From contig CAWGEI010000005.1 of assembly GCA_963821585.1 (NCBI GenBank), forward strand, positions 782,627 to 846,626: 64,000 bases of DNA, given 5' to 3'. This DNA is from an uncultured Acidobacteriota bacterium. GTDB taxonomy: Bacteria; Acidobacteriota; Thermoanaerobaculia; Gp7-AA8. This document shows, in pieces, positions 1 through 64,000 of the stretch. The position numbers were made by a program, and so were the translations under genes. How positions within the stretch are numbered: position 1 is the stretch's first letter; the number at the start of each line of letters is the position of its first letter. Below the pieces are notes generated by a model that did no database searches, was not told the origin of the DNA, and saw nothing but the letters and a program-made list of their open reading frames with translations.

Positions 1-2
1 GC

Positions 3-425
3 CTCACCATCACGCTCTTCATCGGCAACGACAACCGCAAAGGCGCCGCCGCCATCGCCAGCGGCGCGGAGCTCCACTCGCCCGACCGCGAGCTCCTCCG
101 CCGCGAGCTCGGCGTCGACGCCATTGCCCGCGCGCGCTTCGAGATGCCCGGCGCCCGCCTGGCGATGAACGCGCTGCGCGTACTGCCCCTCCGCGCGCGC
201 GTTCGCGTTGCAAAGCTGCTCTCGCGCGTTCTGCCGCGTTTCGGCTCCGAGGGTGGCTACGTCGAAGTGAACGGCGCGCGCGTCGCGATGACCCAGCGCA
301 CCGCCATCATGCCCCTCGTGTACGCGCTCCAGCACCTCGACGGCAAGAGCGGCTGCCTGTCCCCGTCCGTCTTCAACGCCGAAGACCTGCTTATGGAGTG
401 CGGAGGCAAGGCCTCCGCTTTCTAA
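3..425 (+). CDS. 3' part of a gene cut by the window edge; product unknown
   Basis: Open frame from the window start to TAA at 423-425. No family recognised. The last ~9 codons (MECGGKASAF) are supplied by hairpin repeat 395-422. Confidence 0.35.
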   Translation, partial: LTITLFIGNDNRKGAAAIASGAELHSPDRELLRRELGVDAIARARFEMPGARLAMNALRVLPLRARVRVAKLLSRVLPRFGSEGGYVEVNGARVAMTQRTAIMPLVYALQHLDGKSGCLSPSVFNAEDLLMECGGKASAF

Positions 426-552
426 TTCGTGTGCCGCGAGCGACACGCGTGCATCTCGCGCCGCACGAGTGCTCTAATTCGTTTCCCGTGAGCGGCGCGC
501 GTGCAGCTCGCGCAGCCCGAATTTGAAAGCGGAGGCGCTGCCTCCGCACTCC
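395..552. repeat. Composite repeat: inverted pair of gcggaggc-N-gcctccgc hairpins flanking two tandem ~52-bp units
   Basis: ggagtgcggaggcaaggcctccgctttc (395-422) is the reverse complement of gaaagcggaggcgctgcctccgcactcc (525-552). Between them are two units starting taattcgt, at 423 and 475. Confidence 0.8.
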
Positions 553-554
553 AA

Positions 555-950
555 ATGAAACGCCGCCGTCTCCACCAGGTCACCTTTGCCCTCGCCGGCG
601 CGTACAACCTCGCCTGGGGCGCGTACTCCGCGCTCGATCCGCAGTGGCTGTTCCGCTACGCCGGCATGGCGCCGATGAACCATCCCGAGATCTTCGCTTG
701 CCTGGCCATGGTCATCGGGATCTACGGCTTTCTCTACTGGCAGGTCGCGCGCGATCCGGAGCACGGCGCGCCGATCGCCGCGATCGGTCTCCTCGGCAAA
801 GTCCTCGGGCCGATCGGGCTCGCGCAGCTCATCGCCAGCGGCACGTGGCCGATGAAGAGCATCATCCTCTGCGTGACGAACGACTTCATCTGGTGGATCC
901 CCTTCGCCTGGTACCTGCTCGATGCAATGACTGACAGACGGCACCGTTGA
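555..950 (+). CDS. Small integral membrane protein, unknown function
   Basis: ATG at 555 just after the hairpin. Hydrophobic segments (AYNLAWGAY, FACLAMVIGIYGFLYW, IILCVTNDFIWWIPFAWYLL). Codon bias matches neighbours. Confidence 0.55.
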   Translation: MKRRRLHQVTFALAGAYNLAWGAYSALDPQWLFRYAGMAPMNHPEIFACLAMVIGIYGFLYWQVARDPEHGAPIAAIGLLGKVLGPIGLAQLIASGTWPMKSIILCVTNDFIWWIPFAWYLLDAMTDRRHR

Positions 951-982
951 ACCGGTCGTTTACCTTAGAATCGCCCGAGGTC

Positions 983-2278
983 ATGCATTTCCCCCGAATC
1001 GCGCTGCTCCTTGCGTGCTGTCTCGCCGCCGTGAACGCGGCTGCGCAGCCGCTCACCTGTCCGCCCGCGCCGGCGGGACGTCCGTGCGAGGCGTTCCACT
1101 ATCACGTGCAGATGTTCCGCCCCGACACGCGCGCCTTCACCGAGATCTACGCCGGGCCGCGGTACGCGACGCAGGCCGCGTGCGACCGCGCCCGCGAGCA
1201 GCAGGTGGCCGCCAATCAGAAAGTGGCCGGCTTCTTCCGCGATGTGAAGAAGGAGGAGCGCTACCAGCCCGACCGCTTCGGCACCTGCCACTGCGACCGG
1301 ACGGACGACCAGTCCAGCGCCACCTACCTCACGCCCGCTCAACGCACGGTCCAGCTCCGGACGGCCGAAGACATCCGCCTGCGTGTCCGCGAGCGCCTGC
1401 TCGACGAGAAGATCGCCGGCGACTCGGAGCTGATGCGCGCTTTGTATTCGGACCCGCCGTCGACATCCACCCTCGGCGCCCCGAAGCTCGTCCCCATGCT
1501 CGCGGTCACCCCGACCCCCCTCGTCACCGTTGCCGACGACCTGAAAGCCACCAGGACCCTCGACACGACCAAACCGACGATCGCCGCGATGGACCTCCCG
1601 ATCGTGGACATTGGAGCCGGACCGCCGGCGCCCCCGCCAGCTGATGTAGCGGCGCCTGCACTGAGCGGAGCCGAAGTGTCCTCGCCGCCACCCCCCGTGC
1701 CGCAAGCCGCGGAGTCTCCCGTCGAGGAAACCCGCGTCGAAGAGACCCCCGCGGTCGACCAGACCGAACAGGAAGAAGCCCCCTCCGAGGAAGACCAGAC
1801 CTCCGTCGAACAAACCGCCGAGCGCTTCATCGCCTACGAGACCCAGCGCATCCAGAACGTCCTGCGCGCCTCCTCCGCCATCGCTGACGAGAACGTGAAG
1901 ACCCGGATCTTCGAAGCCTGCATGGAGCGCATCCAGTTGCTCTCCAACCTCCGCCTGCTCATCGAAGGCTCAGGCACGCGCAGCCGCCTCGCGGCCGCCG
2001 CGCGTGATGCGCAGACCGAGGCGCAGCGCCTCGGTCTCGTCGCCTTGCTCTTCGGCGACAGCGTCAAGCCCCACTGGGCTCCCAGCGACGCCTCGGACGT
2101 CGTCTTCGAGATCGAGTCCTCCGTCGCGGCGGAGCCGGAGCGCGCCCTGCGCGACAGCACCGGCCGCTTCACGAACGACCAGAAGAAGCGCGCGCTCTAT
2201 ATGGTCCTGGCCCAGACGCAGCCGACCGAGGACCAGAGGCTGTGGTTGTCGAGCGTCGTGGAGGGATTCCTGCGATGA
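983..2278 (+). CDS. Secreted Pro/Glu-rich protein, unknown function
   Basis: Signal-peptide-like N-terminus MHFPRIALLLACCLAAVNAAAQ, central P/E/A-rich linker. Its stop overlaps the next start (ATGA at 2275-2278). Confidence 0.55.
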   Translation: MHFPRIALLLACCLAAVNAAAQPLTCPPAPAGRPCEAFHYHVQMFRPDTRAFTEIYAGPRYATQAACDRAREQQVAANQKVAGFFRDVKKEERYQPDRFGTCHCDRTDDQSSATYLTPAQRTVQLRTAEDIRLRVRERLLDEKIAGDSELMRALYSDPPSTSTLGAPKLVPMLAVTPTPLVTVADDLKATRTLDTTKPTIAAMDLPIVDIGAGPPAPPPADVAAPALSGAEVSSPPPPVPQAAESPVEETRVEETPAVDQTEQEEAPSEEDQTSVEQTAERFIAYETQRIQNVLRASSAIADENVKTRIFEACMERIQLLSNLRLLIEGSGTRSRLAAAARDAQTEAQRLGLVALLFGDSVKPHWAPSDASDVVFEIESSVAAEPERALRDSTGRFTNDQKKRALYMVLAQTQPTEDQRLWLSSVVEGFLR

Positions 2279-3855
2279 AACGCGCGCTGCTCGTCCTGCT
2301 GCTCGCCCTCGGTGCCTTTGCGCAGGAAGCGCCTCCGCCAGAACCGGCGCCCGCGCCGAACGTGGACGAGGAATTCACGAAGACCGTCTTCTTCGGCAAG
2401 AAGTTCGCCGACCTCGGCGAGTACGCCTCGGCGCAGGAGCAGTACGCCAAGGCCGAGGCGCTCAAGCCCGACCATCCCGCGGTGCTCTACAACCTCGCCG
2501 TCGTGCTCGCGCGCGCCGGGCGGTACTCCGACGCGCAGGTCAAGGTCGACCGCTACCTGCGGCTCTTTCCGGAAGGAGAAGAAAAGGCGAACGTCGCCCG
2601 GCTGCAGCTCGAGCTCCAGTTCCAGAGTGAGCTGCAGAAGAAACGTCAGGCCGACCAGGAGTACGCGGACCTCTTCAACCGTGCGAAGTTCACCTACACG
2701 CGCGGAGAGCTCGACGAGGCGCTGAAGCTGTTCCGCCGCGCGGAGCAGGTGCGTCCGAACGACCCCGCGCCGGTCTATAACGAGGCCATCGTGCTCGAGA
2801 AGCAGGGCGAGCTCGTCGCGGCCATCGAGCGCTACCGCCGCTACTCCCAGCTGGAGGGCGACCTCGACGTGAAGGCCGGCATCGACGAGCGCGTGTTCAC
2901 GATGCAGCGCGAAGTCGAAGACATGCGCACGAAGATCGTCTGCTCGTTCTGCGGGCGCAAGCTCGACGCGAAGGCGATGTGGTGCGAGCGCTGCTGGCAC
3001 GGGCCGTACAGCCACTCCCAGCCGTGCGCCGACGGTGCGTCCGCGACGCGCGCGACGTTCTTCTCCGACCAGCGCTTCAACAAGAACGACGTCCTCCCGT
3101 GCCTCTGGAACCGCGAGTCGCTGCGCTACTCCGCCGCGCGCCAGCGCACCATTCAGGAGGCGCGCAAGGCCGAGGGGTGGACGTACCAGGGCGACGTGCT
3201 GCAGGGCAATCGCGAGATGCAGTACCACCAGGGACCGGAGTACCTCGAGAGGATCACCTCCACGACCGGCGGCGAGATCCTCGAATACCTCGCCCACTCC
3301 GCCGGCTCCTGGCTCCTCGACCGCGAAGACCTCGTCATCGACGCCACCCGCTACCTGACGCAGTACACCTACGACGGGGGCGGCCGCATCGTGCAGCAGC
3401 GCGTCGACTACCAGAACACCGCCGCCTGCAACCACCTCATCTCCATGACCGCCAACGCCACCTACGACGGCGACGCCCTCATGTCCATCAGCGTCAAAGG
3501 CGGCTACGAGGGGTACGTGCCCGAGGGCGCGCCGAAGACCGACTGGCAGGCCAATGTCGCCTACACCTACGACGACAAACGCCGCGTCACCAGCGAAGAG
3601 CTGACCGTCACGTCCCTGACCAAGACCTACACCCAGAAGCCCATCGACTCCCTCCGCGACGAGATCGGCCGCCTCTACCCCGGCATGCGCGTGAAGAAGC
3701 CCGTCGAGAGCATCCAGCGCAGCGGCGACTACTGCGCAACCAGCCTGTCCAACCTCATCGACTTACGCCCCTTCTACGCGCTGACGCCCAACCTCTCGAT
3801 GCAGCTGCCCAACGGGGTGACCAAGGCGGTCGTGACGTTCACCTACCCGCAGTGA
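2275..3855 (+). CDS. Secreted TPR protein with zinc-ribbon-like CxxC...CxxC and YD-like C-terminal repeats
   Basis: Signal peptide MKRALLVLLLALGAFAQE. TPR-like helices (AVLYNLAVVLARAGRYSDA, PVYNEAIVLEKQGE). CSFCGRKLDAKAMWCERCWHG. Repeats YTYDGGGRIV, ATYDGDAL, YTYDDKRRV. Confidence 0.6.
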   Translation: MKRALLVLLLALGAFAQEAPPPEPAPAPNVDEEFTKTVFFGKKFADLGEYASAQEQYAKAEALKPDHPAVLYNLAVVLARAGRYSDAQVKVDRYLRLFPEGEEKANVARLQLELQFQSELQKKRQADQEYADLFNRAKFTYTRGELDEALKLFRRAEQVRPNDPAPVYNEAIVLEKQGELVAAIERYRRYSQLEGDLDVKAGIDERVFTMQREVEDMRTKIVCSFCGRKLDAKAMWCERCWHGPYSHSQPCADGASATRATFFSDQRFNKNDVLPCLWNRESLRYSAARQRTIQEARKAEGWTYQGDVLQGNREMQYHQGPEYLERITSTTGGEILEYLAHSAGSWLLDREDLVIDATRYLTQYTYDGGGRIVQQRVDYQNTAACNHLISMTANATYDGDALMSISVKGGYEGYVPEGAPKTDWQANVAYTYDDKRRVTSEELTVTSLTKTYTQKPIDSLRDEIGRLYPGMRVKKPVESIQRSGDYCATSLSNLIDLRPFYALTPNLSMQLPNGVTKAVVTFTYPQ

Positions 3856-3869
3856 TTTGGAGTTGTCGT

Positions 3870-4075
3870 GGCGCGCGAAGGCGCTCTCCAAGCTAGCCCC
3901 GGGCGGACCGCCGCCCGGGGTAACGCGAGGACGCTCCCAACAACGCGGCCGCGAAGGCGGCCGCTCCAGGGCGTGTTTGTAGCGACCGCCTTCGCGGCCG
4001 CGTCGACTTTCGACTCCGCGTTCCCCGGGCGGCGGTCCGCCCGGGGCTAGCTTGGGAAAGCGCGCCTTCGCGCGC
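3870..4075. repeat. ~200-bp nested palindromic element (family C, copy 1)
   Basis: gcgcgcgaaggcgc...ccccgggcggaccgccgcccgggg...gcggccgcgaaggcggccgc is mirrored by gcgaccgccttcgcggccgc...ccccgggcggcggtccgcccgggg...gcgcgccttcgcgcgc. Confidence 0.85.
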
Positions 4076-4150
4076 AAAGTTGGTGCGTATGGGCTGAAAG
4101 CCGGGGCTGTTTTCTGCTGACCGCTACGCGGTCGACGGTCCGTACCATGC

Positions 4151-5071
4151 TCAAGCGCGCGCCGAAGGTTTCGTGAACGGCACGCAGTAGGGGTCGTCCG
4201 CCGCGCACATCGCGTACTCGAACTGTACCGTCGTGTGCGCGATGCGGTAGTCGCGGGCGAGCATGGTGGTGATCTCGTCGAGGATGCGCGACGTTTCCTT
4301 CACCGGTACGTCGCCGACCATGAGGTGGCAGGACAGGGCTGGGCGCGACGGGCCGAGGGCCCAGATGTGGAGGTGGTGGACGCCGTAGATGCCCTCGATG
4401 CGGCCGAGGGATTGGGTGACGGCGTCGGGGTCGATGGCGGCGGGCGTGCCTTCGAGGAGGAGGTTCATCGACTCGCGCAGCACGCCGTAGCTGCTCCAGA
4501 GGATCAGCACGCCGATGAGGATCGTGACCGCGGCGTCCCAGACCGGCGTCCCGGTGATGCGGATCAGCACCGCGGCGACGATGATCCCCGCCGACGACAC
4601 TGCGTCGCCGATCATGTGGACGAACGCGCCGCGGATGTTCACGTCCTCCCGGCTCTCGTGGTGCAGCGACAGCGCGGTCGCGCCGTTCACGAGCATCGCG
4701 ATGGCGGCGGTGATGAGCATCGCGGTCGTCGAGACTTCGTGAGGCGTGCGCAGGCGCTCCCACGCCTCGCGGAACACGAAGATCGTGAATGTCACCAGCA
4801 TCGCCGCGTTGATGAACGCCGCCAGGATGCCGGCCCGCTGGTAGCCGAACGTCTTCGCGCTCGTCGGCGCGCGGCGCTCCAGCCGCACCGCGACCAGCGC
4901 GATCAGCAGCGCGACGGCGTCGGTGAGGTTGTGCAGCGCATCGCCGATGAGGGAGAGCGATCCGGACCAGATGCCGACCGTGACTTCCGCCGCGACGACG
5001 ATGAGGTTCGCGACGGTCGCAATGGTCAGTTTGCGGGTGATGTTGTGATGGTGATGCTGATGCTGATGCAT
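4151..5071 (-). CDS. czcD: Cation diffusion facilitator (CDF) metal efflux transporter
   Basis: His-rich N-terminus MHQHQHHHH. TM2 signature SLSLIGDALHNLTDA. HMIGDAVSS motif. Cytoplasmic C-terminal domain with HHLHIWALG. Confidence 0.9.
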   Translation of the reverse strand: MHQHQHHHHNITRKLTIATVANLIVVAAEVTVGIWSGSLSLIGDALHNLTDAVALLIALVAVRLERRAPTSAKTFGYQRAGILAAFINAAMLVTFTIFVFREAWERLRTPHEVSTTAMLITAAIAMLVNGATALSLHHESREDVNIRGAFVHMIGDAVSSAGIIVAAVLIRITGTPVWDAAVTILIGVLILWSSYGVLRESMNLLLEGTPAAIDPDAVTQSLGRIEGIYGVHHLHIWALGPSRPALSCHLMVGDVPVKETSRILDEITTMLARDYRIAHTTVQFEYAMCAADDPYCVPFTKPSARA

Positions 5072-5147
5072 CTGAGTCCTGAGTCCTCAGTCCTGAGTCC
5101 TGAGTCGGCCGGTGGGGCTCAGCACTCAGGACTCGGCACTCAGGACT
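5072..5147. repeat. tgagtcc-type heptamer-rich palindrome (family D)
   Basis: ctgagtcctgagtcctcagtcctgagtcctgagtc ... ctcagcactcaggactcggcactcaggact fills the czcD-purE spacer and overlaps the last purE codons. Confidence 0.8.
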
Positions 5148-5646
5148 TGATCCGCGTCGACTTCTCCACCTTCTTCGACTTCGCCGCGACCGCGTCCGCC
5201 ATCGAGGCGCGCTGCTCCTTCATCTTCGCTGCGAGCTCCGGGTCCGAGGTCCCGATGATCTGCGCCGCGAGAATCCCCGCGTTGCGCGCGCCGCCGATGG
5301 CTACGCTCGCCACCGGAATCCCCGGCGGCATCTGGACGATCGCGTACAGCGCGTCCAGTCCCTGCAGCGCGCCGCTCGCGAGCGGCACTCCGATCACCGG
5401 CCGCGTCGTGAACGACGCCACGACGCCCGGCAGGTGCGCGGCCATCCCCGCGCCGGCGATGAACACCGCCGCGCCGTTCGCCTCCGCGTCGGTGATGATC
5501 TTTTTCGCGCGCTCCGGCGAGCGGTGTGCCGAGGCGACGGTGAAGTCGTACGGAACGCCGAGCTCGTCGAGCGCGGCGGCAGCCTGGGACATGACTTCCG
5601 CGTCGGAGTCACTGCCCATGATGATGAGAACCCAAGGTTTTGCCAT
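5140..5646 (-). CDS. purE: N5-carboxyaminoimidazole ribonucleotide mutase
   Basis: VLIIMGSDSDAEVM, SAHRSPER, AGMAAHLPGVVAS and PVIGVP motifs. ATG at 5646; the upstream alternative in the ORF track is TTG. Confidence 0.9.
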   Translation of the reverse strand: MAKPWVLIIMGSDSDAEVMSQAAAALDELGVPYDFTVASAHRSPERAKKIITDAEANGAAVFIAGAGMAAHLPGVVASFTTRPVIGVPLASGALQGLDALYAIVQMPPGIPVASVAIGGARNAGILAAQIIGTSDPELAAKMKEQRASMADAVAAKSKKVEKSTRIKS

Positions 5647-5657
5647 GCGCGGCAATG

Positions 5658-6974
5658 CTAGGAGGGGAGGCTCTCGGGGTCAATCGCGCGGAAGGCGCCC
5701 GAGGCGCGCATTTCGAGGGCGCGGTAGCCGATGTCGCGACGGTAGCGCGCCCCTTCGAAGCGCACTTTCGGCGCGGCCTCGTACGCCTTCCCCAGCGCCT
5801 CGGACAGCGTCGCCGCGCGCGCACACACGCTGACCACGCGGCCGGCCTGGTTGATCAGCTTGCCCTCGCGCTTCACGACTCCCGCGTGGAACACGACCAC
5901 GGACGGGTCGTCGATCGGATCGAACACGACTTCCTGTCCCTTCGCATGGTCATCCGGATAGCCGTCGACCGCGATCACCACGCACGCCGCGGCTTCCTTT
6001 TTCCAGTTCAGCGCCTTCAGGTCGCCGAGGTTGCCGCGGGCGACGCGGAGGAAGACGTCGGCGAGATCATCGTCGAGCCGCATCATCTGCACCTGCGTCT
6101 CCGGATCGCCGAAGCGGCAGTTGTACTCCAGCGTTTTCGGCCCGGCCGGGGTGAGCATCACCCCCGCGTACAGGACGCCCTGATACGGGCGGCCTTCCGC
6201 CTCCATCCCCGCGACCGTGGGTAGGATGATCGTCTTCATGATCTCCGCCGCGGTCTCTCCGGTCAGCACAACGGCCGGCGAGTGCGAGCCCATGCCGCCC
6301 GTATTCGGCCCCTCATCGTTGTCGAACGCCTTCTTGTAGTCCTTCGCGGGCGCGAGCGGAAGCGACTTTGTCCCGTCCGTGATGACCATGAACGAGACTT
6401 CCTCGCCAGTGAGGAACTCCTCGACGAGGATGCGGTTCGAGGCGGTGCCGAATTTCTTCTCCTCGAACACCATGTGCAGGTATTCGTCCGCCTCGGATGC
6501 CGAATTGACGATGACCACGCCCTTGCCGGCGGCGAGGCCGTCGATTTTCAGGACGCTGGGGTAGCCGATCTGCTTGAGGGCCTTCTTCGCCTCGTCCACG
6601 GAGTTGGCGGCGACGGCTTCCGCGGTCGGGATGCCGTACTTGCGCATGAAGTCCTTGGAGAAGATCTTCGAGCCCTCGAGCTCCGCGGCGAGGCGGGTAG
6701 GACCGAAGATCGGGAGGCCGCGCTTCTGGAACTCGTCGACGATGCCCAGGGTCAGGGGAAGCTCGGGGCCCACGACGGTGAGGTCCATCTTCAGCTGTTC
6801 GGCGAAATCGGCCAGCTCGACGATGTCGGCGACCCCGATCGGGACGCAGTCGGCTACCTGGGCGATGCCGGCGTTTCCCGGGGCGGCGTACAGTTCCCGG
6901 ACGAGGGGCGACTGTTTGAGCTTCCAGCAGAGGGCGTGCTCCCGTGCACCCTGCCCGACGACGAGAACTCGCAT
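5658..6974 (-). CDS. purD: Phosphoribosylamine-glycine ligase
   Basis: MRVLVVGQGAREHALCWKL N-terminus, ATP-grasp core, EYNCRFGDPETQ motif. Length 438 aa. Confidence 0.95.
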   Translation of the reverse strand: MRVLVVGQGAREHALCWKLKQSPLVRELYAAPGNAGIAQVADCVPIGVADIVELADFAEQLKMDLTVVGPELPLTLGIVDEFQKRGLPIFGPTRLAAELEGSKIFSKDFMRKYGIPTAEAVAANSVDEAKKALKQIGYPSVLKIDGLAAGKGVVIVNSASEADEYLHMVFEEKKFGTASNRILVEEFLTGEEVSFMVITDGTKSLPLAPAKDYKKAFDNDEGPNTGGMGSHSPAVVLTGETAAEIMKTIILPTVAGMEAEGRPYQGVLYAGVMLTPAGPKTLEYNCRFGDPETQVQMMRLDDDLADVFLRVARGNLGDLKALNWKKEAAACVVIAVDGYPDDHAKGQEVVFDPIDDPSVVVFHAGVVKREGKLINQAGRVVSVCARAATLSEALGKAYEAAPKVRFEGARYRRDIGYRALEMRASGAFRAIDPESLPS

Positions 6975-7069
6975 GTTCTTGGGATTGTAACGGGATATTG
7001 ACACTAGCTGGCGGGATCGACATCGGGCGGACTAGACGTTCTCCGGCTGCGCCCGTATTTAGGGCGATC

Positions 7070-7687
7070 ATGTCCCCCGGACTCCGCCTGATGATGCCGA
7101 CTACGCCCACCGTCGAGCCCGATGACCGGCAGCTCGTCGAGACGATCCGCGGCGGCGACACCGACGCGTTCGAGACGCTCGTTCGCCGGAAGACCTCGAA
7201 GGTGTACGCGCTCTGCTACCGGATCATCGGCAACGCAGAAGACGCCAAGGACATCTCCCAGCTCGTGTTCCTCAAGCTCTGGGAGAACCTGGAGAAGTAC
7301 GACCCGCACTACGCGTTCGACACCTGGCTGTACCGGATGGTGACCAACGTGTCCATCGACTTCATGCGCAACAAGCAGTCGCGCGACAACGCCGTGAACT
7401 CGAACCTGCGGCTGGTGAAGACGGCCGCGGACGCGGAGCAGACGGTCGTCGTGCAGCGGAAGGAAGTGGAGACGGTCTTCAACGAGATCTCCTCGGTCCT
7501 CTCGCCGAAGCAGAAGACGATCTTCGTCATGAATCAGATGGAAGACCTGCCGTCCGCGGAGATCGCGAAGGTCCTGGGCTGCCGCGAGTCGACGGTCCGC
7601 AATCACCTGTTCAACGCGCGCAAGCTGATGCAGGCGCAGTTACAGCGGCGCTTCCCCGAATACGCGCAGCTCTGGAGGGAGAAATGA
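7070..7687 (+). CDS. ECF-type RNA polymerase sigma-70 factor
   Basis: Region 2 (DAFETLVRRKTSKVYALCYRIIGNAEDAKDISQLVFLKLW) and region 4 (EDLPSAEIAKVLGCRESTVRNHLFNARKLM). The exact start is uncertain (7070, 7091 or 7094). Confidence 0.85.
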   Translation: MSPGLRLMMPTTPTVEPDDRQLVETIRGGDTDAFETLVRRKTSKVYALCYRIIGNAEDAKDISQLVFLKLWENLEKYDPHYAFDTWLYRMVTNVSIDFMRNKQSRDNAVNSNLRLVKTAADAEQTVVVQRKEVETVFNEISSVLSPKQKTIFVMNQMEDLPSAEIAKVLGCRESTVRNHLFNARKLMQAQLQRRFPEYAQLWREK

Positions 7688-8184
7688 TCTCGTGTGACTC
7701 CTTCCGGACCCGTTTCCACGTGAACACGGACGACGCGGCGCTGCTCGAGCACCTGCGCTCGTGCGACCGCTGCCTCGACTTCGCGGCGCACGCCGATGCG
7801 GACGTGCTGTTCCGCGCTCTCGGCGTCGGCGAGCTGGTCCCCCCCGGCGGGATCGACGCGTTCGTCGGCGACGTGATGCAGCAGGTGCGCGTGCGCGGCG
7901 CGGAGACGACGGTCGCCTCGGCGCGCGTGGCGGCGTGGCCGCGCCACCTGGCGATGGCCGCGGCGCTGGCGACGGCGGTGTTCGGCGCGACGCTCGTCCG
8001 CAGCCCGCAGGCCACTGTCGACATGAATCCGATCCAGCGCGCGTCGCTGCGCACGCTCACGACCAAGCCGGTCGTGGCGTCCTACGACTCACAGAATGCA
8101 ACCATCATCGAAGTCCCCACCGCGGGAGCGGATGACGTGAAAATCGTCATGATCTTCGACGAGAATCTTCCGGCGGACTTATGA
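7684..8184 (+). CDS. Putative anti-sigma factor (zf-HC2-like)
   Basis: ATGA overlap with the sigma gene. N-terminal C-x...H-x3-C-x2-C pattern (CDSFRTRF...EHLRSCDRCLDF). One hydrophobic segment (LAMAAALATAVFGATLV). Confidence 0.6.
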   Translation: MISCDSFRTRFHVNTDDAALLEHLRSCDRCLDFAAHADADVLFRALGVGELVPPGGIDAFVGDVMQQVRVRGAETTVASARVAAWPRHLAMAAALATAVFGATLVRSPQATVDMNPIQRASLRTLTTKPVVASYDSQNATIIEVPTAGADDVKIVMIFDENLPADL

Positions 8185-8852
8185 AGCGAATTGCAGTTGT
8201 ACTGATGGCCCTGTTCCTCGTGTCGGCAGCGGCGTTTGCCGATGCCGCGGATCCGGGCAAGAGCCTGTCCGTGCGGACGTTCCAGTTCAAGCACAAGCAG
8301 GCGGACAAGGCCGCGGCGATGATCAAGTCGCTGCTGACGGCGAGCGGATCGATGTCGATCCAGCCGGCGACGAACTCCCTCGTGGTGACGGACGATCCGG
8401 AGAAGCTCAAGGAGATCGCCGCCGCGCTGACGAAGTTCGACGCCGCGCCGCAGCCGTTCCACCTGACGGTGCGCCTGATCTCGGCCGGCCGTGCCGGCGT
8501 CAAGGGTGCGCGCTTCCCCGACGAGCTCAAGGATCTCGAGTCGAAGCTGCAGCTCCTCCGCTACGACAGCGTGGAGAGCCTCGGCGCGGCCGAAGTGGAC
8601 GGGAAAGAAGGCGAGCCGGGGATCGTGAGCCTGTCGTCGTACCGCGCGGACTTCAAGTTCGGCGAGTACGACCCGGCCAGCGACACGATCTCGATCTCGG
8701 ACTTCCAGCTCAGCCGCCAGACGGGAGATCAGCTCTCCCCGATGATGAAGACGACGTTGAACCTGAAACTCGGACAGACGTTCATCATGGGCGTCACGCG
8801 CCAGCCCAACAGCCAGCGCGCGCTCATGATGGTGCTGTCCGCCCGGCGCTGA
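8181..8852 (+). CDS. Secreted protein with secretin-N (NolW-like) domain
   Basis: Signal peptide MKRIAVVLMALFLVSAAAFADA. LSVRTFQFKHKQADKAAAMIKSLL...TNSLVVTDDPEKLKEIAAALTKFD resembles secretin N1 domains. Start overlaps the anti-sigma stop. Confidence 0.5.
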   Translation: MKRIAVVLMALFLVSAAAFADAADPGKSLSVRTFQFKHKQADKAAAMIKSLLTASGSMSIQPATNSLVVTDDPEKLKEIAAALTKFDAAPQPFHLTVRLISAGRAGVKGARFPDELKDLESKLQLLRYDSVESLGAAEVDGKEGEPGIVSLSSYRADFKFGEYDPASDTISISDFQLSRQTGDQLSPMMKTTLNLKLGQTFIMGVTRQPNSQRALMMVLSARR

Positions 8853-8965
8853 CGAAGGCGCGCATTTCTCCTCACTTTGGCGAAGGCCGCGGCGCACCAC
8901 CGCTCACCCGGTGCGCCGCGGCTGGAGCTAAGCTTTTCACCTCCCGGACGTACGCTTGCGGATCT

Positions 8966-9164
8966 GCGCGCGAAGGCGCGCAGTCCAAATGTGGCCCCGG
9001 GCTTGTGCCCGGGGTTGACCGGTGCAGACGGTTTCGCGGGCGCGAAGGCGTCCGCTACAAACGTGCGCCTTGGAGCGGCCGCCTTCGCGGCCGCAATGCC
9101 CTGCGACCTCGCGTTCCCCGGGCACAAGCCCGGGGCCACAATTGGATTGCGCGCCTTCGCGCGC
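8966..9164. repeat. ~200-bp nested palindromic element (family C, copy 2)
   Basis: Same module order as 3870-4075 and 16122-16322 (gcgcgcgaaggcgcgc / ccccgggc-N-gcccgggg / gcggccgccttcgcggccgc / gcgcgccttcgcgcgc). Confidence 0.8.
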
Positions 9165-9219
9165 AGAGATGATTCGTGTGGCGCCAGCGACACCCGCGTG
9201 GCTCACCGCAAACGAATTC

Positions 9220-9247
9220 GAAAGCGGAGGCGCTGCCTCCGCACTCC
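9220..9247. repeat. gcggaggc hairpin repeat (family B)
   Basis: gaaagcggaggcgctgcctccgcactcc is identical to 525-552. It lies 3 nt beyond the polX stop on the minus strand. Confidence 0.8.
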
Positions 9248-9250
9248 ACA

Positions 9251-10897
9251 TCAGCGCCGGCGCTCCTTCAGGTACTCCGCCACCTCTTCCACGCCCTTCG
9301 TGTTGAAGATCTGCTTCGGCGACAGGCCGCCCTTGCGCGCGACCCACGTCCCGGTGATCACCGCGTTGTACTCGCTGACCGAGTGTGCGTCCGGGTGGAT
9401 GCTGAACATCACGCCCTTGTCCGCGGCCTTCCGCAGGTAGCGCCAGTCGACGTCGAGGCGGTTGGGGTTGCCGTTGATCTCGATCATCACGCCCCGCTCG
9501 GCGGCCTTGTCGAAGATGCGGTCGTAATCGATGCGGTAGCCCGCCCGGGACAGCAGCTTGCGCCCGGTGAGGTGGCCGAGGAAGGTGACGGTGGGGTCGT
9601 CCAGCGCGCGGAGGATGCGCTCGGTCATCTGGTCGAGGTCCATCTGGAACTGGGAGTGGACCGAGGCGACGACGAAGTCGAATTTGGCGAGGATCTTCGG
9701 GCCGTAGTCCATCGTCCCGTCGGGGAGGATGTCCGCTTCCGTGCCGCGGAAGACGTGCATCGGTTTCACGTCCTTCTCGTGCAGCGCGATGTCCGCCTGC
9801 TGCAACTTCAGCTTCTCCTCGGTCAGCCCGCCGGCGTAATACGCGACCTTGGAGTGATCAGAGATCCCGACGTACTCCCAGCCGCGCTGCGCGGCCGCGG
9901 AGAGCATCTCCTGCACGGTGTTGCGGCCGTCGGAGAACGTCGTGTGGACGTGGAACGTCCCGCGGAGCTGGTCGAGCTCGACGAGCTTCGTCCGCTTCCT
10001 GACCTTCAGATCTTCGGCGGTCTCGCGCCGCTCCGGCTCGACGAACGGGATGTCCGCCTTCTTGAACGCGTCTGCCTCGCTCGCGGCTTTGGCGATCTTG
10101 CCGAATCCCTCGACGAACTCCGCACTGCCCGTCGTGCGCAGCAGGGTCGAGCCGAATTCAGCCGGCGGGGTGAGGTGGAAGAAGATGTCGAGCTCGTCGC
10201 GGATCGTGCCCTTGTACGTCTGCGCGTCGACCTCGGAGAGCCCTGAGACCAAGCCCGCGAGCTTCCCGGCGACGACCGCGGGCTTCTTTGTGGAGACGAC
10301 GATGTTCACGTTGCGGATCACCTCGAGCCGCCGCCGCACGCTCCCCGACACCTCGGCGTCCTCGACTTCGTCGAAGTCCGCGAGCCGCTCGCGCAGGAGC
10401 TCGCCGGCCTCGAGCCCGATCGGCAGGAGGAACTGCGACTCGCGCATGCGCGCGAACTCGATGCCGGCGAGGATGACCTCCGCGGTCTTCGCGCCGAAGC
10501 CTTTCAGCTTCGCGAGCCGGCCGTCCTTCGCCGCGGCTTCCAACTCGTCTAACGACCCGACGCCGAGCTCGGCGTGCAGCTGGCCGATCTTCTTGATGCC
10601 GAGCTTCGGCACGCGCAGGAGCTCGAAGATGCCGGGCGGATACTGGCCGCGCAGCTCGGCGAGGTAGCGCGACTCGCCGGTCTGGACGATCTCCTCGATC
10701 ACCTGAGCGGTGGCCTTGCCGATGCCGGAGACGCTGGTGAGCGTCCCCGCCCCGGCCAGGGCGGCGATGTCCTCGTCGAGATTCTCGACGGCGCGCGCGG
10801 CCTTTTCGAACGCGCGGGCGCGGAAGGGTTGCGGGTCACTGAGCTCGATGTAGCGCGAGATCTCGTCGAGCGTGCGGGCGATTTCGAACTTGTCCAT
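9251..10897 (-). CDS. polX: DNA polymerase/3'-5' exonuclease PolX (family X polymerase plus PHP domain)
   Basis: MDKFEIARTLDEISRYIEL..FRARAFEKAARAV helix-hairpin-helix N-terminus. PHP motifs GTFHVHTTFSDGRNT, ISDHS, HPDAHS. The upstream ORF extension to 11218 is not coding. Confidence 0.9.
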   Translation of the reverse strand: MDKFEIARTLDEISRYIELSDPQPFRARAFEKAARAVENLDEDIAALAGAGTLTSVSGIGKATAQVIEEIVQTGESRYLAELRGQYPPGIFELLRVPKLGIKKIGQLHAELGVGSLDELEAAAKDGRLAKLKGFGAKTAEVILAGIEFARMRESQFLLPIGLEAGELLRERLADFDEVEDAEVSGSVRRRLEVIRNVNIVVSTKKPAVVAGKLAGLVSGLSEVDAQTYKGTIRDELDIFFHLTPPAEFGSTLLRTTGSAEFVEGFGKIAKAASEADAFKKADIPFVEPERRETAEDLKVRKRTKLVELDQLRGTFHVHTTFSDGRNTVQEMLSAAAQRGWEYVGISDHSKVAYYAGGLTEEKLKLQQADIALHEKDVKPMHVFRGTEADILPDGTMDYGPKILAKFDFVVASVHSQFQMDLDQMTERILRALDDPTVTFLGHLTGRKLLSRAGYRIDYDRIFDKAAERGVMIEINGNPNRLDVDWRYLRKAADKGVMFSIHPDAHSVSEYNAVITGTWVARKGGLSPKQIFNTKGVEEVAEYLKERRR

Positions 10898-10909
10898 ACT
10901 GTCGGCCGC

Positions 10910-11593
10910 ATGATGCAACCTCACGACCGTCTTGTGGTAGCTCTCGATGTGTCCGCGCGCGACGAGATCCTCCGGCTGGTCGACTCGCTGCAGGGGGCGG
11001 TGGGGGTGTTCAAGATCGGCCTGCAGGCCTTCATCGCCAACGGGCCGGCGATCGTCCGGGACGTGGCCGGGCGCGGGGAGAAGGTGTTTCTCGACCTGAA
11101 GATCCACGACATCCCGAACACCGCGAAGCACGCGGTGGCGGAAGCCGCCTCCCTCGGCGCGTCGATCGCGACGGTCCACGCGGCGGGCGGCGAGGCCATG
11201 CTCCGGGCCTGCAATCACGACGCGCTCCTGGTCCTCGGCGTCACGGTGCTGACCAGCCTGAGTGAGGCGGACCTGCTGCAGATCGGCTTCGGCGGCAGCG
11301 CGATCGACAACGTCGTCCGCCTCGCGCGTCTCGCGCAGAGCAGCGGCTTGCGCGGGGTCGTGGCGTCGCCCTTGGAGATCGAGCCGATCCGCGAGGCGTG
11401 CGGCGGCGACTTCGTCATCCTGACGCCGGGCATCCGCCCGAAAGGCTCCGACGCGGGCGACCAGCAGCGGGTGATGACGCCGGGCGAAGCCGTGCGCGCG
11501 GGCGCCACCTACATCGTCGTGGGACGGCCCATCACGAGTGCGGCCGACCCGAGGTCGGCCGCACAGAGGATCGCTGAGGAAATGGCTATCTGA
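10910..11593 (+). CDS. pyrF: Orotidine 5'-phosphate decarboxylase
   Basis: LVVALDV, FKIGLQAF, FLDLKIHDIPNT, LTPGIRP and IVVGRPI motifs. Confidence 0.9.
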   Translation: MMQPHDRLVVALDVSARDEILRLVDSLQGAVGVFKIGLQAFIANGPAIVRDVAGRGEKVFLDLKIHDIPNTAKHAVAEAASLGASIATVHAAGGEAMLRACNHDALLVLGVTVLTSLSEADLLQIGFGGSAIDNVVRLARLAQSSGLRGVVASPLEIEPIREACGGDFVILTPGIRPKGSDAGDQQRVMTPGEAVRAGATYIVVGRPITSAADPRSAAQRIAEEMAI

Positions 11594-13073
11594 CCGCGCG
11601 GCGCCGCGGATTCGTGCAGTTCGAGCCCGGGCCTTCGAAGAAGATCCGCTTGTTCGCGAACTGGCGGCGGCGTCCGAGATTGTCGGTGGCGATGGCGCGG
11701 AGCTGGTGCTCGCCGCGGGCGACGGTGTCGAGATTCACGCCCACGCGCCACGGAGTCACCGGCGTCCGCGACGACACCTCGTGGCGCAGGACCCCGCCGA
11801 GGGTTGCGCGTCCCAGAGGGGTGTTGTCGAGGAACAGCTCCACGATGTCGACGCGCTGCACGCCCGTCACCCAGCCGCGGAGCTCCGAGCCGTTGCAGGT
11901 CAGGTGGTGCGGTCCATCGAGCTCGATGCGTCCCGTGAGCTGTCCGCACGCGCCGTAGCTCTGCAGCCCGGTCTCTTCGCCGATCACGTAGACGAACGGT
12001 CCGACCGCGATGGGGTTGTGCTTGACCTCGTCCTCCTGCACCAGCGTGACGTCTTCATAGATGCGCTCGGCCGAGCCTTCGAACTGGATGACGCTGAGGT
12101 CGAACACGTCGAATGCGACCGTGCGCGCGGAGTGGAGCGTCATCGGATCCACTTCCTCGACCAGCGTGATCAGGCGCGCGTTGACCTCATCCCAGTGCGC
12201 GTTGCGGTTGAAGCGGATGGGATTCCCGAGATCGATGGCCACGTACTCCGGCAGCGTGAGCAGCGCGGTGCGCACGAAGAACGGCGTCATGCCCGGACGG
12301 ACCAGGAAGGTGTTGATGTGCGAGTCCGTGCCGATGCCGACGAGGTTGCCGTTCGTGACCAGCCACTGGCCCGGGAAGGCGACGAAGGACGTGCGCACGG
12401 GCGATGCCGGGTTGGTGATGTCGATCGCGACGAGCCCTTCTTCGGTCGCGGCGAGGAGGTAGCCCTGGTTGAAGGCGATGTCGTTCAGGCCGCGGTACTC
12501 GGAGCGCGACTTCGACTGCACGACGCCGATGATGGCCGGCGCGGTGCGGTTCGTCACGTCGAGGATCTCGATCTGATTGACGCACAGCGGAGTCGTCGGA
12601 CCCAGCGGATAGCAGGGGAGGTCGGTGGAGGGATAGAGGCCGGCGAGGCGGTTGCCGCTGACGGTCAGGCGGCGGTAGTGGACACCGGGGGTGAGGGAGC
12701 GGCGCACGGGAGCGGCGCCGGTGTTCAGTTGCCAGATCTCCAGACCGGCTTCGCTGCTGACGTAGAGGAAGCCGTCGCCGTACGTCACGCCGCCCTCGGT
12801 CTCACGCGCGCCCAGGGTGTCGAGGAAGTCCTCGCGGGTGACCGAGAGATTGCCGGTGTCGTTCGCGGTGTAGGTGGTGAGGATCTGTCCGCGCAGCGCG
12901 TAGACGGTGTTCCCGTTGCGGAACACGCCGTGCGGCGAGAGGTCGAAGTCCGTGAGCGCCGGCGTGGAGTCGACCAGCGACAGCGGGCAATCTCCCTGAA
13001 CGTGATCGGCGGATACGACCGAAGCGGAGAGTAGAACGACCAGAACGAGAGCGACCCTGGACCAACCGCGCAT
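11586..13073 (-). CDS. Secreted beta-propeller-like protein (LVIVD-like repeats) with C-terminal Ig-like region
   Basis: Signal peptide MRGWSRVALVLVVLLSASVVSA. Repeated G-x-L-x-I-x-D/N-type strands (GLEIWQL, QIEILDVTN, GLVAIDITNP). ATG at 13073. Confidence 0.55.
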   Translation of the reverse strand: MRGWSRVALVLVVLLSASVVSADHVQGDCPLSLVDSTPALTDFDLSPHGVFRNGNTVYALRGQILTTYTANDTGNLSVTREDFLDTLGARETEGGVTYGDGFLYVSSEAGLEIWQLNTGAAPVRRSLTPGVHYRRLTVSGNRLAGLYPSTDLPCYPLGPTTPLCVNQIEILDVTNRTAPAIIGVVQSKSRSEYRGLNDIAFNQGYLLAATEEGLVAIDITNPASPVRTSFVAFPGQWLVTNGNLVGIGTDSHINTFLVRPGMTPFFVRTALLTLPEYVAIDLGNPIRFNRNAHWDEVNARLITLVEEVDPMTLHSARTVAFDVFDLSVIQFEGSAERIYEDVTLVQEDEVKHNPIAVGPFVYVIGEETGLQSYGACGQLTGRIELDGPHHLTCNGSELRGWVTGVQRVDIVELFLDNTPLGRATLGGVLRHEVSSRTPVTPWRVGVNLDTVARGEHQLRAIATDNLGRRRQFANKRIFFEGPGSNCTNPRRRAVR

Positions 13074-13288
13074 ACTAGCCTCCCAAAAGCACACCCATGA
13101 CGCCCCGGCATCCGGCGCGAAGCGTCTCACGATATGCGGATTCCCGCGCGGTTCGGACAGCGCGGCCCCCGCTCCAAAGAGCCGAAACGAGTTCGTCTGG
13201 CGGTAAGTGTGTCGCAAAGCAGGGGTTCGATGCAACAGCCGCGGGACTTTGCGGTGACGAAATGTCGTTTATCATGAGTTGAATTCTT

Positions 13289-13873
13289 ATGCTCGACGGT
13301 CATGTGCTGGTTCTGAATCGCTTGTTTCAGGCCGTGCAGATCACGTCGGTGCGACGGGCGCTGACGCTTCTGTACAAGGGACAGGTGCGCGCCGTCGACA
13401 GCGAGTACCGCACCTACGACTTCGAGAACTGGATGGACATCCCGGTCCAGCCGGACGACCACTACGTCACCACGCCGAGCCGGAACATCCTCATTCCGCA
13501 CGTGGTGCAGCTCCTGGTCTTCGACCGTCTCCCCCGGCAGGAAGTGAAGTTCTCGCGCGGGAACATCTATCTTCGCGACCAGAACCGCTGCCAGTACTGC
13601 GGGAAGAAGTTCCAGTCCTCGGAGCTCTCTCTCGACCACGTGATTCCAATCTCGCGGGGCGGGAAGTCGACCTGGGAGAACGTCGTCTGCGCCTGCCTGC
13701 CGTGCAACGTGCGGAAGGGCAATAAGCTCCTCGCGGAGAGCGACATGAGGCTCCGCCGGATGCCCGCGCGCCCGAAGTGGCACCCGCTCCACCGCCTGCA
13801 GGGAAGAACCTACCCGGAGATCTGGAAAAACTTCCTCGACGAGGCGTATTGGAACGTGGAACTGCGGTCTTAG
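13289..13873 (+). CDS. HNH endonuclease family protein
   Basis: CQYCG...LSLDHVIPISRGGKSTWENVVCACLPCNVRKGN is a classic HNH/zinc-finger core. Confidence 0.85.
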   Translation: MLDGHVLVLNRLFQAVQITSVRRALTLLYKGQVRAVDSEYRTYDFENWMDIPVQPDDHYVTTPSRNILIPHVVQLLVFDRLPRQEVKFSRGNIYLRDQNRCQYCGKKFQSSELSLDHVIPISRGGKSTWENVVCACLPCNVRKGNKLLAESDMRLRRMPARPKWHPLHRLQGRTYPEIWKNFLDEAYWNVELRS

Positions 13874-13921
13874 AGGGCAGGTCAACCAAACAGGACCGCT
13901 TCTTGCTATCTCCCTGTTTCG

Positions 13922-14212
13922 ATGACGTTAGTTAACTCTCTCTGCGCGGAAATCAGTGTGTTTCAGGGTGTCGGGGAGTCGACGGGTGTGTACGTCGAAC
14001 GGAGCGCGATCCGGGGCAAGAAGGGTCTGTGCAAATCGATGCGCGACCTGGCCATCAAGTCCCGCGTGCTCGGCGACGGCTACTACTACATCCCGGTCGA
14101 TCTCTGGCCCAAAGCGAAAGAACCGGTGGTCGTCCACAAGCACGACTGGACGGTGATCAGTTCCATCCCCCGCACGACGCGCGTCCCGAAGAAAAGCGTC
14201 GCGGCGAAGTAA
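13922..14212 (+). CDS. Small hypothetical protein
   Basis: ORF only. Somewhat lower GC than neighbours. No family recognised. Alternative start at ~14038. Confidence 0.3.
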   Translation: MTLVNSLCAEISVFQGVGESTGVYVERSAIRGKKGLCKSMRDLAIKSRVLGDGYYYIPVDLWPKAKEPVVVHKHDWTVISSIPRTTRVPKKSVAAK

Positions 14213-14294
14213 CTCAGCCGTGGCATGGCCGGTGCAGTCTGGCCGCTTCGAGACTGTTCTCGATGACGTTCTCGATGACAAGGGGAGCCACACC

Positions 14295-15455
14295 ATGAGG
14301 AACCTACTCATTGCCCTGATGGTCGCCACGATGGCGACATCTGCTTACGCTCAAAATGCCGAGGAAAACGGCCCCGTCGCCGCCTCGGTGGCGAATCAAC
14401 CCAAGGGCTACACCGCGGCCCTGGTGCTGGAGCCTTCGACCGGCCGCGTGCTCTTCGAAGACAACGCGGACAAAGCGCTTCCCACGGCTTCCATGGCCAA
14501 GATGATGACACTGCTCATCACCATGGACGAGATCCGGCAGGGGAACCTGCAGTACGACACGCCGGTCACGATCTCGGCGCGCGCGAGCAAGATGGGCGGG
14601 TCGCAGATCTACCTGCGCGCCGCGTCGGTCTGGCCGGTGAAGAACCTGCTCATCGCGACGATGGTCCACTCGGCGAACGACGCGGCCATGGCCCTCGCCG
14701 AGAAGATCGCCGGCTCCGGCGAATCGTTCGCGGACCTGATGAATGCGAAGGCCGAGGAACTGGGGCTGAAGAACAGCCACTTCTATGATCCGCACGGGCT
14801 GCCGCCGTCGGATCCGTCCATGAACAACGTCATGAGCGCGCGCGACCTGGCGAAGCTCGGACAGGAGCTGATGAAGCACCCGTTCATGCGCCAGCTCGCG
14901 GTCATTCCGGAGATGGAGTTCCGCAACGGGACGCTCGCGCGCATCTACAACCCGAACCGCCTGCTGCGCTTCTATGAAGGCGCGACCGGCATCAAGACCG
15001 GCTACTCCGGTCCGGCCGGTTTCTCCATCACCGCCTCGGCCAAGCGCAACAACATGGAGCTGGTCTGCGTGGTGATGGGCGCGAAGACGTCGCGCGGGCC
15101 GGAGAGCTCGTTCGAGATCGCCGCGCGCCTGATGAACAAGGCCTTCCTGCAGTACAAGATGGTCACGCCGGTGAAGCAGGGAGCGGTCGTCGCGCAGGCC
15201 TCGGTCAACGACGGCCGCTCGAAGTCCGTCCCGGTGATGGCGCCGAACGACGTGAGGGCGCTGGTGAAGCGCGGCGAGGAAAAGGGCGTCAGCGTGAAGT
15301 TCAACGGCGGCGCCGTGGCCGCGCCGATCAAGAAGGGCCAGCGCATCGGGACGATCGTCGTGCAGCGCGGCACCGAGACCCTGGCGACCATGCCCGCCGT
15401 CGCGGCGCAGGACGTGGCGAAGCAGGCCTGGTGGAAAGCGCTGCTGCCGTTCTAA
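14295..15455 (+). CDS. D-alanyl-D-alanine carboxypeptidase (peptidase S11, PBP5/6-like)
   Basis: aggggag SD upstream of ATG 14295. Signal peptide. SxxK motif (PTASMAKMMT), SAN (HSANDAA), KTG (IKTGYS). Confidence 0.9.
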   Translation: MRNLLIALMVATMATSAYAQNAEENGPVAASVANQPKGYTAALVLEPSTGRVLFEDNADKALPTASMAKMMTLLITMDEIRQGNLQYDTPVTISARASKMGGSQIYLRAASVWPVKNLLIATMVHSANDAAMALAEKIAGSGESFADLMNAKAEELGLKNSHFYDPHGLPPSDPSMNNVMSARDLAKLGQELMKHPFMRQLAVIPEMEFRNGTLARIYNPNRLLRFYEGATGIKTGYSGPAGFSITASAKRNNMELVCVVMGAKTSRGPESSFEIAARLMNKAFLQYKMVTPVKQGAVVAQASVNDGRSKSVPVMAPNDVRALVKRGEEKGVSVKFNGGAVAAPIKKGQRIGTIVVQRGTETLATMPAVAAQDVAKQAWWKALLPF

Positions 15456-15463
15456 CCCGTCAC

Positions 15464-16075
15464 TCAGGATAACAGCGGAGCGAAAACAACTCTTCGACCG
15501 GCGACGCGCCACGGGCGCGTCGCCATTTTTTTGAGCGCTTCCACGTAGGCTTGGTGCTCCTCGACGAGAATGCGGGCGGCCAGCGTCTCGCCGGTGTCGT
15601 CGTCGCGCACTTCGACGACGCGCTGCCCGAGGATCGGACCCGCGTCGAGCTGCTCGTCGACGAGATGCACCGTACACCCCGAGACCCTCACGCCGTACGC
15701 GACCGCCTGCGCCTGGGCGTCGACGCCGGGGAACGCCGGCAGCAGCGACGGGTGGATGTTCACGATCCGGTTACGCCAGCGCTCGATGAACGGCGCGCCG
15801 AGGAGGCGCATGTAGCCCGCGAGAGCAATGACGTCGGGCCGCGCCTCCTCGAGCACGCGCAGCACGGATTCCTCGTGCGCCGCGCGGTTCGCGAAGGCCT
15901 TGTGATCGAGCACGTGCGCGGCGTACCCGACATCCCGCGCACGCTGGATGCCCGCGGCGTCGGGACGATTGGAGATCACACAGACGATCTCCGCGGGCAA
16001 CTCTCCGCGCTGAATGGCCTCATGGATCGACTGAAAGTTCGAGCCGCGGCCGGAGAGAAGGACTGCTAGTCGCAT
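15464..16075 (-). CDS. purN: Phosphoribosylglycinamide formyltransferase
   Basis: MRLAVLLSGRGSNFQSI, IALAGYMRLL, IVNIHPSLLPAFPG, SGCTVHLVDEQLDAGPIL. Confidence 0.9.
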   Translation of the reverse strand: MRLAVLLSGRGSNFQSIHEAIQRGELPAEIVCVISNRPDAAGIQRARDVGYAAHVLDHKAFANRAAHEESVLRVLEEARPDVIALAGYMRLLGAPFIERWRNRIVNIHPSLLPAFPGVDAQAQAVAYGVRVSGCTVHLVDEQLDAGPILGQRVVEVRDDDTGETLAARILVEEHQAYVEALKKMATRPWRVAGRRVVFAPLLS

Positions 16076-16077
16076 TT

Positions 16078-16372
16078 AAGTCCTGAGTGCTGAGTCCTGA
16101 GTCACGCCCGCCCCTGCTGCGTTGCGCGCGAAGGCGCGCTGTCCAATCTAGCCCCGGGCTTATGCCCGGGGTCAGCGAGGTTGTGTTTTCGACGCGGCCG
16201 CGAAGGCGGCCGCTCCAATACCCTGCCTGTAGCGGCCGCCTTCGCGGCCGCATCCCTCTGCCACACCGCGTTCCCCGGGCATGAGCCCGGGGCCACAATT
16301 GGACAGCGCGCCTTCGCGCGCAACCCTGTGGGTGGGTGTGACTCAGCACTCAGGACTCAGCACTCAGCACTG
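16078..16372. repeat. ~295-bp giant nested palindrome (family C copy 3 flanked by inverted family D arms)
   Basis: cctgagtgctgagtcctgagtcac...[C element 16122-16322]...gtgactcagcactcaggactcagcactcag occupies essentially the whole purM-purN spacer. Confidence 0.85.
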
Positions 16373-16375
16373 TTT

Positions 16376-17431
<1,056 letters not shown>

Positions 17432-17442
17432 CCCAGAAGTCT

Positions 17443-17554
17443 ATCCTGAGCGAGCGAAGCGAGTCGAAGGATCAACTTAGCACCTGCGCGGCGCTGGCCT
17501 CATGCACCGTGAGTGCGAACTTGACCCTTCGACTCGCTTCGCTCGCTCAGGGTA
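17443..17554. repeat. Inverted-repeat element, cctgagcg/cgaagg family (family E, copy 1)
   Basis: atcctgagcgagcgaagcgagtcgaaggatc ... gacccttcgactcgcttcgctcgctcagggt, with a ~50-nt centre. Confidence 0.8.
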
Positions 17555-17564
17555 ACCTTGGGCC

Positions 17565-18020
17565 ATGGCCCAAGCGCTCCTCATCTCCACCCTGCTCACG
17601 ATCGCGGGCCTCATCGCCACGATCGTCGTCGGCTTCAAAGCCACCCCCGCGCATGCCGCGGACCACATCATCATGGCCATCGTCACCGTGGTGATCGGCC
17701 TCTTCTCGCAGTCCATGACCATGTTCTTCTTTATCGGTACGGGCAAGGAGCTGAAGGACGCGTCGGATCAGGACGCCGGCGTCGTGCAGAGCACGAAGGC
17801 GTTCAAGAACCGGGTGTTCCCCGCGGCCATGTGGGCCATGGCGGCCATCATGGTCACGTTCATCATGGGCGGCGGCGTGGGGCAGGGACGGACGCCGATC
17901 TGGCTCCACGACGCGCTCGCGGCGCTGTCGATCTTTCTCTACGCGCGGGCTTACGTCATCGACATCCGGGCGATGAACGAGAACGCTACTTTGATGGAGA
18001 AGTACCTGCGCGAGGAATGA
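17565..18020 (+). CDS. Integral membrane protein, unknown function
   Basis: Four hydrophobic helices (LLISTLLTIAGLIATIVVGF, IIMAIVTVVIGLFSQSMTMFFFI, AAMWAMAAIMVTFIMGG, ALAALSIFLYA). Confidence 0.5.
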   Translation: MAQALLISTLLTIAGLIATIVVGFKATPAHAADHIIMAIVTVVIGLFSQSMTMFFFIGTGKELKDASDQDAGVVQSTKAFKNRVFPAAMWAMAAIMVTFIMGGGVGQGRTPIWLHDALAALSIFLYARAYVIDIRAMNENATLMEKYLREE

Positions 18021-19845
18021 CGCCGATCGCGCCCAGGGCGTCGAGGTACTGGGTCACGTCCTCGAGAGGTACGGGCGCGTGGATCGCGGAGAGCATGTCC
18101 CGGATCTCCGCGTCGGTGCGCGTGCCGTCCCACAGGTTCAGCGCCTCGTAATGGGAGTCCGGGTCGAGGCGGATGGCCGGGCCGGTGTAGTGATCGGCGA
18201 AGTAGTCGTAGCCGAACGCGCTCATCGTTCCCTTCACCTTCCGCGCGGACGTGATGTGCTCGCCGCGGAAGAAGCGGTCGACCGAGGCGCGCATCCCGCG
18301 CTCGTACCACTCGGAGAACGGGAGCGTCCCGCGGCGCATCGCCCGTGCGCGGCGCTCCAGCGCGAACGGCTCCATCATCTTCTGCAGCGCGGGAGCGTCG
18401 TCCGTGGTGATCGTCGCGAGCGCGTAGCCGCTCGCGGCCGCGATGAACGCGGCGCGGCCGAGCTTCGTCGAGTCGATGTTCGCCGGGACGTCGAGGTTCG
18501 TATGGATGTAGCGGTCCGGCCAGTCATTCAGGTAGATGGCCGGGATGCCGAACGAGCTGTCGCTGTAGACCTGATGATCGCTGCCCCCGGAGAACGGCGC
18601 GAGCTCCGCGCGCAGCGGATCCTTGCTGCCGTCGCTCGCGATCAGCGGGAACGGAGCGGTCCCCGTCTTCGCGAACGCTGCCGTCTGTTCGTTGACGAAC
18701 ATGGCGACGGAATCCGCGAGGTCGTACACGAACGACGGCTGCGACGCCGGCCCGCGCGTCACGTGGAAGATCGCCTTTGTCTCCGGGCCGCCGCCGACCA
18801 TGTCCAGGTGGACGGCCGCGCGGATGTTCTTCGCGAGCTGCGGGCGTCCGTTCAGCAGTGCGAGCGTCCCTTCCACCTCCGGTGGCCAGACGAAGCGGAT
18901 CGTCCGCCGCGGCGGCGCGAGGCGCTTCTCCGCGATGAGCTTCGAGAGCATCCGCGCCGCTTCCAGGATCGACGCGCAGCCGCTGGCGTTGTCGTTCGCG
19001 CCCGGCCGCGGGTGGTCGAGGTGACAGCTGAACACGATCTCGCCCGGCTCGCTGCCGGGGATCGTCGCCGTGGCGATGTTGTAGTCGGCGTTCTCCTGCC
19101 CGGCGACGACTTTCGCGTGCAGGCGGATCGTCGCGGCGGAGCCCAGCCGCTGCTGCAGCCCGCGGGCGGTCTTGAGCGAGACCATGAACGCGAACGTCTT
19201 GTCCGCGGAGAACGTCTCCAGATGCCCCCAGCGCACGAGATTGTCGTTCTCGCCGTACCACGCCGTGCGCTGGTTCTGCGCGTAGCTGACGATCCCCACC
19301 GCGCCGCGCGACAACGCCTTCGCGGCCACCGGCCCCGGCTGCGCCGACGCGAGCACGACCTTTCCGCGCACGTCCTTGTTCGTGTAATCCGCATCCGCCG
19401 AGCCCGCCCCGACGTCAATTAACTCCGCCGTCACGTCCGCGGACACGCTGTCCTGCGCGAGAGAGATCGGCGAAGCCTCCCAGCTCGCGATCCGCATCCC
19501 GTGCGCGCCGTTCCCGTCGAGCTCCCACAGCTCCGCGAACTCCGCGTTCCACGCCGGCCGCGAGCGCTGCGTGCCGTAGAAGATCTTCCCGTCCGTCGGG
19601 AACGACTCGACGTGCGCGTCCGCGTAGCCGTAGCGCTTCAGCTCCGCGATCACGAGGTCCGTCGCATTGCGAAACCCGCGCGAGCCGCGCATGCGGTGCT
19701 GCCGCGCCAACCCTTCCAGATTGCGCTTCGCGGTCTCGCCCGAGACCTCGCTCGCCAGCGCGGCGAGCTCTTTGTCGGAGAGAAAAGGCAGTGTATCGCC
19801 GGCCAGCGGGAGTGTGACCAGCAGGAGCAGTGCAAGCTTACGCAC
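17986..19845 (-). CDS. M28-family metallopeptidase with PA domain
   Basis: Signal peptide MRKLALLLLVTLPLAG. HLDHPRPGANDNASGCASILEAAR zinc-ligand region. HLDMVGGG. GGSDHQVY. Confidence 0.85.
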   Translation of the reverse strand: MRKLALLLLVTLPLAGDTLPFLSDKELAALASEVSGETAKRNLEGLARQHRMRGSRGFRNATDLVIAELKRYGYADAHVESFPTDGKIFYGTQRSRPAWNAEFAELWELDGNGAHGMRIASWEASPISLAQDSVSADVTAELIDVGAGSADADYTNKDVRGKVVLASAQPGPVAAKALSRGAVGIVSYAQNQRTAWYGENDNLVRWGHLETFSADKTFAFMVSLKTARGLQQRLGSAATIRLHAKVVAGQENADYNIATATIPGSEPGEIVFSCHLDHPRPGANDNASGCASILEAARMLSKLIAEKRLAPPRRTIRFVWPPEVEGTLALLNGRPQLAKNIRAAVHLDMVGGGPETKAIFHVTRGPASQPSFVYDLADSVAMFVNEQTAAFAKTGTAPFPLIASDGSKDPLRAELAPFSGGSDHQVYSDSSFGIPAIYLNDWPDRYIHTNLDVPANIDSTKLGRAAFIAAASGYALATITTDDAPALQKMMEPFALERRARAMRRGTLPFSEWYERGMRASVDRFFRGEHITSARKVKGTMSAFGYDYFADHYTGPAIRLDPDSHYEALNLWDGTRTDAEIRDMLSAIHAPVPLEDVTQYLDALGAIGVIPRAGTSPSK

Positions 19846-20897
19846 GGTAAAGCGCCGCTCCCCAGTGCATGCCCGCGCCGAGGGCGGTGAAGCAGATCAG
19901 CATGCCGGGCTGGATGCGGCCGTCGGCGCGGCACTCGTGGAACAGGATGGGCAGCGTGCCTGCCGTCGTGTTGCCGTAGCGCTCCAGGTTGTGCGGGACC
20001 TTCTCCGGCGGCAGGCCGAGCTGCTTGGCCACGGCCTCGATGATGCGCAGGTTCGCCTGGTGGACCAGCAGCAGGTCGAGCTGCGCCACCTCCACCCCCG
20101 CCTCGGCGCACACCGCGCGCACGGCTTCCGGCATCTTTGCCACGGCCGCCTTGAACACTTCGCGGCCTTCCATGACCGGGATGTGCGCCGTCGCGTCGAT
20201 CTGTTCGTGATCGATGAACGGGCGGCGGCGGAAGCCGACGCCGGGGACGAACAGCGACTCGATGCTCGAGCCGTCGGTGTACAGCTTCGTCGCCAGCACG
20301 CCGCTGCCATTGTGCGATTTCTCGACCACGACCGCGCCCGCGCCATCGCCGAAGAGCACCGTGCGGTCGCGGATGGCCGTATTCGCCGCGTACTCCTCCG
20401 GCGTCACCTCGCGGTCCTCGGTGCCGATCGTGATTCCCCAACCGTTCGACCACGGCATGAACGGCGAGTGGACGTCCGCGCCGATGAGGAGAACGCGCCG
20501 GTACTTGCCGCTGGCGATCAGTGTGTCCGCGAGCTCGAGTCCGTAGAGGAAGCCGGAGCACTGCTGGCGGATGTCGAACGTCGGGATGGACTCGGGGAAA
20601 GCCCATCTTCGCCTGCACGATCGGGCCGTTGCCGGGGAAGAAGTAGTCCGGCGTCATGGTGGCGAAGACGATCGCGTCGATGTCGTCCTTGGTCTTGCCC
20701 GCCGCGTCGAGCGCCGCCTGCGCCGCGATGATCCCCAGCCCGGCGGAGCCCTGGCCGTCTTCGACGTAGTGCCGCGCCTCGACGCCGCTGCGCGTGCGGA
20801 TCCACTCGTCGGAGGTGTCCATGATGCGCGCGAGCATCGCGTTCGGAACGACGTGCTTCGGGATGCCGATGCCGCTGCCGGTGATGATGGAGGTCAT
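19838..20897 (-). pseudogene. fabH: 3-oxoacyl-ACP synthase III, interrupted by a 1-nt frameshift (or consensus error)
   Basis: The N-terminal frame (MTSIITGSGIGIPKHVV...AKMGFP) and C-terminal frame (ESIPTFDIRQQCSGFLYGL...HQANLRII...GNTTAGTLP) join if one C of the coding-strand cccc (plus-strand gggg 20594-20597) is removed. Confidence 0.85.
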
Positions 20898-20923
20898 CGT
20901 TGTGGGGCGCAGCTTATCCTTAA

Positions 20924-20985
20924 ACGTAGGGCGTGGCTTCAGCCCGCCTCCCCCGGGGCGGGCGGGCTGAAGCCACGCCCTACGT
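20924..20985. repeat. Hairpin repeat acgtagggcgYggcttcagcccgcc...ggcgggctgaagccRcgccctacgt (family A, copy 1)
   Basis: Near-perfect ~26-bp arms between the hslO stop and fabH start on the minus strand. Confidence 0.85.
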
Positions 20986-20986
20986 C

Positions 20987-21871
20987 TCACGCGTCGTGTT
21001 TGGCGGTCAGCGTCAGCAGGTCATGCGCGGTGAACTGATACTTCCTTCCGCAGAACTGGCACTGCACCTCCGTCCCGCCCTCTGACAGCATCGACTCGAT
21101 CTCCTCCTCGCCGAGGAGGGCGAGCGGCGTCAGCGCGCGCTCGCGGGTGCACTGGCAGGTGTAGCTCACCGGCAACGCCTGCCCCTCGTCGATCTGCTTG
21201 TAGCCGACGCCCTGCAGCACTGTCGCGACGACGTCCTCGATCTCCATCTTCTCCAGCAGCGTCGACAGCGACGGCGCCTCGCGGATGCGGCGCTCGATCG
21301 CGGAGATCGCGTCCTCGCTCGCGTGCGGGAAGGCCTGGATGATCATCCCGCCCGCCGATGCCACCCCGTCCCGGCGATTGAACACGCCGAGGAGGACGGC
21401 CGAGGCGATCTGCTCTGAGTTCATGAGATACCGGGTGAGGTCCGTCGCGATTCCCGTCCCGCCCAACAGTAGCTGCGACGTATACGGCTTCCCCAGCGGC
21501 GGCGTGCCGCGGATGATCGTCAGGCTCCCGTTGCCGATCCCCATTTCCACGTCGAGCATCGGATCCGGCGGGACGGGATTCTCGACGTAGCCGCGCACGT
21601 GGCCAGCGTTCGTGCCGTCGGCAATGACTATCCCCAACGGGCCGTCGCCTTCGAAGCGGAGAGAGACGTACTGATTGCGCACGTCCTTGTCGAGCAGCCG
21701 CGCCAGGAGCACCGCGCCGGTCATGGCGCGTCCGAGGGCATCGGCGGCGACGGGAGAGAGGTCGAGGATCTCGCGCGCGGTGTCCACGGCCGTGGTCGTC
21801 TGCGCGGCGAGGACGCGGAAGTGGCCGTCGGCGGCCATTCCCTGAATGAGGCGGTCCTGAGTCTGCTGCAT
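20987..21871 (-). CDS. hslO: Redox-regulated chaperone Hsp33
   Basis: Typical N-terminus (DRLIQGMAADGHFRVLAAQTT) and C-terminal zinc centre CQCTRER...CQFCGRKY. Confidence 0.9.
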   Translation of the reverse strand: MQQTQDRLIQGMAADGHFRVLAAQTTTAVDTAREILDLSPVAADALGRAMTGAVLLARLLDKDVRNQYVSLRFEGDGPLGIVIADGTNAGHVRGYVENPVPPDPMLDVEMGIGNGSLTIIRGTPPLGKPYTSQLLLGGTGIATDLTRYLMNSEQIASAVLLGVFNRRDGVASAGGMIIQAFPHASEDAISAIERRIREAPSLSTLLEKMEIEDVVATVLQGVGYKQIDEGQALPVSYTCQCTRERALTPLALLGEEEIESMLSEGGTEVQCQFCGRKYQFTAHDLLTLTAKHDA

Positions 21872-21930
21872 AGGAGTGTGGGAAACGCGGGGGCGCGGGA
21901 GTTGCTTCCTCAGTCTCGTGGAGGAAAGCC

Positions 21931-22287
21931 ATGAAGCAGTCAGTAATCATCCTCGCGCTCGTGCTGGCGGCTTGTCAGGTCAACGACAAGACCGGCGAAG
22001 TCCAGCCTACCGCCGAGACCCAGACGGCCACCGCCGAGGCCGCGCAGCAAACCCGTGAGGCCGCGCAGGACGTGAAAGAAGGCGCCCAGAAGCTCGGCCA
22101 GGAGATCAAGGAAGGCGCGGAGCAGGTGCGGGACTCCGAGGCCGGACAGCGCGTCGCCGAGGGCGCGAAAGAAGCCGGCCGGGGCATCAAGCAGGGCGCC
22201 GGCGAAGCCGTGGAGGCCGCGGGCGAGAAGCTCGCCCAGGAAGGCCGCGAGGCCCAGGTGGAAGCGAAGAAAGCCAAGAAGCAGTGA
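21931..22287 (+). CDS. Small lipoprotein with Ala/Glu/Lys-rich helical repeats
   Basis: Lipobox LALVLAAC. Repeats [18 protein letters not shown]...[19 protein letters not shown]. Confidence 0.55.
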
Positions 22288-22349
22288 ACGTACAATTGCG
22301 CCGGCGGACGTGGACTCCGCGCGGCACAAATCAAAAGGAGGATTTCTGC

Positions 22350-22862
22350 ATGGTGAATTTCGGCAGGACCTCCGTTGCCGGCGAGACCCAGACGCTCAAG
22401 GTGGGAGACCAGGCTCCCGACTTCGAGCTTCCGAGTCATCGTGGTGGTAACGAGAAGGTCCGTCTCAGTGCCTTCCGCGGACAGAAGAACGTCGTGATCG
22501 TCTTCTATCCGCTCGACTGGACCCCCGTTTGAACGGTCCAGATGCCGTCGTATGAGGCCGAATCGGCCGATTTCGAACGGTATGATGCCCAGGTCCTGGG
22601 CATTTCGGTGGATTCCGTTCCCTCTCACGTTGCATTCGCAAAATCCATCGGCGGGATCACGACCTATCCGCTCCTCGCCGATTTCCATCCCAAAGGCGAA
22701 GTCTCGAAGAAATACGGCGTCTGGAAAGAAGACAAAGGCATCTGCGAGCGCGCCATCGTGATCGTCGACAAACAGGGCATCGTCCGCTACGTCGACGTCC
22801 ATGACATCGGAGAAGCGCCAGACAACGAACAGTTGCGCGACGTGCTCCGCGAGCTCGATTGA
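22350..22862 (+). CDS. AhpE-like peroxiredoxin with in-frame TGA (22530-22532) at the peroxidatic Cys position; candidate selenoprotein
   Basis: aaaggagga SD before ATG 22350. The track ORFs 22284-22532 and 22542-22862 are in the same frame. The sequence reads [14 protein letters not shown][TGA]TVQM where peroxiredoxins have FYPxxFTxxC. Confidence 0.7.
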
Positions 22863-22909
22863 TCGATTCGACGGCGAGTCGTCCACGGGCTCGCCAACGA
22901 GGTAAATGA

Positions 22910-23593
22910 ATGCTCAACATCGCACGCAAGTGCGTCCCCTTCACCCCCTACGACAAAGACCTCTCCTCCGCGACCGTCACGCTCGTCTGCGCGACCGGCG
23001 TCTTCCTCGCGGACCAGGAACCGTTTCCGCTCGAGGACCCGGGGGACATCAGCTATCGCGTCATCCCCGCGGACGCTGACCTCGGCTCGATGAAGATCGT
23101 CCACGGGCACTACGACCACAGCGAGGCCGACGCCGATCCGAACATCGTCTTCCCGCTGGAGGCCCTGCGCCAGCTCGCGGCCGACGGCGTCATCGGCGCG
23201 GTGAACGACAAGCACTACAGCTTCGGCTTCACTACCCGCCTCAAGGACCTGTACGAGATTGCGTATCCCGAGGTCGCGGACAAAGTCGAGCGCTCGAAGA
23301 CCAAGCTCGTATTGCTGGCCGCCGGCTGCCCCGAGACCTGCCACCGCGCCGTCGGCAACCTCGCGCGCGAGATCGAGTCGCACGGCGTTCCCACCATCAT
23401 CATCAGCGCGTCGCCCGCCGCCACCGCATCCGTCCGCCCGCCGCGCGCGATGACCTGGGAAGGCGCCGCGATCGGCCGCATCGTCGGGCGCGCCGGCGAC
23501 CGCGAGCAGCACAAACAGATCGTGCGCGCCGCGCTGCAGATGTTTACCCACGACACGCCCCCCGGCAAAGTGATAATCAAGAACGTACGATGA
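22910..23593 (+). CDS. GrdB/PrdB-family (selenoprotein B-like) protein, Cys form
   Basis: Family-typical THxHYDHSEADADPNIVFPL and LLAAGCPETCH...IESHGVPTI, where Sec-containing members carry G-U-x-x-C-H. Confidence 0.65.
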   Translation: MLNIARKCVPFTPYDKDLSSATVTLVCATGVFLADQEPFPLEDPGDISYRVIPADADLGSMKIVHGHYDHSEADADPNIVFPLEALRQLAADGVIGAVNDKHYSFGFTTRLKDLYEIAYPEVADKVERSKTKLVLLAAGCPETCHRAVGNLAREIESHGVPTIIISASPAATASVRPPRAMTWEGAAIGRIVGRAGDREQHKQIVRAALQMFTHDTPPGKVIIKNVR

Positions 23594-24420
23594 CGACCTT
23601 TCCTCCCATCGGCTTCGGCGGCATGCCGCTCTCCATTCAGGGACGTCCCGACCAGGAGCAGGGCCGCCGCGTGCTGAGCGCGGCGGTCGACGCGGGGATG
23701 ACGTTCGTGGACACGGCGGACGTCTATTGTTTCGACGACCGCGACATCGGCCACAACGAGCGCCTCATCGCCTACGCCATCGGCGGCCGCGACGACGTCC
23801 GCATCGCCACGAAGGCGGGCCTGCGCCGCCCGAAGGGCGCGTGGACGAACGACGCGACGCCCGCGCACATCCGCGAGGCGTGCGAGCAGAGCCTGCGCTC
23901 GCTGAAGACGGATCGCATCTGGCTCTATCAACTGCACGGGCCCGATCCGAAGGTCGCCTTCGAGAAGAGTGTCGAGGCCTTCGCGGAGCTGCAGCGCGAG
24001 GGCAAGTTCGAGCACTTCGGTCTGAGCAACGTCAGCGTCGCGCAGATCGATCAGGCACGCGCGATCCTGCCGGTCGTCACCGTGCAGAACCGCCTCAATC
24101 CGTACTTCCGCGAGAACGTGGAGGTCGCGAAAGCCTGCGCGGAGCGCGGCATCACGTTCCTCGCGTACAGCCCTGTCGGCGGCGGACGCCTGGCGAAGAA
24201 GCTCCACCGGTTCGACGTGCTGATCGAGCTCGCGCAGAAGCACGACCGCAGCGTGCACGCGATCGTGCTGGCATGGGTGCGCGCGCAGGGGGCGACGGTG
24301 GTGCCGATCCCCGCGGCGCGCACCGTCGAGCACGCAGTCGACAGCGCGCGCGCCGCGGACCTCGTGCTGTCGCCCGAGGAGATTGCGGCGATCGACGAGA
24401 CGGAGTTCGACCGCGCGTAA
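23590..24420 (+). CDS. Aldo/keto reductase
   Basis: FVDTADVY, IATKAG, LQLHGPD, GLSNV, VQNRLNP, AYSPVGGG. ATGA overlap with the upstream gene. Confidence 0.9.
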   Translation: MTTFPPIGFGGMPLSIQGRPDQEQGRRVLSAAVDAGMTFVDTADVYCFDDRDIGHNERLIAYAIGGRDDVRIATKAGLRRPKGAWTNDATPAHIREACEQSLRSLKTDRIWLYQLHGPDPKVAFEKSVEAFAELQREGKFEHFGLSNVSVAQIDQARAILPVVTVQNRLNPYFRENVEVAKACAERGITFLAYSPVGGGRLAKKLHRFDVLIELAQKHDRSVHAIVLAWVRAQGATVVPIPAARTVEHAVDSARAADLVLSPEEIAAIDETEFDRA

Positions 24421-24463
24421 ATTGCTTTATTCTTCGCAGTTCGAAGGGGGCACACGACAGGAA

Positions 24464-26440
24464 TTGACCACGACGCCAGAGATCATCGAAGCGCAGCAGC
24501 AGACCCGGGACGGCCAGAACGGCTGGACGATCGAAGACGCGGTCTCGCTCTACATGATCGACCGCTGGGGCGCGGGCTATTTCACGTCGCGGAAAACGGC
24601 GACATGACCGTTGCGCCGCTGCAGCAGAAAGGCATCGCCGTCCCGATCATCGACGTCGTGCGCGAGGCGCAGACGATGAACCTCTCGACACCGCTGCTGG
24701 TCCGGTTCCAGGATCTGCTGCGGCATCGCGTGGAGACTGCTCAACCGCGCGTTCAACGACGCCATCGCGCGAGAACAAGTACCGCGGCGCGTACCGCGGC
24801 GTGTTCCCGATCAAGGTCAACCAGCTGCGCGAGGTGGTCGAGGAGATCCTCGACGCCGGCCGGCCGTACCACTACGGCATCGAGGTCGGCTCCAAGCCGG
24901 AGATGTTCGCCGGCCTGGCGGTCCACACCGACCCCGAGTCGCTCATCATCTGCAACGGCTACAAGGACGACACCTACATCCGCACGGCGCTGATCGGGCG
25001 CAAGCTCGGGAAGAAGGTCATCCTCATCGCCGAGAAGATCTCCGAGGTGGCGCACGATCGTCGCGCATCGCCGCGGAGATGGGCGTGGAGCCGTATGATC
25101 GGCCTGCGCGTCCGCCTGCTCTCGAAGGGCGCCGGCAAGTGGGCCGACCTCGGGCGGCGAGCACGCGAAGTTCGGCCTCTCCACGGCGGAGATCCTCGAG
25201 GCCACGAGATCATGGAGCAGGCGGGGATGGCGTCGCGCGTTCAAGCTCCTCCACTTCCACATCGGCTCGCAGATCCCGGACATCCTGACGATCAAGCGCG
25301 CCGTGCGCGAGGCGGCGCATGTACTACGCGAAGCTGCGGCAAGAGCGGGCACGCCATCGAGTACCTCGACGTCGGCGGCGGCCTGGCCATCGACTACGAC
25401 GGCTCGCGCTCGACGTTCCACTCGTCGATGAACTACTCCGTCGAGGAGTACGCGCGCGACATCGTCTACAACATCATCGACGTCTGCGACGACGAGAAGG
25501 TGCCGCATCCGAACATCGTCTCGGAGTCGGGCCGGGCGATCGTCGCGCACCACTCGGTGCTCGTGGTCGAGGCCTTCGGCGCGATCGAGAAGACGCCGCT
25601 GGACGTCGCGCGAGCTCCAGGCCGCCGGATCACAAGCTCGTCGCGCGAGCTGATCGACATCGACGAGAACCTCTCGCCGGAGACCTGCAGTCGAGTCCTG
25701 GCACGACCTGCAGCAGATCAAGGAGGAGGCGCAGACGATGTTCGAGCTCGGCCTGCTCGAGCTGGACGTCAAGGCGCGCGTCGAGACGCTGTTCTGGCAG
25801 ATCGCCGAACGGATGCAGTCGCTGGTGCGCACGATGGATCCGGAGGAAGTGCCGGAGGACGTCGCGCAATCTGAAGATCGAGCTGGCGGACCAGCACATC
25901 TGCAATTTCTCCGTCTTCCAGTCGCTCCTCGATCACTGGGCGCTCGGCGCAGCTCTTCCCGATCGTGCCGATCCACCGGCTCAACGAGCGGCCGCAGCTC
26001 GGAGTCGACGCTGGTCGACATCACCTGCGACTCGGACGGCAAGGTCTCGAAGTTCATCGATCTCAACGACGTGCGCGACACGCTGCCGCTCCACGACATC
26101 CGGCCGACGGAGCCGTACTACCTGGGCATCTTCCTGACCGGCGCGTACCAGGACATCATGGGCGACATCCACAACCTCTTCGGCCGGGTGAACGAGGTGC
26201 ACGTGTTCCTCGATCCGACGAGGAGTGCGGGCTTCTACATCGAGGAAGACATCCCCGGGACAGCCGATCGGCGAGGTGCTGGCCATGACCCAGTGGGACT
26301 GGCGCGACCTGGCGAAGCGGATGAAGGCCCAGATCGACGTGGCCATCAAGCAGGACCGCCTGAAGCCGAACGAGGGGATGCGCCTGCTCGCGGATTACGA
26401 GCGGGGCCTCAAGGACCAGACGTACCTGACCTTTGATTGA
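24464..26440 (+). pseudogene. speA: Biosynthetic arginine decarboxylase carrying ~19 single-base frame changes
   Basis: All SpeA hallmark blocks are present but spread over three frames (IDRWGAGYF, FPIKVNQLREVV, GIEVGSKPE, ICNGYKDD, GLRVRLLSKGAGKW, LLHFHIGSQIPD, YLDVGGGLAIDYDGS, SESGRAIVAHHSVL, CNFSVFQS, LVDITCDSDGKV, YYLGIFLTGAYQDIMGDIHNLFG). The start (TTG 24464) is tentative. Confidence 0.85.
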
Positions 26441-26448
26441 ATGAGTTT

Positions 26449-26576
26449 AAGCCCCGAGCGAAGTCGAGGGGCCAACTTAGCAGCAACGCTAACGCGTGCC
26501 GAAGCTCGGTGCATGTGCATCGCCCATCGGATCGCACGGCGCAGGTGCTAACTCGGCCCCTCGACTTCGCTCGGGG
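26449..26576. repeat. Inverted-repeat element, family E copy 2
   Basis: aagccccgagcgaagtcgaggggccaacttagcagcaacgc ... ggtgctaactcggcccctcgacttcgctcgggg, immediately after the speA stop. Confidence 0.85.
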
Positions 26577-26657
26577 ATACGCTGGATTGAAGGAATCCTC
26601 TTCCGGGACCATCCGTTTATGCAGGGTGCCAAACAAAACCACAGGAGAAACGATCTC

Positions 26658-27581
26658 ATGCGTAGACAGCTCGCGCTCAGCCTGATCCTGCTCATCGCCG
26701 CCGCCGGAAATGCCTTTGCGGGCTCCGAGGCGCGGATGCAGGGCAAAGTCGTCGACGGGGCGACCAAGCTCCCCATTCCCACTGCGGAGATCAAGCTGGA
26801 GGCGGTCGAAGGAAAGACCGTCCGCCAGACCGCAAAGGTCAAGCGGGACGGCACTTACGCCATCTTCGTGCTCGACGGGACGATCCGTTACAAGTTCTCG
26901 GTCAGCGCACCGGGGTATGACCCGTTCGAAGAGACCCTGAAGATGAAGCTCGGCGAGAACGAGAAGCACGACTTCACGCTGCTCAAGGTCGGCAGCAGGG
27001 GCACGGCGAGTGCGGCCGCGGTGGAAAAGGCGGACTCGACGGTCGAGGCCTACAACCAGGGCGCCGCGCTTGCGAACGAGGGTGACCTGGCCGGCGCGGT
27101 GAAGAAGTTCGAAGAGGCCCTGGTCGCGAAGCCGGACATGCTGGCTGCCTGGGGCGCGCTGGCGAAGACCCAGCTCCGCGCGAAGAATTACGCGAAGGCT
27201 GCGGAAGCGGCAGCCAAGGTCCTGGACATCGACGACTCCGACATGGACATGCTCAGCGTCCAGTACCAGGCCTACACCGCCCTCGGCGACAAGGCCAATG
27301 CCGCGAAGGTCTCGGCGAAGCTGCCGAAGAACGCGAACGGGCTGTTCAATGACGCGGCCAAGCTGATCAACACAGGCGACGACGCCGGCGCGGAGAAACT
27401 CCTCCAGCAGGCCATCGCCGCCGACGAGAAGTTCGCGCAGGCGCACTACGAGCTGGGCATGATCTACGTCCGCTCCGGCAAGTCCGCCGAGGCGAAGGCC
27501 GCGCTCACCAAGTACCTCGAGCTCGACCCGAGCGGCAAAGACGCCCCGACGGCTAAAGAGATGATGAATTACCTCAAGTGA
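26658..27581 (+). CDS. Secreted protein with carboxypeptidase-regulatory-like domain and TPR repeats
   Basis: Signal peptide MRRQLALSLILLIAAAGNAFA. GKVVDGATKLPIPTAEIKL...DGTYAIFVLDG beta-sandwich-like part. TPR-like C-terminus (AHYELGMIYVRSGKSAEAKAALTKYLELDP). Confidence 0.65.
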   Translation: MRRQLALSLILLIAAAGNAFAGSEARMQGKVVDGATKLPIPTAEIKLEAVEGKTVRQTAKVKRDGTYAIFVLDGTIRYKFSVSAPGYDPFEETLKMKLGENEKHDFTLLKVGSRGTASAAAVEKADSTVEAYNQGAALANEGDLAGAVKKFEEALVAKPDMLAAWGALAKTQLRAKNYAKAAEAAAKVLDIDDSDMDMLSVQYQAYTALGDKANAAKVSAKLPKNANGLFNDAAKLINTGDDAGAEKLLQQAIAADEKFAQAHYELGMIYVRSGKSAEAKAALTKYLELDPSGKDAPTAKEMMNYLK

Positions 27582-27604
27582 CGCTCCGCGTTGCGAGGGC
27601 TATG

Positions 27605-27636
27605 AACGGCGGCGCAAGCCGCCGTTTTTCATTTTG
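27605..27636 (+). terminator. Rho-independent terminator
   Basis: aacggcggc-gcaa-gccgccgtt stem-loop followed by tttttcatttt, 24 nt after the stop at 27581. Confidence 0.8.
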
Positions 27637-27649
27637 GAGCGCGCGCGTT

Positions 27650-27840
27650 CTGTCGCCCGCTACGCGGGCTGACTGTTGGGGTCGCACCGCGTTAACCCCG
27701 GCTGAAGCCGGGGTCGATTACCTTCTGCCCGCTACGCGGGCGGGGTTCGCCGCCGTAGGCGGCTCCAGAAAATAGACCCCGGCTTCAGCCGGGGTTAACG
27801 CGGGGCGACCCAACAGCCAGCCCGCGTAGCGGGCGACAGG
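27650..27840. repeat. ~190-bp nested palindrome (family F)
   Basis: ctgtcgcccgctacgcgggctgactgttggggtcgcaccgcgttaaccccggctgaagccggggtc ... gaccccggcttcagccggggttaacgcggggcgacccaacagccagcccgcgtagcgggcgacag. Confidence 0.85.
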
Positions 27841-27876
27841 CATTGTTACCAAACGGCTGCGGACACCGCCGTTTCA

Positions 27877-28800
27877 GTGTTTCGGCGCAACAATACCGCC
27901 GTGCTGATCCGAACCTTCGCGATGCTCGCCTGTCTCACGCTGTCCGCGGCGGCGCAGTCGCGCGACGCCGCGGCATGGACCGCACACATCGCCAGCGAAT
28001 ACGGCACCACGTCCGGCCTCACCTATCAGACCGCGAGCAACATCGACCTGAAGCTGGACGTCTACGCTCCGCGCGGCCTCTCAAAGGCGAACCCGGTGGT
28101 CATCTACTACCACGGTGGAGGATGGGCCGGCGGCGCCCGGGAAAATGCCGTGCTGAGACTGACGCCGTACCTGGAGATGGGGTTCACGGTGGTGAACGTC
28201 GACTATCGCGGGTCGCGGGTCGCGCTGGCCCCGGCTGCCGTGGAGGATTGCCGGTGCGCGTTCCTGTGGGTGCTCAGCAACGCGGCGCGATACAACTTCG
28301 ACGTGAAGAAGATCGTTCTCACAGGCGACTCGGCCGGGAGCCACCTGGCGCTCACGACCGGCATGCTCACTCCTGCCGCGGGCCTCGACCGCCAGTGTCC
28401 GAGCGTGCCGGGCCCCGCTCAGCAGGCCGCCGCGATCGTGAACTGGTTCGGCGCCACCGACGTGGCCGACCTGCTGGACGGGCCGAACGCGCAAGGGTTC
28501 GCGATTGCGTGGCTGGGCAGCAAGCGCGACCGCCTGGAGATCGCCAGGCAGGTCTCGCCGCTGACGTACGTCCGGCCCGGCCTGCCCGCCATTCTGACCG
28601 TCCACGGAGATGCCGACCGCGTCGTCCCGCTCCGCCACGCCAAACGCCTGCACGAAGAACTGCAGAAGCACGGAGTCACGAATCAGCTCATCACGGTGCC
28701 CGGCGGCGGCCACGGCGATTTCACCCGCGAGCAGAACGAGGCGAATTACGCCGCCATCCGCGCTTTTCTCGGCAAGCTGGAGCTTCTCCCAGGCAAATGA
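27877..28800 (+). CDS. Alpha/beta hydrolase (esterase/lipase, fold-3 type)
   Basis: Signal peptide. IYYHGGGWAGG oxyanion motif. GDSAGSHLAL nucleophile elbow. HGDADRVVP. Confidence 0.8.
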   Translation: MFRRNNTAVLIRTFAMLACLTLSAAAQSRDAAAWTAHIASEYGTTSGLTYQTASNIDLKLDVYAPRGLSKANPVVIYYHGGGWAGGARENAVLRLTPYLEMGFTVVNVDYRGSRVALAPAAVEDCRCAFLWVLSNAARYNFDVKKIVLTGDSAGSHLALTTGMLTPAAGLDRQCPSVPGPAQQAAAIVNWFGATDVADLLDGPNAQGFAIAWLGSKRDRLEIARQVSPLTYVRPGLPAILTVHGDADRVVPLRHAKRLHEELQKHGVTNQLITVPGGGHGDFTREQNEANYAAIRAFLGKLELLPGK

Positions 28801-28812
28801 TGCTTCGCGGGG

Positions 28813-28941
28813 GTACCGGCGAGCCGCCGGTGGACCGGCCGACTGGCAGTCGGCGCGCCTTTTCCCGTCCCTTCTGAACGAAAGCCTGAAGCATGTGGAG
28901 CGCCGGCCGCCGGCCGGCCGGTCCACCGGCGGCTCGCCGGT
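28813..28941. repeat. Inverted repeat (family G) between convergent genes
   Basis: taccggcgagccgccggtggaccggcc ... ggccggtccaccggcggctcgccggt. Confidence 0.7.
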
Positions 28942-28947
28942 GGTCCC

Positions 28948-32593
<3,646 letters not shown>

Positions 32594-32607
32594 CTTGGAG
32601 TCTCTCC

Positions 32608-32642
32608 GGAAAAACAAAAGGCCCCGCCACATTGGCGGGGCC
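32608..32642 (-). terminator. Intrinsic terminator/attenuator in the metH leader
   Basis: On the minus strand, ggccccgcc-aatgt-ggcggggcc is followed by ttttgttttt and ends ~15 nt before the metH ATG. No upstream minus-strand gene ends here. Confidence 0.6.
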
Positions 32643-32677
32643 GCTCGAAAAAGAGTCGAACGTGACGAATGCCGGCG

Positions 32678-32727
32678 TCTTTAGCTTTTTTTATCCTGGT
32701 TGCAAGCGGCCCGCAAATCACTCCAGG
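32678..32727 (-). promoter_or_regulatory. Candidate SAM-II-like pseudoknot riboswitch in the metH 5' leader
   Basis: Minus strand CCUGG-AGUGAUUUGCGGGCCGCUUGCAA-CCAGG-AUAAAAAAAGCUAAAG. This gives a P1 stem, a GAUUU loop, and loop GCUU able to pair with the 3' AAGC, as in the H-type SAM-II fold. From memory of the consensus only. Confidence 0.35.
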
Positions 32728-32787
32728 TCGGGCGAGGGTACGCCCGCGCTTTGCTGTTGTCAAACGGGGTCAGGCGCGGAGTGAATT

Positions 32788-33939
32788 ATGATCCTCGGGT
32801 CCATGACCACCGCGACCACCGACACCCCTATCACCCACACCGACCCCGTCAACGCGCAGATCCTTGCGGTGTCCGAGGATCGCATCCAGGGGTTTGTGCG
32901 CGACCCGTTCGGGGAGATCGCGCGGCTGGCGGGGATGGACGTCGAGCTGGTGATGGAGCGCATCCAGGCCATGCTGCGTGCCGGGACGATCCGGCGCGTG
33001 CGGCAGACGCTCATGGCCACGAACCTGGCGGAGGGCGCGCTCGTGGCGTGGCAGTATCCGAACGAGAAGCTCGATGCCGCGTTCGACTTCCTGTTCCAGC
33101 AGGATCCGTTCTCGGGGCACGTCGTCATCCGCTCGACGGATCCGGCGACGCCGGGGTCGAGCTATCGCCTCTGGACGACGGTGAAAGTCCCGCAGGGCTT
33201 CTCGGTCGAGAAGCATTGCACGTTTCTGGCGAAGCTCACCGGCGCGGAGCACTTCCGGGTCATGCCGGCCAAGCGGATCTTCGCGCTGGGCGTCGGACAC
33301 GTGCGCCGCAAGGGGATGGAGCCGGGCGAGAAGTCGGACGAGCTGGCGGAGGTCAAGGACACCGTCAAGGTCCAGCTGACGGACATCGAATGGCAGGTGC
33401 TGACGGCGCTGAAGCGCGAGCTCGAGCCCGAGGAAGTGCGCCGCGATCTGTGGGAGCGGCGCGCGGACGAAGCCGAGATGGTCGACGAGGTGTTCTATGC
33501 AGTCGCGGAGAACCTCAGCGCCCGCGGCGTCATCGGCCGCTTCTCGACGTTCCTCGAGCACGTGAAGCCGCTGCAGACGGGCGAGCGCGTGACGCGCTTC
33601 AACGCGCTCTTCCATTGGGCCGTTCCGCCGGGGCGGGAGATGGAGGCGGGACGCGAGGTTGGGCGCTTCCACATCCTCACGCACTGCTACTGGCGCGAGG
33701 GCGGCGCCGAGTTCCGCAACGTGAACATCATGGCCGTCGCGCACGGCACGGAGAAGGACGCCGTCCTCGCGCACAAGCGCGCCATCGACGAGCACCTGGA
33801 AAGCATCGGCATTCCGGTCTCCTACACGAACGTGTTCTGGGGCGGGCGCAGCGAGATCAAGCCGAGCGAGATCTCGCCGGCGGCGTATCGCGAGTGGTGT
33901 GCGTCTCGCGGCGTCGAAGCAGCCACCATGAAAGAGTGA
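32788..33939 (+). CDS. Two-module AsnC/Lrp-like protein resembling siroheme decarboxylase (NirDL/AhbAB family)
   Basis: Two repeats of wHTH plus ligand-like domain. The second half (GVIGRFSTFLEH...FNALFHWAVPP...ILTHCYWRE...NIMAVAHG) resembles the NirH/AhbB core pattern. Start is 32788 or 32803. Confidence 0.4.
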   Translation: MILGSMTTATTDTPITHTDPVNAQILAVSEDRIQGFVRDPFGEIARLAGMDVELVMERIQAMLRAGTIRRVRQTLMATNLAEGALVAWQYPNEKLDAAFDFLFQQDPFSGHVVIRSTDPATPGSSYRLWTTVKVPQGFSVEKHCTFLAKLTGAEHFRVMPAKRIFALGVGHVRRKGMEPGEKSDELAEVKDTVKVQLTDIEWQVLTALKRELEPEEVRRDLWERRADEAEMVDEVFYAVAENLSARGVIGRFSTFLEHVKPLQTGERVTRFNALFHWAVPPGREMEAGREVGRFHILTHCYWREGGAEFRNVNIMAVAHGTEKDAVLAHKRAIDEHLESIGIPVSYTNVFWGGRSEIKPSEISPAAYREWCASRGVEAATMKE

Positions 33940-35320
33940 TCGCGGCCAGCCACGGCACGACGGACAACGCGGAGCCGGGGCCGGTGAGCAGCTCGCCGAG
34001 GTTGAAGCTGGCCCATTCGGACTCGCGCGAGCCGGGCCTGTGCTTCTGGAACTGCAGCAGCTCGTCGGGCGCGATGCGGTTCGTCGACGTGTGGCCGGTG
34101 TAGAAGTCCGCCAGCCAGGGCGTCTTCCCGTCGCCGAGAGCGCGTCCCGTGAGCAGCGACGGCAGCGCGTAGCGTCCGATCGGATCGCGGAGGAGGTCGG
34201 GCGGCTGCGGATCGACGGCGGTGACGGCGAAGTTGAAGAAGAGCGAGACAGCGGCCAGGACGCGTGTGAGCAGCCGCGCGCGACCGTGCATCTCGATGAG
34301 GCCGAGGGCGAGGAGCGGCACGATCTGCAGGACGTACCGAGGGCCGGCGCTGTAGCCGCCGTGCCAGCCGTTGAAGGAAGCGTTGACGAGGAAGGTCAGC
34401 GCCGCGGCGACCGCGATCGTCCAGGCTTTCTGACGGACGATGCCGGTGACGGCGATCAGCATCAGCGGCGCGATGTAGAAGAGTCCGCGGTAGGGGGCGA
34501 AGGTGATGCCCCAGAGCGCGTCGAGCTTCGGAAGGGCGAAGACGCCCAGCCATCTGGCGTCGTCGAGGAAGGCGGGGTTGGTGGTGGCGATGGCGGTGCG
34601 GAAGGGCGAGCCGAAGGCGGCGTATTGGTAGGCCATCAGCGCGAGAGCGAAAGGCAGCCCGCCGAGGATGTACCGAACGTAGGGCGCGGCTTCAGCCCGC
34701 CCCCCGCGGGGAGGCGGGCTGAAGCCACGCCCTACATTGCCGAGCAGGAAAAGCACCGCCAGTGGCGCGCAGAGGTAGTTGATGAAGGTCGCCGCGCCGA
34801 TGGCGGCCCCCGCCAGCATCGGGCGTTTCCGCAGGTTCAGATACGCGAAGAGCACGAGCAGCGCTGCGGGGACGTGGGCGAAGAGCATCGTCGAGTAGGC
34901 GAAGAGCGGCGTGCCCAGGCCGGCGAGGAGGGCGATGTCCGGAGGCAGACCGCGGCTGCGCGCGGCCATCGCGAGCAGCACGCCGATCAGCGCACCGCTG
35001 ACGCCGCAGATCGCGACCGTGCAGAGGTACAGCGCGAGGTTCCATTCGATGGTGTTACGCGGCGCGCCGTGGATCGCGTAGAAGATCGCGTACGGCACCG
35101 CCGCCGCGAGCGCCAGTCCGGGCGCCTTGTTGGAGTACGTGTGCCCCGCGTGGAAGGAGACGTCCGCGGTGTTCGCGGCGTATTCGTCGATGTGGAGCTG
35201 CTGCCGCTCGACGAGCGCGCGGGTGAGGTCGAAGGTCGCGTTTTGATTGAAGCCGCTGCCGCCGAAAAAATACGCGTAGGAGAAGAGCAGCGTGAAGAAG
35301 ACGGCGACGCGTTCACGCAC
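33857..35320 (-). CDS. Polytopic membrane protein, GT-C-fold glycosyltransferase-like
   Basis: More than 10 hydrophobic helices. N-terminal loop HAGHTYSNKAPGLALAA is typical of ArnT/PMT-like enzymes. Contains hairpin repeat A2 in frame. The 3' end overlaps the convergent gene by 83 nt. Confidence 0.5.
   Translation of the reverse strand: MRERVAVFFTLLFSYAYFFGGSGFNQNATFDLTRALVERQQLHIDEYAANTADVSFHAGHTYSNKAPGLALAAAVPYAIFYAIHGAPRNTIEWNLALYLCTVAICGVSGALIGVLLAMAARSRGLPPDIALLAGLGTPLFAYSTMLFAHVPAALLVLFAYLNLRKRPMLAGAAIGAATFINYLCAPLAVLFLLGNVGRGFSPPPRGGRAEAAPYVRYILGGLPFALALMAYQYAAFGSPFRTAIATTNPAFLDDARWLGVFALPKLDALWGITFAPYRGLFYIAPLMLIAVTGIVRQKAWTIAVAAALTFLVNASFNGWHGGYSAGPRYVLQIVPLLALGLIEMHGRARLLTRVLAAVSLFFNFAVTAVDPQPPDLLRDPIGRYALPSLLTGRALGDGKTPWLADFYTGHTSTNRIAPDELLQFQKHRPGSRESEWASFNLGELLTGPGSALSVVPWLAAITLSWWLLRRRETHTTRDTPPARSRSA
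34677..34737. repeat. Family A hairpin repeat inside a CDS (copy 2)
   Basis: acgtagggcgcggcttcagcccgcc-ccccgcgggga-ggcgggctgaagccacgccctacat, translated as VGRGFSPPPRGGRAEAAPYV. Confidence 0.85.
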
Positions 35321-35335
35321 GCGTGCAGTTTATCG

Positions 35336-36949
35336 CTACGACGCGCTCTTGAACTCCACGCCGGCGTTTTCCTTCTGCGCGTAGTCCAGCTCCCAGTCTG
35401 ACGTGAACAACACGACCGCGTGGTCGTTGCTGTCGGTGGCGACGCGGGCGCGGGTCGGGAGGGTCATGCGCGCGACCTCGTCCACGTCGCGGTCGACCCA
35501 GCGCGCCAGCTTGTACGGCAGCGACGCCATGGTCGTCTCCACTCCGTATTCGGTCTCCAGCCGTGACGCGAGCACGTCGAACTGCAGCTCGCCGACGACG
35601 GCGAGGATCGGCTCGGAGCGGAGGCCGTCGTGGACGACGAAGACCTGCATCGCGCCTTCCTCCTCGAGCTGTGCGAGTCCCTTCTGGAACTGCTTCTGCC
35701 GCGTGACCTGCTTCGCGCGCAGGGTCGCGAAGTGCTCGGGGGCGAAGCGGGGGATGCGGTCGAACTCGATGGGCGTCTCCGAGGCGACGGTGTCGCCGAT
35801 CTGGAAGATGCCCGGGTTGACGAAGCCGATCACGTCGCCGGGATAGGCCTTCTCCACGCCCACGCGCTCCTGCGCGAACAGGCGGTGGGGGCGGGTCATG
35901 CGCACCTCGCGGCCGAGGCGGGCGTGGTGGACGAGCATGTCTTTCTCGAAGACGCCGGAGGTGATGCGCATGAACGCCAGGCGGTCGCGGTGGCGCTTGT
36001 CCATGTTCGCCTGGATCTTGAAGACGAAGCCGGTGAAGTTCGAATCGATCGGGTCGAGCTCGAAGTCCTCCCCTTTCGCCTTGGCGTGGCGCGGCGACGG
36101 CGGCGGAGCGAGCTCGATGACGGCGCGCAGGAACGGCTCGACGCCGAAGTTGTTCACGGCGCTGCCGAAGAAGACCGGGATGACCCGGCCATACTCGAAC
36201 TGCTTGCGGTCGAACTCCGCGCCCGCGCCGTCGAGGAGCTCCGCGGCGTCGCGCAGGTCCTGCCAGGCGGTGGGACCGATGGCGTCGGCGAGATGGGGAT
36301 CATCGAGGCCGCTGACCGTCATCGGCGCGACGGATGCGCCGTGCTTGGTCCGCTCGAAACGGAGGACCTGCTGGTTGCGGAGATCGAAGACGCCCTGGAA
36401 GGTCGGGCCGTCGCCGATCGGCCAGTTCATCGGCACGGCGTGGACCTTCAGCTCGCGCTCGATCTCGCTCAGCAGCTCGAGCGGATCCTTCGCCGGCTGG
36501 TCCATCTTGTTGACGAAGCAGAGGATGGGGATGTGCCGCATGCGGCAGACCTCGAAGAGCTTGCGCGTCTGCGGCTCGATGCCCTTGGCGCCGTCGAGGA
36601 CCATGACCGCGCTGTCGGTCGCGGCCAGCGTGCGGTAGGTGTCTTCGCTGAAGTCCTGGTGGCCGGGGGTGTCCAGCAGGTTGAGGACCGAGCCCTCGTA
36701 CTCGAACTGCAGCACGGTCGAGGTGATCGAGATGCCGCGCTCTGCTCGATCGCCATCCAGTCCGAGGTGGTGTGGCGCTGCTGCTTGCGCGCGCGGACCG
36801 AGCCCGGCCTCCTCGATGGCCCCGCCGTAGAGGAGGAGCTTCTCGGTGAGGGTGGTCTTGCCGGCGTCGGGGTGGGAAATGATGGCGAAGGTGCGGCGCC
36901 GGGCGACTTCGCGCTCGAGCTCGTCCACGGTCTCAGGAACAGCAGTCAT
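35336..36949 (-). CDS. prfC: Peptide chain release factor 3 (ORF intact but with an internal out-of-frame stretch)
   Basis: HPDAGKTTLTEK, DTPGHQDF, NKMD. Between ~36805 and ~36740 the annotated frame reads GLGPRAQAAAPHHLGLDGDRAE, while the +1 frame reads the expected SVRARKQQRHTTSDWMAIEQS. Confidence 0.9.
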   Translation of the reverse strand: MTAVPETVDELEREVARRRTFAIISHPDAGKTTLTEKLLLYGGAIEEAGLGPRAQAAAPHHLGLDGDRAERGISITSTVLQFEYEGSVLNLLDTPGHQDFSEDTYRTLAATDSAVMVLDGAKGIEPQTRKLFEVCRMRHIPILCFVNKMDQPAKDPLELLSEIERELKVHAVPMNWPIGDGPTFQGVFDLRNQQVLRFERTKHGASVAPMTVSGLDDPHLADAIGPTAWQDLRDAAELLDGAGAEFDRKQFEYGRVIPVFFGSAVNNFGVEPFLRAVIELAPPPSPRHAKAKGEDFELDPIDSNFTGFVFKIQANMDKRHRDRLAFMRITSGVFEKDMLVHHARLGREVRMTRPHRLFAQERVGVEKAYPGDVIGFVNPGIFQIGDTVASETPIEFDRIPRFAPEHFATLRAKQVTRQKQFQKGLAQLEEEGAMQVFVVHDGLRSEPILAVVGELQFDVLASRLETEYGVETTMASLPYKLARWVDRDVDEVARMTLPTRARVATDSNDHAVVLFTSDWELDYAQKENAGVEFKSAS

Positions 36950-36979
36950 GCGGCGGGCAGAACACAGGAGAGAGGTGGG

Positions 36980-37462
36980 TCAATCCCGCCGGTTGGAGCG
37001 CCGGCGTCCCACCGCGCGCAGTTTCGCGAGATCCGACAAGTCTTTCTGCCGGCCGGCGGCTTGTTTGTTTCGGAGAAGGGCGTTCCAGCCGAGAAGGTTT
37101 ACCGGTTGATCGTCCAGAATGGTTTCGACGCGTGTGTCCCAACCCGAATCGAAATCCACACCCGAGATTGAAGTGAGGATGTCGATGCGGTTAGGTGGCT
37201 GGCCGAGTTGCACGATTCGCCCGTCTTCGAGCAGGTCGTTCTCCGTAATCCCAAGGCCGCCGAATCCGAAGTCGTGGAGCACCGCGAGAACGCGGTGTAC
37301 GTTCACCGGTGTGGCGCGGATGAAGAAATCGATGTCGCCGGTGAAGCGTGGATGCCCATGGAAGGCCACGGCGTGTCCGCCGACCACGAGGTACTCAACG
37401 TGATGAGAGTTCAGTAATTCGATGAACTCTCTCAAATCGGTTTGCAGCTTCGCCAAGAGCAC
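36980..37462 (-). CDS. Nucleotidyltransferase-fold protein (MNT/AbiEii-like)
   Basis: VEYLVVGGHAVAFHGHPRFTGDIDFFI resembles the G-x-x...D-x-D NTase core. Lower GC than neighbours. The start is non-ATG (GTG 37462 or TTG 37435). Confidence 0.55.
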   Translation of the reverse strand: MLLAKLQTDLREFIELLNSHHVEYLVVGGHAVAFHGHPRFTGDIDFFIRATPVNVHRVLAVLHDFGFGGLGITENDLLEDGRIVQLGQPPNRIDILTSISGVDFDSGWDTRVETILDDQPVNLLGWNALLRNKQAAGRQKDLSDLAKLRAVGRRRSNRRD

Positions 37463-37589
37463 TCCGGTGCCGTTCCACCAGTTCCAGCAACATGTCGAGC
37501 CGCGCCTCGGGTGTCAGCTCCGCATAGAACTGGTCGTCGGCTTCGTCCGCATCTTCGAAACTCCGGAATTTCTGAACGACACGGTCCAC
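37395..37589 (-). CDS. Small acidic protein upstream of and overlapping the NTase gene (possible antitoxin-like partner or frameshifted N-terminus)
   Basis: 64-codon ORF with GTG start. Overlaps the NTase ORF by 41-68 nt in another frame. Confidence 0.35.
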   Translation of the reverse strand: MDRVVQKFRSFEDADEADDQFYAELTPEARLDMLLELVERHRSALGEAANRFERVHRITELSSR

Positions 37590-37628
37590 GGGATGACTTT
37601 AGCACGTCGTGCAGGACGTCGTCGGCGA

Positions 37629-38450
37629 TTACTGCCGTCGTTCGAACAGCCGCATCTCACTCGCGTACCGCTGTTCCTTCGGCGCGAGCTGTTTCGCGGC
37701 AATGTAGTGGGCCTGGGCGGCTTTGCGGTCGCCGAGCGCCTCGCAGATGGCTCCGAGGTTGAAGTGGAGGGCGGCGTTGCGGGGTTGCTGCCGGAGGGCC
37801 GCCACCCAGCGCTCCCGTGCCTCGGGGATGCGGCCGCTGTCGATGAGGGCCATGCCTTCGTCGAAGGCGGGGGCGGTCTCGTCGAGGGGGATCATTTCCT
37901 TCACCCGGCGCGGGGTGATGCGCTCGGCGGTGTCGACGGCGGCGTAGCGCGCGGCCTGCTGGAGGGCAATCTGGCGCTCTTCGTTGGTGATCTGCTCCAC
38001 GCGTGGGGACGTCCCTTCGCCTTTGCCGTAGAACGAGGAGACCCACTTCATCTCCTGCGACATCACGTCCACGCGGGCGCGGCAGACGGCGTCTTCCCAT
38101 TTCAACATCCGTTTGACGCGGTTGCCCTCGTAGTCGCGGGTGGAGCCTTCGCCTTCGCGGGTGACGGACTCGCAGGTGAAGGTCTTGATCACGAGGAAGA
38201 CGTCGGCCGGACCGGTGGCGGTGCGGGCGTCGCGGATACGATGGAAGCCCGAATCATTGGCCTGTTCGATGAAGTAATCGATGAAGGCCTCGATTTTCGG
38301 GGAGTCGCCGATGGCGTGGACGATGGCGACGTCGCGGTTGCGGCCGATGTCATGGACGGCGGGCAGCACGCGCTCGAACGCGATGCGGGGTGAGACCGCG
38401 AAGAGGAGCGGAGCCGTGAGGATCTGGAACAGCACGGCAAAGCAGCGCAT
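37629..38450 (-). CDS. Secreted protein with C-terminal TPR-like repeats
   Basis: Signal-like N-terminus MRCFAVLFQILTAPLLFA. C-terminus ALHFNLGAICEALGDRKAAQAHYIAAKQLAP. Confidence 0.5.
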   Translation of the reverse strand: MRCFAVLFQILTAPLLFAVSPRIAFERVLPAVHDIGRNRDVAIVHAIGDSPKIEAFIDYFIEQANDSGFHRIRDARTATGPADVFLVIKTFTCESVTREGEGSTRDYEGNRVKRMLKWEDAVCRARVDVMSQEMKWVSSFYGKGEGTSPRVEQITNEERQIALQQAARYAAVDTAERITPRRVKEMIPLDETAPAFDEGMALIDSGRIPEARERWVAALRQQPRNAALHFNLGAICEALGDRKAAQAHYIAAKQLAPKEQRYASEMRLFERRQ

Positions 38451-38472
38451 GGAGATGCGCTGATTTTAGCAG

Positions 38473-40881
38473 TCACTCGGCGCGAAGGGCGATGATCGGG
38501 TCGACGCGGCTGGCGCGCCGGGCGGGGATAGACGTCGCCGCGATGGCCACGATCACCATTGCCGCGACGGCAATGGCGATAGATAGCGGGTCGTTCGGCT
38601 CGATCCCGAAGATCATGCTCCGGACGTAGCGGGTGAGGGCGAGTGCCGCGGCGACGCCGGACGCCACACCCGCGAGGACGAGCACGAGCGAGCGGCGGAG
38701 CACGTCGAAGGCGATGTCCACGCCCTGCGCGCCGAGGGCGATGCGGACGCCGGTCTCACGGGTGCGTCCGTTCGCGATGTACGACATGAGGCCGTACAAG
38801 CCGATGCACGACAGGACGAGCGCCATGAGCCCGAAGAACGTCGACAGCCGCGCCATCGCGCGCTCCTGCCTCAGGGAATTGGAGATCTGGTCGGTCTGAC
38901 TCATGATGCCGACGAGCGGCACGTTCGGATCGATGCGCCGCACCGCATCCCGCACCGTCCCGATCAGCGCCTCGGGATCCCCTTTCGTGCGCACGACGAA
39001 CCCCATTCGTCCCACGCGATCGCGGCTCTGCGTGTACGGTGCGTACACCGTGGCCGGGGTGCCGTCGCGAAGCGAGGTGTAGATCGCGTCGGCGACGACG
39101 CCGACGATCTCCATCTCACCCGGTCGCTCCTTCGACGCGCTGATGCGCCGCCCGATCGGGTTCTGATTCGGGAAGTACTCGCGGGCGAGGGTCTGGTTGA
39201 TGAGTGCGACCTTGGCCCCCTTCTCGTCGTCCGCCGCCGTAATCCCGCGGCCCGCGATTACGGGGATGCGCATGGTCTTCAGGAAGTCCGCGCCGACGGT
39301 GTGCTTCAGGACGAACTCGCGGTCGCTCTTCGGCGCGCGTCCCTGGACGTGGATGGTCATCATCGACGACATCCCGCTGAGCAGGGTCTGCTGCGTGATG
39401 GCGGCGCTCTCGACACCGGGCAGCGCGCGGACGCGCTCGTCGACCGTGTCATAGAACTGGTTGAGCCGCTGGTCTTCGTAGCCGTTGAGCGTCGGGTCGA
39501 GCGCGAAGGTGAGGACGTGCTCCGGATCGAAGCCCGGGCGCTGCGCGTTCAGGTTCACGAGCGAGCGGAGGAAGAGGCCGCAGCCGATCATCATCACGAT
39601 CGACAGGGCGATCTGCACGATGGTCAGGGCGCTGGCGAAGCGGTTCCGTCCCGGCACGCGCGTGTCGTGGAAGATGTCGACGCGCGTCGCGCGCAGCGCG
39701 GGGACGAGGCTGAAGAGGATGCCGGTGAGGACGGCGATGAGGGTTGTGAAGAGCAGGACCTCGCCGTCGACGCGAACGTTGACGTCGATCGGCACGCCGT
39801 AGGTCGGCAGGATCGCTGGGACGATCGGACGGATCCAGTACGCGAGCGCCACGCCCGCCGCGCCGCCCATCAGCGACAGCGCCACGCCCTCCAGCAGCAA
39901 CTGGCGGATCAGCGCCGCGCGCGAGGCGCCGAGGGACATGCGTACGGCGATCTCCTTGCGGCGCGACATCGCGCGGGCGAGGCTCAGTCCCGCGACGTTC
40001 GCGCACGCCAGCAGCAGGACCAGGCCCACCGCGCCCATGAGGGTCAGCAGCGGCTCGCGCAGGTCCTGGCGGCTGTCGAACAGACCCCGCGCGCCCGGAA
40101 GCGCGGCGACGCTGATCTTCGTCGTGTCGACGTTCTGCTGGGTGAGCACCGAGGTCTCTGCGGCGACGCTCGCGAGCGTCGCGCCCGGTGCGCGGCGGCC
40201 GATGATGCAGACCCACCACAGGGTGGTGCTCGTCTTGTCTTTCCCGCCGATCGGCTGGATGACGTGCGGCGCGGCGCCGACGTCGAGCGTCCCTTCGAAA
40301 CTGCTCGGCTCCACGCCGACGATCATCACCGGCTTGCCGTTGACGGAGATGATGCGGCCGACCGCGTCGCGCGCGCCGCCGAAGCGCGTCTGCCAGTAGG
40401 CGTGGCTGATCATCGCCACGTCCTCGCCGTCGGCTGCCGTGAGCGTGCGCCCGAGAATGGCGTTCACGCCGAGGGCGGAGTAGTAATTGCCGGAGACCAT
40501 CGCGCCGCGGGCGATCGTCGCATCGCCCCCGACCGACACGTTGATCCGTTCGTTCCCGGCGAACGCCACCAGCGACGAGAGCGTCTTCGTGTTGCGCGCG
40601 AGGTACTCGTACGTCGGGTACGAGAACGAAGTGCTGCTCGCCTTTGGGCCGTCGAATGAGACGTTCCCGCTCAGCGACTCCGCGGGGAACTCGTCCGCCG
40701 TCCATTTCAGCAGGACGAGCGACTCCGGATCGCGCACCGCCAGCCGGTCGAGCAGGATCGTCTTCGCCACAGCGAACATCACGCTGTTCGCGCCGATGCC
40801 GAGGGCGAGGGAGAGGACCACCGTCAACGCGAAACCGGGCTGGCGGACGAGCGTGCGCGCGAAGAAGCGAAGGTGCAGCAT
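38473..40881 (-). CDS. ADOP-family duplicated FtsX/MacB-type ABC transporter permease
   Basis: MLHLRFFARTLVRQPGFALTVVLSLALGIGANSVMFAV N-terminus. Two MacB-periplasmic plus FtsX modules. C-terminal RASRVDPIIALRAE. Confidence 0.85.
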   Translation of the reverse strand: MLHLRFFARTLVRQPGFALTVVLSLALGIGANSVMFAVAKTILLDRLAVRDPESLVLLKWTADEFPAESLSGNVSFDGPKASSTSFSYPTYEYLARNTKTLSSLVAFAGNERINVSVGGDATIARGAMVSGNYYSALGVNAILGRTLTAADGEDVAMISHAYWQTRFGGARDAVGRIISVNGKPVMIVGVEPSSFEGTLDVGAAPHVIQPIGGKDKTSTTLWWVCIIGRRAPGATLASVAAETSVLTQQNVDTTKISVAALPGARGLFDSRQDLREPLLTLMGAVGLVLLLACANVAGLSLARAMSRRKEIAVRMSLGASRAALIRQLLLEGVALSLMGGAAGVALAYWIRPIVPAILPTYGVPIDVNVRVDGEVLLFTTLIAVLTGILFSLVPALRATRVDIFHDTRVPGRNRFASALTIVQIALSIVMMIGCGLFLRSLVNLNAQRPGFDPEHVLTFALDPTLNGYEDQRLNQFYDTVDERVRALPGVESAAITQQTLLSGMSSMMTIHVQGRAPKSDREFVLKHTVGADFLKTMRIPVIAGRGITAADDEKGAKVALINQTLAREYFPNQNPIGRRISASKERPGEMEIVGVVADAIYTSLRDGTPATVYAPYTQSRDRVGRMGFVVRTKGDPEALIGTVRDAVRRIDPNVPLVGIMSQTDQISNSLRQERAMARLSTFFGLMALVLSCIGLYGLMSYIANGRTRETGVRIALGAQGVDIAFDVLRRSLVLVLAGVASGVAAALALTRYVRSMIFGIEPNDPLSIAIAVAAMVIVAIAATSIPARRASRVDPIIALRAE

Positions 40882-40996
40882 GGCGCAGGGCTGGAGCGGG
40901 TTGTGTGCCGGGGGTAAGTTGTTGATTTTACAACCGTGTACGCGGATGAGGTGTGCGCGGGCGGGATGCGGCGTCCCAAGGGCGGACAGTGGCAAC

Positions 40997-41035
40997 GTTA
41001 AGTGTGGGTGGGGTCTGACCCCACCCACACTTAAC
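40997..41035. repeat. Perfect 17-bp-stem palindrome in a divergent promoter region
   Basis: gttaagtgtgggtgggg-tctga-ccccacccacacttaac, between the permease start (40881) and arcA start (41062). Confidence 0.8.
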
Positions 41036-41061
41036 GGGGCAACCTATAGAATCCGCCCCGC

Positions 41062-42330
41062 ATGCGATTGAACGTCACCAGTGAGATCGGCCGCCTGAAG
41101 AGTGTCTTGGTTCACCTTCCCGGGCGGGAGATCGATCTGATGGTCCCGCCGATGATGGCGCAGCTCCTGTTCGACGACATCCTCTACGGACAGGTCGCGC
41201 GCGAGGAGCACCGGCGCTTCCAGCAGCTCATCCGCTTCGTCGCCGACGAGGTGTACGACCTGCAGGACCTGCTCGAGGAAGTCCTCGAGAACGGCGACGC
41301 CAAAGAGAAGATCATCCGCGACCTGGCGAAGCGCAACGGCTTCTCACGGAAGCTCACCGCGCAACTCCGCGAGCGGCCCGCGGGCAAGCTGGCCGAGGTG
41401 CTGATCGCGGGGATCGCGCGGGACACGAAGTCCGGCAACCTGCCCGAGTTCGACCTCTTCCCGATCCCCAACCTCTTCTTCATGCGCGACCCGCAGATCG
41501 TCCTCGGCGACAAGGTCGTCGTGTCGTCGATGGCCACGCAGGCCCGGCGGCGCGAGGCTCTGCTGTCGAAGTACGTGTTCGAGAACCATTCGCACTTCAG
41601 CGGCCAGGCGAGCTTCTGGGTCGACTTCATGGCCACGCAACCGGAGCGGCCGATACCGCGCCGGCTGCCGACGCTCGAAGGCGGCGACGTGCTCGTGCCG
41701 CGCCGCGATCTGCTGCTCGTCGGGATCACCGAGCGCACGAACCGGACGGGCGTCTCGGCGCTCATCCGCTCGCTGAAGGAAGCGAACGCCGGCGTCGAGA
41801 GCGTGATCATCGTGGACATCCCGCGCCAGCGCTCGTTCATGCACCTGGACACGATCTTCACGTTCATCAATCGCAACGAGTGCCTGATCTATCCGCCCGT
41901 GATCCTGCCGAGCGGCGGACAGGCGGCGAAGGTCACGACGGTGGACCTCACGAAGAAGCGGTCCGTCGCGTACACGCAGGAGAAGTCGCTGCTCGCGGCA
42001 CTGAAAAAGAAGAAGTTCGATCTGAAGCCGATCTACTGCGGTGGCCAGTCGGCCGTCGATCAGCAGCGCGAGCAGTGGACGGACGGCGCGAACGCGTTCG
42101 CGCTGGCGCCCGGGATCATCCTGCTCTACGAGCGCAACGTGCGCACGGCGGAGGAGCTCGCGCGCCACGGCTATCACATCGTCTACGAGGACGATCTTCT
42201 CCTCGGCCGCACGGAGCTGGAGACCTGGACGAACAAGAAGTATGCGCTGCAGATCGCGGGGAACGAGCTGTCGCGCGCGCGCGGCGGTCCGCGGTGCATG
42301 ACCATGCCGCTCGAGCGCGAGGACCTCTGA
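41062..42330 (+). CDS. arcA: Arginine deiminase
   Basis: SEIGRLKSVLVHLPG, FMRDP, EGGDVLV, HLDTIFT, and C-terminal GGPRCMTMPLERE with the catalytic Cys. Confidence 0.9.
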   Translation: MRLNVTSEIGRLKSVLVHLPGREIDLMVPPMMAQLLFDDILYGQVAREEHRRFQQLIRFVADEVYDLQDLLEEVLENGDAKEKIIRDLAKRNGFSRKLTAQLRERPAGKLAEVLIAGIARDTKSGNLPEFDLFPIPNLFFMRDPQIVLGDKVVVSSMATQARRREALLSKYVFENHSHFSGQASFWVDFMATQPERPIPRRLPTLEGGDVLVPRRDLLLVGITERTNRTGVSALIRSLKEANAGVESVIIVDIPRQRSFMHLDTIFTFINRNECLIYPPVILPSGGQAAKVTTVDLTKKRSVAYTQEKSLLAALKKKKFDLKPIYCGGQSAVDQQREQWTDGANAFALAPGIILLYERNVRTAEELARHGYHIVYEDDLLLGRTELETWTNKKYALQIAGNELSRARGGPRCMTMPLEREDL

Positions 42331-43266
42331 TGCTGGCCGTCGTAGCGTTTGGCGGCAATGCGCTGCTGCGTCCGGAGGACCGAGGCACCCAGGAAGAACA
42401 GATCGCACGGGCGAAGCAGGCCGCGCGCTGGCTCGCGGAGATCGTCCGGTACGACTACAAGCTGCTGGTCGTCCACGGCAACGGGCCGCAGGTCGGGAAC
42501 ATCCTGGTGCAGGCGGAAGAGGCGTCCACGAAGATCCCGCCGCAGTCGCTGGACGTCTGCGTGGCGCAGACCGAGGGGTCGATCGGGTTCATGCTCCAGC
42601 AGGCGATCCGCAATCGCCTGCGAAGCCATCGGTCTCGGCGGCGAGGTGACGACGGTGCTGACGGAAGTGGAGGTCGACGTCGCCGATCCGGCGTTCAAGC
42701 GCCCCACCAAGCCGATCGGCCCGTACTTCACCCGTTACCGCGCCGAGGCGCTCGAGCGCGACCTCGGCTGGACCATGCGCGAAGAAGCGGGCTGGGGCTG
42801 GCGCCATGTGGTGCCTTCGCCGAAGCCGCTGCGGATCCTGAACGTGAAGACCATCACCCGGATGCTGGAGTCGGCGTCGTGCATCATCGCCGCGGGCGGC
42901 GGCGGGATTCCGGTGGTGAAGGGGCGCGACGGGCAGTGGCGCGGGATCGAGGCGGTGATCGACAAGGACTACGCGTCGGCGCTGCTGGCGGCGAACCTGA
43001 ACGCGGACCTGTTCATCATCCTGACCGGCGTGCCGAAGGTGGCGATCGACTTCAACAAGCCCACGCAGCGGTTCGTCGAGCGGATGACGGTGGCCGAGGC
43101 GGAGAAGCACATGGCGGACGGCCAGTTCCCCGCGGGCTCGATGGGCCCGAAGATCGACAGCGCGCTGCAGTTCGTGCGGGCGACGGGGAAGCAGGTGCTG
43201 ATCACGGACGTGGAAGTGCTGCGCGAGGCGCTGGAAGGCCGGGACGGCACGCTCATCGTGCCGTGA
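42330..43266 (+). pseudogene. arcC: Carbamate kinase, one frame change near 42620-42623 (or consensus error)
   Basis: N-terminal frame MLAVVAFGGNALL...VVHGNGPQVGNIL...MLQQAIRNRL, then EAIGLGGEVTTVLTEVEVD...AAGGGGIPVV...IDKDYASALLA in the adjacent frame. ATGA overlap with arcA. Confidence 0.85.
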
Positions 43267-43276
43267 ATACCTCACA

Positions 43277-43364
43277 ACGTAGGGCGTGGCTTCAGCCCGC
43301 CTCCCCCGTGGGTGGGGGTGTTCCCTTCCCCGTCCGGGAGGCGGGCTGAAGCCGCGCCCTACAT
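43277..43364. repeat. Family A hairpin repeat (copy 3, enlarged loop)
   Basis: acgtagggcgtggcttcagcccgcc...ggcgggctgaagccgcgccctacat between convergent genes. It supplies the last codons and the stop of the 43359 gene. Confidence 0.85.
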
Positions 43365-44939
43365 TAGGTCACTCCAGGTAAACCGCTCGACGAGCCATTT
43401 GCGCGCGGCAACGCGTCCGGCAAACGAGTCCTGACACTCGCGGAGGAAGCGGTCGCGGTCGCGGCGGTGGACGCGCAGGGCGAGCTCGCGGGGCATGCCG
43501 GAGTTGCCGTCGCGGGCGAAGAGATACGTCCCGTCGGCGTAGGCGATCGTGGACCACTCGGGCGAGCGGATCATGTCGCGCACGACTTCCGCGAGCTGCT
43601 CGGGGCGGAAGGTGAACATCGTGTACGGCGACGTGCGCACGAAGAGTCCCGTCGACGGGCCGAAGTCGCAGCGCATGCGGAACATGACGAACTGCGCGGT
43701 CTCCGAGCGCTGCGGGAACGCCGCGATGTCGTAGCGGTGCGCGAGCCAGGGGCCGAGGCTGTTCTGCACGGACATGCGCGCGTTTGGCGGCAGGATCTCG
43801 GCGGTCTTCCGGAGCAGTGCGCGCGAGGGAGCGGGATCCGGATAGTTGCTCCACGTCGAGACGATGCTGTGCGGCAGCGGCGAGAGGAGGAACGAGCAGA
43901 CCAGCGACGCGCCGAACGTGACGATCGCGCTGCGAGCCCGCCCTCGGCGCGCGGCGGCCATCAGCAGGATCGCCACAGCCGGGAGGTAGTAGTACGTGCC
44001 GGTGACCTGCGTCATCCACGCCGTCTTGCTGAGCATCCCGCCGATGACGAGCGGCGCAATGATGACGAGGAGGCGCGGCATCGCGAGCGCGAATCCGCCG
44101 GTGCTCAGGAGCAAATACGCGGGCAGGCGCAGCCGGTCGGGCCGCAGGAGATGTCCGAAGAACGAGAACACGTTCGAGCTGCCGATCCACGAATGGCGGT
44201 TGCGCGGGCCGGCGATGCGCGACAGCCCCTCCTCGTACAGCGACGGCACGATGAAGCCCAACATCACGGCGAGGTACAGCGCCGCCGCGCCGGTGACGAG
44301 CGCGCCGAGGCGCTTGCGCTGCGTGAGCAGCAGGTAGAGGCCCAGGCCGATGACCAGCAGCACGTGGTCTTCCTGCGACAGGATCACGATCGCGGCCAGC
44401 GCGCAGCCGAGGCGGTTGCGGCCGGAGTCGAAGGCCCAGATGCTCCACACCAGCGCGGCCGTGGCGAGCGTGACGATCTTGAAGTCGTACACGTTCGCGT
44501 CGTGGACCATCGGGTGGACGAAGAACGCCAGCGGCAGGAGGAGCGTGTAAGGCGCGGCTTCAGCCCGCCCTGCGTTCAGGCGCGCGTAGGCGTAGATGCC
44601 GAGGCCCGCGAGGCCGACGCCGATGCTGGCCAGGATCATCAGCAGCTCGGGATGCGGGAACAGCGCGTACAGCGGGACGATCGCGTAGTAGAGGACGTTC
44701 GTGTGGACCGCGAGTCGCGACTTGATGCGCGAGTCGACGTCATTCGACACGCTCATCATCAGATCGCCCTGCGTTGCCGACCAGATGGCCTGCACGGCGT
44801 TGCCGAGGTCGTTCATCTGCGTCGTCAGCGCGTGGTGGGAGGCAATGGCGAACCAGGCCAGGATGGCAGTGTAGAAGACCGCGAGTGTGACCGCGATGAC
44901 GTGCTGCTTGAGCGCGCGCTCCCCTGCTACTTCGCGCAC
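43359..44939 (-). CDS. DUF2079-like polytopic membrane protein
   Basis: N-terminal TM followed by MNDLGNAVQAIWSATQG and HTNVLYYAIVPLYALFPHPELLMILASIG, as I remember DUF2079. The GTG start at 44939 is tentative. The track's 627-aa ORF is a read-through from the frameshifted upstream gene. Confidence 0.5.
   Translation of the reverse strand: MREVAGERALKQHVIAVTLAVFYTAILAWFAIASHHALTTQMNDLGNAVQAIWSATQGDLMMSVSNDVDSRIKSRLAVHTNVLYYAIVPLYALFPHPELLMILASIGVGLAGLGIYAYARLNAGRAEAAPYTLLLPLAFFVHPMVHDANVYDFKIVTLATAALVWSIWAFDSGRNRLGCALAAIVILSQEDHVLLVIGLGLYLLLTQRKRLGALVTGAAALYLAVMLGFIVPSLYEEGLSRIAGPRNRHSWIGSSNVFSFFGHLLRPDRLRLPAYLLLSTGGFALAMPRLLVIIAPLVIGGMLSKTAWMTQVTGTYYYLPAVAILLMAAARRGRARSAIVTFGASLVCSFLLSPLPHSIVSTWSNYPDPAPSRALLRKTAEILPPNARMSVQNSLGPWLAHRYDIAAFPQRSETAQFVMFRMRCDFGPSTGLFVRTSPYTMFTFRPEQLAEVVRDMIRSPEWSTIAYADGTYLFARDGNSGMPRELALRVHRRDRDRFLRECQDSFAGRVAARKWLVERFTWSDLM
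44546..44568. repeat. Half copy of the family A repeat inside a CDS
   Basis: gtaaggcgcggcttcagcccgcc, translated on the minus strand as GRAEAAPYT. No matching second arm. Confidence 0.6.
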
Positions 44940-45242
44940 TCGTCGCACCTGCAGTGCTCGCGCAGCCGTTCGTACGTCCAGATGCCGTAGCCGTGGCCGT
45001 CCGCCCAGTTCGGCTGCAGGGCGTAGTTGCCGATGGGCTCCACCGATTGCAGCACGAACGAGGTCGGGCCGTAGCGCTGCGGGAGTCCGCCGGCCATGCG
45101 CCCGAACAGGTCGGGCTCGCCGGAGCAGACGGCGCACGGGCACGCGCGGCGCAGTGGCTTCGAGCGGATAGTATGATTCGTGGCCGTCGTCCCAGACGAC
45201 GACGAACAGATCACCGATCACCTGATAAGACTGTGGGCGCAT
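44927..45242 (-). pseudogene. DUF971 (gamma-butyrobetaine hydroxylase N-terminal-like) protein, one frame change near 45153-45158
   Basis: MRPQSYQVIGDLFVVVWDDGHESYYPLE in one frame continues as LRRACPCAVCSGE...GNYALQPNWADGHGYGIWTYERLREHCRCDECAK in the next. Confidence 0.7.
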
Positions 45243-46023
45243 GCCGACTTATAGATTGACGCTCGAGTACGAAGGCACTCGCTATTCCGGTTGGCAGGCG
45301 CAGGGTAACACGCAGAAGACGGTCCAGGGCCACCTCCTGCGCGCCGCCCGCGACGTCCTCGGCGAGGTCGACATCGGAGGCGCGGGACGCACGGATGCGG
45401 GGGTCCACGCGAGCGGTCAGGTGGCGCACTTGCGCACGCGCAAGTCGCTCGAGCCGCTGCAGCTGTCGCGCAAGTTGAACGACCTGCTGCCGCACGACAT
45501 CAACATCCTCGACGCCGTGCGTGCGAAGGACAACTTTCACGCGCGCCACGACGCGGAGTCGCGGGTGTACCTCTACCAGATCGCGACACGGCGCACGGCG
45601 TTCGCGAAGCCGTTCGTCTGGTGGATCAAGGACCGCCTCGACGCGGCGGCGATGGTTTCGTCGGCGAGCCATATCGCGGGCCGCCACGACTTCTCCGCGT
45701 TCAGCGACAAGCGGCTGAAGGAAGACGAGTCGCGGATCGTGGTCGTCGACCGCTGCGAGCTGGTGCAGGCCGGCGGGCTGATTCTCGTGCGCATCGCGGC
45801 GTCGCACTTTCTCTGGAAGATGGTGCGCAAGCTGATCTCGTACTTCGTGGAAGTCGGCCGCGGGAACGTCGCGGCGGACGACATCGCGTCGCGGCTGCAC
45901 GCGAAGGGTGAGTACTGGGCGCCGACCGCGCCGCCGTCGGGACTCTTTCTCGAAGGGGTCGTCTATCCGCGCGAGCAGTTCGAGCGTCCGCTGATCCCGA
46001 TCGTGCCGGTGGAGGGGCGATGA
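45241..46023 (+). CDS. truA: tRNA pseudouridine(38-40) synthase
   Basis: YRLTLEYEGTRYSGWQAQ, GAGRTDAGVHASGQVAH, HFLWKMVRKL. Confidence 0.9.
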   Translation: MPTYRLTLEYEGTRYSGWQAQGNTQKTVQGHLLRAARDVLGEVDIGGAGRTDAGVHASGQVAHLRTRKSLEPLQLSRKLNDLLPHDINILDAVRAKDNFHARHDAESRVYLYQIATRRTAFAKPFVWWIKDRLDAAAMVSSASHIAGRHDFSAFSDKRLKEDESRIVVVDRCELVQAGGLILVRIAASHFLWKMVRKLISYFVEVGRGNVAADDIASRLHAKGEYWAPTAPPSGLFLEGVVYPREQFERPLIPIVPVEGR

Positions 46024-46949
46024 ATGAGGCGAAGCTCGTCGCCCGCGTGCGCGAGCTGTTCTCGAATCGCATCGGCGACGACGCCGCGGTCATAGACGGG
46101 CAGGTGTTCACGACCGACATGCTCGTGGAGGACGTCGACTTTACCCGCGCCATCGCGCCGCGGTTCATCGCGCGGAAGAGTCTCGCCGTGAACCTCTCCG
46201 ATCTCGCCGCGATGGGCGCCGCGCCGTCGTACGCGCTCCTCTCGCTGGCGCTGCCGGAATGGGCGCTGGAGCACGCCGACGCCATGCTCGAGGCGTACGC
46301 GGAGGCCGCGCGCGAGTGGAAGATCGAGATCATCGGCGGGGACTTCTCGCGAGCAGACAAGCTGACGATCAGCGTCACGGCGATCGGCCGGATCGTCACG
46401 CGCCCGCTGCTGCGCAGCGGCGCCAAGCCAGGGGATCGCGTCTATGTCTCCCGCCCCCTCGGCGGCAGCAGCACCGGTTTCGCGCTCCTCGGCAAAGACG
46501 CGGCGGCCTACGTCCATCGCGAATTCATCGAGTCCGCCATCCGTCGCCATGTCGATCCCGAGCCGGAGCTGGCGCTCGGGCTCGCGCTTGCGCAGATCGC
46601 CGAGGTGACGTCGTGCATCGACGTGTCGGACGGGCTGTCGAGCGATCTGCACCACCTCTGCGACGCCTCCGATTGCGGTGCGGAGATCGACAAGGAGCGC
46701 ATCCCCGTCTTCCCGGATCTGCAGACGTTCGCAGGGAAGCTCGGTATCAACGTGCGCGACGCGGTGCTGAACGGCGGCGAGGAGTACGCGCTGCTGTTTA
46801 CGTCATCGCTGCCGGAGTCGCAGATGAGCGCGCGCGCAGGGCGTCCCGTGTACGCGATCGGCAGGATGACGAAAGACCGCGCCGTGCTGCTGAAGGAAGA
46901 CGGCGTTGCGCGCCCGCTCGACCCGGGCGGCTGGGATCACTTCGCATGA
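46020..46949 (+). CDS. thiL: Thiamine-monophosphate kinase
   Basis: IGDDAAVIDG, TDMLVEDVDF, NLSDLAAMGA, GGDFSRADKL, DVSDGL, GEEYALLFT. Confidence 0.9.
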   Translation: MNEAKLVARVRELFSNRIGDDAAVIDGQVFTTDMLVEDVDFTRAIAPRFIARKSLAVNLSDLAAMGAAPSYALLSLALPEWALEHADAMLEAYAEAAREWKIEIIGGDFSRADKLTISVTAIGRIVTRPLLRSGAKPGDRVYVSRPLGGSSTGFALLGKDAAAYVHREFIESAIRRHVDPEPELALGLALAQIAEVTSCIDVSDGLSSDLHHLCDASDCGAEIDKERIPVFPDLQTFAGKLGINVRDAVLNGGEEYALLFTSSLPESQMSARAGRPVYAIGRMTKDRAVLLKEDGVARPLDPGGWDHFA

Positions 46950-48403
46950 CACGACTCCGGCATGCCGCTGCGATCGTCGTGGCCATGCTGCTGGCGTCGT
47001 CCGCGGCCGGGGCGAACGTCGTGCTCGTGTCGGTCGACACCCTCCGCTCCGACAGGCTTCCGGCGTACGGCTATCGCGCGATCCGGACTCCGGCCCTCGA
47101 CCGCTTTCGCGCCGACGCCATTCTCTTCCGCCGCGCATGGACCCACTACCCGCTCACGGCGCCCGCGCACACGTCCATGCTCACGGGCCTGCTGTCGCAA
47201 CAGCACGGGATCCGCGACAACAGCGGGTACACGCTGGACCGCGGTGTGACGACGGTCGCGCAACAGTTGCAGTCGCGGGGCTATCGCACGGGTGCCTTCG
47301 TATCCAGCGCGGTGCTGGACGAAGACACGGGTCTCGGCCGGGGATTCGAACGGTGGGACGACGATTTCGAAAAAGGGGAGACGACCCGCCGCGGTGACGC
47401 GACTGTTGCAGCCGCGTTGGCCTGGCTCGACACACGGAAAGGGCGGCCGTTCTTCCTCTTCGTGCATCTCTACGAGCCGCACACGCCGTACGAGAAGCTC
47501 CCCGGCGTCGCCGACGCGTACGACGCGGAGATCGTCCGCGTGGACGGGATCGCAGGCGCGCTCTTCGAGGCGCTGCGCACGCGCAAGCTGTATGACGACG
47601 CGTTGATCATTTTCACCTCCGATCATGGAGAGGGCCTCGGCGAGCACGACGAGCGGGAGCATGGGACTCTGCTCTATCGAACGACGCTGCAAGTGCCGCT
47701 GATCGTGAAACTGCCGCGCGCTGCCTTGCGGGGACGGAGCGTCGACGCCGACGCACAGCTGATCGATCTCGCGCCGACCATGCTGGAGCACGCCTCTCTG
47801 CCTCGCGAAGCGGCGAAGCTGTCCGGGACGTCGCTGGTGAAGCTGGCCCGCGAAGACGGCCCGACGCGTGCGATTCACGCGGAGACGATGTATCCGCGGA
47901 ATCAACTCGGCTGGCACGAGCTGCGGTCGGTCCTGCGCGGCGATCTGCATCTCATCGCCGGACGGCGCGTCGAGATGCACGATCTCCGCGCTGATCCAGG
48001 CGAGCGCGTGAATGTCGCCGACGCCCGCCGGCGCGAAGCGGTTGCACTGCTGCAGGAGCTCCGGCGGATGGCCGCGGTGCCCTCACCGGCCGCGAGCGCG
48101 AGCGCGGAGAAGGCGGAGGCGTTGCGGTCTCTCGGCTATCTCTCCGGCGGCTCGGGCGATGAGACGACCTATCATCCCGATCCGCGCGACCGCATGCCGG
48201 TCCTCGCCCAGCAGCTCAAGCTGACGGCGGCGTTGCGGCGCGCTGAATACGATGAGGCGCTGAGGCGCGCCGAGGCGATCCTGGCGGGCAATCCCACGTT
48301 CATCGAGGTGTGGGAGCGGAAGGCCATCGCCCTGCTCGGACTGGGGCGCCGCAAGGAGGCCGAGGCGGCCGTCCAGCGCGCGATGCAGCTCATGCGGCGC
48401 TGA
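46946..48403 (+). CDS. Sulfatase-family (alkaline-phosphatase superfamily) protein with C-terminal TPR
   Basis: Signal peptide. VVLVSVDTLRSDRL, TAPAHTSMLTG, HLYEPHTPY, FTSDHGEGLGEH. ATGA overlap with thiL. Confidence 0.8.
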   Translation: MTRLRHAAAIVVAMLLASSAAGANVVLVSVDTLRSDRLPAYGYRAIRTPALDRFRADAILFRRAWTHYPLTAPAHTSMLTGLLSQQHGIRDNSGYTLDRGVTTVAQQLQSRGYRTGAFVSSAVLDEDTGLGRGFERWDDDFEKGETTRRGDATVAAALAWLDTRKGRPFFLFVHLYEPHTPYEKLPGVADAYDAEIVRVDGIAGALFEALRTRKLYDDALIIFTSDHGEGLGEHDEREHGTLLYRTTLQVPLIVKLPRAALRGRSVDADAQLIDLAPTMLEHASLPREAAKLSGTSLVKLAREDGPTRAIHAETMYPRNQLGWHELRSVLRGDLHLIAGRRVEMHDLRADPGERVNVADARRREAVALLQELRRMAAVPSPAASASAEKAEALRSLGYLSGGSGDETTYHPDPRDRMPVLAQQLKLTAALRRAEYDEALRRAEAILAGNPTFIEVWERKAIALLGLGRRKEAEAAVQRAMQLMRR

Positions 48404-48416
48404 GTACAGCTGAGCG

Positions 48417-48896
48417 TCAGGCCTTGCGGCTCAGGTTCGACGCCGCGACCGCGCAGACGAACGCGCCGATGCCGAGGGTCGTGCGGACGGCGTGCGCGCG
48501 GCTCCAGTTCTTCACGAGGGACTGGCGGTTCTCGCTCGGGTAATCGCTCGCCGGTTGCGCCTCGAGCTCCTTGTTGATCGGCACCGTGACCATGATCGTC
48601 GCCGCGAGCACACCCGCGAGCCCGACGGCCGACGCGGAGTCGAGCAGGCGCCGCGCCACACCGCCGCTGCGCGATGCCCCAATCGCCAGCGTCACGGCGG
48701 TACCGAGGGCCAGGGGACCGATGGCGTTGAAGTAGCTGGCGGTCTTCACCGGGTCGAGAGGGCGGCCGTCGTTCACGGGCAGCTCCTCCTTCCAGCCCGG
48801 CACCAGCGCGGCGTCGCCGAAGCCGAGGGAGCCGGCGAGGAGCCCCGCCGCGGTGAGGTTGACGAAGCGAAGGGCCGATTCGATCGTGCGATTCAC
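48417..48896 (-). CDS. DUF1772-like membrane protein
   Basis: Four hydrophobic helices. The GTG start at 48896 was chosen because the upstream part of the track ORF runs through a terminator hairpin. Confidence 0.45.
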   Translation of the reverse strand: MNRTIESALRFVNLTAAGLLAGSLGFGDAALVPGWKEELPVNDGRPLDPVKTASYFNAIGPLALGTAVTLAIGASRSGGVARRLLDSASAVGLAGVLAATIMVTVPINKELEAQPASDYPSENRQSLVKNWSRAHAVRTTLGIGAFVCAVAASNLSRKA

Positions 48897-48903
48897 AAGG
48901 TAA

Positions 48904-48940
48904 GTGTAGCGAGTTGCGAGAAGCGCGCAACTCGCTACAC
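48904..48940 (-). terminator. Stem-loop downstream of the PDZ gene
   Basis: gtgtagcgagttgcg...cgcaactcgctacac, 9 nt after the stop at 48950. Weak U-tract. Confidence 0.4.
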
Positions 48941-48949
48941 GCAGATCAC

Positions 48950-49558
48950 TTATTTCTGCAGCTTCTTCTCGAGATCTTTCAGGCGGTTCTCCAGCTCCTT
49001 GATCCGGCCCTGAAGGTCGCCGCAGTCCCCGCCGAAACGCTCGACGCGGGCGCGCCATTCAGGGGTGCCCATCATGCCCTGCAGATCGTCGAGCTGGAAC
49101 ACGCGCGGGGTCTCGCGCTCCTTCACCGTTGCCACGAGCGTCTGGCGGCTGCGGCCGCGCAGCACTTCGATGCGCACGGAGTCGCCTTCCTTCTTCTCGC
49201 TCAATGCGGAGCGGAGATCGGCCGACGTCTTCACGTCGTCGCCGTCGGCGGAGAGGACGATGTCGCCGACCTTGAATCCGGCCTTGTCGGCCGGGCTGTC
49301 GTCCTGGACGCTCTCGACCATGACGCCGGCGTCCTTCGGGGCGCCGAAATGTTCGCGCAGCTCGGGCGAGAGGTTCGTGAGGCTGACGCCGATGTAGGTG
49401 CGTCCGCCGAGAAACAGCTCGAACGGAGGGCCGCTGATGTTGTCGGTGATGACCTTGCCGTCCTTGACGACGAGCGTGCGCGTCTGGCGTTGCGGCGAGT
49501 CGGCGAATGAGGCCGTGGCGATGAGCAGTGCGATTGCGGTGATGATGACTTTCTTCAT
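48950..49558 (-). CDS. Periplasmic PDZ-domain protein with C-terminal coiled coil
   Basis: Signal peptide MKKVIITAIALLIATASFA. PDZ core GVMVESVQDDSPADKAGFKVGDIVLSADGDDV. C-terminus RIKELENRLKDLEKKLQK. Confidence 0.75.
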   Translation of the reverse strand: MKKVIITAIALLIATASFADSPQRQTRTLVVKDGKVITDNISGPPFELFLGGRTYIGVSLTNLSPELREHFGAPKDAGVMVESVQDDSPADKAGFKVGDIVLSADGDDVKTSADLRSALSEKKEGDSVRIEVLRGRSRQTLVATVKERETPRVFQLDDLQGMMGTPEWRARVERFGGDCGDLQGRIKELENRLKDLEKKLQK

Positions 49559-49566
49559 GTGAGCTC

Positions 49567-49953
49567 CTAGTCGTAGTTGCGCAGCGAAACGGGTTGGATG
49601 GCGGTATCGAGGTTCATGATCACGCGCGTGCCGCGGCCGTTCTCGAGCACGACCTGCGGCTCCGCTTCACTGGCGATCCTCTTCACGGCCTCCAGCTCAG
49701 CTTCGAGCTTCTGTTGTTCGGCGCGCAGCGCAATGGTGCGCTGCCGTTGGTTGTACTGCAGGACGGCGACGTTCACGAGCGCGACGAGGCAGACGGCCAT
49801 GGCGAAGGCCGCGCCCAGACGCCAGACGAGCGGACGGGCCGAAGCCCGTTCCGCATCGCCGCGGACCGCGCGCATCACGTCACGAGTGAAGGCGGGCGAC
49901 GCGCTCGTGCGCGGAGTGCTGCGCATCAAGTCGCCGAGTCGTGTGTCGTTCAT
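49567..49953 (-). CDS. Putative membrane anti-sigma factor
   Basis: ggaggagag SD 5 nt upstream of ATG 49953. Single TM (LGAAFAMAVCLVALVNVAVL). Lies directly downstream of the ECF sigma gene. Confidence 0.5.
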   Translation of the reverse strand: MNDTRLGDLMRSTPRTSASPAFTRDVMRAVRGDAERASARPLVWRLGAAFAMAVCLVALVNVAVLQYNQRQRTIALRAEQQKLEAELEAVKRIASEAEPQVVLENGRGTRVIMNLDTAIQPVSLRNYD

Positions 49954-50506
49954 CGTTCTCTCCTCCGGTCCACCAGGGCGCGAGATGTCTCCGGAGGAGA
50001 TCCCGGGCCCTGGAAATGCGTGACTTCACGGTGCCGATGCGCACGTCCAGCGCCGTTGCGATCTCGTCGTACGACCACTCTTCGATCTCGAACAGGACCA
50101 GGGGCGCGCGGTAGTTGACCGGCAGGCGGTCGATGGCCGCGGAAACCTGGCGCTGGATCTCGGATGTGAAGAGGTTCGTATCGGGAGCCGGCGTGCTCGT
50201 GCGTGTCGATGCGTGAAGCCGCGGGAGCAGCAGGCTCCATCTCCGCTCGCGACGGATCTCGGTGACGACCAGATTCGTGGCGATGCGGAAGAGGTAGGGG
50301 CCCAGCCGCTCCTGTTGTCGGTATTTGCCGGCGTTGCGGTACAGCCGGACGAACGCGTCCTGCGCAACCTCCTCGGCGCGGTCCCGGGACCGCACGAGGT
50401 GGGTAAGGTAGTTGACCAGCGAGTCCTTGTAGCGATCGACGATCCCGCCGAAGGCGTCGTCGTCGCCTTCCCGGACCCGTTGCATCAGCGCGTCATCGGA
50501 CTGCAT
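49880..50506 (-). CDS. ECF-type RNA polymerase sigma-70 factor
   Basis: Region 2 (DDAFGGIVDRYKDSLVNYLTHLVRSRDRAEEVAQDAFVRLY) and region 4 (WSYDEIATALDVRIGTVKSRISRARDLL). The 3' tail overlaps the next gene by 74 nt. Confidence 0.85.
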   Translation of the reverse strand: MQSDDALMQRVREGDDDAFGGIVDRYKDSLVNYLTHLVRSRDRAEEVAQDAFVRLYRNAGKYRQQERLGPYLFRIATNLVVTEIRRERRWSLLLPRLHASTRTSTPAPDTNLFTSEIQRQVSAAIDRLPVNYRAPLVLFEIEEWSYDEIATALDVRIGTVKSRISRARDLLRRHLAPWWTGGENDERHTTRRLDAQHSAHERVARLHS

Positions 50507-50542
50507 TTCATGGGAGAAACGCGCGAAGGAGGAAAAGGTTCC

Positions 50543-50602
50543 ATGTAGGGCGCGGCTTCAGCCCGCCTCCCTGGGGTGGCGGGCTGAAGCCGCGCCCTAC
50601 GT
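50543..50602. repeat. Family A hairpin repeat (copy 5)
   Basis: atgtagggcgcggcttcagcccgcc-tccctggggt-ggcgggctgaagccgcgccctacgt between the TPR gene stop and the sigma gene start. Confidence 0.85.
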
Positions 50603-53600
50603 TACCTGGTGGAGTCTTCCAGCGCCTTGATCCGGTTCACCGTGTCGCGGTAGTTGGAGTTCATCCCGTACACCTCCATGAACGCCTTCTGGGCGTTCTC
50701 GGTGTCGCCGACTTCCTGGTAGGCGGACGCGAGGTCGTACAGGAGTCCGACGTGCTCTTCCTCGGTGATCTCGGCCATCTCCAGCCCCTTGCGGTACCAC
50801 TTGATCGCGAGCTGGGGCATGCCCTTCTCGAGGAAGCAGAGGCCGAGCATGGAAGCGCACTCGACGGCGCGCTTGGGGTCCTTGGACGCGAGCTGGAACT
50901 CGCCGATGGCCTCGTCGATGAGACCCATCTCCTTGTAGGCGATGCCGAGGTTGTAGTGGGTGTCGTAGTCCTCGGAGTCGAGCTGCTGTTCGACGCCCTT
51001 CTTGAACTCCTTGAAGATCTCCTCGAGCGACTGCTCTTCCTCGGAGAGGGAGACCACTTCCTCCTCGTCGGCGAGCTCGGACTCGAGCTCCGCGGCGAGG
51101 TCGAAGAAGTTGTCTTCGTCGGCGAAGAGGTTGTCTTCCTCGACGAGCGCCGCGGCGGCGAGCACGGGCTCCTGGGTGGGGAGCGTCACCGGCGGGAGGG
51201 ACGGCGGGGGTGTGAACATCACGTCGTCTTCTTCGTCCGGGATGGCGGAGAGGAGCTCGCTCTCGATCTCGTCCCGGGAGAGGACGGGCGGACGCGGCGC
51301 CGCCGCGGCTGCTGCCACCGCGGACGCAGTGGCGACGCTCTCGACGCGCTCGCGGCGGGTCGCGACGTCGGCGTTGCCGGGGAAACGCGCGTCGAGGTTG
51401 TCGAGCTTGCGGCGCGCTTCGTCGAACAGCTCCTGCTCGATGTAGAAGTCGATCTCGCCGATCTCCTCCAGCGGCAGCTCTTCGAGATCGAATCCGCCGT
51501 CGCCGAAGAACGGTGATTCGTCCAGCGACTCGGGCAGCGGCTCCGGCTCCGCGATTTCTTCGATCGCGGGCAGGTCCAGCGTCGTGTCCAGGGTCGTGTC
51601 CAGAAACGCGGGGATCGGGGCCGTGGACTCGTCGATGACCAGTTCCGGCTCGGCCTCTTCGAACGTGAGCTCCTCGACGGCTTCGAGCTCCTCGACGGCT
51701 TCGCCCAGCGGGACCTCTTCCACGATTGGCTCGGGCGAGAGGTCGAAGTCCTCTTCGAAGGTGAGCTCCGCGACCGGTTCGGGCTCCGGCTCCGGCTCCG
51801 GCTTCAGTTCCGCGATTTCCTCGGGCTCCTCGATGTCGAACTCGAGCTCCGGCTCCGGCGAATCGAGATCGAACGTCAGCTCCTCGGACGTCGCGCCCAG
51901 ATCGAACTGCAGCTCGGGCTCAGGCTCCGGCTCGGGCGTGGGAGGAATGACCAGGGGCGTCGGCCGCGTCGGCGTGCGCGCGGGCTCGGGCTCGAAGGTA
52001 TGCCCCCGCGTGAGGAACTCGTTCTTCACCGCGTTGATGATCGCGATGTCGCCCTTCTCGACGAGCAGGTTCGTGTATGCCTGCGCCGCGATGCGCGCTC
52101 CGTCGATCTCGCCCTCTTCGAGGAGGATGCGGAAGAGGCGCTCGTGCGCGGTGAGGTTCTTCGGCGCGCGCTCGAGGACGGCGCGGAGGTGCTCGGCCGC
52201 CTTCTCCGCGAGTCCGTATTTCGCGAACACCTCGGCCTCGGTGAGGTGCTCGGTGATGAAGTCGAGGTCGTCGCCCGACTCCGGGACCTCCGCGGCGGCG
52301 AGCTCCACCGCCGGCTGCAACCGCTGGGGCGGAGGCGGGGCCACGGCACGTGACGCTACCTGGGGTGTAGGCGCGGGCTGGGGCGAAGGCGCGGGCGCGT
52401 CCAGCTCGAAGTCGAGCTCCATCGGAGCGGACGCGTCGAGATCGAGCGAGAGCTCGGGGTCGGCCAGGCCCCCAAGGTCGAAGGATGGTCCGTCGAACGA
52501 AGGCGCGGGCTCGTCGATCTCGAGTAATGGTCTCTCGACAGTCGGCATCCGCATCGCCGGCATCGGCGGCGGCGTGGGAGTCCGCGGGATGGTGTCGTTG
52601 CCGCCCATCTGCGAGCGGACGAACTGCAGCTTGGTGCGGTGCTGCGCGTTCTGCGGCTCGCTCTGGATGAGCTTTTCCAGCACCTTCGCCGCGTCCTCGA
52701 ACGACCCCCGGGCGACGTGCGCCTCGGCCAGGCTGTTCATCGACGCGAGGACGTTGGTCTCCTCGTTGAGCCGCGTGTAGACGGCGATCAGGCGCTCGAG
52801 CGTCGGGGCGTGGCCGGAGTCGACGCGCAGGATGCGGTTCAGCATCTCGATCGCCGCGTGCCGCTCGCCGCGGCTGAGGGCGCGCTCGGCGAGCGGGGCG
52901 ATCATGTCCAGGGCGCGGTTGGCGTCGTTCTGCTTGAGATAGAGGTCCGCCAGTGCTTCCCGGGCCGCAGGCTCGTTCGGATCGGCGGCGGTGGCGCGCT
53001 CGAGCGTCGCCCGTGCGCCGGCGACGTCGCCCCGGCCGAGCTGGATGCGGCCCATCATCGCCAGCAGCTTCGGGCTGTCGCGATTCGCTTCCAGCGCCGC
53101 GTCGACGATCTGCTTGGCGCTCTCGAAGTCCTTCGCGTCCAGCAGCGCGGTGACGAGCGAATCGACCAGCTCCGTGTTCTTCGGGTCGTTCTTGAGCGCC
53201 TTGCGGAAGACCTGCACGGCTTCGTCGAGCATGCCGCGCTTGAGCAGCATCCTGCCGACGCGGTCGTACTCCTTGAGCGCCTCGGCCGTGTTGTTGACCT
53301 GCGAGTGCAGGTCGGCGAGCTTGACGTGGACGTTGATCGAGTTCGGGTCGAGCTCGGAGATCTTCTTGTAGATCAGCAGCGCGTTGCCGGGATCGCCGTG
53401 CTTGAGGTAGTAGTCGGCGAGGACCTGGTACTGGCTCTTGGCCTCCATCGCCAGGCCCTGCTTGGCGTAGAGGTCGGCGAGCTTGGCGTAGATGTCGAGC
53501 TTCGAAGGATCGAGCTTGTTGATCTTCTTGTAGATCGCGATGGCTTTGAGGAAGAAGCCGTCCCTCGAGTAGTGGTCGGCGATCTTGCCGAAGACCTTCA

Positions 53601-53775
53601 CGGCCTCGTCGTAGCGGTTGATGCGGACCCAGAGGTCGCCGATGCGGTTGAGGGTGTTGACGTCGTTGGGGTTGTCTTCGAGCAGGCGTTCGTATTCCTT
53701 GATCGCAGGCTCGATCCTTCCCTTGGCAACGAGCTTTTCCGCGCTCGCGATGACTTTATCGCGTTGAACCGCCAT
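50602..53775 (-). CDS. Large TPR-repeat protein with a long acidic Pro/Glu-rich middle region
   Basis: 1057-aa ORF. N-terminal ~400 aa and C-terminal ~130 aa are TPR-like (e.g. YNLGIAYKEMGLIDEAIGEFQLA). Central PEPEPEPE / EELTFEE low-complexity region. Confidence 0.8.
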   Translation of the reverse strand: MAVQRDKVIASAEKLVAKGRIEPAIKEYERLLEDNPNDVNTLNRIGDLWVRINRYDEAVKVFGKIADHYSRDGFFLKAIAIYKKINKLDPSKLDIYAKLADLYAKQGLAMEAKSQYQVLADYYLKHGDPGNALLIYKKISELDPNSINVHVKLADLHSQVNNTAEALKEYDRVGRMLLKRGMLDEAVQVFRKALKNDPKNTELVDSLVTALLDAKDFESAKQIVDAALEANRDSPKLLAMMGRIQLGRGDVAGARATLERATAADPNEPAAREALADLYLKQNDANRALDMIAPLAERALSRGERHAAIEMLNRILRVDSGHAPTLERLIAVYTRLNEETNVLASMNSLAEAHVARGSFEDAAKVLEKLIQSEPQNAQHRTKLQFVRSQMGGNDTIPRTPTPPPMPAMRMPTVERPLLEIDEPAPSFDGPSFDLGGLADPELSLDLDASAPMELDFELDAPAPSPQPAPTPQVASRAVAPPPPQRLQPAVELAAAEVPESGDDLDFITEHLTEAEVFAKYGLAEKAAEHLRAVLERAPKNLTAHERLFRILLEEGEIDGARIAAQAYTNLLVEKGDIAIINAVKNEFLTRGHTFEPEPARTPTRPTPLVIPPTPEPEPEPELQFDLGATSEELTFDLDSPEPELEFDIEEPEEIAELKPEPEPEPEPVAELTFEEDFDLSPEPIVEEVPLGEAVEELEAVEELTFEEAEPELVIDESTAPIPAFLDTTLDTTLDLPAIEEIAEPEPLPESLDESPFFGDGGFDLEELPLEEIGEIDFYIEQELFDEARRKLDNLDARFPGNADVATRRERVESVATASAVAAAAAAPRPPVLSRDEIESELLSAIPDEEDDVMFTPPPSLPPVTLPTQEPVLAAAALVEEDNLFADEDNFFDLAAELESELADEEEVVSLSEEEQSLEEIFKEFKKGVEQQLDSEDYDTHYNLGIAYKEMGLIDEAIGEFQLASKDPKRAVECASMLGLCFLEKGMPQLAIKWYRKGLEMAEITEEEHVGLLYDLASAYQEVGDTENAQKAFMEVYGMNSNYRDTVNRIKALEDSTR

Positions 53776-54394
53776 GTCCCTCGCTGTTGCCGAAAAGCAG
53801 CCTCGGCTCCTCCACCCCTTCGAACGATCTGCGATGAATCGGACTGGGACCGTACATTCTCAGTGCGGCCTGATGTCCTTCAGTCCCGTAACCCCGATTG
53901 TGCTTGAAATCGTAAACGGGATAACGCTCATGATACGACTCCATCAATAGATCGCGATAGACCTTCGCCACGATGGAAGCCGCTGCGATGGAGACACTTC
54001 GGCGATCCCCGCCGATCAACGGGATCTGCGGCATCTCCAGTTCTTCGATGGTCACGGCGTCGAGCAGCAGGATGTCGGGACGGACGTGGAGGTCCTCGAG
54101 CGCGTGCAGCATGGCCAGCTTGCTCGCACGGAGAATGTTGATGCGGTCGATGGTCGTGGACTCGACGACGCCGACGGCGGCCGCGCGGGCTCGGCTGAGG
54201 ATCAGCCGGCAGATGCCGAGGCGGTCTTCGTGGTCGACGAGCTTGGAGTCGTTGACGCCGAAGAGGGTGGGGTCGGCGGGGAGGATCACGCACGCCGCGA
54301 CGACGGGACCGGCCAGACAGCCGCGGCCCACTTCGTCCGTGCCGGCGATGCAGCGAAAACCAGAATCGCGGAGCCTGCGCTCGATCACTGACAT
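53756..54394 (-). CDS. rnhB: Ribonuclease HII
   Basis: IAGTDEVGRGCLAGPVV, DSKL, ASIVAKVYRD, GYGT. ATG at 54394. The 3' end overlaps the TPR gene start by 20 nt. Confidence 0.85.
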   Translation of the reverse strand: MSVIERRLRDSGFRCIAGTDEVGRGCLAGPVVAACVILPADPTLFGVNDSKLVDHEDRLGICRLILSRARAAAVGVVESTTIDRINILRASKLAMLHALEDLHVRPDILLLDAVTIEELEMPQIPLIGGDRRSVSIAAASIVAKVYRDLLMESYHERYPVYDFKHNRGYGTEGHQAALRMYGPSPIHRRSFEGVEEPRLLFGNSEGHGGSTR

Positions 54395-54458
54395 CTCAGC
54401 GACGCGCGCGAGCTCCGCGAACAGGGAGTCGTAGAGGCGTTCGTCCGGGGTGCGCCGC

Positions 54459-54812
54459 TTACTTCTGGCGGCGCTCTTCGATGCGCGCGGCTTTGCCGCG
54501 GAGATCCCGGAGGTAGTAGAGCTTCGCGCGACGGACCCGGCCATGACGTTCCACCTCGATCTTGTCGATCGTCGGAGAATAGAGCGGGAACATACGCTCC
54601 ACACCAATGCCGCCCGAGACCTTCCGGACGGTGAACATCTGCCGTGCACCACCGCCGCGGCGCGAGATCACGACACCCTGGAAGATCTGGATGCGCTCTT
54701 TGTCGCCTTCTTTGACTTTGACGTGGACTTTGATCGTGTCGCCGGGAGAGAAAGACGGAAGGTCCGTCCGCTTCATCTCCGCCAACTCGACGAGCTTCAT
54801 GATTTCTGCCAT
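54459..54812 (-). CDS. rplS: 50S ribosomal protein L19
   Basis: [29 protein letters not shown]...[20 protein letters not shown]. Confidence 0.95.
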
Positions 54813-54862
54813 GACTAGTACTCCAGTGTGATTGAAAAAGCGCGTCAGTATAACGGCCCGCG

Positions 54863-55687
54863 CTAGAACTTGCCGAGCTTCCCGAGTATTTCCCGGGTTT
54901 CGTCGTCGAGCTCGGCGGTCTCCAGCAGGTCCGGCCGCTTCTCCAGCGTCGCCCGCAAGGCCTGCTCCTTCCGCCACTTGCGGATCTTCTCGTGATGCCC
55001 GGACAGGAGGATGTCGGGCACCCGCCGCCCCCGCAGCTCCTCGGGGCGCGTGTAGTGCGGATAGTCGAGCAGGCCGCGGAAGAACGAGTCTTCCTCGACC
55101 GAGCCGGTGTTCCCGACGACCCCGGGGATCAGCCGCCCGATGGCGTCGGCGATGAGCATGGCCGGCAGTTCGCCCCCGGAGACGACGAAGTCGCCGACCG
55201 AGATCTCGTCCGGGGTCAGAGCTTCGTGAACCCGGTGGTCGAAGCCCTCGTAACGCCCGCAAAGGAGGACGAGGTGATCTTTGGCGCTGAGCTCCCTGGC
55301 GACGCCCTGATCGAAGCGGCGGCCTTGGGGGGTGGTCATGACGAGGTGCGCCCTGTTGTCATCCCGAGCGTCGAGCGAGGGACCTGGGTGGGCGGTGCTC
55401 GAATCGTGTGCTTGGTGCCCCTCCCGCCCAGGTCCCTCGCTCGACGCTCGGGATGACAACAGGGCCTCCACGCACCGGAACACCGGCTCGCCCAGCATGA
55501 CCATGCCCGGTCCGCCGCCGTAGGCTTCGTCGTCCGTGGAGCGGTGTTTGTCGGTGGCGTAGTCGCGCAGGTCCCACACCCGGATGTCCAGCAGCCCCTG
55601 TTTGACGCCACGGGGGATGACGCCTTCCGCGAGAAAGCCGTCGAACATCCGCGGGAAGATGGTGACGAAATCAATCCGTAACGGCAT
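54863..55687 (-). CDS. trmD: tRNA (guanine37-N1)-methyltransferase carrying a 38-codon in-frame palindromic insertion
   Basis: [61 protein letters not shown]. There is extra sequence between VFRCVEAL and HLVMTTPQG. Confidence 0.9.
55351..55464. repeat. Family E-related inverted repeat inside trmD
   Basis: ccctgttgtcatcccgagcgtcgagcgagggacctggg...cccaggtccctcgctcgacgctcgggatgacaacaggg. 114 nt, which is 38 codons. Confidence 0.85.
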
Positions 55688-56204
55688 CGAGGTCGTCCAG
55701 TCCTTCCGGGAGCGCGACCACGATGCGCTTCGCTTCGAGATCGATCTCCGTGCAGATGTCGGCCGCGAACGGCAGCTCGAACTCTTTGCCGTCCGGGCGC
55801 TTCACGTTGAGGAGGATCCCGCCGCCGCCCTCGTAGACGTCGATCACCACGCCGCGCTCGCGCCCCTCGACGTCGACGATCGTGAGGCCGGGGAGGTCGT
55901 GGAGAAAGTACTCGTCCTCCTCCAGCTCGCGAGCGTCTTCCTCGGGGATCTCCAGCGTCCAGTTGTGCAGGAGCTGCACTTCCTCGGGTGTCTCGATGCC
56001 GGCGAATTTCACCAGCGCGCGGCCGGCGTGCGTGCGGACGTGCTCGATCTTCACCTCGCGTGTCTGCGCCTCGTCGGGCGAGACGAGTGTCACGGACGCG
56101 AAGTCGTCGAAGCGCTCCGGCGCGTCGCTCCACGGCTCGACGCTGGCCTCGCCGCGGACTCCGTGCGCTTTGCGGATGACGCCGACGGCGATGCGGCCGG
56201 ACAT
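55671..56204 (-). CDS. rimM: 16S rRNA processing protein RimM
   Basis: IAVGVIRKAHGVRGE N-terminus, PRC-barrel C-terminus, and position between the KH gene and trmD. Confidence 0.85.
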   Translation of the reverse strand: MSGRIAVGVIRKAHGVRGEASVEPWSDAPERFDDFASVTLVSPDEAQTREVKIEHVRTHAGRALVKFAGIETPEEVQLLHNWTLEIPEEDARELEEDEYFLHDLPGLTIVDVEGRERGVVIDVYEGGGGILLNVKRPDGKEFELPFAADICTEIDLEAKRIVVALPEGLDDLDAVTD

Positions 56205-56208
56205 CGCC

Positions 56209-56439
56209 TCAGTCCAGGATGTCGAGCGAGAAGCGGCGGCGCGACTTCTGGCTCGCCGCGTTCAGCACCGTGCGGATGGCGCGGGCCGTACGGCCCTGGC
56301 GCCCGATCACCTTGCCGAGGTCTGCCGGCGCGACTTCGAGCTCGAGGATGGTCTGCTGGTCACGGTCGTGACTGCTCACCCTCACATCGTCGGGATTATC
56401 GACGAGGGACTGGGCCAGGAACTCGATCAGCTCGCGCAC
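56209..56439 (-). CDS. KH-domain RNA-binding protein (YlqC/UPF0109 family)
   Basis: LVDNPDDVRV...DLGKVIGRQGRTARAIRTV. Conserved position after rpsP. Confidence 0.8.
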   Translation of the reverse strand: MRELIEFLAQSLVDNPDDVRVSSHDRDQQTILELEVAPADLGKVIGRQGRTARAIRTVLNAASQKSRRRFSLDILD

Positions 56440-56445
56440 GGCACC

Positions 56446-56682
56446 TCAGGCTTTGTACTTCTTCAGCAGCGACTTCACGGTCGGAGAGAGCTGGGCGCCC
56501 TTGCTGACCCAGTAGTCGACGCGCGGGCGGTCGATCTTCACGTCAGCCGGGTTCTTCTTCGGGTCGTAATGCCCGATCTGCTCGACCGTCGCCGCGGACG
56601 GCGTCTTGAGCGAGTCGGAGACCACGATGCGGTAGAAGGGGGCATGAGTGGCTCCACCGCGGCGCAAACGAATCTTCAGCAT
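56446..56682 (-). CDS. rpsP: 30S ribosomal protein S16
   Basis: MLKIRLRRGGATHAPFYRIVVSDS...EQIGHYDP. Confidence 0.95.
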   Translation of the reverse strand: MLKIRLRRGGATHAPFYRIVVSDSLKTPSAATVEQIGHYDPKKNPADVKIDRPRVDYWVSKGAQLSPTVKSLLKKYKA

Positions 56683-56767
56683 GGATCAATAACTCCTTGA
56701 GGTTTCGGGCGCGGAATCGTACCCGAGCGACCGGCCGAACAGCAACCCCATGGGGCGAATTCCTCCG

Positions 56768-57226
56768 CTAGGCGACCAGATCGATCGTGTACTGCGTACC
56801 GACGGACGCGGACGTGGGCTGCTCGATGTGATCCTCACGGAGTTGGGTCAGCTCGGCACGGTCAACGTCGACCCGTTCGGCGAACAGGCCGTACGCCACC
56901 TGACGCAAGGTGAGATCGGAATCAATGGGAGCGACTGCGTCCGCGTGGACGTTCCACTGAAGATCCCGCCGGAGCTCGTCGAGGATAGCGCGATCACCGG
57001 TTGCACGATCGGCAGCGGCGGCGAGTCTCTTTCTGAGTATCTCTGGCAGATTCGCCAGGACCTCCCTGACCACGGAGCTCTTGTCGCTCTCCATGCGCTT
57101 GAGGATTCCGAACACTTCGCGATGCGAGCTCGCGTGAGACTCGACGAGCACTCCGAACGGCTCCCTTTCCGGCATCCCGAGGGAAGGTTGATACCAGAGC
57201 GTCATGTAGTGATAACGACTTCGCAT
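56768..57226 (-). CDS. DUF3037-like protein
   Basis: N-terminus YHYMTLWYQPSLGMPEREPFGVLVE resembles the DUF3037 signature as I remember it. Lower GC and A/T-ending codons. Lies 12 nt after the HipA-like gene. Confidence 0.45.
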   Translation of the reverse strand: MRSRYHYMTLWYQPSLGMPEREPFGVLVESHASSHREVFGILKRMESDKSSVVREVLANLPEILRKRLAAAADRATGDRAILDELRRDLQWNVHADAVAPIDSDLTLRQVAYGLFAERVDVDRAELTQLREDHIEQPTSASVGTQYTIDLVA

Positions 57227-57238
57227 CGCGGCAATAGC

Positions 57239-58033
57239 TTACGCGTTTTGCGAAACGAACGCCTGAATGACCTTCTTCCTGCCGAGGAGGCCATCGAGGA
57301 GTTCGCTCCGCTCATTGCTTCGCAAATAGAGGTCAGGGATCCGCTGAACGCACTCGGAGACGCGCCAGTCAGGCAGGGTGGCGATACGTTCCGCGACTCG
57401 GATCATGACGGACTGATCGAAGGCCTGCCTCAACGCGTCCGGGAAGGGCGGGAACGTCAGCGCTTGCCACCTCTTCGCGGACCAGGACCGTCCAACCCCC
57501 ATGGAGTTGGAGTGGTCGAGCCCCACAAAGCCGCTGCGGCCGGGGTATTTTCGATCAACCCCATAGACGACGTTCCCGGCATTGTTTCGGTCGCGGTTAT
57601 CAATCCACAGGTCGAACACGAGCAGCGAGGAGACGCGTTCCGCCGCGGCTCCTCGGATTGCGGCACCAATGAGTGAGTCCGCCCCCGCGTCTTCCCAGAA
57701 CAGCACCCAAGGAGCCACCTCGGCGTGAGTGACCAGGGAGACGCAACACTCGTTCTGAACAGCTCCGAATCGATAGCTGCTGTCGTAAAGCAGCACTGGC
57801 GCGACGAACACGCCGACATCGAACGCGAGATCTGCCGCGATCTTCTCCTTCGCGGCAACCGGAGCTTCAAAGTGGTACGTCGTCGGCTTCATGTAGGCGC
57901 CGTAAGGAGCTTCCGGGCACGCCTTCAACCACACCCCGGACAGCGCTCCAGCTGCCGGCGACCGATACGTGTCCAGTTGCCACTCTGTGCCCGAGAACAG
58001 CTCTCGCCGCCACTTGGCGATCAGCTCATCCAC
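57239..58033 (-). CDS. HipA-like (PI3/4-kinase-fold) putative serine/threonine kinase
   Basis: LLVFDLWIDNRDRNNAGNVV matches the HipA_C-type catalytic loop pattern. The GTG start abuts the upstream stop (TGAGTG). Lower GC than flanks. Confidence 0.6.
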   Translation of the reverse strand: MDELIAKWRRELFSGTEWQLDTYRSPAAGALSGVWLKACPEAPYGAYMKPTTYHFEAPVAAKEKIAADLAFDVGVFVAPVLLYDSSYRFGAVQNECCVSLVTHAEVAPWVLFWEDAGADSLIGAAIRGAAAERVSSLLVFDLWIDNRDRNNAGNVVYGVDRKYPGRSGFVGLDHSNSMGVGRSWSAKRWQALTFPPFPDALRQAFDQSVMIRVAERIATLPDWRVSECVQRIPDLYLRSNERSELLDGLLGRKKVIQAFVSQNA

Positions 58034-58582
58034 TCAGGGCCACAGCCACCCGAAGACGCCGCCCATCAGCAGCCCGTAAAGGAGTCCGTCGATCACGTAT
58101 TTGAACGCCACACCCCACGGCTTGCCGTACCAGATGGCGTCGCTGATGTTGTTGCCGAACGCCCAGAAGATCGTCCCCGTCGCGCCGGCGATCTGGAACA
58201 CGCGCAGGTACGGCGTGCCGGGCGCCAGCGTCTGGCCCGCGATGTAGGCGACGAAGATCGCGCTCACGAGGCAGTAGAGGAAGTAGAGCGCGAGCGTTTT
58301 CCCGAACGAGAACCGGGCGGGGTTGCGGACGTACATCACCGCCGTCGGGCCGCTCTCCCATTCCGCGCGCTGCTCGGGCGTCGGCTTCTGCATCATGCGC
58401 GGAACGACGTACAGGCCGGACTTGAGCCCGCGCAGCAGGTCGAGGAACGGACGGTCGTCGCCGACGCTGCGGTAGTCGGCCGTGTGCCAGAACCCCAAGG
58501 CCATGTGGATGAGCGCGCTGACGAACTGCAGCACGACCGCGGAGACGAGGATCGGGAGCCAGAGTGCACTCAGCGGAACCAT
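58034..58582 (-). CDS. Integral membrane protein, unknown function
   Basis: gaggagg SD before ATG 58582. Four hydrophobic helices. Host-like composition. Confidence 0.55.
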   Translation of the reverse strand: MVPLSALWLPILVSAVVLQFVSALIHMALGFWHTADYRSVGDDRPFLDLLRGLKSGLYVVPRMMQKPTPEQRAEWESGPTAVMYVRNPARFSFGKTLALYFLYCLVSAIFVAYIAGQTLAPGTPYLRVFQIAGATGTIFWAFGNNISDAIWYGKPWGVAFKYVIDGLLYGLLMGGVFGWLWP

Positions 58583-58608
58583 AGCGACCTCCTCTGTGTC
58601 GCCACAGT

Positions 58609-59949
58609 CTACTGCATGAATTCCGGCGGCAGCCCCTTCATCATCTTTCCGAACTTCCGCGCCCCGAAGCCCTTCGAGAACGTTTTCATCATCTTCTTCA
58701 TCTGCAGGTACTGCTTCAGGAGGCGATTGATCTCCTGCACCGACGTCCCGGACCCCTTGGCGATGCGCTTCTTGCGGTGGCCATTGAGGATCTGGGGGAA
58801 CTCCCGTTCTTTCTTGGTCATCGAGTCGAGGATGGCCTGCATGCGCAGGATGGCCTTCTCGTCGATGTCGTCCTCGCTGATCTTTCCCGCGCCCGGGAGC
58901 ATGTTCACCAGCGACGACAGCGGGCCCATTTTCTTGACCTGCTGGAGCTGCGAACGAAGGTCTTCGAGCGTGAACTTGTCCTTGGCGACCCTCTCCGCCA
59001 GCCGCGCCGCTTCCTTCTGATCGACCTCGGCCTCGACCTTCTCGATCAGCGAGAGCACGTCGCCCATGCCCAGGATGCGCTGGGCCATGCGGTCGGGATA
59101 GAAGACGTCGAGGTCCGCGTACTTTTCACCGACGCCGACGAACTTGATGGGACGGTTGACGACGGACTTGATGGACAGCGCGGCGCCACCGCGGGCGTCG
59201 CCGTCGAGCTTCGTCAGGACGATGCCGGTCACGCCGAGGCGGTCGTCGAACTCCTTCGCCGACTTCACGGCGTCCTGGCCGGTCATGGCGTCGGCGACGA
59301 ACAGGATCTCCGAGGGACGGACGTCGTCGCGGATGGTGTGGAGCTCTTTCATGAGCTCGTCGTCGATGTGCAGCCGGCCCGCCGTATCGAGAATGACGGT
59401 GTCGTACAGCAGCGTCTTCGCCTCGGACAGCGCTTTACGCGCGATGTCGATCGGATTGCGGTTGTCGCCGATCTCGAAGAACGGCACCTTCACGTTGTTC
59501 GCGACGATGCGGAGCTGGTCGATGGCGGCGGGGCGGTAGACGTCGCACGGCACGAGCAGCGGACGCCGCCCGCGGCTCTTCAGGTGATTGGCGAGCTTGC
59601 CCGAGGTGGTCGTCTTACCGGAGCCCTGCAGGCCGACCATCATCACGACGGCGGGCGACCCGACCAGCGCGAGGCCGACTTCGTTGCCGCCGAGGAGCGC
59701 CTGGAGCTCGTCGCGGACGATCTTCGTGACCTGCTGCGCGGGCGAGAAGGCCGTGAGCACGTCCGAGCCGTTGGCCTTCTCCTTCACGCGGTTCGTGAAG
59801 TCTTTGACGGTCTTGAAGTGGACGTCGGCCTCGAGGAGGGCGACGCGGATCTCTTTCAGGGCGTTCTCGATGTGCCACTCGTTGAGGCTGGCTTCACCGC
59901 GAAGGGTCTTGAAGACCCTGTCCATCTTTTCCTGCAGGTTGTCGAACAT
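58609..59949 (-). CDS. ffh: Signal recognition particle protein Ffh (SRP54)
   Basis: MFDNLQEKMDRVFKTLRG, GLQGSGKTTT, DTAGRLH, LTKLDGDARGGAALS, Met-rich M domain. Confidence 0.95.
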   Translation of the reverse strand: MFDNLQEKMDRVFKTLRGEASLNEWHIENALKEIRVALLEADVHFKTVKDFTNRVKEKANGSDVLTAFSPAQQVTKIVRDELQALLGGNEVGLALVGSPAVVMMVGLQGSGKTTTSGKLANHLKSRGRRPLLVPCDVYRPAAIDQLRIVANNVKVPFFEIGDNRNPIDIARKALSEAKTLLYDTVILDTAGRLHIDDELMKELHTIRDDVRPSEILFVADAMTGQDAVKSAKEFDDRLGVTGIVLTKLDGDARGGAALSIKSVVNRPIKFVGVGEKYADLDVFYPDRMAQRILGMGDVLSLIEKVEAEVDQKEAARLAERVAKDKFTLEDLRSQLQQVKKMGPLSSLVNMLPGAGKISEDDIDEKAILRMQAILDSMTKKEREFPQILNGHRKKRIAKGSGTSVQEINRLLKQYLQMKKMMKTFSKGFGARKFGKMMKGLPPEFMQ

Positions 59950-60043
59950 GACTCGACCCACAATCGAGGGCGCTTCGAAAAAAATCCGTGGCGGGGCACG
60001 GGCGGACTCAACTTCGCTATGATTGGCGCGTCTTCCACCCGTA

Positions 60044-60530
60044 TGGATAAGCAGCAACAACCTCCGAAAAGCGTCCGGTGCGACGTGCACGGACTGCGGT
60101 ACGACCCTGCCGTGTCCACGGGTTGCAGCCGCTGCCGCGACGCGGCGACGCCGCCCGCGGCGAAGCCTGCGCGGCGATCACCGTTCGCCCATCCTGCACT
60201 CCTGCCGGGCATGGTGGTGAGGCCGACCCGAGCGCTGTCGGCGGCCGGCGTCTGGTCAGCTTCACGCAGCCGCTGAGCAGACCCGTGACCCTCCATATCG
60301 ATCAATACCTCGTGCCCGGTCACGAACGCGCGTACGTCCTCACCACCACGGCGACCGCCGAAACGGTGGCGGACACACAGGGCCTCTTCCGGGATCTCGT
60401 CAACGGGTTCCACGTCCTCGAACGCCCTCGCCGCTCCCTCTCGATTCTCACGTCGAGCCTGGTAGGCGCCCTGACCGGCGCCGCGGTCTATTTGGTCGTT
60501 TTCCTTCTCGGCAAAATGCGGCGGAACTAG
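60044..60530 (+). CDS. Hypothetical protein, apparently split over two frames (zinc-ribbon-like N-terminus, hydrophobic C-terminal anchor)
   Basis: The frame from ATG 60044 (RCDVHG...GCSRCR) stops at 60276. The overlapping frame continues to 60530 and ends LVGALTGAAVYLVVFLLGKMRRN. Confidence 0.3.
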
Positions 60531-60539
60531 AATCCGGCC

Positions 60540-61679
60540 GTGCCGGGCCATTCCTTTCTGCCTCTGCGGAGGTTGACGCCGGTGCCCGACCCCTTCGCGC
60601 TGCGCGTCACCCAGGTGCGCGAGGGCAATCCGCGGGGATCCTACGTCGTCTATCACGCGTGCGCCGCCCGCCGCGCCCGCAACAACCTCGCCCTCGACTT
60701 CGCGAAGTCCCTCGGCAAGCGCGTAATCATGGCCGAATGGCTCGACGAGCCGCACCTCTCGCCGCGCATCGAGGCATTCCTCCGCGCAGGCGCGGAACGG
60801 ACGAAACGCGAGGCAGACGTCGAGTATCACTTCGAGCCCGATCGGTCGATCCTCGACGACGCGAAGTTCGTCGTCACCGATGAGTTTCCGACGCTTCCCA
60901 CGCCACCGCACGCGACGCACCTGTTCGACGGCAACGGCATCCTCCCCATGCGCGCGATGGAGAAGGAGCAATACTCCGCCCGCTTCTTCCGCGACAAAGC
61001 CTTCAAGCTCTTCGAGCATTTCTGGAGTGCGGAGGCAACGCCTCCGCTTTGGAATCCGCCCGCCGACCTGCGCGGCACCGGCATCTCGCCCAGACTCCAC
61101 TTCGGCCACCTCGGCATCCGCGAAGCCGTCGCCGCCGTCCTCCACCGGGACGACGCCGAGGGCTTCCTCGAACAGGCCATCATCCGCAGAGAGCTCTCCT
61201 TCAACCTCTGCTTCTACAACCCCCGCTACGCTTCCCTCGACGCCCTCCCCAACTGGGCGAAACAGACCCTCGACAAACACCGGCGCGACCGCCGCAAGCC
61301 GTCCTATACCGATGAAGAGCTGGAGCGCGCCGGCACACACGACGACGTCTGGAACCTCGCCCAGCGCCAGCTCCTCGAGACCGGCGTGATCCACAACTAC
61401 CTGCGCATGCTCTGGGGCAAGAAGATCATCGAGTGGAGCGAGACCCCCGAGGAGGCGCATGCGGCAATGGTGCGGCTGCACGACGTTTATGCGCTTGACG
61501 GTCGCGACCCGAACACGCACGCCGGCATCCTCTGGTGCTTTGGCAAGCACGACCGGCCCTGGGCGCCGGAGCGGCCCATTTTCGGCACGATCCGCTGGAT
61601 GTCGTCGGAGCAGACGCGCAAGAAGTTGAGGCTTGGGAAGGCCACGTTAGCCCTGAGCGCAGCCGAAGGGCCGACTTAG
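60540..61679 (+). CDS. phr: Class II CPD photolyase-like protein, shortened and with a repeat-derived segment
   Basis: The C-terminal FAD domain is well conserved (ISPRLHFG, IIRRELSFN, THDDVWNLAQRQL, HNYLRMLWGKKIIEW, YALDGRDPN, HDRPW). It lacks ~70-80 aa before ISPRLHFG. GTG start. Confidence 0.7.
   Translation: MPGHSFLPLRRLTPVPDPFALRVTQVREGNPRGSYVVYHACAARRARNNLALDFAKSLGKRVIMAEWLDEPHLSPRIEAFLRAGAERTKREADVEYHFEPDRSILDDAKFVVTDEFPTLPTPPHATHLFDGNGILPMRAMEKEQYSARFFRDKAFKLFEHFWSAEATPPLWNPPADLRGTGISPRLHFGHLGIREAVAAVLHRDDAEGFLEQAIIRRELSFNLCFYNPRYASLDALPNWAKQTLDKHRRDRRKPSYTDEELERAGTHDDVWNLAQRQLLETGVIHNYLRMLWGKKIIEWSETPEEAHAAMVRLHDVYALDGRDPNTHAGILWCFGKHDRPWAPERPIFGTIRWMSSEQTRKKLRLGKATLALSAAEGPT
61024..61050. 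repeat. Family B hairpin inside the photolyase CDS
   Basis: ggagtgcggaggcaacgcctccgcttt, translated as SAEATPPLW. Confidence 0.8.
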
Positions 61680-61778
61680 CAGCAACGCCGCATGGGCACG
61701 AAGCGCGGTGCACGTGCAGTCGCCTCTGGGAGCACGCCGCGTTGGTGCTAACTCGGCCCTTCGGCTTCGCTCAGGGCT
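61648..61778. repeat. Inverted-repeat element, family E copy 3
   Basis: tagccctgagcgcagccgaagggccgacttagcagcaacgc ... gcgttggtgctaactcggcccttcggcttcgctcagggct. It supplies the last ~10 codons and the stop of the photolyase gene. Confidence 0.85.
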
Positions 61779-61788
61779 GCGAGTCGCT

Positions 61789-62691
61789 TCACTCCTCGAA
61801 TCCCGCCAAGTCCTGCACCCACTGCGGCGTCCGCGGCTCTCCGTCGAAGAACCCCTTCGGAACGCCCCGCGTGATCGCCCACCGGTCCAACCAGGAGATC
61901 CCGCCCGCCCCCCGCCACCCGTCCCGCGACTGATACGCCGGATCCTCGAGCGCGCGCTCCAGCGTGATGAAGCGATGCCCCGCTTTCGCCAGCCGGTCCG
62001 CGAGCTTCCCGAACGCGTGCGCGTTCAACGCGTTCGCGTGGACGAGCAGCACCTGCCGGATCTCGCGGCCGAACAGCTTCTTCGCCTCCGCGTCGTGATA
62101 CGCGACCTTCGCCATCATGTAGTCGAGGTACGCGTCCACGACCTTCTTCTGCTGTGCGCCTTTCGCAAGCGCATACGCCCGTGCGAAGATCCACTCCGAG
62201 TTGTCGATCGTCACCGGCGCCACGGTATAGCCGCGTTTCGCGAGGAACGTGGCGATCCGCGCGCGGACCTCGTCCGTGCGCCCCGTGTGCAGGAAGGGAT
62301 GCCGGAAGTAGCGGAACGTCCCGCGATGGTGGCGGATCACCTCGCGCAACGGCGTCTCTCCTTTGACGATGTCCTCCTCGAACGCCTCGGCGCTCACGCG
62401 GTGCAGATCGGGATGCGAGTACGTGTGGTTGCCCAGCTCGAATCCCGCCTCCAGCCAGCGGTCGAGCAGCGCGACGTGCGCCGGCGACGCGAGCTTGCGC
62501 GTGTTCACCAGTCCCACCACCGGGATCTTGCGCGAGGTGAGGTGGCCGAGGAGGTCGCGCGTGACGCGCTGCTGCACGGCGATGGGATCGGAGGACGTGA
62601 CGATCGGGAGATCGTCGAACGTCACCGCGATCTCGGAGGCCGTCGCGGCAAAGGCAACAAACAGCAACAACGCCAGTCGTTTCATAGCCAT
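61789..62691 (-). CDS. Polysaccharide deacetylase (NodB homology) family protein
   Basis: Signal peptide. VTFDDLP, LGNHTYSHPDL, YFRHPFLHTG. Confidence 0.8.
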   Translation of the reverse strand: MAMKRLALLLFVAFAATASEIAVTFDDLPIVTSSDPIAVQQRVTRDLLGHLTSRKIPVVGLVNTRKLASPAHVALLDRWLEAGFELGNHTYSHPDLHRVSAEAFEEDIVKGETPLREVIRHHRGTFRYFRHPFLHTGRTDEVRARIATFLAKRGYTVAPVTIDNSEWIFARAYALAKGAQQKKVVDAYLDYMMAKVAYHDAEAKKLFGREIRQVLLVHANALNAHAFGKLADRLAKAGHRFITLERALEDPAYQSRDGWRGAGGISWLDRWAITRGVPKGFFDGEPRTPQWVQDLAGFEE

Positions 62692-62711
62692 CTCCCTAAG
62701 CCCTTCTCTCT

Positions 62712-62843
62712 AAGCCCTGAGCGCAGTCGAAGGGCCAATTTAGCAGTAACGCTATACGACCCCACAGGCGACCGCGCGCGCATCGCGCTTCGTGCAAACG
62801 CCGCCGTTGGTGCTAAGCCGGCCCTTCGGCTTCGCTCAGGGCT
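62712..62843. repeat. Inverted-repeat element, family E copy 4
   Basis: aagccctgagcgcagtcgaagggccaatttagcagtaacgc ... gttggtgctaagccggcccttcggcttcgctcagggct. Same orientation as copy 3. Confidence 0.85.
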
Positions 62844-63387
62844 GAGACCCAACGATCACGTAGCCGGTGAAGAGGTCCGTCGTCAGCATCGTCCAGGAGC
62901 TGAACAGCCCTCCGTACGAATGCCCGACGAGCGTGCGTTCGCTGGTCGTCCGATACGTGCGGTCGATCAGCGGGATCAGTTCGTCGCCCAGGAACTGCCG
63001 GAACTTCGGGCCGCCGCCGGAGTGCTTCTGGTACTCCGGCCCGTAGCCGCCGTCGGGCGTGTGCGTCGGTGTGTAGTCGCGCGTGCGATTCACGCGGTAT
63101 TGGTCTGGACCGTCGTACGCGATGCTGACGACGATCGCCCACCGCAGGTGGTCGCGGTCGGCGAGGTGCTCCACCACATTGCGCGCGACGGCGAACGAGT
63201 AGTCCGCGTCCAGCGTGTAGATCACCGGATAGCGCTCCTGCGATTTCTCGTAATCGCGCGGCAGGCTGACGTACAGCTTGTACGCGACGCCGTTGGACTT
63301 CGCGGTGACGTGCAGCGTCGTCGTGCGCGGCAGCGCGACCGGCTCCGCCGTCAGGACAGTGGCGAAGACCAGTGCCAGGACGTTCAT
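62836..63387 (-). CDS. Esterase-D/IroE-like alpha/beta hydrolase, C-terminally truncated at repeat E4
   Basis: YPVIYTLDADY and the nucleophile elbow GHSYGGLF are present. The ORF stops ~25 codons later (GYVIVGSQP*) inside the repeat, before the expected Asp/His residues. Confidence 0.6.
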   Translation of the reverse strand: MNVLALVFATVLTAEPVALPRTTTLHVTAKSNGVAYKLYVSLPRDYEKSQERYPVIYTLDADYSFAVARNVVEHLADRDHLRWAIVVSIAYDGPDQYRVNRTRDYTPTHTPDGGYGPEYQKHSGGGPKFRQFLGDELIPLIDRTYRTTSERTLVGHSYGGLFSSWTMLTTDLFTGYVIVGSQP

Positions 63388-63929
63388 CGGATCGACCCCA
63401 GCACGAGCTTCGCGTACTGCGTCGGCAGCGGCTTGCCCGAGGCGTGGAGCTCACGGACGCGGCGTGCGCCGAGGTTGTAGGCGACGAGCGCGGCGTCGCG
63501 GCCGCCGAAGCGGTTCATCTCCGCGCGCAGGTGCCGGAACCCGAGGCGGAGGTTGGTGCATTGCGCGAAGAGGTCTTCACGCGTCACGGTGGGATCCAGC
63601 CTGCGCGCCGTGGATGGCAGGATCTGCGTCAGCCCGATCGCGCCGCCGGCGCTCACGGCGTCCGCGCGGAAGTTGCTCTCCGCCTTCACCAGGCCGAACG
63701 CGAGGTCGACGTCGACGTCTTCGGCCGCCGCGGCCTCGATGATCGTCCGCGCGAGCTTCGGCGGGATGCCGTACGTATCGGCGTAGCGATCCGCCGTCCG
63801 TGGCACCGCCACGACGACGCTCGCGCAGGCGATCGCGACCACCGCCGCGATGGCAACGGGAGAGGGCGCCGTTCGGCGCACGCGCGGGTCGAGCAGCGCG
63901 AGCACGCGCCGTCCGACACCCGCGCGCAC
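63384..63929 (-). CDS. Lytic transglycosylase (SLT domain)
   Basis: AFGLVKAESNFRADAVSAGGAIGLTQILPSTA and VAYNLG motifs. N-terminal TM segment. The start could lie further upstream. Confidence 0.8.
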   Translation of the reverse strand: MRAGVGRRVLALLDPRVRRTAPSPVAIAAVVAIACASVVVAVPRTADRYADTYGIPPKLARTIIEAAAAEDVDVDLAFGLVKAESNFRADAVSAGGAIGLTQILPSTARRLDPTVTREDLFAQCTNLRLGFRHLRAEMNRFGGRDAALVAYNLGARRVRELHASGKPLPTQYAKLVLGSIR

Positions 63930-64000
63930 CAGACGGGCCGCGAGCTCCGCGGGAGCGATGCCCGAGGTAACGACGGCGTCGTCGCACGCGCGCTCGCTCT

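Follow-up and report, generated by a model that had tools for sequence, protein, structure and literature searches.

The peroxiredoxin gene at positions 22350-22862 of the window, the whole 64,000-nucleotide stretch of acidobacterial DNA that was analysed, very probably encodes a selenoprotein in which an in-frame UGA at 22530-22532 is decoded as selenocysteine (Sec), with the recoding directed by structure in the downstream mRNA. The first-pass annotation, made from the DNA letters alone, had suggested a possible selenoprotein, with Sec in the peroxidatic position and a putative SECIS further downstream, and that proposal has held: the TGA is conserved, the reading frames are intact, and covarying, Sec-specific hairpins come after the codon. 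Marks by which a selenoprotein is recognized were found at this locus. The in-frame UGA occupies a redox-active site where homologues have Cys; at 52 loci in different species it is retained, the coding sequence is conserved both before and after it, and no further lesion is present; and the first of the two hairpins agrees with the consensus for bacterial SECIS elements (bSECIS).

Results

Gene structure and family

On the + strand, 22350-22862 is a single 170-codon gene for an AhpE-like peroxiredoxin, which ends at TGA 22860-22862 and is interrupted in frame only by TGA 22530-22532. Its features are:

22335-22341, + strand: ribosome-binding site AAGGAGG, 8 nt upstream of ATG 22350
22350-22862, + strand: peroxiredoxin CDS of 170 codons, AhpE-like, with one in-frame TGA (PF00578 E 7e-39; PDB AhpE E 1.5e-28)
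22509-22532, + strand: active-site motif P54-x3-T58-x2-U61, from alignment with AhpE and homologues; PxxxTxxU (PMC13188914)
22530-22532, + strand: predicted Sec codon UGA, residue 61, peroxidatic position (TGA in 52/80 loci)
22743-22745, + strand: Cys132 (GICERA), a possible resolving cysteine, two residues N-terminal to Arg134
22749-22751, + strand: codon for the conserved active-site Arg134, aligned to the Arg of AhpE GIANRG

AGGAGG-like sequences lie upstream of the corresponding 5′ ATG in almost all orthologues; no ribosome-binding site was seen upstream of the internal ATG at 22542 when the window and the orthologues were inspected. Two same-frame ORFs had been read in the first-pass annotation as one complete AhpE-like peroxiredoxin, and the 170-aa read-through product does span PF00578 (AhpC-TSA) from end to end, covering profile positions 1-124 of 124 with an E value of 7e-39 and 133 bits (cutoff 26). 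The closest solved structure was that of M. tuberculosis AhpE (1xvw/4x1u; E 1.5e-28, residues 14-167 aligned), and the top seven PDB sequences listed were all AhpE, six of them M. tuberculosis constructs (E 1.5e-28 to 3.9e-28) and the other 4xih (2e-27); 2-Cys peroxiredoxins scored below AhpE in this search (1e-24). With NF040737, the NCBIfam model of the PrxU equivalog, the product scored 81.2 bits, below the cutoff of 270, and so does not count as PrxU.

In the PDB sequence comparison, the TGA aligned with the Cys of AhpE FFPLAFTGIC, the peroxidatic Cys45 of that enzyme; the placement of the TGA at the catalytic Cys position in the first reading of the sequence was thus correct. P54, T58, U61, and R134 aligned with Pro, Thr, Cys, and Arg of AhpE, the last being Arg116, and the active-site Arg was kept across the 83 family sequences listed. 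An equivalent of Cys132 was found in 38 of 53 Sec forms versus 0 of 30 Cys forms; since it was missing from 15 Sec forms, it is not obligatory.

Codon 61 in related genomes

The first-pass annotation had asked whether orthologues use TGC/TGT or TGA. Among 80 related genomic loci (species-level genomes), codon 61 was TGA in 52 and TGC or TGT in 28. The TGA carriers included all 45 Thermoanaerobaculia (72-93% amino-acid identity), together with Blastocatellia, Pyrinomonadaceae, Terriglobales, Chloroflexia, Anaerolineales, and Myxococcaceae. Every one of the 52 TGA-bearing orthologues had a single TGA, no second stop, and a full N-terminal part; a pseudogene pattern with further lesions, which had been named as evidence against a selenoprotein, was looked for and seen in none of them. 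The TGC/TGT forms came from more distant relatives and from one same-synteny orthologue. Cys orthologues were single 170-aa proteins with identical synteny, in the order Hsp33, small ORF, Prx, GRDB, and aldo-keto reductase. Cys forms also occurred nested inside the Sec clade, indicating repeated Sec/Cys exchange, as has been described for the Prx family (PMC1794560).

The codon itself was the same in data independent of this assembly. No variant at 22530-22532 was present in independent soil assemblies, and a metatranscriptome contig covered 22402-22669, TGA included, so that the comparison of TGA with TGC in reads, suggested earlier, came out for TGA. In the window TGA was the commonest true stop, terminating 28 of 47 ORFs; the genetic code is therefore standard, and a reassigned code was ruled out. 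A scan of the window for further genes with an in-frame TGA gave only the S16/KH-protein gene boundary and a shadow frame.

Structure of the mRNA around the TGA

Two adjacent hairpins follow the TGA, and a stem to which the first-pass annotation had drawn attention encloses it:

22542-22583, + strand: hairpin 1, 42 nt, starting 9 nt after the UGA
22542-22550 / 22574-22583, + strand: lower stem of hairpin 1, with one bulged A at 22576
22556-22559 / 22565-22568, + strand: apical stem of hairpin 1, separated from the lower stem by a 5x5 internal loop; apical loop 22560-22564 (GANNN)
22585-22603, + strand: hairpin 2, 19 nt, 1 nt past hairpin 1; stem 22585-22591 / 22597-22603 (7 bp)
22592-22596, + strand: loop of hairpin 2, GGUCC in the window and GGUCG in most orthologues
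22517-22523 / 22535-22541, + strand: 7-bp stem enclosing the TGA

The 101-nt region folded better than 200 of 200 shuffles (z = −4.26). Default RNAalifold recovered hairpin 2 and a weak helix around the UGA and missed hairpin 1; therefore, an explicit pair count was needed. Over 51 Sec sequences, 89% of cells were paired versus 30-34% in slid controls, 11 pairs showed double changes, and the covariation score was reached by none of 500 shuffles. Within hairpin 1, pair 45-51 occurred as CG 32, GC 12, AU 1, UA 1, and GU 1, pair 36-60 as GC 35 and AU 9, and pair 34-63 as UA 27, UG 10, and GC 3. Hairpin 2 had 98% of its cells paired; its pair 76-84 was CG 45 and GC 4 (with Q to E and V to F changes), and its pair 72-88 was UA 38 and CG 3.

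These helices were characteristic of the Sec forms, which kept 7.8 of 9, 3.6 of 4, and 6.8 of 7 pairs in the three helices; whereas the Cys forms kept 3.2, 1.6, and 4.6, and the loss was likewise seen in Cys forms nested inside the Sec clade. The median ΔG of hairpin 1 was −17.9 kcal/mol in Sec forms versus −10.3 in Cys forms (p = 2e-11), and the ΔG of hairpin 2 was −11.5 versus −3.05 (p = 1e-13). The two-hairpin layout was kept in Sec forms of other phyla at 45-55% identity, where hairpin 1 had a different sequence. Rare A/T-ending codons (TAT, GAT, ATT, GAA) were used at pairing positions.

Synonymous variability was the lowest in the gene at hairpin 2 (0.21 versus about 0.6-0.7), where GCC and GGC were invariant in 45/45. 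The unpaired loop read GGUCN in 44 of 53 Sec forms, and the Val codon within it was GTC or GTT in 50 of 53 Sec forms and mostly GTG in the Cys forms. The first two positions of this conserved Val codon coincide with the invariant G and U of the loop. GGUC-loop hairpins of the hairpin 2 type numbered only six in 128 kb. We rejected a transcription terminator as the explanation of hairpin 2, which is followed by only three U, lies inside the CDS, and is lost in Cys orthologues. No meaningful Rfam family was returned by a gathering scan of the whole window or by a permissive scan of 22480-22680.

The structures described in the first-pass annotation stood up in part. Its ggccg-aat-cggcc at 22556-22568 is a real apical hairpin, but it makes up no more than the 4-bp end of a longer hairpin of 42 nt, whose loop usually has 5 nt. 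The window does contain the 7-bp stem enclosing the TGA, but orthologues do not conserve it: with 78% of cells paired, three of its seven pairs (3-27, 6-24, and 9-21) were disrupted in 20, 18, and 29 sequences out of 49, that is, in 37-59% of orthologues, and the pair count over orthologues gave no convincing covariation. Comparison of the sequences suggests that this stem is probably incidental. Hairpin 2, which had been overlooked, is more strongly constrained.

A neighboring gene of the selenoprotein B family

The gene that follows the peroxiredoxin gene encodes a PrdB-like protein:

22910-23593, + strand: PrdB-like protein, selenoprotein-B family, 227 aa (TIGR04483, PF07355)
23327-23329, + strand: first Cys of the PrdB-like gene, which from its sequence is a Cys form here (GCPETC)

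The protein matched TIGR04483 with an E value of 4e-36 and 125 bits, below the cutoff of 300. Of 82 loci, 65 have the PrdB-like gene next after the peroxiredoxin gene, and in 13 related loci the codon for the first Cys of the PrdB-like protein is TGA. A GGUC-loop hairpin was found downstream of that TGA in the loci inspected by eye, with L061 and L065 not clear, and the loop of hairpin 2 is the same as the loop in the SECIS of these neighboring selenoprotein genes. A covariance model made from 12 PrdB-like SECIS hairpins, which is nearly sequence-specific, scored neither of the Prx hairpins (best 3.1 bits, E 4.5); the likeness of hairpin 2 to the PrdB-like SECIS is therefore one of loop motif and spacing only.

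Other ways of reading the UGA

Read-through of the UGA as Trp, Cys, or Arg, by near-cognate decoding or by a lineage-specific suppressor, would make the hairpins general read-through stimulators, and generic recoding stimulators share this geometry, with a hairpin 9 nt past the stop. Some gene callers do put W at the site, and genes for Sec incorporation were not found nearby: selA, selB, selD, and tRNA-Sec were absent from the 64-kb window and from the flanks of 83 related loci, ARAGORN found no tRNA, hence no tRNA-Sec, in the window, and tblastn of E. coli SelD and SelB (approximate queries) against the window and the loci gave only a cross-match to PrfC and a weak match with an E value of 7e-5. 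We nevertheless consider such read-through very unlikely. The site is that of a redox-active Cys, and in homologues only Cys codons take the place of the UGA, the pattern that marks Sec/Cys exchange, whereas Trp or Arg at this site would inactivate the enzyme. Hairpin 2 has the GGUC loop of a SelB-binding SECIS, the PrdB-like neighbors in related genomes have TGA at the known Sec position, and the family is one of established selenoproteins (PMC13188914).

Were the TGA a real stop, the locus would yield two polypeptides, an N-terminal one of 60 residues and another of 106 residues that begins at ATG 22542, 3 codons past the TGA. Most gene callers annotate the locus in this way, and hundreds of database entries for a 106-aa "AhpC/peroxiredoxin" start at this ATG. 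That Met, however, is equally conserved in full-length Cys forms (..CSVHMP..) and is therefore an internal residue. In addition, the ATG lacks a ribosome-binding site, the catalytic residue would be in neither fragment, the Cys orthologues with the same synteny are undivided 170-aa proteins, and the Sec-specific hairpins would be left without a reason, all of which makes two products from this gene highly improbable. That the TGA is an error of sequencing or assembly, or arose recently as a nonsense mutation, in a gene that really has TGC/TGT or is a pseudogene, is effectively refuted: base-level accuracy in the window is imperfect, since there are many single-base indels elsewhere, with frameshifts in speA, fabH, metH, and prfC, but the errors seen are indels and not substitutions, the same TGA stands in 52 genomes that were assembled independently and again in separate soil assemblies, no orthologue has a second lesion, both halves of the gene are conserved, and the RNA structure after the codon is specific to Sec forms.

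Discussion

Decoding of the UGA as Sec leaves two candidates for the hairpin that binds SelB. The bSECIS consensus of Zhang and Gladyshev has an apical loop of 3-9 nt, an upper stem of 4-16 bp, a G in the first two loop positions, a distance of 16-37 nt from the UGA, and an MFE of −7.5 kcal/mol or lower (as given in PMC13188914, Fig. 2). Hairpin 1 fits all four published constraints, with a 4-bp apical stem, a 5-nt loop, a distance of 27 nt from the UGA, and a median ΔG of −17.9 kcal/mol. Hairpin 2 fits the loop pattern G[G/U] better, but in the linear sequence it is 59 nt from the UGA, outside the range of 16-37 nt; with hairpin 1 folded, the distance from its loop to the UGA becomes 17 nt. 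Judging from the sequences, we favor hairpin 2 as the SelB-binding element, at about an even chance, in which case hairpin 1 would be a folded spacer and possibly a pause element; that hairpin 1 is the SECIS and hairpin 2 an accessory is a somewhat less likely arrangement. The SelB-binding hairpin is directly testable because both hairpins covary and are Sec-specific. Were SelB to bind the GGUC hairpin, at 59 nt, current SECIS predictors, which work with 16-37 nt, would miss such elements. It is conceivable, though somewhat short of probable, that we are dealing with an undescribed class of bacterial SECIS, an fdhF-like minihelix at 59 nt with a folded spacer, and with a dedicated Prx/PrdB-like two-component peroxidase of which either or both partners are selenoproteins across three phyla.

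For the selenoprotein itself, we infer the following course from Sec insertion through catalysis to recycling. Hairpin 1 would be at the mRNA entrance of the ribosome while the UGA is in the A site, and insertion of Sec would give the peroxidatic position (P54-x3-T58-x2-U61, together with Arg134) a selenol, which would reduce hydroperoxide via a selenenic-acid intermediate. In most Thermoanaerobaculia, Cys132 may first form an Se-S bond; the oxidized enzyme would probably be recycled by an external reductant, and one candidate for this role is the PrdB-like C/UxxC protein of the co-transcribed gene. Recycling of AhpE is by the mycothiol/mycoredoxin-1 system, which, to our knowledge, Acidobacteria are not known to possess. 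The conserved pairing with a PrdB-like gene suggests a testable answer to how 1-Cys (AhpE-type) peroxiredoxins are recycled outside Actinobacteria.

In public data the gene is systematically mis-called, either as a fragment of 106 aa or as a protein whose active site carries Trp. Hundreds of 106-aa entries in the protein database begin with MPSYEA, in clusters of up to 596 sequences; there are also 153-aa forms that show W in place of the TGA, perhaps because gene callers translate the codon as Trp. As a result, a predicted antioxidant selenoenzyme widespread in soil Acidobacteria is invisible to standard pipelines. Its recognition marks the Thermoanaerobaculia as probable selenium users. Acidobacteria have been listed with selenoproteins, three families and four proteins (PMC13188914, PMC1794560); our literature search found no paper naming both Thermoanaerobaculia and selenocysteine.

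Prx (PF00578, TxxU) is an established bacterial selenoprotein family (PMC13188914), and the prototype of the Sec-peroxiredoxins is given as PrxU of Eubacterium acidaminophilum (Sohling et al. 2001, as cited in PMC13188914). The first-pass annotation spoke of Sec-peroxiredoxins in "a few anaerobes," which understates their occurrence, as they rank with the more common selenoprotein families of bacteria (PMC5029168, PMC2398784). Sec-peroxiredoxins have been known since 2001, and what is unusual here is the two-hairpin layout of the signal.

Comparison with known systems

With the PrxU-type Sec-peroxiredoxins the protein has in common the AhpC/TSA fold, the predicted replacement of the peroxidatic Cys by Sec in PxxxTxxU, a UGA followed by an in-frame structured element, and abundant Cys homologues. 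It differs from them in belonging to a short AhpE-like branch (170 aa) without a C-terminal resolving Cys, in its host, one of the soil Thermoanaerobaculia (Acidobacteriota) and not Clostridia or Deltaproteobacteria, and in its recoding signal of two adjacent hairpins. M. tuberculosis AhpE (Rv2238c; 1xvw, 1xxu, 4x1u) shares its length class, its active-site Pro/Thr/Arg, and its putative 1-Cys type architecture; whereas AhpE uses Cys45, the window protein is predicted to use Sec61, and, unlike AhpE, it often has an additional Cys, two positions N-terminal to the catalytic Arg.

The SECIS of E. coli fdhF is likewise a hairpin within the CDS, 3′ of the UGA, and has the same apical sequence as hairpin 2, CA-GGUC-(N)-UG. 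In fdhF, however, there is a single hairpin, with 18 nt between the UGA and the GGUC loop, compared with 59 nt here, or 17 nt only if the 42-nt hairpin is folded; unlike the fdhF element, hairpin 2 has no bulged U. The PrdB-like neighbor resembles the PrdB/GrdB selenoprotein B family (PF07355; TIGR04483) in its full-length similarity to PrdB and its UxxC-type redox motif. In contrast to PrdB systems, it has no PrdA or other Stickland genes nearby and is instead paired with a peroxiredoxin across three phyla.

An AhpE-like peroxiredoxin with an in-frame TGA

The peroxiredoxin (Prx) gene contains the following features:

22350, + strand: ATG start codon of Prx, with AAGGAGG upstream at 22335-22341
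22743-22745, + strand: Cys132 of Prx (GICERA), two residues ahead of catalytic Arg134

The frame ends at TGA 22860-22862, and its sole interruption is TGA 22530-22532 (residue 61), within ...[23 protein letters not shown]...; both ORFs listed in the first-pass annotation are halves of this one frame, as had been claimed there. The further claim that the TGA occupies the peroxidatic-Cys position of an AhpE-like peroxiredoxin was also borne out. The read-through product of 170 residues covered the Pfam domain AhpC-TSA from end to end (E 7e-39; score 133 bits, cutoff 26), its nearest solved structure was M. tuberculosis AhpE (E 1.5e-28), and the TGA column aligned with the Cys of FFPLAFTGIC in AhpE, which is the peroxidatic Cys45. 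Arg134 aligned with the catalytic Arg of AhpE, and active-site Pro54, Thr58 and Arg134 are all present. We infer that the product is an AhpE-like peroxidase of 1-Cys type and that Sec61 attacks the peroxide. Cys132 was found in 38 of 53 Sec forms (homologues with TGA at the peroxidatic codon) and in 0 of 30 Cys forms (TGC or TGT). It may have co-evolved with Sec as a resolving Cys and may convert the selenenic acid to an Se-S bond; because it is missing in 15 Sec forms, it is not essential.

Conservation of the TGA

A protein search returned three classes of relatives: full-length proteins of 170 aa (67-77% identity) in which Cys occupies the site; 106-aa entries in the hundreds (82-96% identity), all starting MPSYEA, a start that corresponds to the ATG shortly after the Prx TGA; and proteins of ~153 aa whose residue there is Trp, in which a gene caller applying another code may have translated the TGA as Trp. 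When homologous loci were scanned with one genome per species, 80 loci were obtained, the 45 closest all being Thermoanaerobaculia/Acidobacteriota MAGs. The peroxidatic codon was TGA in 52 and TGC/TGT in 28. TGA loci comprised 45/45 Thermoanaerobaculia (amino-acid identity 72-93%) and further loci from Blastocatellia, Pyrinomonadaceae, Terriglobales, Acidobacteriaceae, Chloroflexia, Anaerolineales and Myxococcaceae; each had exactly one stop and no additional one, the N-terminal part was conserved, and a Shine-Dalgarno sequence preceded the 5' ATG. The Cys orthologue at locus L081 lies in the same gene order as in the window (Hsp33, small ORF, Prx, GRDB-family gene, aldo-keto reductase). Independently assembled soil metagenome contigs over 22300-22862 showed ~97% identity and many differences, none of them at 22530-22532, and a soil metatranscriptome contig covered 22402-22669, TGA included. 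TGA terminates 28 of the 47 window ORFs, and a scan of the window found no in-frame TGA in its other conserved genes; the organism therefore uses the standard genetic code. Conservation, independent contigs, RNA and the use of TGA as a stop rule out, for practical purposes, that the Prx TGA reflects sequencing error, code reassignment or a pseudogene. Neither sel genes nor tRNA-Sec were found in the 64-kb window or in the flanks of related loci. We infer that Sec is inserted at the Prx TGA; the conserved TGA, the Cys homologues and the Sec-specific hairpins support the first-pass candidate selenoprotein, with the corrections to its RNA structure given below.

In public protein collections the Prx selenoprotein is nearly always misrepresented, in one of two ways: as a C-terminal fragment of 106 aa under the name "AhpC/peroxiredoxin", whose clusters reach 596 members (entries P0015, P0042, P0048 and others), or with Trp at the active site (P0007, P0021). 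For soil Acidobacteria this amounts to a systematic annotation gap for Sec-Prx.

Single-base indels break speA (24383-26430), fabH (19838-20990), metH (~30150-30972) and prfC (~36700-36900) in the window. In speA alone there are ~20, mostly extra bases and often by CGCGC-like contexts, and the extra bases are missing from independent soil assemblies as well as from orthologous loci. The window is probably an indel-prone assembly, perhaps from long reads, and the broken genes are probably not true pseudogenes. Intact ORFs remain for Prx, the PrdB-like gene and the aldo-keto reductase.

RNA structure downstream of the TGA

The 101 nt round the TGA gave a folding z of -4.26 relative to shuffles. 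We counted pairs for one explicit structure in a gap-free alignment of 51 TGA-bearing sequences (A1), which supported the following elements:

22542-22583, + strand: hairpin 1, 42 nt (A1 pair counts and covariation)
22542-22550 / 22574-22583, + strand: hairpin 1 lower stem
22551-22555 / 22569-22573, + strand: hairpin 1 internal loop, 5x5
22556-22559 / 22565-22568, + strand: hairpin 1 apical stem, 4 bp
between those apical arms, + strand: hairpin 1 loop, 5 nt, GANNN
22585-22603, + strand: hairpin 2, starting 1 nt past hairpin 1, 98% of cells paired

Compensatory changes in hairpin 1 included pair 45-51 (CG 32, GC 12, AU 1, UA 1, GU 1), pair 36-60 (GC 35, AU 9) and pair 34-63 (UA 27, UG 10, GC 3). 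The residue at codon +11 varies (M/S/V/H/Y and others) and follows the synonymous choice of GCC or GCG two codons before; the amino acid is thus set by the RNA pairing. In hairpin 2, four species have GC in place of CG at pair 76-84, and Q->E and V->F replacements are coupled to the switch. The covariation score was reached by 0/500 column shuffles, and sliding the partners reduced paired cells from 89% to 30-34%.

The 7-bp stem enclosing the TGA (22517-22523 / 22535-22541), put forward in the first-pass annotation, is present but not conserved, with 78% of cells paired and three pairs broken in 37-59% of A1 sequences. The ggccg-aat-cggcc hairpin proposed as a possible SECIS apical stem exists and is conserved as the tip of hairpin 1, its fifth pair being window-specific; the idea of a SECIS downstream of the TGA held in that conserved Sec-specific hairpins lie there, but this tip is only part of hairpin 1, and hairpin 2 had been missed.

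Both hairpins were better kept in Sec forms (mean pairs 7.8/9, 3.6/4 and 6.8/7 for the hairpin 1 lower stem, its apical stem and hairpin 2) than in Cys forms (3.2/9, 1.6/4 and 4.6/7). Median folding energies were -17.9 versus -10.3 kcal/mol for hairpin 1 (Mann-Whitney p = 2e-11) and -11.5 versus -3.05 kcal/mol for hairpin 2 (p = 1e-13). L081 and L083, Cys forms nested in the Thermoanaerobaculia Sec clade, kept 3/7 hairpin 2 pairs, with energies of -0.2 and -2.8 kcal/mol, though the peptide is near-identical to that of Sec forms. Predicted structures of Sec forms from other phyla (45-55% identity) show the two-hairpin layout as well, with differing stem sequences.

The hairpin 1 internal loop reads UAYGA / GAYUU and could form tandem sheared G.A pairs plus an A-U pair, giving a continuous helix. 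Covariation is uninformative on its closure, since conserved Tyr-Glu and Asp-Phe codons also fix the same bases. The hexamer GAUGCC opens the 5' arms of both hairpins (22541-22546; 22584-22589), and the hairpin 2 3' arm (GGGCAU) could therefore pair with the hairpin 1 5' arm; such a long-range alternative helix would possibly be a conformational switch during ribosome advance.

The PrdB-like neighbour gene

22910-23593, + strand: PrdB-like gene, selenoprotein-B family, 227 aa, directly downstream of Prx

The two genes are adjacent in 65 of 82 loci, from Acidobacteriota, Chloroflexota and Myxococcota. The PrdB-like redox motif G-C/U-P-x-x-C has Cys in Thermoanaerobaculia, window included, and an in-frame TGA in 13 other loci (L040, L046, L051, L053, L057, L059-L061, L064, L065, L070, L071, L074); where the sequence was inspected by eye, the TGA is followed ~17-20 nt later by a hairpin with a GGUC loop.

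Active-site residues over the gene pair
Prx Sec, PrdB-like Cys: Thermoanaerobaculia, window included
Prx Sec, PrdB-like Sec: L040, L046, L051
Prx Cys, PrdB-like Sec: ten Ktedonobacterales/Chloroflexia loci
Prx Cys, PrdB-like Cys: remaining paired loci

Because the Sec/Cys combinations vary over a conserved gene pair, the sequences suggest that the two proteins may form a functional redox pair, either or both being selenoproteins.

Which hairpin is the SECIS

In the bacterial SECIS consensus a 4-16 bp stem carries a loop of 3-9 nt with G in its first two positions (mostly G then G or U), the distance from the UGA is 16-37 nt and the MFE is <= -7.5 kcal/mol (PMC13188914, Fig. 2). Hairpin 1, 27 nt from the UGA, agrees with all four published constraints, and the conventional reading, tentatively possible, would make it the SECIS with hairpin 2 as an accessory; against this, the hairpin 1 loop is unconstrained past GA, with 21 distinct loops in 53 sequences. 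Hairpin 2 has the lowest synonymous variability of the Prx gene (0.21 versus ~0.6-0.7 elsewhere), with GCC and GGC invariant in 45/45 sequences and the rare codons TAT, GAT and ATT preferred. Among 53 Sec forms its unpaired loop reads GGUCN 44 times and GGUUC 6 times, and the loop Val codon is GTC/GTT in 50/53 Sec forms, Cys forms having mostly GTG. A GGUY loop on a stem of >=6 bp is rare, occurring 6 times in 128 kb (both strands counted). The E. coli fdhF SECIS, whose sequence we checked directly (UGA, 18 nt, GCA-GGUC-UGC), has the identical loop and closing A-U pair, but its GGUC lies 18 nt from the UGA, compared with 59 nt in hairpin 2. In related genomes the neighbouring PrdB-like genes with TGA likewise show a GGUC-loop hairpin, 17 nt past their own UGA. 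With hairpin 1 (42 nt) folded, the path from UGA to GGUC would be 9 + 1 + 7 = 17 nt. Hairpin 1 begins 9 nt past the UGA, an offset at which, given what is known of recoding stimulators and ribosome footprints, its base lies at the mRNA entrance while the UGA is in the A site. Because of these features of hairpin 2 (constraint, GGUC loop, folded distance) and the position of hairpin 1, we favour, at roughly even confidence, a composite signal: hairpin 2 would bind SelB and hairpin 1 would serve as folded spacer and pause element. The composite signal is weakened by the conserved Val codon, which also fixes the G and U of the hairpin 2 loop, and by the result with a nearly sequence-specific covariance model derived from the PrdB-like SECIS, which scored neither Prx hairpin.

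Comparison with known Sec-peroxiredoxins

A literature search found no paper naming both Thermoanaerobaculia and selenocysteine; Acidobacteria are listed among selenoprotein holders (PMC1794560). Sec-Prx (PF00578, TxxU/PxxxTxxU) is an established family, experimentally validated in Eubacterium acidaminophilum in 2001; surveys listed 12 of its genes in 2006 and, in 2016, 91 from 78 organisms, and the GOS metagenomes yielded 253 (PMC13188914, PMC1794560, PMC5029168, PMC2398784). The window Prx is not an equivalog of PrxU (81 bits against a cutoff of 270), and the evidence supports an AhpE-like Sec-Prx member from soil Thermoanaerobaculia, the family itself being already known. In a rough neighbour-joining tree Cys forms were nested in Sec forms and vice versa, which fits the dynamic Sec/Cys exchange described for the Sec-Prx family.

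Follow-up and report, generated by a model that had tools for sequence, protein, structure and literature searches.

How did a long palindrome come to lie inside trmD, an essential gene, and what does it do to the encoded enzyme? We addressed this question in the window, that is, the whole 64-kb stretch of DNA analysed here, in which trmD and its immediate neighbours are arranged as follows:

54863..55687, minus strand: trmD, tRNA (guanine37-N1)-methyltransferase, 274 amino acids (PF01746 at 1.4e-57 in two stretches; PDB TrmD matches at about 1e-70)
55671..56204, minus strand: rimM, from the ORF list, overlapping the start of trmD
54459..54812, minus strand: rplS (ribosomal protein L19), directly downstream of trmD and part of the ORF 54459..55262

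An intact trmD gene with an enlarged loop

The gene order rpsP-KH-rimM-trmD-rplS-rnhB is canonical, and it is Pfam-labelled in syntenic loci of relatives (L081, L082 and L187-L190). A PF01746 domain together with AdoMet-loop and catalytic motifs identified the product as a SPOUT tRNA m1G37 methyltransferase, and a motif check found YGGGPGM, TPQG, GRYEG, GGE, GRLIPG and EEDSF intact. Both halves of trmD are contiguous, in frame and free of stop codons, and the window contains a single copy of the gene.

In both the Pfam and the PDB searches, the protein matched as two separate blocks (residues 5-75 and 112-269). Between the same two blocks the H. influenzae enzyme has 7 residues only, as judged from the PDB alignment, which bears out an earlier note on this DNA that had ascribed a short loop to E. 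coli-type TrmD at this point. The insert follows ...EPVFRCVEA at the end of a helix (residues 66-83 of the AlphaFold model) and precedes the strand HLVMTTPQG, which aligned with ...VIYLSPQG of H. influenzae. In the structure of the H. influenzae enzyme (Ahn et al. 2003), the corresponding strand carries the first of the AdoMet-binding loops in the trefoil knot. In the AF2 monomer, residues 82-110 were modelled as coil with a pLDDT of 26-31, the mean pLDDT of the model being a mediocre 58.8. The model thus places the insert in a putative low-confidence coil loop, and this loop varies in length across bacteria: TrmDs of other lineages and phyla have 9 to 44 residues here, and the loop therefore appears intrinsically permissive.

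A long inverted repeat lies in frame within trmD

Three nested features describe the insert:

55350..55465: full inverted repeat of 116 nt (arms 55350-55403 and 55412-55465, loop 55404-55411), from repeat search and RNA fold
55357..55458: family-conserved core of 102 nt, TGTCATCCCGAGCGTCGAGCGAGGGACCTGGG...CCCAGGTCCCTCGCTCGACGCTCGGGATGACA, delimited by the conserved ends of the family copies
55351..55464, minus strand: 38 codons read through the element, TrmD residues 76-113, from the ORF translation

The earlier note had reported an inverted repeat with arms of about 40 bp lying wholly inside the gene. The repeat is real and its location was correct, but the arms are longer, with 54 nt each, 91% complementarity and an 8-nt loop. 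Folding of the transcript strand gave -110.7 kcal/mol versus -55.8 +/- 4.1 kcal/mol for dinucleotide shuffles (z = -13.35), and none of 200 shuffles reached the native value. Outside the core, 7 nt on either side (GCCCTGT and ACAGGGC) prolong the palindrome and resemble the GCCCTG ends of some family copies (L110).

We then compared the window allele with its closest empty counterparts. The latter read GTG GAA GCG ATC GGG GCA GGT CAC, whereas the window allele reads GTG GAG GCC CTG T[TGTCA..102 nt..TGACA]AC AGG GCG CAC. Twelve native bases (ATC GGG GCA GGT) are thus replaced by 114. All 38 codons of the previously proposed in-frame insert do belong to the reading frame, but the net gain over the closest empty alleles is smaller, namely 102 nt or 34 codons. 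The junction is not that of a clean cut-and-paste event, as native bases were exchanged and the element boundary can be drawn at 102 or at 116 nt. The arriving element may have comprised the full 116 nt, in which case the codon for Ala75 would be supplied by the element; alternatively, the flanks may have been remodelled later.

Two of the three reading frames of the window copy are free of stop codons, and the inserted peptide is rich in Ser, Arg, Gly, Asp and Pro. Neither a terminator tail nor a promoter was found at the trmD element. An Rfam search of the window gave no match at gathering thresholds, while the permissive mode returned generic microRNA-hairpin matches far below threshold; the element thus corresponds to no described RNA family.

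The window holds 17 long palindromes. One of them, a GTAG-headed REP doublet at 34676-34738 that is unrelated to the trmD element, is also read in frame (as NVGRGFSPPPRGGRAEAAPYV in a 487-amino-acid membrane protein). This insert is missing from 40 homologues of the membrane protein, one of which is 89% identical. Kinship of the trmD element with a further group of repeats in the window, family E, had been suggested from a common core. Both do share the short motif CCYGAGCG...CGARGG; beyond that the proposed kinship found no support, with a mean identity of 55%, and the family E pattern GAGCG..YCGARGGR fails on the trmD element. Within the window, the trmD element is the sole copy of its own family.

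The element belongs to a multi-copy family

A scan of the GTDB genome collection with the 23-nt core TCCCGAGCGTCGAGSGAGGGACC gave at least 104 matching stretches, spread over at least 8 Thermoanaerobaculia assemblies (MAGs). All hosts among the matches listed with titles were Thermoanaerobaculia/Acidobacteriota MAGs. At least 73 unique complete copies of 95-118 nt were recovered, with a 2-nt bulge allowed in one arm. Their ends are sharp, consisting of a T followed by GTCATCCCGAGCG... on one side and of ...CGCTCGGGATGAC followed by an A on the other: among the matches listed, T precedes GTCATCC in 70 of the 73 copies, A follows GGATGAC in 69, and nearly all arms are paired. Beyond these ends, the flanks of the 73 copies have nothing in common except that a CCT/AGG extension is weakly conserved and that some subfamilies have longer CCCT/AGGG ends.

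These copies bear on the possibility that the palindrome arose in place, through template switching during replication (as an inverted duplication or by quasi-palindrome correction). Events of this kind could have contributed at the margins: one relative (L005) carries a perfect 22-nt palindrome, GGGATTCGGGATCCCGAATCCC, that consists partly of native codons, and two substitutions in the window flank relative to L191 (GCG AT to GCC CT) lengthen the pairing with the right flank AGGGC. The arms of the 102-nt core, however, are nearly identical to those of dozens of copies at unrelated loci and in other genomes. The core was therefore not made locally, and remodelling can have affected no more than the outermost few base pairs; we consider a local origin of the element very improbable.

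Ten of the 69 classifiable copies lie in frame within genes (about 14% of complete copies, among the matches listed), where a copy counted as in frame if it sat in a long, stop-free ORF whose GC3 was of coding type on either side. Pfam confirmed eight of the host genes:

PTS EIIA-HPr-EI fusion: copy between HPr and EI
Ser/Thr kinase: Pkinase match interrupted at profile position 153 of 263
NRPS: copy in the adenylation domain
YfhO: two proteins
DUF6056, PMT_2 and DUF2339: Pfam-confirmed hosts

Since 55% of all element-by-frame combinations are stop-free, it is understandable that in-frame copies are common. The sole recurrent stop is the TGA in GGA-TGA-CA.

How the family moves was approached through its surroundings. 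Direct repeats that would indicate target-site duplication were absent from the 73 flank pairs, and no target k-mer was enriched in 142 flanks except for AT-rich sequence and the subfamily end extensions. A left flank shared between the window copy and the copy in the PTS gene (L110), GGAGGCCCTGT, was considered as a target and is best read as the extended end GCCCTG plus four chance bases. Among 634 clustered ORFs near family copies there was no transposase and no recurrent neighbour protein. Likewise, none of the 104 loci, each of up to 8 kb, contained an insertion sequence with these terminal repeats that could be the parent. One RAYT-like ORF (L101, 6012-6345) was detected when about 1.3 Mb of scattered loci were searched with an approximate query sequence, and its flanks differ from those of the family. 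A small GIY-YIG ORF preceded by an arm resembling family E occurred once and provides no more than a lead. Mobility of the family is thus read from its distribution, because about 0.8 Mb of flanking DNA yielded neither a transposase nor a parent element with the family ends.

The trmD loop is a hot spot for palindromic insertions

To see how the loop is occupied elsewhere, we compared the 120 closest TrmDs, which are 72-90% identical to the window protein. The loop is empty (I-G-[GA]-G) in 57 of them and enlarged at the exact same point in the other 63. By sequence, at least six unrelated types can be told apart among the enlarged loops:

The window's own type: 2 proteins
VILSRVDGEGPP...GPSPSAGLRMT: 17 proteins
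RAEGRGPRAEG...SPSALGPQPSAL: 21 proteins
SSGFLGSSEFLG...EELRGTPRNSEEP
GLPGHPVAR...GDRATGQPG
Heptamer-based FEVRGSN...SNLEP; further types exist

A homologous protein insert lacking palindromic DNA would speak against a mobile palindrome. We found none: wherever DNA was examined (12 loci), all enlarged clade loops of at least 11 codons are long hairpins. Their loop segments fold with -29 to -118 kcal/mol, and the seven hairpins scored against shuffles had z values of -3.8 to -9.6, versus about 0 for empty sites. An enlargement of 7 codons (L004) is not palindromic. The insert of type A shares the terminus TGTCATCC with the window element and is itself multi-copy (24 matches at 17 loci), and the type found in P0015 also recurs elsewhere.

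The orthologue alignment showed presence and absence of the insert among very close relatives. The closest TrmD, P0004, is 97.5% identical to the window protein (P0001) outside the loop and has the empty loop IGAG; the window insertion must therefore be recent. A second protein, P0002, is about 91% identical to the window TrmD and carries the same element family with other junctions. As P0004 is empty and the junctions in P0002 differ, the same family struck the trmD loop at least twice. When the loop was masked, the insert states were dispersed across the tree and required at least 47 parsimony changes. Identity within loop types is hardly above identity between types, and many pairs with 96-98.7% identity differ in state. 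Short remnants such as IGDSVILTAGP, IGGGPSTSPGM and VRASAGDPSPSTGLRMTEA, judged from their sequences, show what appears to be decay through internal deletion.

These comparisons also bear on whether the insert is a chimeric join introduced during assembly, or trmD a dead copy. Family repeats often break short-read assemblies, and many of the listed copies lie at contig ends, which counts in favour of an artefact. Yet the same family also occupies this loop in an independent assembly (L081), and dozens of further independent assemblies carry other hairpins there. The uninterrupted frame, the complete set of motifs, the canonical operon and the lack of another trmD within the window argue against both a faulty join and a pseudogene. 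We regard either possibility as very unlikely.

The hot spot is narrowly confined. Among 11 neighbouring orthologous families (about 3000 aligned codons from 7-10 syntenic genomes), no hairpin insert was found in a coding sequence, whereas 6 of 10 syntenic loci have an insert in the trmD loop. Apart from these, hairpin runs in the syntenic set were restricted to intergenic spacers of the same operon, namely KH-rimM (L189) and rimM-trmD (L082). Even the variable acidic linker of a neighbouring TPR protein is free of hairpin inserts, and tolerance alone does not obviously explain this contrast with the trmD loop. We also considered a hot spot of wider taxonomic range. The long loops of distant TrmDs (L020, L028, L034, L059 and L078) are not hairpins (z about 0), and the hairpin hot spot is thus confined to a Thermoanaerobaculia-like clade.

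Origin and fate of the insert

Taken together, we think it likely that the trmD feature stems from a palindromic, non-autonomous mobile repeat restricted to Thermoanaerobaculia, one copy of which recently inserted in frame and is read through. The element would be about 100-116 nt long with TGTC-tagged ends and a hairpin architecture resembling REP dimers or MITEs. We infer that the copy was mobilised in trans by some enzyme, probably one acting on single-stranded or hairpin DNA, a proposal made because target duplication is absent. The insertion would have hit the codons for the short loop that connects helix 66-83 to the HLVMTTPQG strand, which in turn leads into the AdoMet-binding trefoil knot. 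As the insert adds a multiple of three and two of three frames are stop-free, the ribosome should read straight through. The predicted outcome is a TrmD with an additional 34-residue loop at the surface, probably disordered, and an enzyme expected to stay functional. We infer that TrmD with the insert is active. Such a copy may then persist as a nearly neutral passenger until point mutations and internal deletions have eroded it to a short footprint. The hot spot itself probably reflects, in the main, a very heavy flux of palindromic repeats, illustrated by the 17 long palindromes in the 64 kb of the window, which is filtered by selection, the loop being one of the few survivable sites in an essential gene.

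Is there more to the hot spot than flux and tolerance? Resident palindromes that draw in further palindromic insertions probably reinforce it. This is plausible because copies often adjoin repeats or partial ends (TGTCA/TGACA occurs 9 times in flanks versus 1.6 expected), because L081 has an end-like remnant, TGCAACAACG, beside its element, and because REPs are established insertion targets (Tobes and Pareja 2006, as cited in PMC3733652). One step further, the loop DNA or an installed palindrome might be actively targeted by hairpin elements, which would add to the main explanation. The same family arrived independently, with differing junctions, in the loops of the window and of L081. Moreover, at least six unrelated hairpin types hit the same stretch of about 9 nt while neighbouring genes lack hairpin inserts. 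Active targeting nevertheless requires a principle common to unrelated families, and the 142 flanks contain no conserved target motif. All empty alleles read IG[GA]G, suggesting that a palindrome-free site received many of the insertions.

A specific version of such targeting was tried and rejected. Native GTCATGAC, formed by the V-M-T codons just downstream, mimics joined element ends and might act as a decoy. GTCAT/ATGAC is not enriched near copies (10 versus 7.8 expected), and the closest empty alleles lack the decoy and read ATCATGAC at this position. On balance, active targeting of the loop is a tentative option that we hold to be rather unlikely.

The hairpin could also be kept for its own sake, as a useful stem-loop in the rpsP-rimM-trmD-rplS transcript or in the DNA, so that any palindrome landing there would be retained. 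It might serve as an RNase III or other processing site, or as a brake on TrmD output relative to the ribosomal proteins. In E. coli, mRNA structure keeps trmD expression far lower than that of the adjacent ribosomal-protein genes. The convergence of unrelated hairpins on one site would fit, as would the hairpin repeats that some relatives carry in the spacers of the same operon (KH-rimM in L189, rimM-trmD in L082). Selection for a hairpin is, however, less likely because about half of the relatives (57 of 120) do without any insert, because copies decay uncompensated (L081 folds with -84 kcal/mol versus -118 kcal/mol for the window segment and has uncompensated mismatches), and because there is no terminator or promoter signal. 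In addition, footprints indicate loss, and the same family resides in unrelated genes and in intergenic DNA. We therefore consider a selected hairpin improbable.

Both ideas meet in a broader proposal, according to which the GGN GGN GGN codons before HLVMTSP form a structure-directed landing pad or a selected hairpin site and palindromes are recruited convergently. We give it little credence. If it were true, the insertion machinery would home to the loop DNA or to resident hairpins, or else an mRNA stem-loop would tune the expression of TrmD and L19; protein tolerance would then not be the whole story.

Implications

A recent in-frame insertion that is read through would extend the Rickettsia type of read-through of selfish palindromes to a poorly studied, free-living, high-GC phylum, and would make it common there: 2 of about 50 genes in the window carry an in-frame palindrome. 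The trmD loop offers a natural experiment, as empty, full and decayed alleles occur among near-identical relatives. It could be used to separate insertion preference from selective tolerance and to obtain turnover rates of repeats. It could also serve to test how large disordered loops beside a SPOUT knot affect folding and activity. In practice, gene models of this clade become inflated and fragmented by the inserts, and short-read assemblies break at them.

Comparison with known systems

The closest functional parallel are the Rickettsia palindromic elements (RPEs; Ogata et al. 2000, 2002; reviewed in PMC10969869). As in RPEs, we found short palindromic multi-copy repeats (54-nt arms, at least 104 loci, at least 73 complete copies), of which 10 of 69 classifiable copies, among the matches listed, lie in frame in unrelated protein genes. 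RPEs are translated as extra peptides where the fold tolerates it, in hosts that are functional and often essential genes, and the trmD insert conforms to this pattern. The proposal of a Rickettsia-like selfish palindrome in frame thus gained support from the empty orthologue, the multi-copy family and its in-frame copies. The differences are equally clear. RPEs reside in AT-rich, obligately intracellular Rickettsia, whereas the host of the trmD element belongs to a free-living Acidobacteriota lineage with 66% GC. The trmD element itself is GC-rich, of another sequence family, and about 100-116 nt long compared to about 150 nt for RPEs. Unlike in RPEs, one codon-level site in Thermoanaerobaculia is struck repeatedly by unrelated families with rapid turnover. 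As to homology with RPE-1 to RPE-10, a resemblance to the CGTC-type peptides of RPE-4/6 in the supplement of PMC3733652 was confined to the terminal motif [C/T]GTCAT..CC. The trmD element is an instance of the RPE phenomenon in function, and not an RPE by taxon or sequence.

RPE-4 and RPE-6 belong to a superfamily of CGTC/TGTC-tagged REPs and their dimers, in which TGTC frequently takes the place of CGTC (Di Nocera et al. 2013, PMC3733652). The tag followed by an A-T stem start is present in our family as well (T-GTC-AT-CCC in 70 of the 73 copies, among the matches listed). Terminal peptides are comparable, with ...RDD and ...GMT here versus ...RGND and ...RGMT in R. conorii, and copies are mostly inverted dimers forming one long hairpin with no transposase nearby. 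In contrast, a single arm lacks the stem of 8-9 bp with a loop of 4-5 nt: it folds with -3.9 kcal/mol (z 0.16) into 4 bp, a tandem G-A/A-G and 2 bp around a 5-nt loop. The trmD-family arms are also longer (about 45-50 nt) and paired over their whole length, and the superfamily has not been reported in Acidobacteriota. Because the single arm lacks the defining stem-loop, we did not file the trmD element in this superfamily.

REPINs, which are mobilised by RAYT transposases (Bertels and Rainey 2011, PMC3116915), resemble the trmD family in that two inverted units fold into a hairpin of about 100 nt, that each genome has dozens of copies and that target duplications are lacking. However, REPINs are described as extragenic, and the trmD element ends in TGTCATCC and has no GTAG head. 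GTAG-headed doublets do occur in the window (20924, 34676, 43276 and 50545) and constitute a separate family. MITEs such as Correia/NEMIS, ERIC and Nezha (PMC10969869, PMC2229807) are likewise small and non-autonomous, with inverted ends, stable RNA hairpins and occasional in-frame fusions. The trmD element differs in being palindromic throughout instead of having short terminal repeats around a unique core, and its family leaves no target-site duplication (73 flank pairs). With no target duplication in these flanks and no parent insertion sequence in the 104 loci, we do not class it as a classical MITE.

In the literature searched, neither a trmD hot spot nor elements of this type in Acidobacteriota had been reported. 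The author of the earlier note was not aware of an equivalent in high-GC genomes of this kind, but equivalents have been described: in-frame intragenic REP copies occur in Opitutus terrae, Thauera, Xanthomonas and others, including high-GC ones (PMC3733652). The nearest precedent for the hot spot comes from the same study, in which different REPs occupy approximately the same recB site in two Xanthomonas species. Thus, in-frame REP-type repeats in free-living high-GC bacteria are of a known kind (Di Nocera 2013, PMC3733652), and what the trmD locus adds is a recurrent, multi-family hot spot with fast turnover in an essential SPOUT methyltransferase.

Palindromes in the window

The window is crowded with long palindromes, which belong to several families and number at least 17 in its 64 kb. 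They comprise family E, the intergenic palindromes which share only a short motif with the trmD element and follow the pattern CCYGAGCG..YCGARGG..AACTTAGCA here, as well as GCGCGCGAAGGCGCGC composites, heptamer-based hairpins and GTAG doublets. Almost all are intergenic, and stop codons often adjoin them directly.

Examples of long palindromes in the window
394-553, 3888-4055, 5075-5147, 8963-9167, 16121-16324, 17437-17559
26452-26576, 27650-27839, 28815-28941, 40989-41043, 61649-61778, 62709-62847

A second palindrome of the window is also read in frame:
34676-34738, GTAG-headed REP doublet within ORF 33857..35320 (minus strand), arms AACGTAGGGCGCGGCTTCAGCCCGCC.../...GGCGGGCTGAAGCCACGCCCTACATT

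The ORF encodes a membrane protein of 487 aa, in which the doublet is translated as NVGRGFSPPPRGGRAEAAPYV. This peptide was absent from all 40 homologues compared, one of them 89% identical. Further copies of the same REP family, at 20924, 43276 and 50545 of the window, are all intergenic.

Hosts of the element

Beside copies of the trmD element, or as their host, the most frequently recurring protein family is a YfhO-like membrane protein (nine loci: L119, L155, L184 and six more). Two of these proteins carry the element in frame, and membrane-protein loops seem to be over-represented among its hosts.

Another in-frame copy lies in a PTS EIIA-HPr-EI gene and was compared with window 55340-55475:
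L110 3845-3990, in-frame element copy in the PTS gene

Both copies share 11 left-flank bases (GGAGGCCCTGT) and CAGGGC on the right. The codons preceding the PTS copy, V-I-G-G (GTG ATC GGA GGC), resemble the empty trmD site A-I-G-G-G. The common flanks probably reflect an extended end of the element together with chance.

The trmD loop and operon of relatives

One relative has a small palindrome at the trmD loop:
L005 4196-4264, trmD loop in a relative from a metagenome, palindrome GGGATTCGGGATCCCGAATCCC

This loop exceeds the empty allele by just two residues, yet it holds a perfect 22-nt palindrome whose left half consists of native codons. It looks like the product of template switching in place rather than of insertion. 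In some other TrmDs the insert at this point is double or composite and 54-68 residues long (L036-type P0036, P0072, P0075, P0065); in P0036 a RAEG...PSAL unit is present twice in tandem. Such composites suggest repeated hits or local duplication.

In some relatives the KH-rimM and rimM-trmD intergenic spacers of the trmD operon contain hairpin repeats too (L189, approximately 9386-9487; L082, approximately 3924-4001). One of these translates as HPERREGPG and is therefore of the same TGTCATCC-like kind.

A candidate nuclease

One locus combines a family-E-like arm with a small ORF:
L090 1448-1817, GIY-YIG-type ORF (...WCVYILSNHAHTTYVGSTNDLFRRLREH...), arm CCCCGAGCGAAGTCGAGGGG 64 nt upstream of the GIY-YIG-type motif

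Across 1.28 Mb, this pairing was clear in this single case. The ORF is a possible lead to a nuclease associated with GAGCG...CGAGG repeats.
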